Part shown: positions 1 to 2,028 of the stretch, one piece after another
Numbering within the stretch: position 1 is the first letter of the stretch
Layout of the letters: each line of letters starts with the position of its first letter
Source: a plasmid
Reading direction: 5' to 3' (one strand)
Length of the DNA stretch: 2,028 bases
NCBI RefSeq assembly: GCF_058153355.1
Contig: NZ_JBLWLY010000003.1
The notes under the pieces: model-generated
The model's input: the letters and a program-made list of their open reading frames with translations, nothing else
Told to the model about the DNA's origin: nothing
Database searches by the model: none
Program-made: the position numbers and the translations under genes

Positions 1-441
1 ATGAGCAAGGACACCCAGAGAATCACCCAGATTAACGATCAAGGTGAGATTGTTGGCGGCTTCGTCGCGGTAATCAGACCCAAGCAAAAATCGTCATTTC
101 AGAGGCATTTCACTATGAACCAAGACGCATTAAAGATCCTCGCTAAGGAGCTAACGGGCGAGCAATTTAAAGTTCTAATGCTCATGCTCGCTGATCTGGA
201 TTACGAGAATTTCATCCAAATTGCACAGGCTGATATAGCGGATGCATTGGAGATGCAAAAGACCCACGTAAGCCGCGCTGTTCGTGCTCTTCTTGATGTA
301 GGCGTGATCTTTGAAGGTCCGAAAGTAGGTAGATCCAAAACCTATCGGTTGAACGAGCAATTCGGCTGGAAAGGAACAGTAAGCAATCACAAAAAAGCCC
401 TTAAAAACGGCCTCAGCGTTATACAGGGCGGCAGAACCTGA
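1..441 (+). CDS. Putative plasmid replication initiator, winged-helix HTH, RepL-like (function tentative)
   Basis: Intact 146-codon ORF beginning with ATG at position 1 and ending with TGA at 439-441. The central segment (LTGEQFKVLMLMLADLDYENFIQIAQADIADALEMQKTHVSRAVRALLDVGVI) has the pattern of a MarR/winged-helix recognition unit. Overall length and layout resemble small RepL-family replication proteins (assignment from memory of the family, not from a search). It is paired with a relaxase gene as in small plasmids. An alternative internal start exists at ATG 115-117, preceded by AGAGG at 101-105. Confidence 0.6.
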   Translation: MSKDTQRITQINDQGEIVGGFVAVIRPKQKSSFQRHFTMNQDALKILAKELTGEQFKVLMLMLADLDYENFIQIAQADIADALEMQKTHVSRAVRALLDVGVIFEGPKVGRSKTYRLNEQFGWKGTVSNHKKALKNGLSVIQGGRT

Positions 442-451
442 TCTCTGGAAT

Positions 452-476
452 GCCGCAAATGACGTCACTTTGCGGC
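452..476. terminator. Intergenic hairpin between the convergent rep-like and mob genes; candidate bidirectional terminator or protein-binding palindrome
   Basis: GCCGCAAA (452-459) and TTTGCGGC (469-476) are perfect reverse complements, flanking a 9-nt loop that contains the palindrome TGACGTCA (460-467). It sits in the 63-bp gap between the two stop codons. There is no clear U-tract on either side, so an intrinsic-terminator call is tentative. Confidence 0.4.
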
Positions 477-504
477 GTTAGCCCTATCCTGCATCGCATC
501 AAAA

Positions 505-1473
505 CTAACGCTCCATACCACCCATGCCACGCGATCGCGTCTGTCGCTGTTTTTCACGTTCAATACGCTGCTGTTTTTCCTTTTCCTGGTTTTGCTGCTT
601 AAACCGCTGAGCCATCATCAGGATTTCGGTCATCTGCTCTCTGGAAAGCCCCTTAAAAGGCTCTGTAACGCTCTGTAGGCGTTTCTGCTGCGCATCCATA
701 GTCTTCTGTAGCTCACGCGCTCTTTTTGCGTTCTGGGCGCTCTGAGAGGCCATAGCGATGGTTCCTGCAAAGCCATCGTTCACTGCGTGGCTTAGACGTT
801 TGGCTATGGCTGCCTGATCTTCCACGTCTTTGGTGAAAATGCCCTTCCGCAATACACGCGGCTCCAGCGCCTCCGGCGAGATCGATACCTGGCTACGGGT
901 GCCACGGTTTATCGATTCGTAGTAGTGCTGAACTGTCTGATGCGTGGCGCGGCTTCCCTCGATGCCGCGCTCAAGACCCAGTTTTTTTACTGATTCAGCG
1001 TAGGTGCTCTGATCTTCACGCATCTTTGACCGCCCGCCAATAAACTCTTTCGCGGACAGCCGTCCATCCTGCGTCAATGGCACCACGAACGCAGACAGGT
1101 GCGGGGTGGCCTCGTCCCGGTGAACCACCGCCGCCACAACACGATCCTTCCCGTATTTCTTCTCCAGCCATTGCTCAGAGCGGGCGAAAAACTCCGCCTG
1201 CTGCCGTGGTGTGGCCTCTTTCCACCACTCAGGGCTTGCTGTCATAACGTATTCAACGGCCAGTACCGCATCTTTACGGCGTTTTTCCGGCAGCAGCTCC
1301 CGCACACGCCCCATTGCCTGATCCGTTGATTTGGACACAGAGCAGTAGTTTTCTGGTGTCCGTTCAGCGTTAGCGTTCGGCGTCTCACGCTCTCGGTAGC
1401 AGTGCTGCAACGCGCTGGCCACGCTTCCCATTCCCGTCAGCTTTTTGCAGCGCATTATCGCGTAGTTCGCCAT
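505..1473 (-). CDS. Plasmid mobilization relaxase, Mob_Pre / MobV family
   Basis: Minus-strand ORF with stop TAG (complement of 505-507). The N-terminus MANYAIMRCKKLTGMGSVASALQHCYRERETPNANAERTPENY matches the Mob_Pre N-terminal signature (YA-x-R-x-KK ... H-x-x-RE ... N-x-N). An internal HRDEATPH segment resembles the metal-binding H-x-DE-x-x-PH motif of this family. The C-terminal ~70 residues are Q/K/E/R-rich and coiled-coil-like, as in MobM-type relaxases. I chose the start at ATG 1471-1473 because a six-G run (complement of 1477-1482) lies 3 nt upstream as a Shine-Dalgarno; the ORF track's longer start at 1492-1494 has no visible RBS. Confidence 0.85.
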   Translation of the reverse strand: MANYAIMRCKKLTGMGSVASALQHCYRERETPNANAERTPENYCSVSKSTDQAMGRVRELLPEKRRKDAVLAVEYVMTASPEWWKEATPRQQAEFFARSEQWLEKKYGKDRVVAAVVHRDEATPHLSAFVVPLTQDGRLSAKEFIGGRSKMREDQSTYAESVKKLGLERGIEGSRATHQTVQHYYESINRGTRSQVSISPEALEPRVLRKGIFTKDVEDQAAIAKRLSHAVNDGFAGTIAMASQSAQNAKRARELQKTMDAQQKRLQSVTEPFKGLSREQMTEILMMAQRFKQQNQEKEKQQRIEREKQRQTRSRGMGGMER

Positions 1474-1476
1474 GTT

Positions 1477-1482
1477 CCCCCC
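1477..1482 (-). promoter_or_regulatory. Ribosome-binding site for the relaxase gene
   Basis: Minus-strand sequence reads CAGGGGGGAAC-ATG; the G-run ends 3 nt before the ATG at 1473. Confidence 0.5.
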
Positions 1483-1539
1483 TGATTCCGGCATTCATTC
1501 AGCCAGGCGGGGGAGCGCATTGCGATACCTCCGGCGGGC

Positions 1540-1567
1540 CACTATCAAGATGATAGTGTACTCACTA
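1540..1567. other. Candidate oriT / relaxase operator: nested overlapping inverted repeats upstream of mob
   Basis: CACTATCA (1540-1547), AGA spacer, TGATAGTG (1551-1558) form a perfect 8-bp-arm inverted repeat. TAGTG (1554-1558) also pairs with CACTA (1563-1567) across loop TACT, giving mutually exclusive alternative hairpins. MobV-family oriTs (for example pMV158) are known to lie just upstream of the mob gene and to consist of overlapping inverted repeats with the nick site in a GTG-containing loop; here the segment sits ~70 bp upstream of the mob start. On the minus strand TTGATA (complement of 1544-1549) could serve as a -35 for the mob promoter. Confidence 0.45.
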
Positions 1568-1591
1568 GACTTTGCTTCGCAAAATCGTTCG

Positions 1592-1605
1592 GGCAGCAAG
1601 CTGCC
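1592..1605. repeat. Short inverted repeat GGCAGC-AA-GCTGCC
   Basis: 6-bp arms at 1592-1597 and 1600-1605 are perfect reverse complements. Function unknown; may be an accessory part of the oriT region. Confidence 0.3.
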
Positions 1606-1693
1606 AGAAGGTCAAAATCAACGGCGGTCTGGCAGGTGGAAGGCGTCGCTCCGCGCCACCCCCACCACTGCCAAGCCTGTTTTATCCGGAGTG

Positions 1694-1735
1694 TCGTCAA
1701 GGGTAAATGGCACTCGCTTCGCTCGCCCTTGACGA
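1694..1735. repeat. 10-bp-arm inverted repeat with 22-nt GAGCG-rich loop; candidate origin or single-strand initiation structure
   Basis: TCGTCAAGGG (1694-1703) and CCCTTGACGA (1726-1735) are perfect reverse complements. The loop carries CTCGCTTCGCTCGC, which is GCGAGCGAAGCGAG on the other strand. No T-tract follows on either strand, so it is not a canonical terminator. Confidence 0.5.
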
Positions 1736-1803
1736 AATCAGGCAATGAATATCGCTTTTGAAAGAGCAGGAACCGCTCGCCGCAGACTCATGACCGAACG
1801 TAG

Positions 1804-1826
1804 TGAGCGAATGAGCGAGGAAGCGG
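1804..1826 (+). repeat. Short tandem direct repeats TGAGCGA / TGAGCGA / GAAGCGGA (iteron-like)
   Basis: TGAGCGA occurs at 1804-1810 and 1812-1818, followed by the degenerate GAAGCGGA at 1819-1826. The same GAGCG core recurs in the opposite orientation at 1719-1724 (inside the hairpin loop) and at 1775-1779, and in direct orientation at 1926-1930. Confidence 0.3.
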
Positions 1827-1832
1827 AATTTC

Positions 1833-1868
1833 CACTCCCCGTACATAGAAATCCGTACACTCCGTAGC
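1833..1868 (+). repeat. Direct repeats CACTCC(CC)GTACA / CACTCCGTAGC
   Basis: CACTCC at 1833-1838 and 1858-1863; CCGTACA at 1839-1845 and 1853-1859; CCGTAGC at 1862-1868. These are three closely spaced copies of a CCGTA core. Confidence 0.3.
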
Positions 1869-1962
1869 TAAAAAACGTTGGTATTCAGAGCTAAACCGCG
1901 CGCACGCGTTATAAGATACAGAAGGAGCGATAAAAAAACGTATGTATGGCGAGGGGTTACAT

Positions 1963-1968
1963 TTGACA
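1963..1968 (+). promoter_or_regulatory. Consensus -35 hexamer TTGACA abutting the tandem operators
   Basis: Exact TTGACA at 1963-1968. AATAAT (-10-like) hexamers lie in the centre of each downstream palindrome (1977-1982 and 1998-2003), but spacing to a canonical -10 is not ideal, so the promoter geometry is uncertain. Confidence 0.3.
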
Positions 1969-1970
1969 TA

Positions 1971-2009
1971 GTTACCAATAATGGTAACACTGTTACCAAT
2001 AATGGTAAC
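1971..2009. promoter_or_regulatory. Two identical 18-bp palindromic operator-like sites (GTTACCA-ATAA-TGGTAAC), centre-to-centre 21 bp
   Basis: Copy 1 is 1971-1988 and copy 2 is 1992-2009, identical at 18 of 18 positions. Each has 7-bp arms (GTTACCA and TGGTAAC) around ATAA. A 21-bp offset is two helical turns, the typical arrangement for cooperative binding of a dimeric HTH protein on one DNA face. Confidence 0.55.
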
Positions 2010-2028
2010 TCAAGATAGGTTATTTTCG

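Follow-up and report, generated by a model that had tools for sequence, protein, structure and literature searches.

Is the 2,028-nt stretch of plasmid DNA analysed here (the window) a complete replicon in its own right, and if so, how might so small a molecule replicate and move between cells? An earlier note, made from the sequence alone, had proposed a complete circular mobilizable-type replicon of about 2 kb, and comparison with deposited plasmids bears this out. The window matches pB349aT_3 (NZ_CP091776.1), a complete circular plasmid, at 100% identity, and PLSDB contains at least 16 records of 2028–2033 bp with at least 99.7% identity to it. AP022430.1, a 2028-bp record from Klebsiella sp. 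(Tokyo), reproduces the window exactly but in rotated form (offset 1946), and the linear contig NZ_CP040075.1 carries window positions 1207–2028 fused directly to 1–444, so that the 2028/1 junction is internal. The ends are thus contiguous in independent sequence, and the junction is covered by independent assemblies with other start points. The start at an ATG, which had been offered as evidence for a circle, has no such value: 14 of the 16 PLSDB records begin at the same base as the window, so this start probably reflects a convention of record rotation rather than a biological end.

A contig of this kind could in general have been cut from a larger replicon or have arisen as an artefact of assembly, for instance by collapse of a repeat or by splitting of a dimer, and some relatives have been deposited as dimers or cointegrates (records of 4460 and 8913 bp). 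Here, we consider this virtually impossible and reject it. The 16 same-length records are independent, coming from differing laboratories, hosts and countries, and the exact rotation and the junction-spanning contig argue against a fragment, as does the lack of any chromosomal copy among 5,426 complete E. coli genomes, in which all 304 matching places were on plasmids. The window is the whole of a circular 2,028-bp plasmid, identical to known records and deposited from E. coli, Shigella and Klebsiella.

The gene content anticipated in the note, one Rep-like gene, one relaxase and a cis region of ~530 bp, was found as a 146-aa open reading frame at 1–441 (+ strand), a 322-aa MobV gene at 505–1473 (− strand) and 555 bp of non-coding DNA at 1474–2028. 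These resolve into a MOB module (~505–1690) and a REP module (~1694–2028 plus 1–504). The joint explanation that fits best, and in which we have high confidence, is that this is the known plasmid pB349aT_3, composed of a pBBR1-type MOB module and a RepL-like REP module. The plasmid has been deposited many times and is real, neatly minimal and already known; because its mobV is annotated and PLSDB types it as ‘mobilizable, MOBV’, we claim no discovery. Our search of the literature found no experiments on it. The suggestion that it is among the smallest mobilizable replicons holds insofar as it is small, but it is neither unique nor the smallest: PLSDB contains dozens of relatives of 2.0–2.4 kb, and pBckp091-3 fits the same pair of genes into 1,978 bp.

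The mobV product is a relaxase of the MOBV family, of pBBR1 type. It scores 162 bits against NCBIfam NF041497 (cut-off 100), matches Pfam Mob_Pre (PF01076) at E = 5.4e-45 over model positions 1–195 of 196, and its relaxase domain is homologous to that of pMV158 MobM, the MOBV1 prototype (structure 4LVI, E = 2e-15), whose catalytic His22 corresponds to His23 in the alignment. Motif I (HxxR) is present as H23-C-Y-R26, aligned to H22-N-E-R of MobM, and is conserved in five relatives. The protein differs from MobM in length (322 versus 494 aa) and in motif III, which reads HRDEATPHLS, so that the third His of the MobM motif HxDExxPHuH is replaced by Ser. A Shine-Dalgarno sequence, AGGGGGG (1477–1483), lies 3 nt before the mobV ATG.

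Upstream of mobV, a predicted oriT core occupies 1540–1586 on the mob-sense (−) strand and consists of hairpin A (1586–1568), the spacer TAGTGAG/TA with the predicted nick at 1561/1560, and hairpin B (1558–1540). The nick region reads ATTTTGCGAAGCAAAGTCTAGTGAG/T, and the minimal oriT of pMV158 is ACTTTATGAATATAAAGTATAGTGTG/ (PMC3105389). The two origins share a 7-bp hairpin, a GAA(T) loop, 8 nt and a G/T nick, are identical at 19 of 27 positions, and differ at two stem pairs that have changed compensatorily. Searching with the pMV158 14-mer (up to two mismatches) gave a single match in the window, at oriT, and a match in 1 of 200 shuffles. In relatives whose Mob is 50–66% identical, the sequence AAAGTCTAGTGAGTA stands unchanged 81–88 nt ahead of the mob ATG, and both hairpins, predicted by folding, vary in sequence yet retain pairing. 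Taken at the level of sequence, the element is homologous to known oriTs; we infer a nick at 1561|1560 and mobilization of the plasmid. MobV would bind the hairpin-flanked oriT, which lies ~87 nt ahead of mobV, and use its catalytic His23 to cut the mob-sense strand at this G/T; it would then lead the nicked strand into a recipient, with a conjugative plasmid in the same cell supplying the mating pore.

The textbook analogue is pBBR1 from Bordetella bronchiseptica (NC_025015.1, 2,687 bp), the model minimal MOBV mobilizable plasmid, which likewise has two genes, rep and mob, with oriT just upstream of mob. Its 329-aa Mob is 55% identical to the window protein over residues 1–279 (E = 4e-114) and has the same HxDExxPHx(S/T) variant of motif III; the oriT core AAAGTCTAGTGAGTA is identical and flanked by two hairpins, and DNA identity is 72% over the 5′ part of mob plus oriT. 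However, the Rep of pBBR1 (225 aa) is unrelated to the 146-aa window Rep (no BLASTP match at E ≤ 10), the ssiA-like element and palindromic operators described below are not in pBBR1 DNA, and the window plasmid is 659 bp shorter. A conserved stretch at 1590–1690 travels with the mob/oriT module: it is 97% identical beside the mobV gene of pDEC5B-3, a 9.5-kb ColE1-type plasmid, and 97–98% identical over nearly its whole length in three relatives of ~2.0–2.2 kb (L009, L010 and L012), with a partial alignment in L011.

A decayed relaxase would leave the plasmid non-mobilizable in practice and spread only vertically or by transformation or transduction. The Ser in place of the third metal-binding His could be read this way, MOB-suite calls several relatives, and even pBBR1, non-mobilizable, and the literature search turned up no transfer experiments with this plasmid. 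Nonetheless, we regard decay as improbable. The Mob of pBBR1 has HRDETSPHMT, with the same HxDExxPHxS/T substitution, so the Ser is a trait of the pBBR1 clade rather than a sign of decay, and PMC12282955 lists pBBR1 among model mobilizable plasmids. Moreover, mobV is intact and conserved across relatives of 50–66% identity, the nick region is invariant with covarying hairpins, and identical plasmids have been recovered from Escherichia, Shigella and Klebsiella across several continents. The typing of pBBR1 and several relatives as non-mobilizable despite encoding MobV is an annotation gap.

The REP module is less readily classified. Its gene, rep (1–441, + strand), encodes a 146-aa winged-helix, RepL-like replication protein that RefSeq/PGAP names ‘MarR family transcriptional regulator’. 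The AlphaFold model (pLDDT 89.9) contains a single winged helix-turn-helix at residues 39–122, a plain winged helix for which no initiator-specific structural match was found. Searches against Pfam and NCBIfam replication families gave nothing significant, including Rep_1, Rep_2, Rep_trans and Rep_3 in Pfam; the top matches were generic HTH families, and the phage O N-terminal domain, at E of about 4e-3 to 5e-4, stayed below the cut-off. RepL (PF05732) is not among the Pfam matches of the window protein with E ≤ 10, yet it is matched by 24 of 66 family members at E ≤ 0.001 (best 3.8e-8), and homologues with 69% and 43% identity carry RepL annotation. A 92%-identical Rep is the sole annotated CDS of circular plasmids of 1.45–1.6 kb, and a 73%-identical one is found on a 1,306-bp plasmid. 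Relative to the rep of a 1507-bp plasmid, there are 74 synonymous and 12 non-synonymous codon differences; on this comparison, purifying selection on rep is strong. The N-terminal motif ITQ(I/V)D..GE is conserved in relatives, which supports the ATG at position 1, and the conserved TGE lies outside the DNA-binding domain. We infer that Rep is the replication initiator.

Operator-like elements had been noted at the 3′ end of the window, and these were strongly confirmed. A repeat search identified two putative Rep operators, O1 (1971–1988) and O2 (1992–2009), each the 18-bp palindrome GTTACCAATAATGGTAAC and 21 bp apart, which overlap the promoter spacer, the −10 and the transcription start. This layout is kept at the same position in seven plasmids, whose half-sites vary symmetrically (GTTACC, GTTATC or GTTGAC) and track Rep residue 89 in all seven, with His accompanying GTTACC, Asn GTTATC and Gln GTTGAC. 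Operator and Rep therefore covary across these sequences; residue 89 is His in 26 and Asn in 25 of the 66 family members. The accompanying promoter-like and RBS-like elements proved less clear-cut. The putative rep promoter (1963–1990, + strand) has a perfect −35, TTGACA (1963–1968), a 16-nt spacer and TG at 1982–1983, and the arrangement of −35, 16–18 nt and TAACnT recurs in six relatives, but its −10, TAACAC (1985–1990), is weak, matching the consensus at three of six positions, and a consensus promoter scan on the rotated record reported none. Similarly, AGGT (2017–2020, + strand) precedes the rep ATG by 8 nt, counted through the junction, and relatives have a stronger GGGAG or GGAGG at this place, but as a Shine-Dalgarno sequence the window copy is weak.

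Upstream of the operators lies a 12-nt candidate origin core, AAGATACAGAAG (1913–1924, + strand). It occurs once, on the + strand, in all fetched loci with this rep family except L005, which has a copy with one mismatch, and in the six loci measured the rep start follows it after 114–124 nt. The sequence flanking the core is not conserved, and the core is absent from pKL1, ColE1-type, pBBR1 and mob-only loci. It is a candidate start or nick site, or a site for a host factor.

Farther upstream, 1753–1830 (+ strand; CCGCTCGCCGCAG...GAGCGAGGAAGCGGAA) resembles the ssiA (n′-pas) element of ColE1-type plasmids. It is matched by >5,000 plasmid records and aligns with pKL1, a 1.5-kb plasmid, pPCP1 and pSE11-5. 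In two ColE1-type plasmids its counterpart is ~500–600 nt from RNAI on the RNAII-downstream side, and ssiA has been described at that site, on the downstream side of RNAII, in ColE1-type plasmids (PMC3167613). In pKL1, and in every RepL-like locus checked where it was found, the element is upstream of rep on the rep-sense strand. Its sequence marks it as homologous to the ColE1-type elements, and it is probably a PriA primosome assembly site; the strand on which it acts, and the direction of replication, may be suggested by analogy with ColE1 only.

Two further inverted repeats were found in non-coding DNA. Between the converging rep and mob genes, a palindrome at 449–479 (I6; AATGCCGCAAA-9 nt-TTTGCGGCGTT, central TGACGTCA) folds at −10.5 kcal/mol (z = −2.3) and is kept in relatives, in inverted orientation in the 1507-bp plasmid. 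No T-run follows it on either strand; it may act as a terminator or as a hairpin for single-strand initiation. The other (I8, 1694–1735) is a 10-bp inverted repeat with a 22-nt loop (TCGTCAAGGG / CCCTTGACGA; −11.1 kcal/mol, z = −2.0); a Salmonella plasmid of 1526 bp that lacks mob has it as well, close upstream of its ssiA-like element, and pDEC5B-3 has it inverted.

We hypothesize that Rep dimers bind the two palindromic operators overlapping the rep promoter, and that this binding would bring about autorepression and, most likely, origin recognition. The AAGATACAGAAG core, ~50 bp upstream of the operators, would be the candidate start site, and the ssiA-like element on the same strand would recruit the PriA primosome for complementary-strand synthesis, which is consistent with the absence of DnaA boxes (neither a DnaA box with up to one mismatch nor an IHF core was found in the window). 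Two familiar classes do not fit. An iteron-type theta replicon was rejected, as there are only two repeats, each palindromic and overlapping the promoter, and Rep has a single winged helix with no Rep_3 match. A ColE1-type replicon was rejected as well, the ssiA-like element being all that is held in common: neither RNAI nor any other Rfam family was detected in the window at E ≤ 1, while RNAI was detected in control ColE1-type loci.

Replication might proceed by rolling circle, as has been proposed for staphylococcal RepL/pSN2 plasmids, with operator-bound Rep promoting a + strand nick at or near AAGATACAGAAG and the ssiA-like element serving as the single-strand origin that converts the displaced + strand. 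We hold this as a tentative possibility, on the doubtful side. Members of the Rep family match Pfam RepL, and RepL/pSN2 plasmids are classed as rolling-circle, with a small (~18 kDa) HTH initiator whose specificity region, residues 85–95 (PMC5703833), parallels the covariation of Rep residue 89 with the operators. Variable binding sites beside an invariant core are the usual layout of a double-strand origin, the ssiA-like element is always upstream of the core on the rep-sense strand, and MobV/Pre relaxases are common on rolling-circle plasmids such as pMV158 (5.5 kb, Rep_2 initiator). However, the window Rep itself has no RepL match, nothing resembling a known double-strand origin was found, and the pBBR1 MOB module also resides on a plasmid with an unrelated Rep. 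An initiator of the HUH rolling-circle class we reject: the 66 family members contain no HUH motif and no invariant Tyr or His (Tyr115 is present in 51 and replaced by Phe or Leu in the others), and there is no match to Rep_1, Rep_2 or Rep_trans. The pSN2-family plasmids are also from Gram-positive bacteria, reportedly lack mobilization functions and have an RNA-polymerase-dependent ssoA (PMC5703833), a single-strand origin that differs from the ColE1-type ssiA-like element here.

An uncharacterised mode of initiation is unlikely, though conceivable, on the makeup of the rep cassette: a single winged helix without nuclease or primase motif, two operators, AAGATACAGAAG 114–124 nt before rep and a same-strand ssiA. 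A repressor-like dimer would open or mark the core and the host PriA primosome would do the rest; if true, this mode would fall outside classical iteron theta, ColE1, ColE2 and HUH rolling-circle replication. Finally, the 146-aa protein might be a transcriptional regulator only, with host enzymes replicating the plasmid from cis elements in a ColE1-like manner. Its PGAP name, its generic HTH matches and the ColE1-type ssiA-like element favor this reading, but we judge it highly improbable given the lack of RNAI/RNAII or other Rfam families even at E ≤ 1, the RepL matches of family members and the conserved TGE motif outside the DNA-binding domain. In addition, the protein, operator cassette and AAGATACAGAAG are the sole part common to circular plasmids of 1.3–2.4 kb that are otherwise unlike in sequence.

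The closest counterparts of the RepL-like REP module are the cryptic plasmids of 1.3–1.6 kb typed Col(MG828) from E. coli and Klebsiella, such as pMUB-MIN14-9 (1,507 bp) and pAVS0193-D (1,306 bp). They share a Rep of 92% (or 73%) identity, the promoter and two-palindrome layout, the ssiA-like element, the palindrome after rep and the AAGATACAGAAG core, with one mismatch in the 1,507-bp plasmid. They differ in having neither relaxase nor oriT, and their remaining ~0.7 kb of backbone is unlike that of the window. The window plasmid receives no replicon type from MOB-suite/PLSDB and is not Col(MG828), a label common to pKL1 and RepL-like plasmids, which have differing Rep genes on a ~0.6–0.7 kb backbone that is ~90% identical. 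The E. coli plasmid pKL1 (NC_002145, 1,549 bp) is likewise tiny, with one small HTH Rep and an ssiA-like element 86% identical to that of the window. Its RepA binds repeats upstream of its own gene (Burian et al.; PMC3832669). However, RepA shares only 23% identity with the window Rep (pairwise E = 0.007), and pKL1 has neither the AAGATACAGAAG core nor a mob gene.

The plasmid combines a working replicon and a relaxase-based transfer module in ~2.0 kb, 25% less than pBBR1, and may offer a natural starting point for building very small mobilizable vectors, although its practical value is modest. It also exposes gaps in annotation, with its Rep named a “MarR regulator” and its replicon left without a type. 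The RepL-like family ranks among the most frequent mini-plasmid families in Enterobacteriaceae, and its proteins routinely carry the wrong label, ‘MarR regulator’.

A megablast search of the 2,028-base sequence against 72,556 plasmid records returned a 100% full-length match to the circular, 2,028-bp E. coli plasmid pB349aT_3 (NZ_CP091776.1), together with 15 more records of 2,028–2,033 bp that are at least 99.7% identical to the window. The near-identical records come from E. coli, from Shigella flexneri and from one Klebsiella species, in isolates from humans, pigs, poultry and one horse as well as from pork and wastewater. The window matched 254 of 5,426 complete E. coli genomes, in 304 places, every one of them on a plasmid and none chromosomal. 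The ends of the window are joined in other records: the Klebsiella record AP022430.1 is the window exactly, rotated to begin at base 1947, and in the linear contig NZ_CP040075.1 window 1207–2028 is followed directly by 1–444. This 1,265-bp contig, whose Rep is 100% identical, was rejected as a minimal replicon because it covers only part of the same plasmid, in linear form and with a truncated mob; it is still informative in that it crosses the 2028/1 junction. An earlier note had proposed a complete, circular, minimal mobilizable replicon, and the joined ends together with the match to circular pB349aT_3 support that interpretation, mobilizability itself being a prediction. The same note had read significance into the ATG at base 1, which does not hold up: 14 of the 16 records share this start base and strand, so we infer that the start is a product of record rotation to the gene start rather than a biological end. 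One variant (NZ_CP063339.1, 2,033 bp), 99.6% identical and 5 bp longer, has rep annotated only as a 62-aa ‘replication protein’, probably owing to indel sequencing errors; possibly its rep is disrupted in reality.

Two converging genes make up 69.5% of the plasmid, which has a G+C content of 52.4%. The rep gene (1–441, plus strand) and mobV (505–1473, minus strand) are separated by 63 bp, and a 555-bp non-coding stretch lies at 1474–2028, much as anticipated from one Rep-like protein, one relaxase and one cis region of ~530 bp. The plasmid combines a MOB module of the pBBR1 type with the Rep cassette of Col(MG828)-associated mini-plasmids. Its size, which the earlier note expected to be among the smallest for MobV replicons, is indeed 659 bp below that of pBBR1, but a still smaller plasmid of this kind exists, the relative pBckp091-3, which holds the same two genes within 1,978 bp. 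It has been deposited many times, with mobV annotated and the plasmid typed as mobilizable/MOBV, and the described object is therefore already known. No paper on the 2.0-kb plasmid was found in the literature searched; the nearest mention is a 3,348-bp MOBV2 plasmid with a RepL-like gene from E. coli, remarked as unusual among Enterobacteriaceae (PMC8148099). MOB-suite assigns the window plasmid no replicon type. The rep product is labeled ‘MarR family transcriptional regulator’ by RefSeq/PGAP and elsewhere ‘helix-turn-helix domain-containing protein’, ‘lipoprotein’ or ‘biotin operon repressor’.

The 322-aa Mob scored 162 bits on the NCBIfam MobV model (cut-off 100), covered the entire Pfam Mob_Pre model (E = 5e-45) and matched the MobM relaxase domain structure 4LVI (E = 2e-15), with His23 aligned to the catalytic His22. 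The pBBR1 Mob sequence, used as query, matched NC_025015.1 (pBBR1, 2,687 bp) at 100%. This pBBR1 Mob is 55% identical to the window Mob over residues 1–279 (E = 4e-114) and nearly equal in length (329 versus 322 aa). Motif III of MobM-type relaxases is HxDExxPHuH (PMC3105389), whereas the window Mob has HRDEATPHLS (residues 115–124; window 1102–1131, minus strand), with Ser in place of the third His of MobM’s three-histidine metal site. The third His is also changed in the four closest gammaproteobacterial relatives (Mob 50–66% identical), Ser occurring in three relatives, and pBBR1 Mob has HRDETSPHMT with Thr at this position; a Psychrobacter relative has lost the Glu and second His of the motif as well (HRDISTPQLV). 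Relaxase decay was rejected as a reading of the missing His, since the change is common to relatives and pBBR1. The absence is instead a trait of the pBBR1 clade, in which metal coordination must differ from that of MobM. PLSDB/MOB-suite calls pBBR1, NZ_CP050825.1 and NZ_CP100093.1 ‘non-mobilizable’; all three encode MobV (intact in the latter two), and these calls are false negatives of mobility typing in this relaxase clade. The mob gene is not listed in the PLSDB gene table of pBBR1.

Read along the mob-sense (minus) strand, window 1585→1560 is ATTTTGCGAAGCAAAGTCTAGTGAG/T, to be compared with ACTTTATGAATATAAAGTATAGTGTG/, the minimal oriT of pMV158 as defined by experiment (PMC3105389). Both have a 7-bp hairpin, a GAA(T) loop and an 8-nt spacer followed by G/T, and two stem pairs differ compensatorily. 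The pMV158 14-mer, allowing up to two mismatches, has a single match in the window, at this spot, and matched in only 1 of 200 shuffles; a tighter pattern was designed after the match was known and is not independent evidence. The sequence AAAGTCTAGTGAGTA is invariant in plasmids with Mobs 66%, 57% and 50% identical, where it lies 81–88 nt before the mob ATG, and in pBBR1. Of the two hairpins flanking the nick region (oriT, 1540–1586, minus strand), hairpin A varies across relatives as GAYTTTRC…GYAAAGTC, and hairpin B is wholly changed in sequence with its pairing always kept (CACTATCA/TGATAGTG, CTCTTG/CAAGAG, CACTTC/GAAGTG, ACTCAA/TTGAGT). Pairing was judged by folding each relative separately, since MAFFT misaligned hairpin B. 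The nick is predicted to fall, on the minus strand, between 1561 and 1560, and the mode of transfer would follow straightforwardly from pBBR1 and pMV158. The adjoining 100 bp (1590–1690) move with the MOB module, being 97% identical beside mobV in the 9.5-kb, ColE1-type plasmid pDEC5B-3.

By itself, Rep gives only weak generic HTH matches, and the phage replication protein O N-terminal domain falls below threshold (E = 0.0036 in Pfam, 0.00046 for TIGR01610). Its family comprises 1,370 clusters at 50% identity (E ≤ 0.001). Of 66 diverse members that were aligned, 24 match Pfam RepL at E ≤ 0.001 and 48 do so at E ≤ 0.1, and homologues 69% and 43% identical carry a RepL annotation. Circular 1.45–1.6 kb plasmids have a 92%-identical Rep as their sole annotated CDS, and a 1,306-bp plasmid carries a 73%-identical one. 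Context and family indicate that the protein encoded at 1–441 is a plasmid replication protein. Against the relaxase-free 1,507-bp plasmid pMUB-MIN14-9, 74 codons of rep are changed synonymously and 12 non-synonymously, a pattern which indicates strong purifying selection. The N-terminal tail outside the winged helix bears a near-invariant T-G-E (60, 65 and 62 of the 66 members; alignment A2 of the family), the window Rep having Q-G-E there (residues 14–16; window 40–48). This motif could serve to contact a host replication factor.

Upstream of the rep ATG, across the junction, are a −35 element TTGACA (1963–1968) and two copies, 21 bp apart, of the palindrome GTTACCAATAATGGTAAC (1971–1988 and 1992–2009). 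This operator layout is identical in seven plasmids with Rep variants, in which the half-sites switch symmetrically among GTTACC, GTTATC and GTTGAC. Rep residue 89 (window 265–267), at the start of the recognition helix, matches the half-site type in all seven: His89 occurs with GTTACC in two otherwise divergent Reps, Asn89 with GTTATC in four and Gln89 with GTTGAC in one, a one-to-one covariation with the fifth base of the half-site (7/7 plasmids). Across the 66 family members, residue 89 is His in 26 and Asn in 25. Good comparative evidence thus suggests that Rep dimers bind both operators, and residue 89 is a candidate single-residue switch of specificity or incompatibility. Because the operators overlie the promoter spacer, the start region and a weak −10 (TGgTAACAC), the natural reading is that Rep represses its own gene. 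The operator-like element of the earlier note is borne out by duplication, conserved layout and covariation. Its promoter-like element keeps a good −35, but the −10 is weak and a consensus scan of the rotated record called no promoter; its RBS-like element exists as AGGT 8 nt before the ATG, but is weak, relatives having GGGAG or GGAGG there. A consensus terminator scan of the rotated record gave 2 matches versus 2.2 expected by chance, one being the operator palindrome. The operator sequence TAATGGTAAC resembles the XerD arm; a Xer/cer-like site was rejected, as a XerC arm is missing and the symmetric sites occur in duplicate and covary with Rep.

Our replication model is less certain than that for transfer. 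The best candidate for an origin core is AAGATACAGAAG (1913–1924, plus strand). It occurs once, on the plus strand, in every fetched locus with this rep family except L005 (NZ_CP069656.1), which has a one-mismatch copy; it precedes rep by 114–124 nt in the six loci for which the distance was measured, and the sequence on either side of it lacks conservation. No copy occurs in the pKL1, ColE1-type, pBBR1 or mob-only loci. Further upstream, an ssiA-like element (1753–1830) has a homologous segment in >5,000 plasmid records, including pKL1 and the ColE1-type pPCP1 and pSE11-5. In the latter two it lies ~500–600 nt from RNAI on the RNAII-downstream side, the location at which the PriA primosome assembly site ssiA (n'-pas) was described (PMC3167613). 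The element is upstream of rep on the rep-sense strand in pKL1 and in all RepL-like loci checked where it was found. Scans of the window found no DnaA boxes (≤1 mismatch) or IHF cores, and an Rfam scan (E ≤ 1) found no RNAI/RNAII or other known RNA. We favor a model in which initiation would be Rep-dependent and DnaA-independent, near the core and operators, and priming would be PriA-dependent at the ssiA-like element.

Rolling-circle replication is a serious rival, if the less likely reading. RepL/pSN2 plasmids are classed as rolling-circle, with an HTH initiator of ~18 kDa whose specificity region spans residues 85–95 (PMC5703833), and an invariant core adjoined by a variable binding site is reminiscent of a double-strand origin. 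The absence of conserved nuclease residues from the Rep family argues against a rolling circle, the 66-member alignment containing neither an HUH motif nor any invariant Tyr or His.

The Col(MG828) label is common to pKL1 (NC_002145) and to 1.3–1.5 kb plasmids (NZ_CP069656.1, NZ_CP124459.1). These share ~0.6–0.7 kb of non-rep backbone, ~90% identical and including the ssiA-like element, whereas the Rep of the 1.3–1.5 kb plasmids is only 23% identical to pKL1 RepA. The label thus tracks the cis backbone rather than the rep gene, two distinct rep-operator cassettes having been swapped onto it. Also at 23% identity, pKL1 RepA was rejected as a close homologue of the window Rep.

Three further features were noted outside the two genes. 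AP022430.1 annotates a 49-aa hypothetical protein at window 1697–1846 (minus strand); this ORF is probably spurious, because it overlaps the ssiA-like element, whose interior varies by insertions among relatives. Between the converging genes, a near-perfect 31-bp palindrome centered on TGACGTCA (449–479) is kept in relatives, with its orientation reversed in the 1,507-bp plasmid, and is not a classical intrinsic terminator because no T-run follows. Immediately before the ssiA-like element, at 1694–1735, two 10-bp inverted arms enclose a 22-nt loop; this repeat recurs in a 1,526-bp Salmonella plasmid that lacks mob and, in inverted orientation, next to mobV of pDEC5B-3.

Follow-up and report, generated by a model that had tools for sequence, protein, structure and literature searches.

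How a circular plasmid of two genes replicates is the question raised by the window, the whole 2,028-nucleotide stretch of DNA analysed here. It is a complete plasmid of 2028 bp, 100% identical over its full length to NZ_CP091776.1 and others, and E. coli, Shigella, and Klebsiella all carry it with no change in sequence. Its genes encode a 146-aa protein and a MobV relaxase, leaving 534 bp of non-coding DNA, oriT included, while its G+C content of about 50% dips to 0.39 at 1901-2000. Because the window is circular, its 3′ end (1900-2028) is the upstream region of the 146-aa gene. MOB-suite assigned no replicon type to the plasmid, literature surveys of small E. coli plasmids yielded no description of this plasmid type, and RefSeq names WP_024192735.1 a MarR family transcriptional regulator. 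A first-pass annotation had proposed a RepL-like assignment for this winged-helix protein, with a MarR-like regulator as the alternative, which would deprive the plasmid of a recognisable initiator. The protein is very probably the Rep initiator and autorepressor of a complete 2-kb enterobacterial plasmid, listed in databases as MarR.

Table 1. Features of the circular plasmid, in window coordinates.
Feature	Position	Strand	Basis
Putative rep gene, 146 aa, single winged helix	1-441 (including stop)	+	ATG-initiated ORF; RefSeq CDS WP_024192735.1
Non-helical N-terminal region, residues 1-38, with (T/Q)GE motif at residues 14-16	1-114	+	Conservation, profile alignment
Winged helix-turn-helix, residues 39-120	115-360	+	LD(F/Y)EN motif 66-70, N70 invariant; recognition helix 87-100; wing GPKVGRSKTYRLN
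Recognition helix, residues 87-100, KTHVSRAVRALLDV	259-300	+	Residue 90 co-varies with palindrome half-site base 5
Hairpin AATGCCGCAAA / TTTGCGGCGTT between convergent rep and mobV	449-479		Inverted repeat from repeat finder
mobV relaxase gene	505-1473	-	Pfam Mob_Pre 5.7e-45; NCBIfam MobV 1.8e-47; RefSeq CDS 505-1473
Probable oriT, CACTATCA-AGA-TGATAGTG inverted repeat then TACTCA, upstream of mobV	1541-1565	+	Predicted hairpin and pIGMS31 parallel
ColE1 ssiA (n′-pas)-like single-strand initiation element	1756-1830	+	Homology and position
Invariant motif AGATACAGAA, candidate initiation (melting or nicking) site	1914-1923	+	Identical 10-mer in relatives
A+T-rich variable spacer, motif to promoter	1924-1962	+	Sequence varies, length ~40-50 bp in relatives
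-35 hexamer TTGACA of rep promoter, inferred	1963-1968	+	Read from sequence; same place in relatives
Palindrome 1, GTTACCA-ATAA-TGGTAAC, putative Rep dimer site	1971-1988	+	Repeat finder; kept in most relatives
Palindrome 2, GTTACCA-ATAA-TGGTAAC	1992-2009	+	Between promoter and start codon

The reading frame is real: RefSeq annotates an identical CDS, and purifying selection on it is strong. A 92%-identical homologue from a 1507-bp plasmid differs from it at 96 nucleotides, 77 of them in third codon positions (pN 0.045, pS 0.85, pN/pS 0.053). The AF2 model, built from a 136-sequence alignment (the single-sequence model has a pLDDT of 37), places the winged-helix core recognised in the first-pass annotation in a single domain, preceded by a stretch without helix and followed, after the wing, by one short helix only (127-135). 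Conservation across the 136-member family alignment extends into the N-terminal stretch, where G15 is kept in 90% and E16 in 84% of members; from this, and from a pIGRK Rep product that represses replication once its N-terminus is missing (PMC6854812), we infer that residues 1-38 form the initiation-specific part. Nuclease, helicase, and AAA+ domains are absent from the protein. No tyrosine is strictly conserved in the family (at position 115, Tyr stands in 81% of members and Phe in 8%; RepM of plasmid pIGMS31 also has Phe there), and no His column reaches 75% conservation; with no Pfam match either, the protein lacks the HUH-type His and invariant Tyr of HUH and Rep_trans rolling-circle initiators. 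The protein itself therefore does not explain the chemistry of initiation.

Direct family searches with the query alone returned sub-threshold winged-helix models only. In Pfam, the test that had been suggested for separating RepL from regulators, PF05732 (RepL; gathering threshold 20.3 bits) gave no match even at E ≤ 10. The best matches were generic winged-helix models, MarR at 17.4 against 24.6 bits and MarR_2 at 17.5 against 27 bits, with alignments spanning only ~30-50 residues. Phage_rep_O scored 19.6 bits (cutoff 28.7), Rep3_N did not match the query and gave 17.7 bits for one relative (cutoff 22.4), and the query itself falls under the threshold of every replication family.

The relatives of the query, in turn, lead to replication proteins. 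Among 136 diverse family members, 56 match Pfam RepL at E ≤ 1e-3 (best 7e-16); a Bartonella homologue with 35% identity scores 29.8 bits (cutoff 20.3) and a homologue with 47% identity passes at 25.7 bits, the 92%-identical homologue staying below at 15.8 bits. Alignment of the family profile with a RepL clade by hhalign gave 89.5% probability and an E-value of 2e-6 over 113 columns, which reach past the helix-turn-helix: the (T/Q)GE of the family aligns with the invariant T44-G45-E46 of the clade, and the C-terminal NPxF..G motifs align as well. At the profile level the family thus shows the RepL superfamily elements, TGE, winged helix, and (Y/F)xxNPxFxxxG, which are slightly degenerate in the query (QGE at 14-16 and YRLNEQFGWKG at 115-125). 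The RepL-like assignment therefore holds for superfamily and function, through relatives and profiles, and fails in the direct test of the query against PF05732. In a structural comparison, also proposed earlier, a Foldseek search against viral models placed RepL-named proteins among the best matches, at ranks 2 and 41.

Judged by sequence comparison, the closest characterised relatives are the pHW126-type RepM and the RepA of plasmid pKL1, not classical RepL. The 136-member profile scores 61.3 bits against RepM and 31.5 bits against pKL1 RepA, where the best of 800 shuffled sequences reached 7.7 bits, and only 10 bits against a bona fide proteobacterial RepL. BLASTP with the query alone finds RepM at E 3e-8, and pKL1 RepA aligns pairwise at 23% identity over 90 residues (E 0.007), the similarity to both sitting mostly in the winged helix, a fold common to many regulators.

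The pHW126-like plasmids comprise pIGMS31 (RepM), pIGRK (RepR), and pHW126 (Rep), and the clear homology to this group was judged on RepM of pIGMS31 alone. They are likewise small Enterobacterales plasmids built from a REP module and a MOBV relaxase, with the same cis order of ssi, conserved region, repeated Rep sites, promoter, and rep, a layout that the window matches in part. Their Rep proteins are autoregulating winged-helix proteins, called distantly RepL-related by their authors, and for all three an in-trans requirement, autoregulation, and relaxation of supercoiled DNA in vitro have been reported; for pIGMS31, mixed theta and rolling-circle intermediates have also been described. A 258-bp origin requires RepM supplied in trans; the protein also regulates its own expression and binds both iterons and inverted repeats (bioRxiv 10.1101/2022.12.05.519187). 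The RepM-bound iterons of pIGMS31, GTTATAG-ATTC-CTATAAC, share the 7-4-7 geometry of the window palindromes and have a similar half-site, GTTATAG. There are differences as well. RepM has 201 residues, and its variable N-terminal extension of ~60 residues is missing from the 146-aa protein; the pHW126 and pIGRK Reps have a C-terminal coiled coil besides. Four ~20-bp iterons plus separate inverted or direct repeats in the pHW126-like plasmids contrast with two 21-bp palindromic repeats overlapping the promoter here, AGATACAGAA was not found in pIGMS31, and the G+C content of pHW126 and its close homologues is very low compared with ~50% in the window.

Plasmid pKL1 of E. coli (1549 bp, replicon type Col(MG828)) provides the second comparison. 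Its RepA, of similar size (158 aa), is the only annotated gene of its 1.5-kb plasmid, a role shared with the 92%-identical homologues of the query, and its weak but real homology to the family covers the helix-turn-helix, the wing, and a Y-x-L-(D/N)-P-x-x-W-K-G motif. A secondary source (PMC3832669) cites RepA as the Rep of pKL1 and places its binding sites upstream of repA. These upstream sites are palindromic but of a different sequence (a GTTGTCGCATCC palindrome), the N-terminus of RepA differs and has no TGE, and pKL1 is without AGATACAGAA. The gene nevertheless occupies the same slot of the same backbone as the 92%-identical homologue of the query, and pKL1 shares the ssiA-like element. 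As for RepL itself (PF05732; pSN2-type plasmids and proteobacterial RepL), the fit of size and layout pointed out in the first-pass annotation is borne out by a similar length and a single domain, while the RepL TGE and NP motifs read QGE and NE in the query; replication by RepL proteins is itself poorly characterised. Rep_3 initiators have two winged-helix domains, WH1 and WH2. Compared with such iteron-dependent theta initiators (Rep_3/RepA of pPS10, pi of R6K) and with lambda O, the 146-aa protein has one winged helix and reaches no family threshold, and no direct iteron arrays or DnaA boxes were noticed when the plasmid sequence was read by eye.

The relatives also indicate what is dispensable. 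In circular plasmids of 1454-1597 bp, a homologue with 92% identity stands as the sole annotated gene, and one with 73% identity resides in a 1306-bp plasmid; a linear 1265-bp record encoding a 100%-identical protein is a partial assembly and was left out of the minimal plasmids. These relatives of 1306-1597 bp, which many strains carry and which are recorded as complete circles, have kept the rep homologue together with motif and palindromes but have no mobV, so mobV is dispensable for replication in them. Between the 1507-bp plasmid and pKL1, a backbone of ~820 bp is shared at 87-95% identity, and the difference consists of the rep gene plus 166 bp upstream, a module swap; the rep cassette is found with further backbones as well. 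The family counts at least 3175 cluster representatives at 50% identity, and the contigs that bear homologues are almost all 1-6 kb long, which fits a plasmid Rep rather than a chromosomal regulator.

Upstream of rep, the ssiA-like element, AGATACAGAA, spacer, -35 box, and two palindromes follow one another in this order, a layout that ~12 loci share; these belong to at least 6 genera and range from E. coli to Bartonella. Relative to the rep start, AGATACAGAA occupies -111 to -124 in all 7 distinct plasmids with a measured distance. It also stands upstream of rep in Arsenophonus, and it is present in Bartonella and Oceanisphaera plasmids even though the flanks cannot be aligned. Similarity between the window and plasmid L004 begins exactly at this motif, and distant family members carry the variants ATATACAGAAG and CAGATACAGAAAG. 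A correspondence between AGATACAGAA and the mapped RepM nick region of pIGMS31 was considered and rejected, as the AGAT..CAGAA likeness needs a 3-nt gap and a reversed orientation. A strict sigma-70 consensus scan found no full promoter, so the promoter assignment rests on the perfect -35 box and its conservation; the right arm of palindrome 1, TGGTAACAC (1982-1990), also provides an extended -10-like element. The two palindromes are spaced by 21 bp, that is, two helical turns. Tandem 7-4-7 palindromes recur in most relatives examined, while Oceanisphaera and high-GC loci have one clear or imperfect site. Position 90 in the recognition helix and base 5 of the half-site vary together: H90 is paired with GTTACCA in the window and in Arsenophonus, and N90, present in 7 other loci, with GTTATCA or AGTTATCT.

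Further upstream, the segment 1756-1830 matches, at ~80% identity, an element that at least 5000 enterobacterial plasmids carry without annotation, and it is kept in pKL1 and L004. In the ColE1-like plasmid L018 the element lies at 2546-2617, just before rop; the RNAII primer (~0.5 kb), which begins near RNAI (1914-2015), is expected to end ahead of it. This is the position described for ColE1 ssiA (PMC3167613). Folded as single-stranded DNA, the region of the window shows no gain in stability over shuffled sequence (z -0.7), so the identification rests on homology and position; the segment is likely a lagging-strand or single-strand origin. On the mobV side, a single-stranded DNA hairpin is predicted on both strands at 1541-1565, which is probably oriT, and pIGMS31 has in the equivalent place an inverted repeat followed by ATAGTGAGTATAC. 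The hairpin between the convergent genes probably serves as a bidirectional terminator, and the segment 448-503 is kept at 89% in L004 in reversed orientation.

That the protein is a repressor only, acting on its own gene or on mobV, with replication host-dependent or RNA-primed through the ssiA-like element, would agree with its RefSeq name, with the regulator-type models heading its Pfam matches, with palindromes that overlap the promoter like a plain operator, and with the ColE1-type element itself. MarR regulators, too, have ~146 residues and a central winged helix, and the putative arrangement here, in which a dimer would probably bind palindromic operators that overlap the promoter of its gene, resembles theirs. 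MarR structures dimerise through long N- and C-terminal helices that flank the winged helix. These helices are absent from the AF2 model, the short MarR alignments all score under the gathering thresholds, and the N-terminal TGE region shared with RepL lies outside the DNA-binding domain. As for RNA priming, a ColE1-type replicon has an RNAI/RNAII antisense pair ~0.5 kb upstream of its origin. Rfam found neither RNAI nor any other RNA family in the window at E ≤ 1, while the same search detected RNAI at 80 bits in L018; the ssiA-like element alone is held in common with ColE1, and the 534 bp of non-coding DNA also have to house oriT. A mere repressor would moreover be odd as the sole gene of plasmids of 1.3-1.6 kb, and its homologues RepM and pKL1 RepA are initiators. 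We therefore regard the repressor-only account as improbable: the protein is very probably not a MarR regulator, nor the plasmid an RNA-primed replicon, so neither the MarR alternative of the first-pass annotation nor the element lacking an initiator that it envisaged is sustained.

Two further accounts would leave initiation to something else. The protein could be an accessory palindrome-binding factor, either a copy-number controller or a TubR/ParR-like centromere binder, as might be read from TubR and other centromere-binding winged-helix proteins among its weak PDB sequence matches, from a weak Pfam ParA-HTH match (HTH_54), and from the Bartonella plasmid pKM19s, which carries a second RepL gene beside the homologue; with both genes present, one of them may not be the initiator in pKM19s. 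The centromere-type matches are, however, far below significance and the RepM profile score (61 bits) much stronger, and the 1.5-kb relatives encode no partner NTPase nor any other gene. High-copy 2-kb plasmids normally need no partition system, which also speaks against this role, and we hold it to be very improbable. Initiation could otherwise fall to MobV, nicking at oriT in a rolling-circle mode, with the 146-aa protein as a regulator only: MobV relaxases nick at a specific site, the plasmid has a plausible oriT hairpin, and the winged-helix protein has no recognisable nuclease motif. Yet the small relatives dispense with mobV while keeping the rep homologue, motif, and palindromes, and the rep cassette travels with other backbones too, which makes this account hardly credible.

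Taken together, we are confident that the 146-aa ORF encodes a replication initiator and self-repressor, a minimal single-winged-helix member of the RepL / pHW126-like / pKL1-RepA superfamily. This reading follows from its initiator homologues, from the want of any alternative replicon where Rfam is empty and mobV is the sole other gene, and from the convergence of the module swap, the cis layout, and the co-variation with the evidence of the smallest relatives, in which no other gene is annotated. In the mechanism that we propose, Rep dimers would bind both 18-bp palindromes (GTTACCA-N4-TGGTAAC) on one helix face, past the -35 box and ahead of the start codon, block the promoter, and so limit Rep synthesis, a step suggested by the position of the palindromes and by the experiments on RepM and RepR. 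The same complex, through its N-terminal (T/Q)GE region, would act on the A+T-rich spacer and AGATACAGAA, where opening or nicking of the DNA would allow leading-strand synthesis to start. After strand displacement, the ssiA-like element would prime the complementary strand via the host PriA primosome. Rolling-circle and strand-displacement replicons have their single-strand origin arranged in this way, with the ssi on the rep-sense strand and upstream of the origin.

The answer to the question raised by this plasmid is thus an ordinary one: it has a Rep. Enterobacterial members of the family are labelled MarR regulator, HTH protein, hypothetical protein, lipoprotein, and rarely replication protein; with such labels and no MOB-suite type, these plasmids appear rep-less in surveys of replication and mobility. 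Naming the protein as Rep, with AGATACAGAA and the tandem palindromes as a signature, would permit the typing of very common plasmids of 1.3-3 kb. The family offers one of the smallest replicon cassettes, ~0.6 kb, and would be a simple setting in which to study how replication is started by a protein with a single winged helix, a question common to RepL, pHW126-like, and pKL1 replicons.

In the literature searched, we found no experiments on the 146-aa subfamily. A broader proposal, which we consider rather unlikely as a whole, is that it represents a large uncharacterised subfamily of minimal initiators with non-textbook initiation and possibly a regulator starting at Met39. Such initiators, built of ~146 aa around one winged helix and devoid of nuclease, helicase, and ATPase domains, may need only ~115 bp of cis DNA (AGATACAGAA, spacer, and two palindromes) to sustain plasmids of 1.3-2 kb. 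Their initiation chemistry may lie outside the textbook theta, rolling-circle, and strand-displacement classes, and Rep melting or nicking at AGATACAGAA, followed by PriA/ssiA priming, may give mixed intermediates as in pIGMS31. In pIGRK, an in-frame product truncated at its N-terminus represses replication rather than initiating it (PMC6854812), and by analogy with this RepR′ an in-frame Met39 product may act as a negative regulator. Met39 was set back from a conserved internal start to a hypothesis, as this column holds Met in 64% of members only; in divergent members, Met39 is preceded by an SD-like GAGG or AGGAG.

The window is a complete circular plasmid of 2028 bp, matched end to end at 99.7-100% identity by 2028-2033-bp plasmids of E. 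coli, Shigella flexneri, and Klebsiella (megablast). Because the molecule is circular, mobV and the rep open reading frame (ORF) diverge from a common upstream intergenic region at 1495-2028, whose last ~130 bases immediately precede the ORF. The ORF runs, as described in the first-pass annotation, from an ATG at position 1 to a stop codon at 439-441 and encodes 146 aa. The 1507-bp plasmid NZ_CP069656.1 has a homologue that is 92% identical in protein and only 79% in DNA, with 77 of 96 nucleotide differences at third codon positions, synonymous sites near saturation, and a pN/pS of 0.053; the ORF is under strong purifying selection. In NZ_CP063339.1, a 99.9%-identical plasmid of 2033 bp, its annotation covers just 62 aa (189 bp), probably through a frameshift or assembly indel, and PGAP names this fragment ‘replication protein’.

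The winged-helix core proposed earlier is borne out by sub-threshold Pfam matches to winged-helix families over residues ~50-118 and by an AlphaFold2 model (pLDDT 88.8; alignment of 136 homologues) with a three-helix bundle, a recognition helix (87-100), a beta-hairpin wing (103-117), and a further helix (127-135), residues 1-38 being extended. Shine-Dalgarno-like GAGG, AAGGAG, or GGAGG sequences lie 6-12 nt before an in-frame Met39 codon in the window (100-117, codons 34-39), in Bartonella tribocorum pKM19s, and in homologue loci L006 and L009, members that differ there in amino acids, and the RefSeq CDS begins at this internal position in loci L008, L009, and L012. By analogy with RepR′ of the pHW126-like plasmid pIGRK, an internal start could yield a short repressor form; Met occupies column 39 in only 64% of the family.

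Whether this protein is RepL-like or MarR-like had been left to a profile search. Searched alone against Pfam, it returned no match to RepL (PF05732); its best matches (DUF7343, HTH_Crp_2, HTH_27, Phage_rep_O, MarR, and MarR_2) scored 17-20 bits each, none reaching its gathering score, and the best NCBIfam match, the phage O N-terminal domain, scored 20.6 bits against a cutoff of 45.5. The MarR-like name given by annotation pipelines arises because the protein's own profile matches are all sub-threshold, regulator-type ones among them. The top PHROGs match was “replication initiation O-like” (3.7e-7). Family members are variously named MarR family regulator, helix-turn-helix domain-containing protein, hypothetical protein, lipoprotein, biotin operon repressor, and Rha-like regulator, and two truncated copies replication protein.

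While the RepL assignment failed for the single protein in Pfam, it held for the family. Searching 1.84 billion representative proteins with a profile brought up 3175 relatives at E≤1e-3, of which 1194 reach E≤1e-10; nearly all are 140-200 aa long, and 56 of 136 diverse members matched Pfam RepL at E≤1e-3 (best 7e-16). RepL matches examined individually span about 80-130 residues, those to MarR and HTH families about 30-50. Homologues from pKM19s (35% identical, 29.8 bits) and a Bacillus thuringiensis plasmid (47% identical, 25.7 bits) exceed the RepL threshold of 20.3. Aligned profile to profile with a proteobacterial RepL clade that is PF05732-positive, the family gave 89.5% probability (E 2e-6, 113 columns), the alignment pairing, outside the HTH, an N-terminal TGE motif with the RepL invariant T44-G45-E46 and a C-terminal YRLNPxFGWKG with (W)YFINPNFxFNG. 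In a Foldseek search of viral models, RepL-named proteins ranked 2 and 41, and a crAss-like “replication protein” ranked 7.

The homology extends to proven initiators. RepM, encoded by the pHW126-like plasmid pIGMS31 (Klebsiella, 2520 bp), binds inverted repeats as well as iterons and relaxes supercoiled DNA; it controls its own expression, and a 258-bp origin depends on its supply in trans (bioRxiv 10.1101/2022.12.05.519187). The sole gene of pKL1, repA, is cited as encoding its Rep, with binding sites upstream (PMC3832669). A profile built from the 136 homologues scored RepM at 61.3 bits, pKL1 RepA at 31.5, and the RepL of pKM19s at 10.3, the best of 800 shuffled sequences reaching 7.7; the window protein alone matched RepM in BLASTP (E 3e-8). 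As the authors of the pHW126, pIGRK, and pIGMS31 studies regard these Reps as remote relatives of pSN2-type RepL, the protein falls within a known, loosely defined superfamily, in which it stands closer to the pHW126-like and pKL1 branches than it does to classical RepL.

Comparative genomics points to the same function. In tblastn, complete circular plasmids of 1454-1597 bp turn up whose single annotated gene is a 92%-identical homologue; a 1306-bp plasmid has one of 73% identity, and contigs of 1-6 kb carry the overwhelming share of homologues. The 1507-bp plasmid and pKL1 (NC_002145.1, 1549 bp) have about 820 bp of non-coding backbone in common at 87-95% identity and differ in a single block made up of rep and the 166 bp preceding it, which encodes a homologue of the window protein in one and RepA in the other: a swap of one replication cassette for an equivalent one. 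From exactly 1913 onward, the window resembles the 1507-bp plasmid through promoter, gene, and downstream hairpin, delimiting a cassette of about 0.6 kb. Both small plasmids are typed Col(MG828), yet their rep genes look unrelated; with a common backbone and different rep genes, this type reports the backbone rather than the initiator. The plasmid itself was already in databases, and the RepL/pHW126-like/pKL1 superfamily and the concept of autoregulating winged-helix initiators are published; the modest novelty is that a very common subfamily very probably consists of Reps rather than MarR regulators, bears a recognisable origin/operator signature, and escapes replicon typing, the window plasmid having no replicon type in MOB-suite.

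That upstream layout (table) recurs in E. coli, Klebsiella, Arsenophonus, Oceanisphaera, Bartonella, and three arbitrarily chosen distant metagenomic members, AGATACAGAA being kept even where flanking DNA does not align. The two palindromes lie 21 bp apart, centre to centre; starting at the promoter spacer, they fill the stretch that ends about 19 bp ahead of the ATG. Palindrome 1 has as its right arm TGGTAACAC, an extended -10-like element. In pIGMS31, the RepM-bound iterons, GTTATAG-ATTC-CTATAAC, are likewise built as 7-4-7 and resemble these palindromes in their half-site. His at recognition-helix position 90 (QKTHVSR; window and Arsenophonus) goes with GTTACCA, and Asn, in seven members, with GTTATCA or AGTTATCT, the pattern that direct readout of the palindromes would predict in a sample that is small and not phylogenetically independent.

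Features of the 2028-bp plasmid
Feature	Coordinates	Strand	Details
rep ORF	1-441	+	RefSeq CDS; WP_024192735.1, “MarR family transcriptional regulator”
Hairpin	within 448-503		AATGCCGCAAA/TTTGCGGCGTT; between convergent rep and mobV
mobV	505-1473	-	RefSeq CDS; MobV/Mob_Pre relaxase (Pfam 5.7e-45, NCBIfam 1.8e-47)
Inverted repeat (probable MOBV oriT)	1541-1565		CACTATCA-AGA-TGATAGTG then TACTCA; about 50-70 bp upstream of mobV
Perfect 10-bp inverted repeat	1694-1735		TCGTCAAGGG ... CCCTTGACGA, 22-nt loop
ssiA-like element	1756-1830		about 85-160 bp upstream of AGATACAGAA
Invariant 10-mer	1914-1923		AGATACAGAA; 111-124 bp before start codon across relatives
Spacer			about 40-50 bp after AGATACAGAA; A+T-rich or otherwise variable
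-35 box	1963-1968		TTGACA
Palindrome 1	1971-1988		7-4-7, GTTACCA-ATAA-TGGTAAC
Palindrome 2	1992-2009		7-4-7, GTTACCA-ATAA-TGGTAAC

The first-pass alternative, a pure MarR-type repressor on a plasmid whose replication is host-dependent or RNA-primed, draws on matches that stay sub-threshold in Pfam; the MarR dimerisation helices are missing from the AlphaFold2 model, Rfam finds no match in the window and hence no RNAI-type replicon, and a lone repressor cannot account for plasmids of 1.3-1.6 kb, so that we consider this reading highly improbable. An accessory or partition-type DNA-binding protein is more improbable still, there being no partner gene of any kind, and replication by MobV, contradicted by relatives without mobV, is scarcely credible. 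A caveat to the Rep reading comes from pKM19s (3.3 kb), which carries two RepL-superfamily genes, one (300-818) for a 172-aa homologue preceded by the upstream signature described above, the other (1210-1806) for a 198-aa RepL; two replicons may have fused into a co-integrate, or the two genes may divide the work.

As the probable Rep, the protein would bind both palindromes as dimers and silence its own promoter, as with RepM and RepR, and the complex would then act on the adjacent spacer and invariant motif, opening or nicking the DNA. This second step would use the conserved N-terminal region, a form without it being predicted to repress only; in pIGRK, the N-terminally truncated RepR′ represses and does not initiate (PMC6854812). 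Finally, the ssiA-like site on the rep-sense strand may prime the complementary strand via PriA. At least 5000 enterobacterial plasmids carry an unannotated sequence about 80% identical to this element, which pKL1 has conserved too. In a ColE1-like plasmid (RNAI 1914-2015 by Rfam, rop 2683-2877), the element occupies 2546-2617, past the point where the RNAII primer of roughly 0.5 kb should end and directly before rop, the place of ssiA/n′-pas, a PriA-dependent primosome assembly site (PMC3167613). In pHW126-like replicons, an ssi also lies upstream of the conserved region. The element here lies just upstream of the presumed origin on the would-be displaced strand, as the single-strand origin does in rolling-circle plasmids. 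A classical covalent rolling-circle mechanism is disfavoured because the protein has neither an HUH motif nor a strictly conserved tyrosine (position 115 carries Tyr in 81% of the family, and RepM has Phe there) and because, for pIGMS31, both theta and rolling-circle intermediates have been observed.

Several minor observations concern recombination and mobility. Over about 61-1875, the window is matched at 91-94% by plasmids of 2.0-2.4 kb (H17-H25 of the megablast list), but not in the remainder (1876-2028 and 1-60), which holds the conserved motif, the promoter, both palindromes, and the first ~20 codons; this suggests recombination swapping the operator/origin together with the Rep N-terminus. 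The hairpin segment 448-503 is 89% conserved in the 1507-bp plasmid in reversed orientation. Klebsiella plasmids of 110-240 kb hold an unannotated stretch 64% identical to residues 101-145 (tblastn), probably the remnant of an integrated small plasmid. The repeat upstream of mobV has a similar counterpart in pIGMS31, where an inverted repeat plus ATAGTGAGTATAC takes the corresponding position; the perfect inverted repeat lies between the window's probable oriT and the ssiA-like element.

Follow-up and report, generated by a model that had tools for sequence, protein, structure and literature searches.

A probable orphan IncX-type origin of transfer between the convergent rep and mobV genes of a 2,028-bp Escherichia coli plasmid

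The window analyzed here, a stretch of 2,028 nucleotides, corresponds to the entire circular plasmid pB349aT_3 of E. coli SWYH.B349aT (100% identity over the full length). Sixteen near-identical plasmid records, at 99.7% identity or more, come from E. coli, Shigella and Klebsiella hosts. The coding content of the plasmid consists of a replication protein and a MOBV relaxase only. The rep gene (positions 1–441, + strand) is a 146-amino acid open reading frame (ORF) for a small winged-helix replication protein, carried in RefSeq under the name 'MarR family transcriptional regulator'. Comparison of its product with Pfam gave sub-threshold matches only, to winged-helix entries and to Phage_rep_O, and this product is presumably the Rep of the plasmid. 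We note that the N-terminus of Rep is variable, with many related plasmids aligning only from approximately position 61 onward. Upstream of rep, across the circle junction, lie two 21-bp direct repeats (1966–2007, + strand), each of which contains the palindrome TTACCAATAATGGTAA; these look like iterons, and probably act as such, or as an operator, in connection with the small winged-helix Rep.

The mobV gene (505–1494, - strand) is a 329-amino acid ORF encoding a MOBV relaxase that is recognized by the Pfam family Mob_Pre with an E-value of 5.7e-45. Its start is ambiguous, being placed at 1494 by the longest ORF and at 1473 by RefSeq. Further along the plasmid, at 1694–1735, there is a 10-bp perfect inverted repeat (TCGTCAAGGG/CCCTTGACGA) with a 22-nt loop, which is not conserved in two aligned MobV relatives.

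The rep and mobV genes are convergent and are separated by a spacer of 63 bp, which reads TGA TCTCTGGAAT GCCGCAAA TGACGTCAC TTTGCGGC GTTAGCCCTATCCTGCATCGCATCAAAA CTA and is filled nearly completely by the segment 447–498 that is the subject of this work. An earlier note on this DNA had described, between the two convergent genes, a perfect 8-bp stem formed by GCCGCAAA (452–459) and TTTGCGGC (469–476) around a 9-nt, nearly palindromic loop, TGACGTCAC (460–468), and had remarked on the lack of a U-tract on either strand. All of these observations were reproduced. The first eight nucleotides of the loop, TGACGTCA (460–467), are a perfect palindrome, and the nucleotides that come after the stem are GTTAGCCC (+ strand) and ATTCCAGA (- strand). 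A repeat finder extended the inverted repeat to arms of 11 nt with one mismatch: a left, nic-distal arm (449–459, + strand), of which GCCGCAAA is the perfect part, and a right, nic-proximal arm, TTTGCGGCGTT (469–479, + strand).

Folding of a 33-nt segment as RNA yielded -16.0 kcal/mol on the + strand (z = -4.9, with none of 200 shuffles equalling it) and -13.2 kcal/mol on the - strand (z = -3.1), while folding of the 51-nt segment 432–482 as DNA, + strand, yielded -10.5 kcal/mol (z = -3.2). We also asked how frequently chance yields a perfect stem that reaches 8 bp or more and encloses a loop of 3–12 nt. Such a stem is held by 25% of dinucleotide shuffles of the window (mean of 0.36 per shuffle); the window itself has two, at 452–476 and 1540–1558, a number reached by 6% of the shuffles. 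The stem is thus only weakly beyond chance, and the significance of the feature rests on homology rather than on the stem.

Downstream of the repeat lies a region that the earlier description had left out (483–497), and that contains a MOBP nick motif of the form (Y)ATCCTG(Y), namely TATCCTGC (485–492, + strand), with 12 nt between the end of the repeat and the predicted nick. MOBP relaxases have (C/T)ATCCTG(C/T) as their consensus nick sequence, and in a typical oriT of that class a highly conserved nick region follows an inverted repeat that is more variable (PMC3772185). The window has two occurrences of YATCCTGY, versus 0.23 expected. The second occurrence, CATCCTGC (1065–1072), lies inside mobV with no inverted repeat adjoining it, and is most likely a chance match. 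On the basis of the MOBP consensus, nic is predicted to be located at G491|C492 on the + strand; RP4 is cut at ATCCTG|C. The RP4-type sequence CTTCACCTATCCTGCCCGG was found between traJ/traI and traK in IncP plasmids, where it is preceded by an inverted repeat of its own.

A sensitive BLAST search of positions 420–520 against 72,556 plasmids (7.3 Gb) identified 2,509 matching records, mostly IncX and typically matched at two places each. Of these records, 1,554 are conjugative plasmids, and small plasmids with unrelated replicons and flanks are also included. Outside close relatives, the matched part was always 447–498 of the window (+ strand), which is to say the hairpin and the 20 nt after it, with E-values of 6e-9 to R6K and of 7e-8 to IncX3. 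The homology involves both oriT copies of R6K and those of other IncX plasmids; between R6K oriT-alpha and positions 459–498 of the window, 38 of the 40 bases are identical. The IncX3 plasmid pTB203 carries two copies in inverted orientation relative to each other, one located approximately 90 bp upstream of ddp1 (taxA), a gene that precedes the one for a MobP1-family relaxase, and the other between ddp3 and a small ORF adjoining the replication initiator gene. Both copies of R6K (IncX2) are found at the same places as in pTB203. Overall, one copy in IncX plasmids lies upstream of taxA-taxC, which includes the MOBP relaxase gene, and the other lies between ddp3 and bis. The function of the R6K oriT was reportedly first shown, and its nic mapped, by Avila et al. 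in 1996. The two long inverted repeats are those named oriT-alpha and oriT-beta, near taxC and near the replication gene, respectively, and the double oriT has been described as a hallmark of IncX plasmids (PMC3332091, PMC3402527). 'R6K-like' is also a named oriT family in the survey of Ares-Arroyo et al. 2023 (PMC10123127).

The window carries approximately 52 bp of the IncX long inverted repeat, which measures approximately 98 bp; homology begins at around position 447, and the distal part (CAACAAGAACCGACTGTAGGTCACCGGGCAAACG...) is absent. Since the distal half is missing, any TaxA site located there is absent too. In addition, neither taxA nor taxC is present on pB349aT_3, which has only rep and mobV. 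The copy is therefore an orphan, for which TaxC would be needed in trans.

In order to define the conserved part of the element, we aligned 14 copies: those of the window and of one relative, two from R6K, two from IncX3, and the remainder from small plasmids, comprising one of 1.5 kb, three ColE1/Rop plasmids, two of rep_cluster_2373 and two ColpVC rolling-circle plasmids. The alignment has 28 invariant columns, all of them within 461–498 and none outside, and the flanks are unrelated. A conserved core at 461–496 (+ strand) is common to R6K oriT-alpha and oriT-beta, to IncX3 and to the small plasmids with unrelated replicons. Its consensus, of approximately 36 bp, is GACGTCAyTTTGCGGCGTTwGCCCTATCCTGCATCG, and corresponds to the right arm and the next 17 nt. 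The right arm is conserved in 14 of the 14 copies, and the nick region (483–497), which is likewise invariant in all 14, is the most conserved part of the element. Conservation is thus one-sided and takes in the right arm and the 20 nt located 3' of it, but neither the left arm nor the loop, both of which vary from one plasmid to another; indeed, a proper left arm is missing in four small-plasmid copies (of 13).

The hairpin itself takes two forms in these copies. The left arm of R6K, of IncX3 and of several small plasmids pairs along the full length of the right arm, GACGTC included, generating a hairpin of 20–22 bp with a stability of -14 to -18 kcal/mol as DNA. GACGTCA in R6K and IncX3 is the start of the conserved nic-proximal arm and not a loop. 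The repeat of the window, like that of one ColE1-like plasmid, is instead centered on the self-complementary GACGTC and has a short stem, of 8–11 bp in the window, whose hairpin is weaker than the IncX ones (-10.5 versus -14 to -18 kcal/mol).

The predicted nicked strand forms a more stable hairpin than the complementary strand does in 12 of 13 copies, and this difference is clear in six of the nine copies that have a strong hairpin; for IncX3, the values are -17.6 kcal/mol on the predicted nicked strand and -12.0 kcal/mol on the complement. This difference stems from transitions between the two arms, such that the nicked strand has G.T pairs where the other strand has A.C mismatches. Such an asymmetry is what one would expect if the structure acts in single-stranded form, as part of the transferred strand. 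We note that the IncX3 (17065–17115) and R6K (22738–22791) repeats are 2–6 kcal/mol more stable on the transferred strand.

Exact matches to the core were also encountered in species-representative genomes, 11 in number, all but one on contigs of approximately 3 kb or less. Most of the copies are on contigs of 0.3–3 kb, and the assemblies concerned are assigned to Streptomyces, Marinobacter, Arthrobacter, Vogesella, Rhodosalinus and Bacillota MAGs, several of which are implausible hosts; one such core-bearing contig shares the mobV 3' end of the window. This presence of the core looks like contamination by, or mis-binning of, enterobacterial small plasmids, and does not bear on function.

Taken together, the homology, the nick motif, the architecture and the distribution of the copies lead us to propose, with a probability of roughly 0.75, that 447–498 is a short orphan copy of the IncX (R6K-like) oriT, and that the hairpin is its inverted repeat. 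As far as can be judged from sequence, the oriT to which this hairpin belongs is most likely a second means for the plasmid to enter new cells, and not a transcription terminator. The label of the feature for annotation should be oriT, not terminator. The earlier note had also offered, as a fallback, a protein-binding or recombination site. This suggestion pointed in the right direction, because an oriT is a site where a relaxase nicks and rejoins DNA, but it was pinned on the loop palindrome TGACGTCA, a detail that did not hold up. Indeed, in plasmids with the same Rep/MobV backbone the stem is invariant, while the loop is TGACGTCAC, TGACCTCGT or TGGCGTCAT, and the palindrome changes from TGACGTCA to TGACCTCG or TGGCGTCA. 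This variation counts against the loop palindrome as a specific binding site.

The segment could also be a non-functional remnant, that is, the scar of a past recombination with an IncX plasmid, kept by descent in a young plasmid lineage, although we consider this unlikely. The window holds just half of the long IncX inverted repeat, as would suit a remnant, and the pattern within the family points the same way: the element is found in eight of eight sampled relatives of the Rep/MobV backbone, but its conservation does not exceed that of the flanking genes, and the core is damaged in some relatives, of which one has lost 1 nt of the nick motif and another has four core substitutions. Identity in this family is 92% overall, however, so that the within-family comparison has little power. 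The strain of origin likewise has no IncX plasmid among its recorded plasmids, the others being a 110-kb IncF conjugative plasmid (MOBF, MOBP) and a 6-kb ColE1-like MOBP plasmid (NZ_CP091774.1, NZ_CP091775.1), and thus in that isolate the IncX-type oriT is without its cognate helper. What argues against a remnant is that the same core, with the same boundaries, recurs in many unrelated small replicons with unrelated flanks, and that the nick region did not change in any of the 14 copies. Repeated independent capture of one piece of approximately 40 bp is hard to explain without selection.

We judge it improbable that the hairpin serves mainly as a bidirectional terminator or 3'-end stabilizer for the convergent rep and mobV transcripts, which was the first suggestion of the earlier note and for which we found no specific support. 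Its location between two convergent genes, its stability as RNA on both strands and the invariance of the stem in the Rep/MobV family would all suit such a role. Nevertheless, no U-tract follows the stem on either strand, a terminator scan had no match at the site, and a search of Rfam at the hairpin returned no family. Moreover, the same sequence is found elsewhere at places that are neither gene ends nor the meeting point of convergent genes, such as upstream of taxA and in the non-coding DNA of ColE1-like and ColpVC plasmids. Conservation that continues for 20 nt past the stem on one side only, with a left arm that varies or is missing, is not the pattern of a terminator. A secondary role of the oriT hairpin as a 3'-end stabilizer or terminator for both convergent transcripts may exist. 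The sole terminator-like site on the + strand lies at 531–556, in the mobV 3' end, and consists of a 5-bp stem, GCGATCGCGTCTGTCGC, followed by TGTTTTTC; this site could end rep transcripts after they have crossed the oriT.

A single-strand initiation site or other replication signal, or a Xer/res multimer-resolution site, appears very improbable. Hairpins in the non-coding DNA of small plasmids can do such jobs, but a search for the two 11-bp arms of the XerCD cer/dif core (GGTGCGYAYAA / TTATGKTAAAT) with up to three mismatches and a 6- or 8-bp spacer gave no match, pB349aT_3 has no recombinase gene, and homology to a validated oriT family accounts for the whole segment.

The relation of the element to the plasmid's own relaxase was addressed with a tblastn search using MobV, which gave two informative plasmids with other replicons: one from Klebsiella, with a RepL replicon and a MobV that is 98% identical, and one from Serratia with a MobV that is 65% identical. 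The IncX-type core had no match in either of these two plasmids with up to three mismatches allowed, but both keep a strongly conserved block upstream of mobV that corresponds to 1528–1590 of the window. This block contains a perfect 8-bp repeat, CACTATCA-AGA-TGATAGTG (1540–1558), followed by TACTCACTAGAC and a second short repeat, and probably represents the oriT on which MobV itself acts. The window has no perfect short-loop hairpins other than those at 452–476 and 1540–1558, which coincide with the two candidate oriTs. That the IncX-type element is itself the oriT of MobV is hardly credible, since, although it adjoins the mobV 3' end and has an oriT-like architecture, it is absent next to both of these MobV relatives, which share the upstream hairpin block, its nick motif is of the MOBP type, and in IncX plasmids it accompanies MOBP relaxase genes.

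Two links to other small plasmids were considered and rejected. The element named oriT_pKL1 is present in conjugative and mobilizable plasmids alike (Ares-Arroyo et al., PMC10123127), but pKL1 (NC_002145) has no match to the core at three mismatches or fewer, and its Rep has only marginal similarity to that of the window. A link to pIGRK, a small Klebsiella plasmid whose relaxase, MobK, belongs to another class, was set aside.

If 447–498 is an orphan IncX-type oriT, its mode of action can be outlined as below; it is in this outline that we infer nicking, the exact position of nic and mobilization. The right arm (469–479) and the next 17 nt, with TATCCTG|C, would constitute the recognition and nick region for a MOBP relaxase. 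A co-resident IncX plasmid would supply TaxC and the accessory protein TaxA, which would bind the right arm and nick region. TaxC would cut the + strand at G491|C492 and remain joined by a covalent bond to C492, the new 5' end, and the TaxC-bound + strand would be exported 5' to 3' through the type IV secretion system of the IncX plasmid. DNA from position 492 onward, the antisense strand of mobV, would enter the recipient first, with rep and the hairpin entering last. The hairpin would then refold on the single strand and bring the relaxase to the site of the final cut and rejoining. In this manner, the plasmid would have two mobilization routes, one through its own MobV and the oriT at approximately 1528–1590, and the other through an IncX relaxase acting in trans. 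It is possible, at what we would regard as slightly less than even odds, that a minimal heterologous IncX oriT of approximately 50 bp, with a collapsed hairpin, does work beside a MOBV system, so that the plasmid could use either relaxase.

Should this be the case, the 36-bp core carried by hundreds of unrelated small plasmids would be the smallest natural substrate of an IncX relaxase, and both the long inverted repeat and the TaxA site would be dispensable. IncX plasmids, in particular X3 and X4, are major carriers of the NDM and mcr-1 resistance genes. If the 50-bp element works, such plasmids can move many small cryptic, Col-like and MOBV plasmids that are now typed as 'non-mobilizable' or placed under another relaxase class, and predictions of which plasmids travel together would change. 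The natural variants also offer a ready map of what the IncX relaxase needs, with an invariant right arm and nick region and an optional left arm.

Comparison with known systems places the element as follows. Like an intrinsic (Rho-independent) terminator, it presents a G+C-containing stem-loop at the end of two genes, but it differs from such terminators in having no U-tract and in a conservation that does not track the hairpin. The oriT of RP4 and other IncP plasmids, which is served by TraI (MOBP11), has a nick 8-mer, TATCCTGC, that is identical to that of the window, and also shares CCTATCCTGC; in both IncP and IncX plasmids, relaxase operon, inverted repeat and nick follow one another in the same order. 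RP4 differs in its repeat arms, which are dissimilar, and in the spacing between repeat and nick, which is approximately 8 nt versus 12 nt in the window, and the relaxase clade that acts on the window is expected to differ from that of RP4.

The closest likeness is to oriT-alpha and oriT-beta of R6K and other IncX plasmids, the substrates of TaxC (MOBP) with TaxA, in which an inverted repeat is likewise followed by TATCCTGC and the hairpin is on the same strand. The window differs from these in having approximately 52 of the approximately 98 bp, one copy rather than two, and no taxA or taxC in cis, and its stem is of 8–11 bp versus 20–22 bp, the left arm having been rebuilt such that the hairpin is centered on GACGTC. 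Lastly, that small plasmids carry the oriTs of conjugative plasmids is already established, and pB349aT_3 resembles these pOriT plasmids, which are small and carry the oriT of a conjugative plasmid family but not the relaxase that goes with it (relaxase-in-trans; PMC10123127). It differs from them in encoding a MOBV relaxase with a separate candidate oriT, the IncX-type element being the second and heterologous one. The modest novelty lies in the presence of the plasmid's own relaxase beside an orphan oriT, and in the very short core that is defined by the natural copies.

Follow-up and report, generated by a model that had tools for sequence, protein, structure and literature searches.

The single relaxase gene (mob) of a small E. 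coli plasmid, encoded on the minus strand, has two ATG codons near its 5' end that lie in the same frame, at positions 1494 and 1473. The evidence assembled here makes it very probable that ribosomes choose ATG1473 in vivo, using the G-rich Shine-Dalgarno (SD) sequence at 1483-1477 and making a protein of 322 aa, and that ATG1494 is a leader codon. In the mechanism that we propose, this SD would guide initiation at ATG1473, while the 21 nt from 1494 to 1474 would be part of an untranslated leader. ATG1494 would be a chance in-frame ATG that arose in the lineage of this plasmid. Located in the variable apex of a leader hairpin and having no ribosome-binding site, it would see little or no use. 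As with MobM of pMV158, the Mob N-terminus made from ATG1473 would be followed at once by the first conserved strand and by the HxxR motif with His24.

The window, meaning the whole 2,028-bp stretch of DNA that was analysed, is a complete circular E. coli plasmid that had been sequenced before. Megablast found it 100% identical over its full length to pB349aT_3 (NZ_CP091776.1) and also to more than a dozen other 2,028-bp plasmids from Escherichia, Shigella and Klebsiella. It carries two genes, a winged-helix gene and the relaxase gene (Table 1), and was typed by MOB-suite as mobilisable, MOBV. The 5' region of this type of mob was found on plasmids of 101 of 5,426 complete E. coli genomes and on none of the chromosomes. 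The replicon is small, with direct repeats resembling iterons.

The 1473 start is already the standard public annotation, so that our finding re-derives a known call and is correct but ordinary. Plasmid and protein are identical to those of WP_000024818.1, a 'MobV family relaxase' from 2.0-2.4-kb Enterobacteriaceae plasmids (for example pB349aT_3, NZ_CP091776.1) whose annotated start is 1473. RefSeq/PGAP and DFAST both place the gene at 505..1473 on identical plasmids, and PGAP chooses the equivalent ATG on plasmids that are about 90% and about 80% identical, even though one of them carries an upstream ATG in frame. The start ambiguity is nevertheless a real, if minor, annotation issue, since a 329-aa form exists in public databases: in the protein collection, the 322-aa form stands on at least 1,000 contigs and the 329-aa form on 45 (for example AHE41799.1), and start calls among sister plasmids of this relaxase family are inconsistent (322, 329 or 338 aa). 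A literature search on the start codons of MobV relaxases from small enterobacterial plasmids returned nothing specific. If the RefSeq start (1473, 322 aa) is right, as we think very probable, the 329-aa entries are over-extended, and the use of this result is one of annotation hygiene. The correct start is also relevant to cloning or expressing the relaxase, where N-terminal extensions or tags adjoin the catalytic His.

Table 1. Features of the plasmid discussed in the text (positions in the window; minus-strand features read from high to low numbers).
Feature	Position	Strand	Basis or remarks
Winged-helix protein, 146 aa	1-441	+	Annotated 'MarR family'; 'replication protein' in one record
mobV relaxase CDS, best supported, 322 aa, MANYAIMRCKKL...	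505..1473	-	Identical to WP_000024818.1; Pfam and NCBIfam profiles; PGAP and DFAST coordinates
Out-of-frame upstream ORF, 21 codons, MRSPAWLNECRNQGGTWRTTR	1455..1520	-	ATG1520 to TAA 1457-1455; overlaps the mob start
Leader hairpin	1462..1528	-	5' arm UCGC.AUG..CUCCCC (1525-1510) pairs with 3' arm GGGGGG..CAU.GCGA (1482-1467)
mob ATG start codon	1471..1473	-	Family-conserved; start codon 0-2 codons before Tyr in 40/40 relatives
Seven-codon in-frame extension MPESGGN from ATG1494	1474..1494	-	Judged non-coding leader; no SD; window lineage only
SD-like AGGGGGG	1477..1483	-	3-nt spacer AAC (1476-1474) to ATG1473; G6 is 1482-1477, preceded by A1483
In-frame TGA stop	1495..1497	-	Abuts ATG1494 on its upstream side; read from the sequence
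Canonical GGAGG, 7 nt upstream of ATG1520	1528..1532	-	Anti-SD duplex -13.3 kcal/mol; within the conserved GTGGCCCGCCGGAGG block adjoining the oriT repeat; invariant alignment columns 1-7
Perfect 8-bp inverted repeat CACTATCA/TGATAGTG	1540..1558	.	Just downstream of the putative nick; conserved in relatives
Candidate weak sigma-70-like mob promoter TTGCGA-N16-TACACT	1555..1582	-	8/12 matches, by eye; overlaps the putative oriT
Putative minimal oriT	1560..1585	-	Stem-loop ATTTTGC-GAA-GCAAAGT (1585-1569), 8 nt CTAGTGAG (1568-1561), predicted nick G1561/T1560

Start codons and ribosome-binding sites of mob

The minus strand reads ...CTGGCTGAA TGA ATG(1494) CCG GAA TCA GGG GGG AAC ATG(1473) GCG AAC TAC GCG ATA ATG(1455) CGC TGC... 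around the beginning of the gene. The longest mob ORF is thus 505..1494 (329 aa, MPESGGNMANYAIMR...), and a still longer one is impossible because an in-frame TGA lies directly upstream of ATG1494. A previous reading of this DNA from its sequence only had described this longest ORF together with the second in-frame ATG at 1473, and its coordinates are borne out, the interval 1471-1494 being bounded by the G of ATG1473 and the A of ATG1494. That ATG1494 opens the longest ORF, and that the 329-aa form has entered databases on 45 contigs, are points in favour of ATG1494 as the real start, sole or additional, which would give a 329-aa relaxase with an MPESGGN tail, initiated without an SD from a single-stranded apical loop.

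For a comparison of the candidates, the 20 nt preceding each codon were searched for their most stable duplex with the 3' end of 16S rRNA as a measure of SD strength, and all 20-nt windows of the plasmid served as background. ATG1473 scored -10.5 kcal/mol, a value matched or beaten by 1.7% of the plasmid windows. ATG1494 reached -3.6 kcal/mol, with 46% of the windows equally good and nothing SD-like upstream, which argues against its use, as does its rejection by both PGAP and DFAST. This asymmetry between the two codons is genuine and exceeds chance. The spacing is less favourable: the G6 tract ends 3 nt before ATG1473 (4 nt if the first five Gs pair), whereas in relatives a 5-nt spacer follows GAGGGGG or GGGGAGGGG. 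A spacer of 3-4 nt is close to the lower limit of functional distances and counts against the ATG1473 start.

A third in-frame codon, ATG1455, six codons downstream of ATG1473, corresponds to Met7 of the 322-aa form and would yield a protein beginning MRCKKL... We give this start almost no weight: its anti-SD duplex is -3.5 kcal/mol, so that it has no SD either, and it would truncate a conserved N-terminus, since MANYAI is matched by the opening positions of the Pfam profile and by the initial residues of the MobM crystal chain.

The relaxase N-terminus and the region upstream of it in relatives

Profile and structure comparisons place the beginning of the protein at ATG1473. The Pfam Mob_Pre profile (PF01076) matched with E=5.7e-45 and 154 bits (cutoff 25.5) over profile positions 1-195 of 196, with position 1 falling on residue 8 of the 329-aa ORF, which is the Met at 1473. 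The NCBIfam MobV equivalog (NF041497) scored 161.9 bits against a cutoff of 100, with profile position 2 at residue 10 of the same ORF. In the alignment with the MobM crystal chain 4lvi_A, residue 11 of this ORF stands opposite Tyr2 of that chain. Met1 is missing from the MobM chain, its removal having been shown by Edman sequencing and MALDI (PMC3105389). MobM begins M-S-Y... and the plasmid protein would begin M-A-N-Y... from 1473, while from 1494 it would carry eight residues more than MobM. The rule that the N-terminus is the start of the relaxase domain, with no leader peptide, consequently holds for a 1473 start and fails for a 1494 start, the MPESGGN extension being unmatched in the Pfam profile, the NCBIfam profile and the MobM structure alike. 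The sequence-only reading had recognised the Mob_Pre N-terminus in MANYAIMR... and had suggested alignment with MobV-family members as a check; both the profiles (Pfam and NCBIfam) and MobM agree with it in favouring ATG1473.

Motif I (HxxR) is present as HCYR at residues 24-27 of the 322-aa form, and His24 aligns with the His of MobM 'KHNER'. The nucleophile of MobM is a histidine, His22 (PMC5863519), and its alignment with the His of ALQHCYRE upholds the earlier expectation of a catalytic region right at the beginning of the protein. Motif III, defined as the metal-binding HxDExxPHxH (PMC3105389), reads HRDEATPHLS in the plasmid protein and HLDESTPHMH in MobM; HxDExxPH is kept and the final His is a Ser in the plasmid protein. 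Judging from a proteobacterial host, a single mob gene and the MOB-suite type MOBV, the mob product is probably a 322-aa MOBV2 (pBBR1-like) relaxase.

For comparison with relatives, species-representative genomes and metagenome contigs were scanned with a degenerate DNA pattern encoding YAIMRCKKL. The 12 genome loci and 60 metagenome loci, together with relatives from the plasmid database, reduce to 40 distinct upstream sequences of 80 nt. Conservation of YAIMRCKKL in this sample is by construction, because it defined the search, and the lineages, being related, do not amount to 40 independent trials. A start codon was found 0-2 codons before the conserved Tyr in all 40 (39 ATG and one GTG), and a G-rich SD with an anti-SD duplex of -6 kcal/mol or better in 37 of them (median -11.0 kcal/mol). 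The seven-codon ATG1494 version is restricted to the lineage of the window itself (12 loci with two sequence variants) and missing from all other lineages. An in-frame upstream ATG before the first stop does occur in 9/40 relatives, at 2, 7, 9, 10, 16 or 17 codons and at positions that are not homologous; since such codons are found this often and at varying positions, an in-frame ATG a few codons upstream of the true start is unremarkable.

The stretch from ATG1494 to ATG1473 shows no sign of coding constraint in relatives, where 1-nt indels change the frame upstream of the mob start. In sister plasmids, the extension is in another frame (ATG CCG GAA TCA GGG GGG AAC in the window versus ATG GAC GCC GGA ACG AGG GGG GGA AGC in sister plasmid L006), and in two further sisters, L003 and L004, the counterpart of ATG1494 is out of frame and followed by TAA. 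From a conserved GGAGG-N5-7-xTG block to the mob start, every distance between 47 and 54 nt was observed, with 12, 7 and 5 cases in the three mod-3 classes, and the poly-G tract varies from G5 to G11 across close relatives. Because the spacing is not kept to multiples of three, the indels shift the frame and the G tract varies in length, the region upstream of 1473 is best read as leader and not as coding sequence.

The leader hairpin and the upstream ATG1520

The leader can fold into a hairpin whose 3' arm consists of the SD, ATG1473 and codons 2-3 of mob, all of them paired, and whose variable apical loop (1501-1493) holds ATG1494. The 69-nt hairpin core has a minimum free energy (MFE) of -28.3 kcal/mol (z=-2.9 versus dinucleotide shuffles); the 111-nt leader as a whole is no more stable than its shuffles (z=-0.4), with the hairpin retained in its fold. 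The leaders of 24 distinct relatives fold into the same architecture. In a MAFFT alignment of 25 distinct leaders, 87.7% of the cells of a 15-pair helix that we specified by hand are paired, versus 31-60% when the 3' partners are slid, and one pair of the helix switches cleanly from U-A (11 sequences) to C-G (10 sequences). An alignment of 35 distinct sequences built with a covariance model is biased towards that model, the fuller hairpin being otherwise specified by hand; in it, double-sided changes were seen in 9/15 pairs and none of 500 shuffles reached the observed values. RNAalifold on the plain MAFFT alignment returned only the stem between the C tract and the G tract, with no covariation reported, and a search of the window against Rfam gave no family match. 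Altogether, these comparisons argue for a real and conserved leader hairpin with some covariation. Whether its role is in mRNA or in DNA, the hairpin marks ATG1473 and its SD as conserved, constrained elements, and its specific pairing with these two speaks for 1473 as the place where initiation is controlled.

The same fold is what keeps a small probability on ATG1494, because it exposes 1494 while pairing 1473: in the MFE fold, ATG1494 is at an unpaired loop and the SD and ATG1473 are paired, so that some SD-independent initiation at 1494 could be favoured in principle. Weighed against the absence of an SD, the confinement of ATG1494 to a single lineage, the unmatched extension and the frame-shifting indels, a start at 1494, sole or additional, appears improbable to us, and translation from ATG1473 stays the preferred reading.

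The leader also contains an out-of-frame ATG at 1520, which opens a short ORF overlapping the mob start. Its SD is better than that of ATG1473 (-13.3 vs -10.5 kcal/mol), which the sequence-only reading missed: its statement that an SD stands only before 1473 is right among the in-frame candidates (-10.5 vs -3.6 kcal/mol) and wrong once this out-of-frame codon is counted. Alphaproteobacterial relatives have TTG at the corresponding position, and in sister lineages a 1-nt indel puts the 1520-type ATG in frame with mob; it is because of this in-frame ATG that 338-aa 'MobV family relaxase' entries exist, including the RefSeq call on NZ_CP069984.1. We also considered a conserved upstream peptide or small protein made from the 1520-type codon and rejected it: the ORF either runs into mob or is anywhere between 5 and 93 codons long; relative to mob, 6 lineages have it in frame 0, 6 in frame 1 and 12 in frame 2; and substitutions occur at second codon positions.

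Two roles can be considered for the hairpin. One is that synthesis of MOBV2 relaxases is under translational control, the hairpin pairing the SD and AUG of mob with an upstream C tract and being opened by ribosomes that start at the SD-led upstream (A/T)TG (1520 here). This regulatory role is tentative and, in our judgement, rather unlikely to be the right one. The other is that the inverted repeat at 1528-1462 acts in DNA, either as a single-strand hairpin of the transferred strand near oriT or as an operator for Mob, and overlaps the SD and ATG only incidentally; we regard this as a reasonable possibility that nonetheless falls short of likely. In favour of a DNA role, we count the distance of 35-100 nt between the repeat and the putative nick, together with the abundance of inverted repeats in MOBV origins of transfer (PMC5863519). 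Few G-U pairs are needed in the hairpin, so either strand could fold, and the flanking GTGGCCCGCCGGAGG block persists even where the remainder of the leader is missing from a lineage. Against a DNA role, every lineage has a 3' arm that coincides exactly with the SD, the start codon and codons 2-3, and the 5' arm covaries with the change in codon 3 (U-A to C-G), a pattern that occlusion of the SD and AUG predicts.

If translational control were true, MOBV relaxases, which are known to autoregulate at the level of transcription, would be subject to a further, post-transcriptional layer of control, and lineages with the upstream codon in frame could make a second, N-terminally extended relaxase isoform of 338 aa. 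A functional hairpin would offer a simple, testable case of translational control of a plasmid mobilisation gene. Only two items of this analysis are mildly new, the hairpin that pairs the SD and AUG and the upstream start codon led by an SD, and we present both as leads and not as conclusions.

The oriT region and comparison with known MOBV systems

Directly upstream of mob, at 1585-1560, lies an oriT-like string, ATTTTGCGAAGCAAAGT followed by CTAGTGAG / T, in which an inverted repeat is found about 8 nt from a predicted GTG(T/A)G/T nick. The minimal oriT of pMV158, 'IR1+8', is ACTTTATGAATATAAAGTATAGTGTG/, that is ACTTTATGAATATAAAGT ATAGTGTG/ (PMC3105389), and predicted MOBV2 oriTs contain ...CAAATTGTCTAGTaAGT... 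(PMC3832669). The putative oriT of the window and the position of its nick are proposed from their resemblance to these sequences.

A consensus promoter scan of the whole plasmid found no sigma-70-like site, TTGCGA-N16-TACACT scoring below threshold, and because of this a transcription start cannot be used to exclude ATG1494. The mobM promoters of pMV158 lie in or adjoining oriT (PMC5863519), and it is by analogy with pMV158 that we infer TTGCGA-N16-TACACT as a possible mob promoter, and with it a presumptive 5' end of the transcript.

The only homologue with a solved structure is MobM of the streptococcal plasmid pMV158, the MOBV1 prototype (4LVI-4LVM, 5N2Q), which belongs to the same Mob_Pre fold family (phmmer E=2e-15, residues 11-192). 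Like MobM, the plasmid protein would have its N-terminus 2-3 residues before the conserved Tyr; HxxR is aligned (ALQHCYRE in the plasmid protein, AFKHNERV in MobM) and HxDExxPH is shared (HRDEATPH, HLDESTPH). As in pMV158, the gene is immediately preceded by the putative oriT, whose stem ends in AAAGT and is followed by 8 nt of (A/C)TAGTG(T/A)G and then the nick, which is predicted here (PMC3105389). There are also differences: the plasmid protein has 322 aa versus 494 in MobM and is unrelated to it in its C-terminal part, a Ser replaces the final His of the 3H motif (PHLS versus PHMH), and the plasmid has a Gram-negative host and a small replicon with iteron-like repeats that is not rolling-circle, unlike pMV158. 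Its leader is G+C-rich and has the hairpin that pairs the SD and AUG, which is undescribed for mobM.

MOBV2 is the proteobacterial MOBV clade, with pBBR1 of Bordetella bronchiseptica as its archetype, and is characterised by a single mob gene with oriT upstream (PMC3832669). Relatives of the window that share its leader block and hairpin have near-identical N-termini, MAAYAIMRCKKLA... and MGAYAIMRCKKLAKMGNVAASLKHAYRERE (the latter in L008). We take these to be how pBBR1 Mob begins. In the lineage of the window, by comparison with such pBBR1-like relatives, the codon at the 1520 block is ATG instead of TTG, the SD spacer is shorter and ATG1494 is present as an additional in-frame codon.

Leader and start region of the relaxase gene

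Between 24 and 35 distinct relatives share a conserved hairpin in the leader of mob, the MobV/Mob_Pre relaxase gene. Its positions are paired in 87% of alignment cells, and compensatory changes are seen to some extent; this structure may play its role in RNA or in single-stranded DNA. The ORF that opens at ATG1520 is preceded by a canonical Shine-Dalgarno sequence (GGAGG-N7). In sister plasmids, the equivalent of ATG1520 is in frame, and the annotation begins a 338-aa relaxase there (for example RefSeq WP_204652620.1 from NZ_CP069984.1 and GenBank CP099049.1), indicating that start calls vary in this relaxase family, giving proteins of 322, 329 or 338 aa.

We also observed that the homopolymeric G tract located directly 5' of the mob ATG ranges from G5 to G11 across otherwise near-identical plasmids, at the equivalent of window positions 1477-1482 (loci with related mob 5' regions L006, L017, L023, L038, L039, L051 and L078). 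This could correspond either to slipped-strand variation of the Shine-Dalgarno sequence and its spacer or to homopolymer sequencing errors.

Features of the plasmid (coordinates of the whole window)
Feature	Position	Strand	Description
Putative oriT	1540-1585	minus	stem-loop ATTTTGC-GAA-GCAAAGT followed by 8 nt CTAGTGAG and a predicted nick before T1560
Inverted repeat	1694-1735		perfect, 10 bp, TCGTCAAGGG / CCCTTGACGA, spacer 22 nt
Conserved leader hairpin	1462-1528	minus	mob Shine-Dalgarno and start codon paired with upstream C-tract and ATG block
ATG1520 ORF	1455-1532, including Shine-Dalgarno	minus	21 codons, out of frame, overlaps mob start
146-aa gene	1-441	plus	annotated "MarR family transcriptional regulator"
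Tandem 21-bp repeats	1966-2010		two copies, ACA(T/C)(A/T)GTTACCAATAATGGTA

Plasmid distribution and second gene

The window (1-2028) is a whole circular plasmid showing 100% identity with E. coli pB349aT_3 (NZ_CP091776.1) and with many further 2028-bp plasmids from Escherichia, Shigella and Klebsiella. Assemblies under the labels Arthrobacter mobilis, Pantoea and a Bacillota MAG (L009, L011 and L012) also had mob leaders identical to that of the window, apparently as a result of contamination or co-assembly.

Since it is encoded by the sole other gene on the plasmid, the 146-aa protein probably serves as replication initiator. It is named "replication protein" in one RefSeq record, and its matches to winged-helix families, among them the phage replication protein O N-terminal domain, were all sub-threshold. 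The 21-bp repeats, each containing the palindrome TTACCAATAATGGTAA, lie directly upstream of this gene, whose start is position 1 of the circle, and probably serve as iterons or as an operator bound up with the replication protein of the plasmid.

Putative origin of transfer

The 10-bp inverted repeat is intergenic, flanked by the putative oriT and the 21-bp repeats. Within the putative oriT itself, the predicted nick is followed by another perfect inverted repeat (CACTATCA/TGATAGTG), and the region closely parallels the IR1+8 minimal oriT of the streptococcal plasmid pMV158.

Follow-up and report, generated by a model that had tools for sequence, protein, structure and literature searches.

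Our analysis of the 2028-bp window (the whole stretch of DNA analysed) showed that the tail of its MobV relaxase, the last 71 residues, forms the distal two-thirds of a small and apparently all-helical domain that is specific to a clade of proteobacterial MobV relaxases and is as yet uncharacterised. A sequence-only reading of this DNA had described the region as the C-terminal tail of a MobV relaxase, biased in composition and helical, and had placed it exactly, and family matches, composition and AlphaFold2 models all bore this description out. The composition, conservation and recombination of the tail were seen directly in the sequences compared. We tentatively propose, with a confidence that falls just short of an even chance, that the C-terminal domain is a protein-protein module and that its tail would act as a docking signal for the coupling protein of a helper plasmid. 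The terminal motif, the swapping of tails and an adjacent IncX oriT core add modestly to what was known, since the gene had been annotated and the plasmid sequenced before.

Plasmid layout and the relaxase domain

The window is a complete circular E. coli plasmid that shows 100% identity to E. coli pB349aT_3 (NZ_CP091776.1) as well as to about 15 further plasmids of 2028–2033 bp from E. coli, Shigella and Klebsiella, and 573 PLSDB records had some sequence in common with it. Its two convergent genes are spaced 63 bp apart (Table 1) and encode a winged-helix protein that is probably the Rep protein and a mobV product identical to RefSeq WP_000024818.1. The mobV stop codon occupies positions 505–507 of the minus strand; the ATG at 1473 is preceded, at a distance of 4 nt, by a GGGGGG run, and an alternative in-frame ATG at 1494 would yield a product seven residues longer. 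The combination of a single mob gene with an upstream candidate oriT, in which a 3-nt spacer separates 8-bp inverted repeats, resembles that of pBBR1 Mob and the MOBV2 type (PMC3632715). Another enterobacterial MOBV plasmid pair, pIGMS31/32, is mobilised by RK2 (PMC6112013). No Rfam family matched anywhere in the window, and a terminator-like site on the plus strand at 531–547 was at chance level (2 found versus 1.9 expected). Tandem repeats were absent from positions 508–720, where the sole repeat, GCTGTTTTTC (direct, 10 nt), occurred at 546 and again at 570 and mirrors the EKQ codons.

Table 1. Positions of the plasmid features discussed in the text, in window coordinates (aa, residues of the relaxase).
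Feature	Position	Strand	Basis
Winged-helix protein, 146 aa	1-441	+	annotated MarR-family
IncX (R6K-type) oriT core, GACGTCACTTTGCGGCGTTAGCCCTATCCTGCATCGCA	461-498	+	identity to IncX3 oriT copies; DNA neighbour, outside the protein
mobV gene, 322 aa + stop	505-1473	-	ORF list; RefSeq annotation of identical plasmid NZ_CP091776.1
Extreme C-terminal motif [R/K]-G-hydrophobic-[S/E]-R-COOH, aa 314-322, SRGMGGMER	508-534	-	conservation in relatives
Exchangeable tail cassette, last 40 codons, aa 283-322	508-627	-	dN/dS comparison, DNA alignment
Tail, last 71 residues, ARELQK...RSRGMGGMER	508-720	-	translation
Clade-specific C-terminal domain, aa 186-322, 137 aa	508-918	-	in no family library
Polar, net-positive, low-complexity extension, predicted helical, EKQQRIEREKQRQTRSRG, aa 299-316	526-579	-	sequence and length variable
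Two hydrophobic seams flanking the turn, aa 252-298	580-720	-	heptad test, family columns, AlphaFold2 helices
KGLS turn, aa 274-277, within conserved EPFxGLS motif	643-654	-	helix break in both AlphaFold2 models; conservation
Mob_Pre / MobV catalytic domain, aa 1-185	919-1473	-	Pfam, NCBIfam, PDB, Foldseek
Candidate cognate MOBV oriT	1540-1558		8-bp inverted arms, 3-nt spacer; typical of MOBV (PMC3632715)

The N-terminal part of the relaxase was matched by Pfam PF01076 (Mob_Pre; 154 bits versus a cut-off of 25.5), by NCBIfam NF041497 (MobV; 162 bits versus a cut-off of 100) and, in the PDB, by the sequence of 4lvi (MobM N199; E = 2e-15), and Foldseek aligned it with the MobM relaxase fold of 4lvl/4lvi at E = 4e-13 and a TM of 0.77–0.79 of the target. 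The coverage of both family profiles and of the MobM crystal structures was limited to residues 1–185. Motif I (HxxR) was present as H24-C-Y-R27, aligned with the H-N-E-R of MobM (catalytic His, H22), and both H24 and R27 were invariant in 16 diverse relatives. Motif III of MobV, given as HxDExxPHxH (bioRxiv preprint 10.1101/2022.12.05.519187), appeared in the plasmid relaxase as H118-R-D-E-A-T-P-H125-L-S127, where Ser replaces the third His; the same replacement was found in most clade relatives and the His was kept only in P0187. Going by these matches, the catalytic domain is whole even when the tail is set aside.

Composition and predicted fold of the C-terminal domain

Residues 186–322 had no Pfam or NCBIfam match and no PDB match by single sequence, profile or fold. 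An exhaustive HMMER search of 1.84 billion cluster representatives recovered the domain at E <= 1e-3 in only 74 of them, and all full-length proteins with the domain were MobV relaxases of 311–434 aa from small plasmids, with carriers in Salmonella, Aeromonas, Pseudomonas, Providencia, Bartonella and metagenomes. It is shared, at 35–55% identity, by Mobs encoded on plasmids of Pseudomonas, Salmonella, Aeromonas and Bartonella. From the vector-like distribution of cluster P0140, we presume that pBBR1 Mob belongs to the same C-terminal-domain family. Our literature search on the function of the domain found no functional study. A homologue of the domain on large IncF plasmids was considered as a helper-encoded partner and rejected, as it proved to be a truncated mob remnant located between blaTEM-1 and sul2 in an IncF resistance region.

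The bias of the tail towards Q, K, E and R that had been noted from the sequence is real: these residues made up 55% of the 71-residue tail versus 30% of the remaining protein, and an equally rich 71-residue window occurred anywhere in only 18 of 5000 whole-protein shuffles. The peptide quoted in the sequence-only reading was indeed this tail, but it began eight residues further upstream (QSAQNAKR, nt 721–744). The bias was densest at residues 281–322, with 30-residue windows of up to 64–67%, and the entropy of the last 35 residues was 3.13 bits, while any other 35-residue window had at least 3.49 bits. Net charge was +4 for the last 20 residues, +4 for the last 30 and +7 for all 71.

This positive charge, the Arg-rich helix and weak profile matches to the basic extensions of ribosomal proteins could together be taken to suggest a basic nucleic-acid-binding arm, in which an Arg/Lys/Gln-rich helix would lie on the oriT or on the transferred strand and stabilise the relaxosome or autoregulate mob. 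[quoted passage not shown]

Helicity of the tail, also put forward from the sequence, was supported by AlphaFold2 models of the full-length protein (56-sequence alignment) and of the C-terminal domain alone (38 sequences), and the helices and fold described here are predictions of these models. Both placed helices at residues 236–273 and 278–316. The pLDDT was mostly above 90 up to about residue 310 and confidence was low from about residue 311, with residues 317–322 non-helical and pLDDT below 50 at residues 320–322. Column conservation across residues 299–316 was 0.2–0.5. An ER/K single alpha-helix was rejected as a description of the tail, with only two i to i+4 opposite-charge pairs in 25 residues, a net charge of +5 and a Q-rich composition.

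The proposal that the tail is a coiled coil held for one part of it and failed for the part on which the composition had drawn attention. A heptad seam of about 3.5 heptads was found at residues 252–276 (L255, M259, Q262, L266, V269, F273 and L276), in which seven of the eight a/d positions were hydrophobic, a value matched by none of 2000 shuffles. Residues 278–298 formed a hydrophobic cluster (M281, I284, L285, M286, M287, A288 and F291) with no clean register in the single sequence. In the family-wide alignment columns, hydrophobic positions were found at 255, 259, 262, 266, 269, 273 and 276 and again at 281, 284/285, 288, 291, the conserved N295 and 298, so that their 3-4 spacing carries on across the turn to residue 298. 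The most Q/K/E/R-rich part, residues 299–316, showed no seam, and only one of its 18 residues was hydrophobic, therefore a coiled-coil core is impossible there. From the models, the heptad test and these columns, we interpret residues 252–298 as a putative antiparallel alpha-hairpin or a short coiled coil, with matching seams that extend for about three heptads either side of the turn.

The sequence-only reading had further stated that this region mediates dimerisation, and possibly contact with the coupling protein, in MobV relaxases. Both statements rest on MobM of pMV158, whose C-terminus is dissimilar (BLASTP E = 0.97); these functions would apply here only by analogy, because the MobM C-terminus is not homologous to the 137-residue domain. 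Full-length MobM is a dimer and N199 a monomer, its dimerisation needs the 295-residue C-terminal moiety, and the Leu zipper at residues 317–338 is only proposed (PMC3105389). The N-terminal 199 residues of MobM are enough for DNA binding and nicking, loss of its last 18 or 30 codons abolishes transfer, and its contact with a coupling protein has been "tentatively proposed" (PMC3105389). Like MobM, the MOBV1 prototype, the plasmid relaxase has a non-catalytic and highly helical region (here, as predicted) after its Mob_Pre domain, and in MobM it is this moiety on which transfer and dimerisation depend while nicking does not (PMC3105389). Unlike MobM, whose C-terminal part is 295 residues long versus 137 in the plasmid relaxase, there is no sequence similarity to residues 200–494; MobM ends in ...KKAIEKSLF, without G-x-x-R, and its proposed Leu zipper has no counterpart in the plasmid relaxase, the tail of which contained no Leu run at 7-residue spacing.

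A dimerisation domain, in which the seams would pack as a parallel coiled coil or two hairpins as a four-helix bundle and the dimer would form as required for a second strand-transfer reaction, is in our view unlikely. The significance of the seam at residues 252–276, the family-wide spacing to residue 298, the conserved Asn at a core-like position and the loss of the MobM dimer in N199 (PMC3105389) are all consistent with it. However, seams of equal length around a four-residue turn fit an intramolecular hairpin, and the monomer is folded by AlphaFold2 without a partner at pLDDT > 90. In addition, the Q/K/E/R-rich part lacks core residues, neither homology to the MobM C-terminus nor a Leu zipper is present, the MobM nucleophile is a histidine, and a dimer may not be needed. 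Dimerisation would be compatible with docking and both roles could coexist.

Conserved ends and exchanged tails

Conservation among relatives of 25–55% identity was concentrated in short motifs: the turn motif EPFxGLS recurred (G275 in 74%, L276 in 91%), Q280 and A288 were conserved at 91%, and a QEN motif was found again with N295 at 74%. The polar stretch that follows QEN in the relatives measured 13–35 residues and showed little positional conservation. Tails of relatives at 25–50% identity had diverged in sequence, yet their net charge lay between +3 and +7 and Q, K, E and R made up 40–79% of their residues. At the extreme C-terminus of the aligned relatives, G occupied position -4 in 83%, position -3 was hydrophobic in 75% and the last residue was R in 81%. 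Of 47 distant representatives, 28 ended in Arg (mean 7.7 and maximum 17 when the last 30 residues were shuffled) and 17 ended in G-x(1-3)-R (null mean 1.4, maximum 6). In several relatives, some 100 additional residues followed the second helix, and several of these proteins again had a similar, glycine-containing C-terminal end. The related Mob of Bartonella plasmid pKM19s is without a G-x-x-R end and the IncX relaxase TaxC is without the terminal motif, two observations that speak against docking.

Comparison of relaxases that are at least 88% identical overall identified three tail types: type A, that of the window, ending in ...RSRGMGGMER; type B, ending in ...RQKTDRGISR; and type C, ending in ...GHKTDRGMSR. 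A length polymorphism was also present, as P0108 has an extra QRQ. Between the window and the type-B plasmid pWP3-W18-ESBL-02_9 (L004), codons 1–282 differed by a dN of 0.002–0.005 and a dS of 0.11–0.17, versus a saturated pS of 0.78 and a dN of 0.45 for codons 283–322. This sharp jump in divergence therefore places a recombination breakpoint near codon 283 and indicates a different history for the last 40 codons. The GC content of the tail region was about 0.50, lower than that of the rest of mob. The stop codon of mob in the type-B plasmid shares an ATGA overlap with the start of a gene for a vbhA-family antitoxin, unlike the layout of the window, where the end of the tail faces the convergent, probable rep gene. 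All three tail types kept the charge, the composition and the terminal motif. We propose that the last 40 codons may be swapped without loss of function, because only composition, charge and the last residues are constrained.

Alternatively, the saturated synonymous sites and high dN in the last 40 codons of otherwise near-identical genes, the three tail types with their length polymorphism, the lower GC content and the overlap of the type-B stop codon with the next gene could all reflect a largely unconstrained low-complexity end, a recombination by-product at a module junction that merely terminates the protein. This explanation is improbable because of the conservation: composition, charge, length range and the terminal G-hydrophobic-x-R were kept in relatives of 25–50% identity, and the motif was retained by all three swapped tails.

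An IncX oriT core and the proposed docking role

It had been suggested that the composition of the tail could indicate which conjugative system mobilises the plasmid. This was not upheld, as the same charge and composition are generic in relatives of 25–50% identity and near-identical relaxases carry three different tails. The IncX-type oriT core next to the gene appears, from its sequence, to be a better and more direct clue to the helper than the tail protein. It lies 10 bp beyond the last sense codon of mobV, and 36 of its 38 bases were identical to both inverted oriT copies of the IncX3 plasmid NZ_MK033580.1. The first of these copies lies 62 bp upstream of taxA(ddp1)-taxC and the second between the gene next to pir and ddp3; they are identified as IncX oriTs because their positions match the two oriTs described for IncX (PMC3402527). 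Two oriTs in long inverted repeats are a hallmark of IncX plasmids (PMC3402527). The core of the 2-kb plasmid differs from the IncX/R6K oriT in that the flanking long inverted repeat, taxA, taxC and ddp3 are absent.

Most plasmids that matched the tail DNA shared with it only 37–45 bp just past the stop codon. A sensitive search located the oriT core in 2522 plasmids, with 1555 conjugative, 637 typed "non-mobilizable" and 330 typed "mobilizable", and the conjugative carriers mostly had two copies each. The core was sharply bounded and recurred without change in ColpVC-type and other small plasmids that are otherwise unrelated. It includes TATCCTG|C, which corresponds to the MOBP-type nick-region consensus. 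Such a core would probably provide the plasmid with a second transfer route, in trans via IncX helpers, beside MobV and its candidate cognate oriT. In the one host checked, strain SWYH.B349aT, no IncX plasmid was co-resident, and its other plasmids were a conjugative one of the IncF group and a MOBP plasmid of 6 kb. Mimicry of a C-terminal motif of TaxC by the tail was also considered and set aside, as comparison with the TaxC C-terminus found no terminal motif shared with the plasmid relaxase.

In the proposed docking role, the C-terminal domain would be dispensable for nicking and would hand the adduct of relaxase and DNA to the coupling protein and the type IV secretion system encoded by the helper plasmid. 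The alpha-hairpin would serve as a scaffold, with self-association also possible, the polar stretch at residues 299–316 would be a spacer tolerant of sequence change, and the positively charged, non-helical end with its terminal motif would be the recognised signal. Docking is favoured because most type IV secretion substrates carry short positive C-terminal signals and because alpha-proteobacterial relaxases use a helical domain with a positive tail (PMC6509941), and, by analogy, because of the deletion data for MobM (PMC3105389). It is also favoured because length, charge, composition and terminal motif are conserved, the motif far above shuffled expectation; because the catalytic domain appears complete without the tail; because two AlphaFold2 models predict the helices and turn at pLDDT > 90, with seams both in the sequence and in the family; and because of the tail-swap signature.

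One of the closest parallels is the BID domain with a positive tail found in alpha-proteobacterial relaxases and Bartonella effectors, which likewise combines a helical C-terminal domain of about 100–140 residues with a short net-positive tail, and which on relaxases is proposed to contact the coupling protein (PMC6509941). The tail of the plasmid relaxase is net positive, as the tail of such a bipartite signal is expected to be, over its last 20 and 30 residues as well as over all 71. Unlike the predicted fold described here, BID is an antiparallel four-helix bundle with a hook, of about 100 residues, and the plasmid relaxase domain had no such fold match. Vergunst et al. reportedly found in 2005 that VirD4-type coupling proteins recognise the short, unstructured and positive C-termini of VirB/D4 substrates. 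The Arg-rich VirB/D4 signals follow the consensus R-x7-R-x-R-x-R, unlike the tail of the plasmid relaxase.

Several points weigh against docking. The translocation signals of characterised relaxases (TraI TSA/TSB, MobA) are internal and not C-terminal, and fold comparison of the domain matched neither BID nor any other known signal domain. Moreover, VirB/D4 transfer with the Mob of a Bartonella cryptic plasmid was efficient only once a BID signal had been added (PMC5572225).

A more speculative form of the docking proposal, which we consider unlikely as a whole, is that the polar net-positive stretch and the terminal motif are an undescribed C-terminal recruitment signal through which small plasmids of proteobacteria would have their MOBV2-like relaxases docked on VirD4-type coupling proteins, those of MPF_T helpers such as IncP and IncX. 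Swaps between tail types A, B and C would then retune helper range, and together with the IncX oriT core the plasmid would have two independent routes of mobilisation. Another enterobacterial MOBV plasmid pair, pIGMS31/32, is mobilised by RK2 (PMC6112013).

Small cryptic MobV plasmids of this sort are very common in Enterobacteriaceae and are able to change hosts and to recombine with other mobile elements, and the determinants of which helper moves MOBV-class plasmids are poorly known. The practical importance of the present observations is modest, as they concern a plausible protein tail, known from sequence and models, in an annotated gene. Should the conserved C-terminal end prove to be the docking signal, it would offer a simple sequence handle for predicting and testing helper range, and the rule that type IV secretion substrates have a positively charged C-terminus would be extended to a class of relaxases studied so far only through MobM.

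Putative replication-associated sequences

The 146-aa winged-helix protein encoded convergently to the mobV relaxase gene (mob) is the probable replication initiator of the 2-kb plasmid. Its helix-turn-helix matches were all sub-threshold, one of them being to phage replication protein O (N-terminal domain). Immediately upstream of its gene, across the circular junction, lie two tandem 21-bp copies that resemble iterons or operators. The 0.37-kb non-coding region extending from the candidate MOBV oriT to these iteron-like copies also contained a perfect 10-bp inverted repeat.

Features of the plasmid and of a related mob remnant
Feature	Location	Strand	Description
Gene for 146-aa winged-helix protein	window 1-441	+	annotated MarR-family regulator
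11-bp inverted repeat AATGCCGCAAA / TTTGCGGCGTT	window 449-479		flanks palindrome TGACGTCA
IncX (R6K-type) oriT core	window 461-498, core 460-496	+	sequence identity to IncX3 oriT copies
Inverted repeat CACTATCA-AGA-TGATAGTG	window 1540-1558		8-bp arms, 3-nt spacer
Perfect 10-bp inverted repeat TCGTCAAGGG / CCCTTGACGA	window 1694-1735		22-nt loop
Two tandem 21-bp copies	window 1966-2010		palindrome GTTACCAATAATGGTAAC in each
Truncated remnant of related mob gene, 109 aa	L003 (IncF plasmid pSCU-318-1) 6001-6330		annotated 'mobilization domain protein'

The MobV relaxase and its tail in related sequences

Analysis of MobV motif III (HxDExxPHxH) showed that the third histidine is replaced by serine in the window (S127, 1093-1095), and this position is occupied by residues other than histidine in most relatives of the clade, with histidine kept in only 1 of the 16 aligned. 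The mob start codon is ambiguous between positions 1473 and 1494: RefSeq places it at 1473, where a GGGGGG run precedes the ATG by 4 nt, and another in-frame ATG is found at 1494. In the annotation of many close relatives (P0013 and others) the protein begins with 16 additional residues, MRSPDWLDVRQNEGVS.

In plasmids carrying the type-B tail, mob ends within the start of a vbhA-family antitoxin gene, the stop codon of the former and the start codon of the latter sharing the sequence ATGA (1911-1914 in L004, pWP3-W18-ESBL-02_9), so that the translation start of the following gene places an additional constraint on the end of the type-B tail. The mob remnant of the IncF plasmid consists of the C-terminal domain only, terminating in ...SDRSRGR, and is flanked by blaTEM-1 and sul2-strAB on large resistance plasmids of the IncF group. 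A further copy of the tail, in a 125-aa metagenome fragment (P0127), carried E/G in place of many Q/K/R residues (e.g. ...FKEEKEEKEKEEGIEGEKEGERGWGGMGGMEG), a pattern that looks like first-position change to G in many codons; this copy may be an artefact of sequencing or assembly.

Candidate transfer origins on either side of mob

The inverted repeat with a 3-nt spacer, which precedes the start of mob by 67 bp, is a candidate for the cognate oriT of MobV, because its arm and spacer lengths match the architecture described as typical of MOBV oriTs (PMC3632715).

At the other end of the gene, 10 bp separate the last sense codon of mob from the IncX oriT core, which includes the right arm of the 11-bp inverted repeat. 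This repeat, situated between the convergent rep-like and mob genes, could form the oriT hairpin, terminate transcription in both directions, or fulfil both functions. The oriT core was identical at 36 of 38 positions to both oriT copies of one IncX3 plasmid (NZ_MK033580.1), and the same core was found in ~970 small non-conjugative plasmids, many of which are typed 'non-mobilizable'. This sequence likeness suggests that IncX helpers may mobilise the plasmid in trans via the oriT core.

Follow-up and report, generated by a model that had tools for sequence, protein, structure and literature searches.

A probable pBBR1-type origin of transfer upstream of the mobV gene of a 2-kb mobilizable plasmid

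Genes and repeats of the plasmid

The stretch of DNA analysed here (2,028 nucleotides, hereafter the window) is a complete circular plasmid; it is matched at full length by E. coli plasmid pB349aT_3 (NZ_CP091776.1) and by more than 12 further 2028-bp records from E. coli, Shigella and Klebsiella (99.9-100% identity, full length), and 573 plasmid records share part of its sequence. The plasmid and its relatives are thus very common in clinical and animal Enterobacteriaceae. The NZ_CP091776.1 record is typed as mobilizable with a MOBV relaxase and carries two annotated genes, and an oriT annotation is absent from the database records of the 2-kb plasmid. Near-identical contigs of the plasmid or its relatives (L062, L033/L035/L087, L070 and L066) are also filed under unlikely hosts, namely Arthrobacter mobilis, Flagellimonas spp., a Mycobacterium sp. 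and a Bacillota MAG, which could reflect contamination, mis-binning or real spread; L066 holds two oriT cores on one 3.2-kb contig.

The first gene (1-441, plus strand; NZ_CP091776.1 annotation) encodes a small winged-helix Rep-like protein of 146 aa. Two direct repeats of 21 bp (1966-2010), 90% identical and each with the palindrome GTTACCAATAATGGTAAC, closely precede it on the circle and resemble iterons or a Rep operator. Between the convergent stops of rep (441) and mobV (505) lies an 8-bp hairpin with a palindromic loop, GCCGCAAA-TGACGTCAC-TTTGCGGC (452-476), which may be a bidirectional terminator despite the lack of a T-run. A perfect 10-bp inverted repeat, TCGTCAAGGG and CCCTTGACGA separated by 22 nt (1694-1735), is located in the unannotated segment 1620-1960, between the putative oriT and the repeats near rep. 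Scanned in full against Rfam at E ≤ 1, the window, this 10-bp repeat included, gave no match, indicating that the hairpins are explained by no known RNA.

The second gene, mobV (505-1473, minus strand), is supported by NCBIfam, Pfam and the NZ_CP091776.1 annotation and encodes a relaxase of 322 aa. The protein scored 161.9 bits against the NCBIfam MobV model NF041497 (cut-off 100) and matched Pfam Mob_Pre with an E-value of 5.7e-45. Furthermore, its identity to pBBR1 Mob is 55% over 285 aa (E 4e-114), rising to 67% in the relaxase domain (first 190 aa); by sequence, the protein belongs to the clade of pBBR1, the plasmid named as the prototype of MOBV2 (PMC3632715). A PDB search returned a single match, MobM of pMV158 (4lvi, E 2e-15), with His23 of the window relaxase aligned with His22 of MobM. 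According to Pluta et al. in 2017, this His22 is reportedly the catalytic nucleophile of MobM. The metal-binding motif III (1099-1128, minus strand; Mob residues ~116-125) reads HRDEATPHLS against HLDESTPHMH in MobM, so that the third His of the MobM motif is replaced by Ser in the window relaxase and by Thr in pBBR1, suggesting that metal coordination in MOBV2 may differ from that in MobM. A mechanical reading of the mobV frame starts at ATG 1494 (329 aa), the annotated one at ATG 1473 (322 aa). Since the homologues all begin with MA(x)YAIMR, as in MAAYAIMRCKK of pBBR1 Mob, and since the purine-rich GGGGGGAA precedes ATG 1473, the 322-aa start is likely.

Upstream of mobV, the original prediction had proposed an oriT built from nested inverted repeats. 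Its three repeats are present exactly as described, CACTATCA-AGA-TGATAGTG (1540-1558), TAGTG-TACT-CACTA (1554-1567, hereafter the nested repeat) and GGCAGC-AA-GCTGCC (1592-1605), all read on the plus strand, and the first of them lies 67-85 nt from the mob ATG at 1473, in agreement with the proposed position close upstream of mob. To judge them against chance, we generated 500 dinucleotide-preserving shuffles of the window and searched for perfect hairpins with a stem of at least 8 bp and a loop of 2-12 nt. As a result, 31% of the shuffles held at least one such hairpin, and two, the number in the window, occurred in 8.6%; chance alone would readily yield a 5-bp repeat. The repeats alone are therefore not significant, and the verdict rests on comparison with relatives.

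Hairpins and their conservation among relatives

An 83-nt query based on the pBBR1MCS vectors was 100% identical to positions 836-918 of pBBR1 from Bordetella bronchiseptica (NC_025015.1), and this segment aligned with 1509-1588 of the window at 82.9% identity (E 3e-12). Szpirer et al. are said to have characterised the pBBR1 origin and mapped its nick in 2001 (J Bacteriol 183:2101). The pBBR1 oriT contains an 8-bp inverted repeat with a 3-bp spacer (PMC3632715), and such a repeat is present in the window 5' of the predicted nick, in the hairpin designated H2.

Read along the minus strand, the segment has the order 5'-H3 - CGAAC - H2 - TAGTGAG/TA - H1 (CACTATCA TCT TGATAGTG) - GCCCGCCGGAGG-3', where the slash marks the predicted nick. 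H3 (1592-1605, minus strand) is a perfect, GC-rich hairpin, GGCAGC-TT-GCTGCC, at the outer edge of the MOB module. H2 (1568-1586, minus strand), GATTTTGC-GAA-GCAAAGTC, has an 8-bp stem with one G.T pair and a 3-nt loop, and is indicated by folding, covariation and the pMV158 alignment. The nick region, 5'-TAGTGAG/TA-3' (1559-1567, minus strand), is followed by H1 (1540-1558, minus strand), a perfect 8-bp stem with a 3-nt loop that begins, on the strand presumed to be transferred, 2 nt 3' of the predicted nick. The conserved box GCCCGCCGGAGG (1528-1539, minus strand), found in most of the 27 relatives described below, pBBR1 included, lies between H1 and the mob leader and is possibly part of a putative Mob-bound or promoter-proximal region. 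As single-stranded DNA, the calculated stabilities were -6.1 kcal/mol for H1, -4.1 for H3, -3.4 for H2 and -2.7 for the nested repeat; H1 is the most stable hairpin of the region, 0 of 200 shuffles being as stable, and the minimum free energy (MFE) fold of either strand consists of H1 and H2.

Sensitive blastn with 1474-1640 retrieved 224 plasmid records, in which the distant matches converged on 1528-1591; these came from Bartonella grahamii pBGR1, Pseudomonas fragi pPFS, an Aeromonas plasmid, a Providencia plasmid, Pasteurella pCCK381, and Salmonella and E. coli plasmids of 2.5-2.7 kb. Eleven aligned loci kept a fixed order of CCTCCGGNGGGCC, H1, the invariant GTACTCACTAGACTTT and H2, the last as ACTTTRY-NNN-RYAAAGT. 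We also scanned representative-genome contigs for the 15-mer TACTCACTAGACTTT, which gave 105 loci, mostly chance occurrences that were filtered by the required flanking architecture, and the plasmid loci together with the filtered 15-mer loci yielded an alignment of 27 distinct origins (A1). The nick region TAGTGAG/TA is invariant in 27 of 27, an invariance of the core that is partly circular since most of these origins were picked through the exact 15-mer, whereas the first 11, found by blastn, were not.

The structure was scored in A1 over H2 (8 pairs) and the outer 6 pairs of H1. As a result, 91.5% of the cells were paired, compared with 34-47% in controls slid by 1-3 columns, double-sided changes occurred at 7 of the 14 pairs, and the pairing, double changes and covariation score were reached by none of 500 shuffles. 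For H1 alone, 93.8% of the cells were paired in the 27 relatives and double-sided changes were found at 5 of the 6 outer pairs; its stem types, among them CACTATCA, CACCAT, CACTTC, CACTTG, CTCTTG, CTCTTTG(A) and ACTCAA, follow the Mob clade, as with CACTATCA versus CTCTTTGA. H2 has compensatory GC<->AT and CG<->TA changes at two pairs, and its internal pair 32-46 is T.G in eight sequences, the window included; since this T.G would be C.A on the plus strand, it lends modest support to folding of the minus strand. The repeat at 1592-1605, noted in the original prediction as adjoining, is H3 and recurs at the same place: in ~19 of the 27 relatives, a perfect and mostly GC-rich hairpin of at least 5 bp in the stem stands 2-8 nt 5' of H2. 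Some ten unrelated stem sequences are represented, the hairpin is absent in 5-6 relatives, and a compensatory change between C-G and A-T separates L062 from the window.

This conservation spans plasmids of Alpha-, Beta- and Gammaproteobacteria. Wherever a locus has sequence on the mob side, a mobV homologue (40-100% identity) follows the core at a distance of 65-150 bp, in unchanged relative orientation, except in pCCK381. On that IncQ-like, MOBQ-typed florfenicol-resistance plasmid (NC_006994.1, 2473-2624), an orphan core with H1, nick region, H2 and H3 is found downstream of repC, with no mobV homologue within 2.5 kb on either side.

A reading of the repeats as chance features or ordinary intergenic terminators without any role in transfer would be in keeping with the frequency of 8-bp hairpins in shuffled windows, and a promoter and terminator scan of the window called no T-run terminator or promoter near the oriT. 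However, strong covariation and positional conservation across three proteobacterial classes, the 83% identity to a characterised oriT and the fixed synteny with mobV all oppose this reading, to which we give practically no credence. H3 was also considered as a terminator and rejected, as no T-run follows it on either strand. The segment 1528-1605 is, with high probability, the plasmid's origin of transfer, of pBBR1 (MOBV2) type, as both the homology to the pBBR1 oriT and the adjoining MobV relaxase gene indicate. An oriT for a MobV relaxase had indeed been the central claim of the original prediction; its choice of pMV158 as the model has to be amended, since the closest characterised relative is pBBR1, and the homology to the pMV158 origin holds by alignment at the level of the superfamily.

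Predicted nick, putative mob promoter and possible roles of the hairpins

The nick is predicted on the minus (mob-coding) strand between 1561 and 1560, on the basis of a secondary table (PMC5789077) and of the alignment with pMV158. The pBBR1 nic is listed there as GTATA/CTCAC (Table S1, citing Szpirer et al. 2001); because the table gives the reverse complements of the nicked strand, the nicked strand of pBBR1 would read GTGAG/TATAC, and because its pMV158 entry is off by one relative to the published G/T, the position carries an uncertainty of 1 nt. The window contains GTGAG TACAC on the minus strand (1565->1556), a match in sequence to GTGAG/TAYAC, and pMV158 ATAGTGTG/TT aligns with the window nick region. 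The pBBR1 nick corresponds to that of pMV158 (PMC4981023), in which the transferred strand is the coding strand (PMC5863519); the motif likewise stands on the coding strand in the window, hence the prediction of the minus strand. A literature search with the nick-region string returned unrelated papers only.

The original prediction had located the nick in a GTG-containing junction, and the nick predicted here does fall inside 1554-1562. However, the relevant GTG appears to be that of the invariant 5'-CTAGTGAG/TA-3' (1568->1559) on the minus strand rather than the plus-strand TAGTG. As originally conceived, the plus strand would be processed, TGATAGTG would switch its pairing leftward (H1) or rightward (TAGTG/CACTA), and the nick would lie in the plus-strand junction TAGTGTACT. 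Both repeats do exist, plus-strand GATAGTGT resembles TATAGTGT of pMV158, and a 4-bp AGTG/CACT is kept in 22 of the 27 relatives; moreover, Calothrix p6 carries GAAGTG-AGTA-CACTTC, a 6-bp repeat in the same register that overlaps another 7-bp repeat, so that the idea has a counterpart in the superfamily, although it is unsupported within the pBBR1-type family. Here, plus-strand TGATAGTG is simply the variable arm of H1, which reads ATGGTG, GAAGTG, CAAGAG, AAAGAG or TTGAGT in relatives, whereas the invariant GTG motif is on the minus strand. The nested repeat is 82% paired in A1 only because one of its arms is the invariant nick sequence; it has no double-sided change, its outer pair is broken in 17 of the 27, it is 3.4 kcal/mol weaker than H1 (-2.7 versus -6.1 kcal/mol), and the MFE folds use H1 and H2 instead. 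Being weak and without covariation, it gives no demonstration that the element is built on such a mutually exclusive switch, and since the homology to the pMV158 minimal target (IR1+8, see below) and the listed pBBR1 nic also indicate the other strand, we regard processing of the plus strand as very unlikely. A further plus-strand model, with H1 as the 5' hairpin and the nick 8 nt downstream in TACTCACT/AG, was rejected as well, because 2 nt, and not 8, lie between H1 and the pBBR1 nick as listed, the pMV158 homology is on the other strand, and the H2 wobble pairs fit the minus strand only.

With the nick placed on the minus strand, H2 stands 5' of it and, by analogy with pMV158, is presumably the main hairpin bound by the relaxase; this counterpart of pMV158 IR1 (1568-1586) was absent from the repeats originally listed. 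The same strand carries a candidate sigma-70-like promoter for mob, TTGCGA-16 nt-TACACT (1582->1555), found by pattern match, with its -35 element inside H2, its -10 element straddling the predicted nick, and H1 at the +1/operator position. A scan of the pBBR1 region called one sigma-70-like site, TTGCGA-16-TATACT, on the mob strand (9/12); the window site scores 8/12, which is below the scanner threshold, and its -35 element is not kept in all relatives. By this analogy, the window oriT probably holds the mob promoter too. pBBR1 Mob autoregulates by binding the promoter that overlaps its oriT (PMC4981023), and we infer that the layout in the window fits such autoregulation; with H1 at the operator position, binding of the relaxase would repress mob, as reported for pBBR1. 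The autoregulation suggested in the original prediction would be in keeping with an oriT that probably doubles as the promoter/operator of mob, with the reservation that the promoter-like site matches at only 8 of 12 positions.

H1 itself could serve in two ways. It might be a palindromic operator bound as a duplex by dimeric Mob, in which case the functional oriT would be H2 and the nick alone. H1 lies directly downstream of the -10-like hexamer, the minimal oriT of pMV158 is IR1+8 only (PMC3105389), MobM has been proposed to bind duplex IR2 and so silence mobM (PMC5863519), the autoregulation of pBBR1 Mob is on record (PMC4981023), and the H1 stem type tracks the Mob clade. Furthermore, a dimer site and a hairpin preserve inverted symmetry equally, so that covariation cannot separate these roles. 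On the other hand, a mere 2 nt separate H1 from the nick, no other hairpin of the region is as stable, and extrusion of H1 would expose the nick region as a single strand between H2 and H1, which makes a role in nicking equally plausible; moreover, the operator and nicking roles are not exclusive. A purely regulatory H1 is thus a genuine possibility, though one that we do not favour.

For the oriT of pBBR1 type, we propose that the MobV relaxase would bind H2 together with the 7-8 single-stranded nt 3' of it, by analogy with MobM on IR1+8, and would use His23 to cut the minus strand at the G/T phosphodiester between 1561 and 1560. The relaxase would stay on the 5' end and be exported with the strand via the type IV secretion system that a co-resident conjugative plasmid provides; transfer would begin with the mob gene and end with H2/H3, and rejoining would take place once H2 and the nick sequence are reconstituted. 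Extrusion of H1 may help to expose the nick, or H1 may be a duplex operator for Mob, or both. A more speculative and rather unlikely extension holds that only H2 and the nick are the conserved catalytic target, whereas H1 and H3 evolve fast yet remain paired, H1 as a clade-specific discriminator and H3 as an auxiliary structure of the trailing end. If true, H1 would couple each relaxase to its own origin and promoter, several MOBV2 plasmids could share a cell and a helper without cross-talk, and H3 would be a so far undescribed auxiliary structure.

Comparison with known MobV origins

The placed origin, with its probable nick and hairpin, offers a target for annotation, mobility prediction and the design of minimal mobilizable vectors. 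Since the pBBR1 origin was already characterised in 2001, no new principle is added; what is modestly new is the conservation of H1 and H3 in structure instead of in sequence, and the existence of orphan copies of the core, as in pCCK381.

Among MobV origins in general, a GTGnG or GTAAG pentamer beside TACAC is common to distant relatives chosen by protein. The pTA1060/pLAB1000-type origins, pTS1 and pZM3H1 resemble the window in having GTGnG/T or GTAAG/T beside TACAC (PMC5789077 Table S1), the nick region of pZM3H1 being ATAGTGAG/TTAC (PMC3606827). They differ in that their nick is in the loop of a 6-10-bp repeat, and the pentamer is often in the loop of a 6-9-bp repeat in the distant relatives as well (B. 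subtilis, Psychrobacter pP43BP2, pSES22; also pZM3H1), whereas the only equivalent pairing in the window is the 5-bp TAGTG/CACTA, or GTCTA/TACAC with a central mismatch. In Calothrix p6 (L120, 252-280), Nostoc pNPM3 (L119, 273-291) and K. oxytoca Col(IMGS31) (L122, 303-332), a GTGAG/GTGGG-type pentamer stands on the non-coding strand, in the loop of a 6-7-bp repeat; with the pentamer on the non-coding strand in some distant MobV homologues, the orientation of the origin relative to the relaxase gene is not fixed in the superfamily.

For pMV158, the ORIT oligonucleotide is GCACACACTTTATGAATATAAAGTATAGTGTG/TTATACTTTA, and the minimal target IR1+8 is ACTTTATGAATATAAAGTATAGTGTG/ (PMC3105389). We aligned the pMV158 42-mer with the minus strands of the window, pBBR1, pBGR1, pCCK381 and the Aeromonas plasmid (A2), a comparison with characterised origins that the original prediction had itself suggested. 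H2 fell on IR1 and TAGTGAG/T on TAGTGTG/T, with 18 invariant columns that include the G and T flanking the nick. Indeed, the minimal arrangement of pMV158, the IR1 hairpin followed by 8 nt and G/T on the coding strand, is matched in the window: both have a 7-8-bp hairpin (ACTTTAT..ATAAAGT in pMV158 versus AYTTTRY..RYAAAGT) and then 8 nt ending in TAGTGnG, /T. In both, the elements closely precede the relaxase gene on its coding strand, and the catalytic His is conserved; the pMV158 promoter also overlaps its oriT (PMC5863519).

Two further pairings of pMV158 were sought in the window. The IR3-type extension, in which GTGTG pairs with an upstream CACAC in pMV158, is not present there, AAC standing in place of CAC so that 2 of 3 pairs remain; the MFE fold of the window has no H2 extension, whereas pBBR1 keeps a 3-bp CAC/GTG version. 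The 9-bp IR2 of pMV158, which shares the right arm of IR1 and has the nick within it, is not in the window either, in which no repeat overlaps H2; the nick is enclosed only by the 5-bp TAGTG/CACTA, which overlaps H1 and does not covary. Instead, the window has a separate, covarying H1 located 2 nt 3' of the nick, together with H3 located 5' of H2. It also differs from pMV158 in the Ser that replaces the third His of motif III, and in its setting, since pMV158 is a plasmid of Streptococcus and the window plasmid is Gram-negative and apparently without rolling-circle replication.

The closest likeness is with pBBR1, the oriT of which has been characterised. Both share the succession of a GC hairpin, an 8-bp inverted repeat with a 3-nt loop, CTAGTGAG/TA, a second hairpin and GGCCCGCCGGAGG, with mob beginning ~50 nt further on, and both have the promoter-like TTGCGA-16-TAYACT at an equal position. 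They differ in the H1 stem, which is ACTCAA/TTGAGT in pBBR1 versus CACTATCA/TGATAGTG in the window; in H2, where the G.T mismatch is the window's, and where the CAC...GTG extension lengthens the pBBR1 stem and the window keeps 2 of the 3 pairs; and in the sequence of H3, which is not shared. The replicons are also distinct, with pBBR1 having its own Rep, and the window an unrelated one with the 146-aa winged-helix Rep and the 21-bp repeats. Judged by these comparisons, the window origin is an ordinary, hitherto unannotated oriT of pBBR1 (MOBV2) type.

Follow-up and report, generated by a model that had tools for sequence, protein, structure and literature searches.

The DNA analysed here, referred to as the window, is a complete circular plasmid of 2,028 bp that was 100% identical to E. 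coli pB349aT_3; database comparison gave about 15 further near-identical records of this type. It encodes a small winged-helix Rep and a MobV relaxase (Table 1). The relaxase was identified by matches to Pfam Mob_Pre (E 5.7e-45) and NCBIfam MobV (E 1.8e-47) and by record annotation. The domain matches of Rep were weak (HTH, MarR, and Phage_rep_O). The Rep family is abundant among tiny contigs, and rep is the sole gene of relatives of 1.45-1.6 kb. The original prediction spoke of a RepL-type initiator, a designation that is weakly supported: this Rep gave no match to the RepL profile (PF05732) and resembled one RepL-annotated protein only weakly (E 0.007), whereas a 70%-identical homologue matched Pfam RepL (E 5.5e-4). 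An RNA-family search of the window returned neither RNAI nor RNAII, and no known family matched at E up to 1 (Rfam). A 1,265-bp "plasmid" considered as a natural deletion was set aside because its record is a linear partial contig.

Table 1. Features of the 2,028-bp plasmid, in order of position.
Feature	Position	Strand	Remarks
rep	1..441	+	146-aa winged-helix (MarR-like) replication protein; ATG is position 1 of the circle
mobV	505..1494	-	MOBV (Mob_Pre) relaxase; RefSeq start annotated at 1473
Palindrome adjoining oriT	1540-1558		CACTATCA..TGATAGTG
MOBV-type oriT	1545..1590	-	TTT-GCGAAGC-AAA hairpin, then GTCTAGTGAG/TACAC
Predicted MobV nick	between 1561 and 1560	-	inferred position
GAGCGA copies	1646-1651(-), 1719-1724(-), 1805-1810(+), 1813-1818(+), 1925-1930(+)		
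Hairpin element	1686..1743	-	main stem TCGTCAAGGG (1694-1703)/CCCTTGACGA (1726-1735); proposed single-strand origin/initiation signal
Hairpin loop core, minus strand	complement of 1712-1725	-	CGAGCGAAGCGAGT
GNA-triloop mini-hairpin GCGAAGC within hairpin loop	complement of 1716-1722	-	
ColE1-type ssiA / n'-pas homologue (pas-like element)	1755..1830	+	CCGCTCGCCGCAG (1773-1785) through GAGCGAGGAAGCGGAA (1813-1828)
Pas-like core CGAACGTAGTGAGC	1795-1808	+	mini-hairpin variant ACGTAGT at 1798-1804
AAGCGG in pas-like element	1821-1826	+	
Invariant AAGATACAGAA ("conserved region"-like)	1913..1923	+	between pas-like element and Rep palindromes; candidate origin core
Two tandem 21-bp repeats	1966..2010	+	directly upstream of rep; candidate Rep operator or iterons
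Palindrome GTTACCAATAATGGTAAC in each 21-bp repeat	1971-1988 and 1992-2009		

An inverted repeat accompanied by GAGCG(A) words had been reported at 1694-1830, and both were confirmed. The two arms pair perfectly over 10 bp around a 22-nt loop (TAAATGGCACTCGCTTCGCTCG), as originally described. This is the sole perfect inverted repeat in the plasmid with arms of at least 10 bp and a loop of at most 30 nt, and such a repeat arose in 4.4% of composition-matched simulated sequences. Folded as single-stranded DNA, the hairpin beat shuffled sequences on either strand (z = -2.6 and -2.55). However, the strongest evidence that it is more than a chance structure is comparative, because the stem covaries across 27 diverse relatives (see below). 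GAGCGA was found five times on the two strands against 1.48 expected (five copies were reached in 3 of 200 shuffles), and the five copies span no more than 285 bp (P ~0.002 for five random sites). The shorter word GAGCG occurred 14 times against 6.8 expected, and none of 200 shuffles contained as many. The clustering thus stood, but some of the positions given for individual copies did not: the one placed at 1775-1779 is CGCTC at 1774-1778, and 1819-1826 reads GGAAGCGG, a related but different word. The copy at 1646-1651 was absent from the earlier list.

The segment at 1755-1830 had more than 5,000 plasmid matches at ~80% identity over ~75 nt. In ColE1-type plasmids, RNAI/RNAII and rop flank the matched element, which is located ~90-165 bp downstream of ori and belongs to the RNAII-sense (displaced) strand; the ColE1 site downstream of ori has been defined as ssiA/n'-pas (PMC3167613, PMC5935869). 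The window segment could be aligned with the ssiA of ColE1, pMB1, and p15A over ~75 nt, including the long invariant blocks CCGCTCGCCGCAG ... GAGCGAGGAAGCGGAA, and its AAGCGG-bearing strand has the same polarity. Judged by this alignment and by the location of the matches relative to RNAI and rop, it is homologous to ColE1-type ssiA/n'-pas, a site at which the primosome assembles in dependence on PriA, and the homology points to descent from the same element as ColE1/p15A ssiA. The element persists in each of the five plasmids of the Rep family that were examined, also where it has moved to another place. There are also differences from ColE1. The window replicon is Rep-dependent and has no RNAI/RNAII, so the segment does not occupy the displaced strand downstream of an RNAII-primed origin; no DnaA box adjoins it; and its core has drifted to CGAACGTAGTGAGC. 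The segment as a whole folded no better than shuffled sequences (z = -0.35).

These matches bear on the original prediction, which had taken 1694-1830 as a candidate replication origin. The region could be the Rep-dependent vegetative origin, with GAGCG(A) iterons and a hairpin for melting or nicking: it is located 200-330 bp upstream of rep in the plasmid's one long non-coding stretch, its short repeats form a cluster, and the distance from hairpin to rep is constant at ~300 bp in the window and in loci L011 and L012. Moreover, Reps of the pHW126 family show relaxase activity in vitro (bioRxiv 10.1101/2022.12.05.519187). We nevertheless regard such an origin as highly improbable. The GAGCG(A) words at 1774-1826 belong to the ssiA homologue, which is conserved on more than 5,000 plasmids without this Rep, ColE1 plasmids among them. 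The repeats in 1694-1830 do not covary with Rep, whereas the arms of the 1971-2009 palindromes do, reading GTTACC/GGTAAC, GTTATC/GATAAC, or GTTGAC/GTCAAC in different Rep variants. Relatives in which the operator region and the Rep N-terminus differ keep 61-1875 at 91-93% identity. Col(MG828) plasmids of 1.45-1.6 kb encode a 92%-identical Rep and share the conserved core and the type of palindrome; they have no hairpin and carry the pas-like element in another place. These natural relatives show that the hairpin is dispensable for Rep-driven replication, and they contradict an essential origin at this site. A nicking, rolling-circle double-strand origin is likewise disfavoured, since the domain search of the 146-aa winged-helix Rep found no HUH or Rep_trans signature. 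In the analogous replicons of pIGMS31 and pIGRK, the conserved region (CR), iterons, and inverted repeats make up the minimal origin, and the ssi is not required. Judging from these comparisons, 1694-1830 is probably not a Rep binding site. Among the kinds of origin first offered, the single-strand initiation site survived, while the iterons and the double-strand origin did not.

A candidate for the Rep-dependent origin lies around AAGATACAGAA, which was invariant in five plasmids with 70-100% identical Reps while its flanks diverged. It is the positional analogue of the CR of pHW126-like replicons (PMC6854812; bioRxiv 10.1101/2022.12.05.519187).

The hairpin belongs to a family defined here (GTCAAGGG/GCGNAGC) by a covarying outer stem, a CAAGGG/CCCTTG inner stem, and the loop core CGAGCGNAGCGAGT. 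The covariance model matched the window hairpin on the minus strand with 56.6 bits (E 3e-15), against 16.3 bits on the plus strand. In the 27 diverse relatives, 85% of the stem cells were paired, compared with 26-48% in slid controls, and 10 pairs had changed on both sides (0 of 500 shuffles). The loop core CGA-GCGNAGC-GAGT was invariant apart from the N of GCGNAGC. Longer members hold extra covarying mini-hairpins (CGCGAAGCG, CCCGAAGGG, and CACGTAGTG), and a G-C to A-T variant, ACGTAGT, is shared by family member L210 and the pas-like element of the window itself. The core is asymmetric between strands, and the hairpin structure is conserved. Wobble pairs were also considered for strand assignment and discarded, because the counts of G.T and A.C (22 vs 24 over whole stems, 6 vs 2 in the inner 10 bp) picked no clear strand. 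GCGNAGC is an ultra-stable GNA-triloop DNA mini-hairpin; among loops, only GNA gives DNA mini-hairpins of this kind, and these exclude SSB and are present at the G4 origin, RSF1010 ssiA, and N4 single-stranded DNA promoters (PMC13037366). The family is large, apparently undescribed, and carried on mobile DNA of many bacterial phyla.

The hairpin and the pas-like element are linked through ColE1. A literature search with the loop sequence returned primers and vector sequences only, but revealed that p15A/ColE1 ssiA has an identical core; the 14-nt loop core, CGAGCGNAGCGAGT, recurs at the centre of ColE1 ssiA. With a model built from the hairpin family alone, the ssiA core on its active strand was the top match in two ColE1 loci; these matches are of only marginal significance (E 0.048 and 0.069) and extend over no more than the loop core. 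The family model did not match the window's pas-like core, which is too diverged. In contrast to ColE1 ssiA, the hairpin has its core directly after the GTCAAGGG stem and on the opposite strand.

Our first idea, based on the position upstream of mobV, was that the hairpin might be the MobV oriT. It was abandoned because a conserved oriT core lies at 1559-1575 and the mob-less locus L011 keeps the hairpin. On the minus strand, 1555-1585 presents an inverted repeat, a spacer of ~8 nt, and a GTG-type nick site upstream of mob, features not found in the hairpin at 1694-1735. This architecture matches the minimal oriT of pMV158, which comprises an inverted repeat, 8 nt, and the nick on the mob-coding strand (PMC3105389). 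In five plasmids whose replicons differ, the oriT core GCAAAGTCTAGTGAGTA was present at a distance of 40-100 nt upstream of mobV and with at most one mismatch; mob-less relatives did not have it. A comparison with pBBR1 first pointed to this oriT, and that comparison is supported indirectly, through the pBBR1-like loci L006 and L007.

The hairpin could still assist the MobV transfer origin, for instance by offering a second binding site to the relaxase or relaxosome or by serving as a site of termination, with no role in priming. Its association with MOBV relaxases is strong (of 222 plasmids bearing the hairpin, 193 were typed as mobilizable), the GCGNAGC strand is the mobV-coding strand in all MobV loci (at least 12), and the hairpin is absent from most mob-less Rep plasmids. 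We consider this explanation very unlikely, as a separate, well-conserved MOBV oriT adjoins mobV in every case, and the placement of the hairpin relative to mobV varies across loci, the extremes being 100 nt downstream and 900 nt upstream. Locus L011 has the hairpin with neither a mob gene nor an oriT, and its ORF at 874-1269, examined as a mob remnant, showed no similarity. Family members also lie within IS110-family elements, beside T4CP genes, in non-coding repeats without MobV, and upstream of ardC, where the distance is 80-100 nt and the GCGNAGC strand is the template.

A better account, which we hold to be probable, is that 1694-1830 contains two single-strand initiation (ssi/sso-type) signals on opposite strands and not a Rep-binding origin. 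Replication from near the Rep site would displace the plus strand, on which 1755-1830 would fold and recruit the PriA primosome, so that the other strand would be primed. By analogy with the ssi of pHW126-like plasmids, this element would be helpful but not essential. The hairpin would work as minus-strand single-stranded DNA, its 10-bp stem presenting the loop core CGA-GCGAAGC-GAGT. Nicking at the MOBV oriT (~1561/1560) is predicted for the minus strand, which would then be the strand transferred; the hairpin would therefore enter the recipient almost last, and priming once at this site would suffice to copy almost all of the plasmid, toward rep. Lying on the strand predicted to be transferred, it may thus serve as an origin for conjugative or lagging-strand synthesis. 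We infer the priming function, the factor that would read the signals (PriA, primase, or RNA polymerase), the nick position, and the transferred strand from these comparisons.

Other small gammaproteobacterial plasmids offer a close parallel in organization. pHW126, pIGRK, and pIGMS31 encode a MarR-like wHTH Rep, as here, and pHW126 and pIGMS31 carry a relaxase of the pMV158 superfamily (MOBV), as the window does. Compared by published description, the module order of pHW126-like plasmids (ssi, conserved region, repeats, inverted repeats, and rep) is analogous to that of the window. Their ssi was experimentally dispensable, and its loss increased copy number and multimerization (PMC6854812; bioRxiv 10.1101/2022.12.05.519187; PMC2831885). 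They differ in a GC content of ~31%, in Reps of at least 200 aa, and in having four 20-bp iterons compared with the two 21-bp repeats of the window. Neither the core nor the pas motifs were found in L015, a low-GC Klebsiella MobV plasmid examined as a possible relative. Second-strand priming, both vegetative and after mobilization, is essentially uncharacterized in the smallest Rep-encoding enterobacterial plasmids. To this group belong the Col(MG828)-type and MobV plasmids, which are very common and of which one carries mcr-5.3. In place of a vague origin candidate, the region can now be annotated as a control region with an oriT and predicted nick, two putative strand-specific ssi signals, a conserved core, and Rep palindromes.

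Two further explanations concern the hairpin alone. It might act as RNA or during transcription, as a terminator or insulator between the divergently oriented mob and rep units, an mRNA-stabilizing stem-loop, or a module of the IS110 bridge or seek RNA. The non-coding end of IS110-family elements encodes bridge/seek RNAs, and hairpin copies are located inside that end. In addition, A and T runs flank the hairpin in low-GC hosts, as in a bidirectional terminator, and a -35-like TTGAC occurs within CCCTTGAC. Against this, Rfam matched neither the window nor 15 other hairpin loci, apart from one unrelated tRNA near the latter; most members, including that of the window, have no T-run; a scan of the window hairpin detected no terminator and no sigma-70 promoter; and, by eye, no -10 downstream of the stem TTGAC is conserved across family members. 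Furthermore, C(GNA)G triloop mini-hairpins are a stability motif specific to DNA (PMC13037366), and the core is common to ColE1 ssiA, which is known to act as single-stranded DNA. An RNA role is accordingly unlikely in our estimation, though somewhat easier to entertain than a relaxosome site.

The hairpin could instead be a selfish repeat or a mobile-element remnant, MITE-like or an IS110 end, of no use to the plasmid. A Myxococcales MAG contained at least 17 copies of a ~170-nt repeat with the hairpin, a USCA MAG had it at 12 contig ends, and hairpins were associated with IS110, IS3, and IS30. In this setting, we rejected the idea that IS110 inserts into the hairpin as a target: among independent IS110 copies, conservation reaches ~75 nt past the hairpin, which therefore lies inside the element. 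The remnant explanation has little chance of being correct for the plasmid copies. The hairpin is kept at 89-100% identity in more than 140 enteric plasmids that, at ~2 kb, have little room to spare; its position and orientation are fixed relative to rep and mobV; the 42-nt core hairpin alone is shared, with no flanking element sequence in common; and the functional ColE1 ssiA has the same core.

The two-signal reading was also compared with known single-strand origins. In Gram-positive rolling-circle plasmids, among them those of Enterococcus, the place next to the downstream end of mobV that ssoA (palA) would occupy is taken by the hairpin, on the displaced, mob/rep-coding strand, where it caps a ~120-nt imperfect hairpin with an RSB-like arm (in L013, an RSB copy with 3 mismatches). 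These copies have TAGCGA (CS-6) in the terminal loop; the relatives L012 and L013 have TAGCGA; the ssoA of pUSA02 carries TAGCGAGT at CS-6. The window copy differs from ssoA in that it measures 42 nt, compared with the ~160-nt structure whose terminal loop bears TAGCGA/T, has AAGCGA in place of TAGCGA, and is without RSB (TTTATGCCGAGAAAA had no match in the window at up to 4 mismatches). With RSB absent and CS-6 altered, the window hairpin was not assigned to the classical ssoA, and the family model did not detect the classical ssoA of pUSA02. Other parallels are functional. Phage G4 ori-c, RSF1010 ssiA/ssiB, and the phage N4 promoters are strand-specific single-stranded DNA hairpins with S(GNA)S at primase or polymerase start sites (PMC13037366). 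The hairpin also resembles Frpo of conjugative leading regions (PMC11541004) in being placed on the predicted T-strand and upstream of an early gene, which is ardC in other loci and rep here. However, there is no sequence homology to any of these signals, the window plasmid encodes no primase, and the hairpin stem does not have the length needed to re-form a -35/-10 promoter in the manner of Frpo.

We tentatively propose, as a possibility that we rate below even, that the GTCAAGGG-[CGA-GCGNAGC-GAGT]-CCCTTGAC hairpin represents an unrecognized cross-phylum class of single-stranded DNA initiation signals shared by mobile elements, which a host factor conserved in all bacteria (PriA, primase, or RNA polymerase) would read. 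ColE1 ssiA would then be a specialized derivative, and CS-6 of the classical ssoA a remnant of the same core. The class would span mobilizable and rolling-circle plasmids, conjugative leading regions upstream of ardC, IS110-family elements, and MITE-like repeats, although a priming role is not obvious for the copies in the last two. One 14-nt core found across many phyla links the literatures on ColE1 n'-pas, Gram-positive sso, and GNA mini-hairpin initiation sites. If it is a common recognition element, it would provide a sequence handle for single-strand origins in mobile DNA and would raise the question of what the signal does inside IS110-family elements. As a minor observation, pUB110 contains a GCAAGGG..CCCTTGC hairpin that is only loosely similar to the family.

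The 2,028 bases represent a complete circular plasmid that matched E. coli pB349aT_3 at 100% identity; approximately 15 further records, from Escherichia, Shigella, and Klebsiella, were identical or nearly so. Two genes were found, rep and mobV (see table); no RepL match to the winged-helix protein was obtained in a profile search. Positions 1495-2028, within which 1694-1830 falls, were non-coding control DNA throughout. The 3' ends of rep and mobV converge on a perfect inverted repeat, detected by eye, that probably serves as a bidirectional terminator; it was also a weak match of the hairpin covariance model described below.

Features of the plasmid and of the compared IS110-family loci
Feature	Position	Strand	Details
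Winged-helix protein (rep), 146 aa	1-441	+	Weak MarR, HTH, and Phage_rep_O matches
Perfect inverted repeat	452-479		GCCGCAAA..TTTGCGGC
MobV/Mob_Pre relaxase (mobV)	505-1494	-	Pfam E 5.7e-45; NCBIfam MobV E 1.8e-47; start at 1473 per RefSeq, ORF reaching an ATG at 1494
Palindrome adjoining oriT	1540-1558		CACTATCA..TGATAGTG
MOBV-type oriT region	1545-1590	-	TTT-GCGAAGC-AAA hairpin, then GTCTAGTGAG/TACAC
Conserved 17-mer	1559-1575	-	GCAAAGTCTAGTGAGTA
Hairpin arms	1694-1703, 1726-1735		TCGTCAAGGG, CCCTTGACGA
Core of the pas-like element	1795-1808	+	CGA-ACGTAGT-GAGC
Invariant block	1913-1923		AAGATACAGAA
TTGACA	1963-1968		Immediately 5' of the first palindrome
Two tandem palindromes	1971-2009		GTTACCAATAATGGTAAC; repeat region 1966-2010
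IS110-family loci with internal hairpin			L084, L102, L130, L131, L152, L161, L163, L165, L168, L170, L176, L201, L203

The original prediction placed a candidate replication origin at 1694-1830, based on an inverted repeat and dispersed GAGCG(A) words. The inverted repeat was exactly as described, with a 22-nt loop, and was the only perfect one in the whole plasmid with arms of at least 10 bp and a loop of at most 30 nt; a comparable repeat was present in 4.4% of simulated sequences. As ssDNA, this hairpin folded better than shuffled sequences on either strand (z ~ -2.6). GAGCGA occurred five times (1.48 expected), with all five copies inside 285 bp (P ~0.002), and GAGCG occurred 14 times (6.8 expected). 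The original observation was confirmed; two of its coordinates were slightly off, and 1819-1826 (GGAAGCGG) was a different word.

A similarity search with window positions 1660-1860 yielded at least 5,000 matching records. Among the matches listed, nearly all were to ColE1-like plasmids, Yersinia pestis pPCP1 being one of them, and spanned only positions ~1750-1832, at ~80% identity; the alignment with the ColE1-type element contained the long invariant blocks CCGCTCGCCGCAG and GAGCGAGGAAGCGGAA. In two ColE1-like plasmids, the match lay ~90 bp downstream of the origin, as placed by RNAI, and was followed by rop. The ssiA/n'-pas signal occupies the same location in ColE1-type plasmids, where it is exposed by Pol I-driven leading-strand synthesis and recruits PriA, leading to lagging-strand priming (PMC3167613); in a ColE1-like plasmid, an 82-nt stem-loop ssi lies ~60 nt from oriV (PMC5935869). 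Judging from the alignment, the right half of 1694-1830 is probably a ColE1-type primosome assembly site, adding one more member to a signal type already known. Because the match coincides with the location of ColE1-type ssiA, the GAGCG(A) words at 1774-1826 are internal words of an inherited element and not iterons, one of the options originally proposed.

The left half, the hairpin, belongs to a family found across phyla, which is the most interesting outcome of this analysis. The 22-nt loop and inner stem recurred in Enterococcus faecalis p661-c, where they sat on an outer stem of different but compensating sequence and capped a ~120-nt hairpin; this plasmid is of the rolling-circle type and encodes an HUH Rep and Mob_Pre. 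Scanning one genome per species with ACTCGCTNCGCTCGCCCTTG detected 72 stretches (~2 expected), 62 of which were true hairpins, from Enterobacteria, Firmicutes, Myxococcales, Acidobacteria, Actinobacteria, Chloroflexi, and CPR bacteria; a metagenome scan added at least 101 hairpins with at least 83 distinct sequences. In 27 diverse members, the stem was paired in 85% of cells, compared with 26-48% in slid controls, and ten pairs were altered on both sides, a level of covariation reached by none of 500 shuffles. The loop core, which reads CGA-GCGNAGC-GAGT on the minus strand of the window, was invariant but for one base. Longer members carried extra mini-hairpins with covarying stems (CGCGAAGCG, CCCGAAGGG, CACGTAGTG, GGCAAAGCC) or a duplicated core. 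No matching Rfam family was found for the window or the other hairpin loci searched. Kimoto and Hirao describe GCGNAGC as an exceptionally stable DNA mini-hairpin that forms with GNA loops only, melts at 70-76 °C whatever the N, is poorly bound by SSB, and occurs at the G4 primase origin, RSF1010 ssiA, and N4 ssDNA promoters (PMC13037366). Mainly because of this stability and occurrence at initiation sites, we suggest that the hairpin works as ssDNA on the GCGNAGC strand. The hairpin is widespread and probably represents a variant of ssi/sso signals that is apparently not yet annotated.

In two pBBR1-like MobV plasmids, hairpins of the form GTCAAGGG...CCCTTGAC, but longer, lay between oriT and rep (L006, 1691-1797 and 1891-1971; L007, 2389-2497). 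The loop of one of them contained GGAGCGAAGCGCAG, and all seem to be diverged relatives of the element. Acinetobacter p6_060092 carried the exact loop core CGAGCGAAGCGAGTGCCAT (L008, 2866-2893) without the GTCAAGGG stem, and a degenerate second copy 58 nt off, amid AAAGCA-type repeats near repM.

The hairpin family shares its 14-nt core with ColE1/p15A ssiA, of which it forms the centre, GACCGAGCG[C/T]AGCGAGTCAGTGAGCGAGGAAGCGG. A covariance model trained on hairpin-family sequences only gave the ssiA core, on its active strand, as the best match in both ColE1 loci (E 0.048 and 0.069), suggesting a modest but specific link. In the pas-like core of the window, A-T had taken the place of G-C as the pair closing the mini-hairpin, and the identical ACGTAGT variant was present in a bona fide hairpin-family member from E. 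faecium. Based on this shared core, 1694-1830 carries one ssiA-like core per strand, that of the hairpin on the minus and that of the ColE1-like element on the plus strand. We consider it reasonably probable that this region is a pair of strand-specific single-strand initiation signals rather than a Rep-binding origin. The origin reading is only partly right, in its single-strand initiation option. The likely Rep site, the conserved core, and oriT map to other parts of this intergenic region.

In the rep-upstream regions of five plasmids with Reps 70-100% identical, the block at 1913-1923, upstream of the tandem palindromes, was invariant. The arms of the palindromes covaried with Rep variants between plasmids (GTTACC/GGTAAC, GTTATC/GATAAC, and GTTGAC/GTCAAC). 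Together, these elements are likely candidates for the Rep operator or iterons and the Rep-dependent origin core. Relatives of presumably swapped specificity, with a divergent 1876-2028 region and first 20 Rep codons, retained 61-1875 at 91-93% identity. In five plasmids with unrelated replicons, the 17-mer was present 40-100 nt upstream of mobV with 0-1 mismatch; it was not found in the mob-less relatives compared. Its layout mirrors the minimal oriT of pMV158, in which an inverted repeat is followed by 8 nt and then the nick, upstream of mob and on the mob-coding strand (PMC3105389); we therefore placed the MOBV oriT at ~1555-1585, with a predicted minus-strand nick near 1561/1560, which would make the minus strand the transferred strand. 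The hairpin at oriT is also a GNA mini-hairpin. The adjoining palindrome may be a mob operator or promoter.

Natural relatives provided a counterpart of the deletion test originally proposed. The sole gene of Col(MG828)-typed plasmids (1.45-1.6 kb) encoded a Rep 92% identical to that of the window; they retained the conserved core and palindromes, with the pas-like element moved to ~350 nt upstream of the core, and no hairpin was found in them by alignment, motif search, or covariance model. The comparison speaks against an essential origin at 1694-1735 and indicates that this Rep can drive replication without the hairpin. Two very common Col(MG828) plasmids of 1,459-1,506 bp (L010 and L014), lacking hairpin and mob, act as a natural minimal replicon for this Rep family. 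A 1,526 bp Salmonella plasmid (L011) carried the hairpin and pas-like element with neither mob nor oriT, and the hairpin is thus not simply part of a transfer origin. The mcr-5.3 (colistin resistance) plasmid pECPB39 (NZ_MG886287.1, 5,361 bp; L005/L009) had the identical MobV; it also carried the oriT, the pas-like element, and the hairpin, the last with one G.T-compatible arm change. By analogy with published descriptions, and not by membership, the closest characterized replicons are pHW126, pIGRK, and pIGMS31, which the window resembles in module order: ssi-like palindrome, conserved region, repeats, inverted repeats, and MarR-like wHTH Rep. A pMV158-superfamily (MOBV) relaxase is also present in pHW126 and pIGMS31, and in experiments on these replicons the ssi proved dispensable for replication, its loss causing higher copy number and multimerization (PMC6854812; bioRxiv 10.1101/2022.12.05.519187; PMC2831885).

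Some occurrences fit an initiation role less neatly. IS110-family elements (transposase NF033542, E 6e-66) contained the hairpin ~250 nt downstream of the transposase stop codon, at a distance of ~75 nt from the end of the element, with conservation running beyond it. The guide RNA of these RNA-guided transposase elements is encoded in the non-coding end, where the hairpin sits, and the hairpin may, less probably, act as RNA. IS3 and IS30 transposase genes adjoined it at some loci, and the Myxococcales MAG AS27yjCOA_137 held at least 17 copies of a ~170-nt non-coding repeat centred on it; the spread of the hairpin may, again less probably, be purely selfish. A GAGCATGCC.GCATGCTC palindrome accompanied the hairpin in the Myxococcales repeat, and 12 contigs of MAG USCA_metabat.19 ended in a conserved 140-nt repeat containing it.

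Genetic context supports a role of the hairpin on single strands that are transferred or displaced. Of 222 PLSDB records with the hairpin, 193 were typed mobilizable, and the GCGNAGC strand was the mobV-coding strand at every MobV locus examined (10 enteric/metagenomic loci plus L012, L013, and L210). In Gram-positive plasmids, the hairpin lay ~100 nt downstream of mobV, the classical ssoA position in pUSA02; classical ssoA features were not found in the window. If the minus strand is the T-strand, the hairpin would enter the recipient almost last, and synthesis primed there would proceed toward and through rep, copying nearly the whole circle. At eight metagenomic loci (L117, L141, L146, L159, L162, L166, L187, and L191), the hairpin was 80-100 nt upstream of ardC (ArdcN E 5e-38; MPTase-PolyVal E 2e-50), whose template is the GCGNAGC strand, an arrangement like that of leading-region genes read from the incoming T-strand (PMC11541004). 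The ardC product is an ssDNA-binding antirestriction metalloprotease. At five further loci, the hairpin lay directly past a VirD4-like coupling-protein gene.

Follow-up and report, generated by a model that had tools for sequence, protein, structure and literature searches.

What binds a pair of identical inverted repeats that lie directly in front of the gene for a small helix-turn-helix protein, and what would that binding do? The question is raised by a plasmid of Escherichia coli, whose whole sequence of 2028 bp was analysed here (“the window”). The plasmid has only two genes, one encoding a 146-aa helix-turn-helix protein (Rep) and the other a MobV relaxase (Table 1). An earlier note, made from the letters of the window, read the repeats as part of an autoregulated promoter bound by a dimeric winged-helix protein, and suggested that they may be the operator or origin-binding site of Rep. 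Three lines of evidence described below support this proposal: the conserved layout of the region, its linkage to the rep gene, and covariation between residues of the protein and bases of the DNA. Judging from these comparisons, the two repeats are almost certainly where the Rep of this plasmid docks on the promoter of its gene. We consider it very likely that they are specific Rep sites, acting as an operator that represses the rep promoter and probably also as a landing pad at the origin, and we favor both roles over either alone. The locus would then combine the promoter and operator of an autoregulated rep gene, in a small, apparently uncharacterized replicon of the RepL/pKL1-like kind. 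That a Rep protein should use palindromes to repress the promoter of its own gene is textbook knowledge, and in this respect the finding is solid, not surprising. What it adds is a clean, recurrent one-residue/one-base specificity switch, together with a hint of two in-frame forms of Rep.

The window is a complete circular molecule. It is 100% identical over its full length to several 2028-bp circular plasmids of E. coli, Shigella, and Klebsiella (e.g., NZ_CP091776.1, pB349aT_3), and its ends are joined in a differently permuted record, AP022430.1, in which GGTAACTCAAGATAGGTTATTTTCG runs uninterrupted into ATGAGCAAGG. The earlier note had left circularity as a condition, and with this condition settled, the rest of its reading of the junction follows: because the window is circular, the repeats sit upstream of the gene at position 1, with the rep ATG 19 nt past the second copy, across the junction. 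The regulatory region occurs in 122 of 5,426 complete E. coli genomes, and it is plasmid-borne every time. Plasmids with the same regulatory region are also found in Klebsiella, in Salmonella (pBT3 of ST313), and in many metagenomes; the papers on Salmonella D23580 left pBT3 unannotated. Despite this occurrence, the Rep family is apparently without experimental study, and our literature search for these operator sequences and Rep accessions found no publication. The operator and the residue that would read it open copy-number control, incompatibility, and the minimal origin of tiny natural replicons to testing.

Table 1. Coordinates of the features discussed in the text (window positions; strand “.” where a feature is not assigned to one strand)
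Feature	Position	Strand	Remarks
rep	1..441	+	146-aa winged-helix protein of the RepL/pKL1-RepA superfamily; labeled “MarR family” or “replication protein” in records
Internal ribosome-binding site and start of Rep' (probable)	100..117	+	CAGAGG 100-105; in-frame ATG of Met39 115-117
Recognition helix, residues 87-100 (AF2 model)	259..300	+	His89 265-267 (CAC); Arg92 274-276
MobV relaxase gene	505-1473	-	
Non-coding block	1763..1866	.	Common to pKL1 and Col(MG828) mini-plasmids; candidate ssi/primosome-assembly-type site
Conserved box AAGATACAGAAGG	1913..1925	+	Possible core of the origin (site of nicking or unwinding) or enhancer of the promoter
-35 box of the rep promoter	1963..1968	+	TTGACA, 2 nt before site 1
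Predicted Rep-binding site 1	1971..1988	.	Arms GTTACC(A)/(T)GGTAAC, variable center; occupies the promoter spacer and supplies part of the -10
Predicted -10	1985..1991	+	AACACT 1986-1991 with a 17-nt spacer, or TAACAC 1985-1990 with TG 1982-1983
Predicted Rep-binding site 2	1992..2009	.	Same sequence as site 1, two helical turns (21 bp) further downstream; over the predicted transcription start (~1997-2000)
Weak Shine-Dalgarno sequence	2017..2019	+	AGG, 9 nt ahead of the rep ATG (position 1), across the circular junction

Two sites and the predicted promoter they overlap

Each repeat (GTTACCAATAATGGTAAC) consists of 7-bp arms, GTTACCA and TGGTAAC, that flank a non-palindromic ATAA. There are exactly two copies, 21 bp apart from start to start, as the earlier note had read them. 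This arrangement is not expected by chance: none of 200 dinucleotide-preserving shuffles contained any match to GTTACCAATAATGGTAAC, even with three mismatches allowed. Similarly, GTTACC occurs four times in the plasmid, against 0.47 expected, and all four occurrences are half-sites of the repeats. The two-copy 21-nt unit that holds the palindromes is also the sole tandem direct repeat on the plasmid. The earlier description of each 18-mer as palindromic applies to the arms, which are inverted over 7 bp, but not to the whole, since the ATAA center leaves two mismatches between the 18-mer and its own reverse complement. Two further candidates in the neighborhood were rejected. An extra half-site, GGTTAC at 1955-1960, does not covary with the operator; it stays GTTACA in plasmids of the L005 type, which have a GTTATC operator. 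The other is a longer open reading frame from in-frame ATGs within the centers (1981 and 2002), which are missing from near-identical variants and from relatives.

The consensus -35 box that had been noticed next to the palindromes is indeed there (Table 1), and a TTGACA, TTGACG, or TTGAAA-like hexamer lies 2–4 nt 5' of site 1 in most of 77 unique relatives. The proposed -10, by contrast, does not stand. The AATAAT strings in the centers of the repeats cannot serve as -10 elements because they are wrongly spaced, at 8 and 29 nt from the -35, and because the central 6 nt vary freely; there are 51 different centers among 154 sites, including TCTAGA, ACAGGT, and TTCAGG. Instead, the predicted -10 is composed of the right arm of site 1 and the 3-nt linker ACT that follows it. 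Among 61 relatives that have a TTxxxx -35, and with the spacer fixed at 17 nt, the sixth base of the -10 candidate is T in 56 and its second base is A in 50. Moreover, the offset between the -35 and site 1 varies together with the linker (2 nt with ACT, 3 nt with xTx, and 4 nt with Txx), such that the T of the -10 is held 23 nt after the -35. In the window, the -35 matches the sigma-70 consensus at 6/6 bases and the best -10 (AACACT or TAACAC) at 3/6. A generic promoter scan called no promoter anywhere in the window, since the -10 is weak. The promoter of the Bacillus thuringiensis relative has another register relative to the sites, with the overlap kept.

With this promoter, transcription of rep would start within site 2, and the geometry of promoter and sites suggests tight autoregulation. 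The TAGGT that the earlier note had picked out as a ribosome-binding site contains the AGG listed in Table 1; the match is weak, and relatives have GGAG, GGGAG, or AGGG at the same place.

A layout conserved together with the rep gene

Relatives of Rep are numerous. A tblastn search of PLSDB with the window protein identified 268 records, which include Col(MG828)-typed plasmids of 1.46–1.6 kb whose only gene is a rep homologue (92% identical), Salmonella pBT3, and plasmids of Pantoea, Arsenophonus, Aeromonas, and Enterobacter. The upstream regions share one layout: a TTGACA-like box, 2–4 nt, the palindrome GTTAYN-N6-NRTAAC, a 3-nt linker, a second palindrome, ~17 nt, and the start codon. This layout was found in all relatives examined, down to 69% Rep identity (Col(MG828), pBT3, Pantoea, Arsenophonus, and Aeromonas), and also in Crocosphaera plasmid D and B. 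thuringiensis pBMB0228, where Rep identity is ~47%. Its taxonomic spread thus covers Proteobacteria, one cyanobacterium, and Bacillus. The invariant features are the 21-bp period, which extends to Crocosphaera and B. thuringiensis, and the outer arms GTTAYC/GRTAAC; the central 6 nt are free. The two centers of a single plasmid are nevertheless related to one another, being identical or reverse-complementary in 45 of 74 cases, while those of different plasmids differ. The centers may carry specificity beyond the model of arm recognition described below.

The earlier note had suggested a search for the 18-mer in other replicons. The only query in our scan of metagenome contigs was the DNA pattern (TAGTTAY-N8-RTAAC-N3-GTTAY-N8-RTAACT), and 100 loci were returned. 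At 87 of them, an ORF of the Rep family, recognized by an HMM match, starts ≤90 nt downstream; the other 13 include several frameshifted rep genes or contig ends. The sites and the rep gene, in other words, form one unit. Scans of genomes and viruses for Rep relatives returned 8 and 2 loci, respectively, and the metagenome scan was far more productive.

The recognition helix and the bases it would read

The AF2 model of Rep has a winged helix-turn-helix core at residues 41–117 (pLDDT 75–92), with helices at 76–82 and 87–100 followed by strands at 103–105 and 114–117, i.e., a helix-turn-helix and then a β-hairpin wing. Foldseek and HMM matches are to the winged helices of ArsR/SmtB, MarR, TubR, and CodY, and the model thus indicates a DNA-binding fold of the MarR/ArsR-like winged-helix kind. 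Assignment to a replication protein family is less direct. The earlier note had called the product “RepL-like”, and this is correct at the level of the superfamily only: the window protein has no match to Pfam RepL (PF05732) at E ≤ 10, whereas 7 of 20 diverse family members match it at E ≤ 1e-3 and 15 of 20 at E ≤ 0.1, the best at 1.3e-8. RepL membership of the window protein is therefore transitive, through its relatives. There are also matches to the N-terminal domain of lambda O, which are weak and fall under the curated cut-offs (TIGR01610, E 4.6e-4; PF04492, E 3.6e-3). Rep is the sole ORF of the 1.46–1.6 kb relatives.

If Rep reads the repeats, changes in the predicted recognition helix (residues 87–100) should be matched by changes in the arms. 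Among 74 unique Rep/operator combinations, Asn89 occurs with T at half-site base 5 at 42 of 42 loci, and His89 occurs with C at base 5 at 29 of 31, the other two being mixed. Likewise, Arg92 accompanies C at base 6 at all 65 loci that have it, and Lys, Glu, or Ala at residue 92 accompanies G6. These residues stand out when all protein columns are scanned. Mutual information between residue 89 and base 5 is 0.99 of a possible 0.99 bits, the next-best column reaching 0.22; for base 6, the top protein column is residue 92.

The specificity has switched back and forth many times. When the helix is masked for tree building, parsimony requires 22 changes at residue 89 and 22 at base 5. The changes at the two positions always coincide, since their combined state also requires 22. 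A conservative count by clusters still gives at least 5–6 independent switches, and there are pairs of Rep proteins, 97–98% identical outside the helix, of which one has His and the other Asn, with all four arms differing as well. Two members had been held out, having been found through the protein and not through the DNA pattern, and both fit the rule: Rep of Crocosphaera plasmid D has Asn with GTTATC, and Rep of B. thuringiensis pBMB0228 has His with TTACC and the 21-bp period. Asn-A, His-G, and Arg-G are classical preferred contacts between amino acids and bases. The pairings seen here, Asn-A and His-G for residue 89 with base 5 and Arg-G for residue 92, agree with these preferences. Comparative evidence could not make a stronger case that the recognition helix of Rep reads the arms. 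It speaks to Rep reading the sites, and not to the effect of binding.

Operator, origin, and rival explanations

We propose the following mechanism. One Rep dimer would bind each site, with one recognition helix in each GTTACC arm; there, the C:G pairs at positions 5 and 6 would be read by His89 and Arg92, respectively. Because the site centers are 21 bp apart, equal to two helical turns, the two dimers would share one face of the double helix, which would allow cooperative binding. The promoter spacer is taken up by site 1, which also forms part of the predicted -10, and site 2 lies over the predicted start; since the sites overlap both, bound Rep would shut off transcription of its own gene. 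Such autorepression would set the level of Rep and, hence, plasmid copy number. The same sites would probably also be the landing pad of Rep for the initiation of replication. In addition, a shorter form of the protein beginning at Met39 (Rep') may be a dedicated repressor, leaving full-length Rep as the initiator. Binding as a dimer, repression, the origin role, and the existence of two isoforms are each what we infer from these comparisons and from related systems.

The signals for Rep' lie inside the rep gene. A CAGAGG 9 nt ahead of the ATG of Met39 would serve as an internal ribosome-binding site, and its AGG is the codon of Arg35. All 52 unique relatives use AGG for this residue, while AGG makes up only 26 of 374 (7%) of the other Arg codons. 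The preceding codon mostly ends in AG, neighboring codons vary synonymously, and Met39 is invariant. Indeed, several RefSeq annotations of relatives begin at Met39. An internal start that yields a 108-aa Rep', consisting of the winged helix only, is therefore probable. There is a precedent in pIGRK, which produces an in-frame pair, RepR and RepR', whose N-truncated form is a negative regulator (PMC6854812).

A role at the origin is suggested by the surroundings of the sites. The box AAGATACAGAAGG is found in 63 of 91 unique upstream regions, and in 61 of these 63 it starts 54–56 nt ahead of the operator; in more divergent members, a variant, ACATAGACATAAGG, takes the same place. Further upstream is a non-coding block, parts of which recur in other plasmids by blastn: 1763-1828 in three relatives (L005, L007, and L013) and in pKL1, at ~85–90% identity, and 1813-1866 in three others (L012, L014, and L015). 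Judging from this sharing, the block is likely a single-strand initiation or primosome-assembly-type site of the replication module; we take it to resemble the primosome assembly site of ColE1/pBR322. The cognate half-site is confined to the operator, both in the window and in the small Rep-only relatives. Because these are the only cognate half-sites, because the distance to the box is fixed, and because an ssi-like block adjoins, the palindromes probably double as the origin-binding sites of Rep, beside their role as operator. This would not be a classical iteron theta origin of the R6K or pPS10 type, as there are only two repeats, these are palindromic, and there are no DnaA boxes above chance in the plasmid. 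The IHF box WATCARNNNNTTR, with one mismatch allowed, has three matches in the whole plasmid, against 2.4 expected, and none within 1870-2028. GC content falls no lower than ~40%, at 1900-2000.

The same facts can be read as an origin without an operator. The repeats would then be iterons at which Rep opens or nicks the DNA; they would overlap the promoter by coincidence, and any autoregulation would be insignificant. In favor of this, the 1.46-kb relatives encode no protein besides Rep, which has no cognate sites but these; the conserved box AAGATACAGAAGG keeps a fixed distance from them; and the weak matches to lambda O recall an initiator whose own sites are tandem palindromes. Against this, the -35 and the T of the -10 are kept in register with the sites by compensating changes in offset and linker, which make sense only if promoter and sites are coupled. 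The promoter of B. thuringiensis is shifted and yet still lies over the sites, and all characterized relatives autoregulate (PMC6854812; bioRxiv 10.1101/2022.12.05.519187). We therefore regard an origin devoid of operator function as improbable.

Still less probable, and about equally so, are two explanations that dispense with replication control. One is a partition site, similar to a centromere, to which a winged-helix adaptor of the TubR/ParR type would bind. TubR is among the many winged-helix matches from Foldseek and PDB searches, and tandem repeats on one face of the DNA are reminiscent of centromere arrays. However, there are just two repeats here, a partner NTPase is lacking, and the small relatives encode Rep alone; furthermore, family members match Pfam RepL and the family is homologous to the replication protein of pKL1. 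The other is a site for a host regulator, such as a Fur box, or an element that functions through DNA or RNA structure only (a cruciform, a terminator, or a 5'-UTR hairpin). There are AATAAT and GATAAC-like strings at the sites, Fur-like centers occur in some relatives (e.g., ATTATTGATAAC), and a terminator scan flags a minus-strand stem in which the right arm of site 1 pairs with the left arm of site 2. Nevertheless, the centers vary freely, so a host-factor motif located there is not conserved, and covariation with a residue of a plasmid protein is unexpected for a host site or for pure structure. The best match to a Fur box in the window has 7 mismatches in 19 positions, is located elsewhere, and is at chance level, and a search for structured RNA gave no Rfam match at E ≤ 1. 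Binding by Rep, as both repressor and probable initiator, is the reading that we retain.

Several known systems resemble this locus in part. The closest in gene content is pKL1, a 1549-bp E. coli plasmid that is likewise tiny and encodes essentially just a small winged-helix Rep. Its RepA aligns with the Rep family in hhalign (A2 profile) with a probability of 95% and an E of 3.9e-8 over 70 columns, and the two share a ...GWKG...NH tail. The homology is distant, with a pairwise BLASTP identity of ~23% (E 0.007) over the winged helix alone, and pKL1 RepA is without the N-terminal β-rich segment that is conserved in the 146-aa Rep family. Burian et al. reportedly found in 1999 that pKL1 RepA autoregulates. 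Both plasmids contain the ssi-like block. Rep-binding sites and inverted repeats lie directly upstream of repA in the oriV region of pKL1 (PMC3832669, citing Burian 2003). The window shares this trait, having inverted repeats upstream of rep, with binding of Rep suggested by residue-base covariation. The pKL1 repeats (TGTCGCATCCAGGATG...), however, are unlike the window palindromes in both sequence and layout, and an IHF box is reported for pKL1, whereas the window has none above chance.

In the architecture of the promoter, the nearest parallels are the pHW126-like plasmids pIGMS31 and pIGRK, which are also small MobV plasmids; their Rep is a MarR-like winged-helix protein with a distant relationship to RepL, and their replication module includes an ssi. 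RepM of pIGMS31 binds two inverted repeats that lie just before repM and overlap its promoter (bioRxiv 10.1101/2022.12.05.519187). This promoter is near consensus, its start is inside IR2, and binding of RepM is strongest at IR1/IR2 (bioRxiv 10.1101/2022.12.05.519187). In pIGRK, both RepR and RepR' autoregulate (PMC6854812). The window has the same architecture, with inverted repeats directly before rep and over the promoter, but the likeness is one of architecture only. The pHW126-like origins consist of four 20-bp iterons and a CR element, whereas the window has two palindromes and no iterons, and the pHW126-like Reps are larger (201–248 aa, as opposed to 146 aa). The CR element of those origins adjoins the iterons; the conserved box of the window, AAGATACAGAAGG, keeps a fixed distance from the operator.

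Other likenesses concern the protein or the sites. RepL proteins (PF05732) belong to Firmicute plasmids of the pSN2 type, and a Bartonella homologue that is 35% identical to Rep is annotated as RepL; no operator of the window type is visible upstream of the Bartonella gene. MarR resembles Rep in its fold and in its use of palindromes with one arm per recognition helix. In marO, two sites span the promoter and the start, with winged-helix dimers over the -35/-10 and over the start. Unlike MarR, Rep is a plasmid replication protein and not a ligand-sensing regulator, and its N- and C-terminal extensions in the AF2 model are unrelated to the dimerization helices of MarR. Lambda O is an initiator that binds tandem palindromic repeats as a dimer. 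Unlike the sites in the window, the four sites of ori-lambda are within the O gene, without overlap with a promoter.

Finally, the switch at residue 89 may have consequences for the coexistence of related plasmids. The toggle between His89 with C and Asn89 with T requires a single-nucleotide change in one codon and four changes in the arms. A tentative proposal, which we hold to be possible but on balance doubtful, is that these replicons are minimal in the sense that the operator is the origin, without separate iterons, and that the toggle is a recurrent switch of incompatibility specificity. If this were true, sister plasmids would escape each other's control, and nature would provide orthogonal pairs of repressor and operator, and of replicons, with a readable one-residue code. 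Either way, the His/Asn to C/T rule is a compact natural case of the evolution of a recognition code, from which orthogonal mini-replicons or repressor-operator pairs could be designed. Among the 122 E. coli genomes that have the regulatory region, only two have two records of the family, a number too small to bear on the idea of incompatibility. Two metagenome contigs each carry two replicons of the family, with shared arms and different centers; these contigs are either uninformative or a hint that the centers matter.

The conserved box and the range of the replication module

Upstream of the tandem palindromes lies a conserved box whose spacing to the operator is fixed throughout the family (see table), with divergent members carrying the variant ACATAGACATAAGG. 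Candidate functions for the box are origin core, nick site, or enhancer. The position of the alternating tract beside it is occupied by (CG)n or (CA)n runs in several relatives (e.g., loci L106, L085, and L087), and other relatives have no such run. The same architecture, i.e., box, tandem palindromes, and rep, is found in the cyanobacterial Crocosphaera plasmid D (L130, 1040-1170) and in Bacillus thuringiensis pBMB0228 (L131, 960-1080). The range of the module therefore extends far beyond Enterobacteria.

Sequence features of the plasmid outside the operator
Feature	Position	Strand	Sequence	Remarks
SD-like element and Met39 ATG	100-117	+	CAGAGG, ATG	inside rep; CAGAGG 9 nt 5' of ATG; conserved
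Hairpin	449-479		AATGCCGCAAA / TTTGCGGCGTT	between convergent rep and mobV
Perfect 8-bp inverted repeat	1540-1570		CACTATCA-AGA-TGATAGTG, then TACTCAC	upstream of mobV
Perfect 10-bp inverted repeat	1694-1735		TCGTCAAGGG ... CCCTTGACGA	22 nt separating arms
Non-coding block	1763-1866			shared with pKL1 and the Col(MG828) mini-plasmids, ~85-90% identity
Alternating purine-pyrimidine tract	1897-1908		CGCGCGCACGCG	a short distance 5' of conserved box
Conserved box	1913-1925		AAGATACAGAAGG	54-56 nt 5' of operator, family-wide

A possible internal start in rep

Met39 of Rep is invariant among the relatives compared, and the SD-like CAGAGG preceding its codon is conserved. Arg35 is encoded by AGG in all 52 of 52 relatives, as against 7% AGG at other Arg codons. 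Together, the internal SD-like sequence and this codon bias suggest that an in-frame, 108-aa protein, Rep', may be translated from Met39. Its counterpart in pIGRK would be RepR'.

Variation in the operator centres

In two near-identical plasmids, L002 and L004, the centre of site 2 is flipped while the arms are unchanged: it reads ATTATT, the reverse complement of AATAAT, in plasmids that are otherwise 98.5-100% identical. L002 (NZ_CP063339.1) is 2033 bp long, with five additional bases. A frameshift leaves its rep with 80 aa, for which the annotation gives a "replication protein" of 62 aa. L002 represents either a defective plasmid or a mistake in assembly. Two metagenome contigs, L041 and L124, each carry two different family replicons, which have GTTATC arms in common and differ in their centres. 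These contigs may be cointegrates or chimeras, or they may hint that the centre contributes to specificity.

Inverted repeats and a shared non-coding block

The 8-bp inverted repeat upstream of mobV, with the adjoining TACTCAC, is a candidate oriT hairpin and nick region for MobV, and the hairpin between rep and mobV is probably a bidirectional terminator. Many of the 573 megablast matches are probably due to the non-coding block, which we take to resemble the primosome assembly site of pBR322/ColE1.
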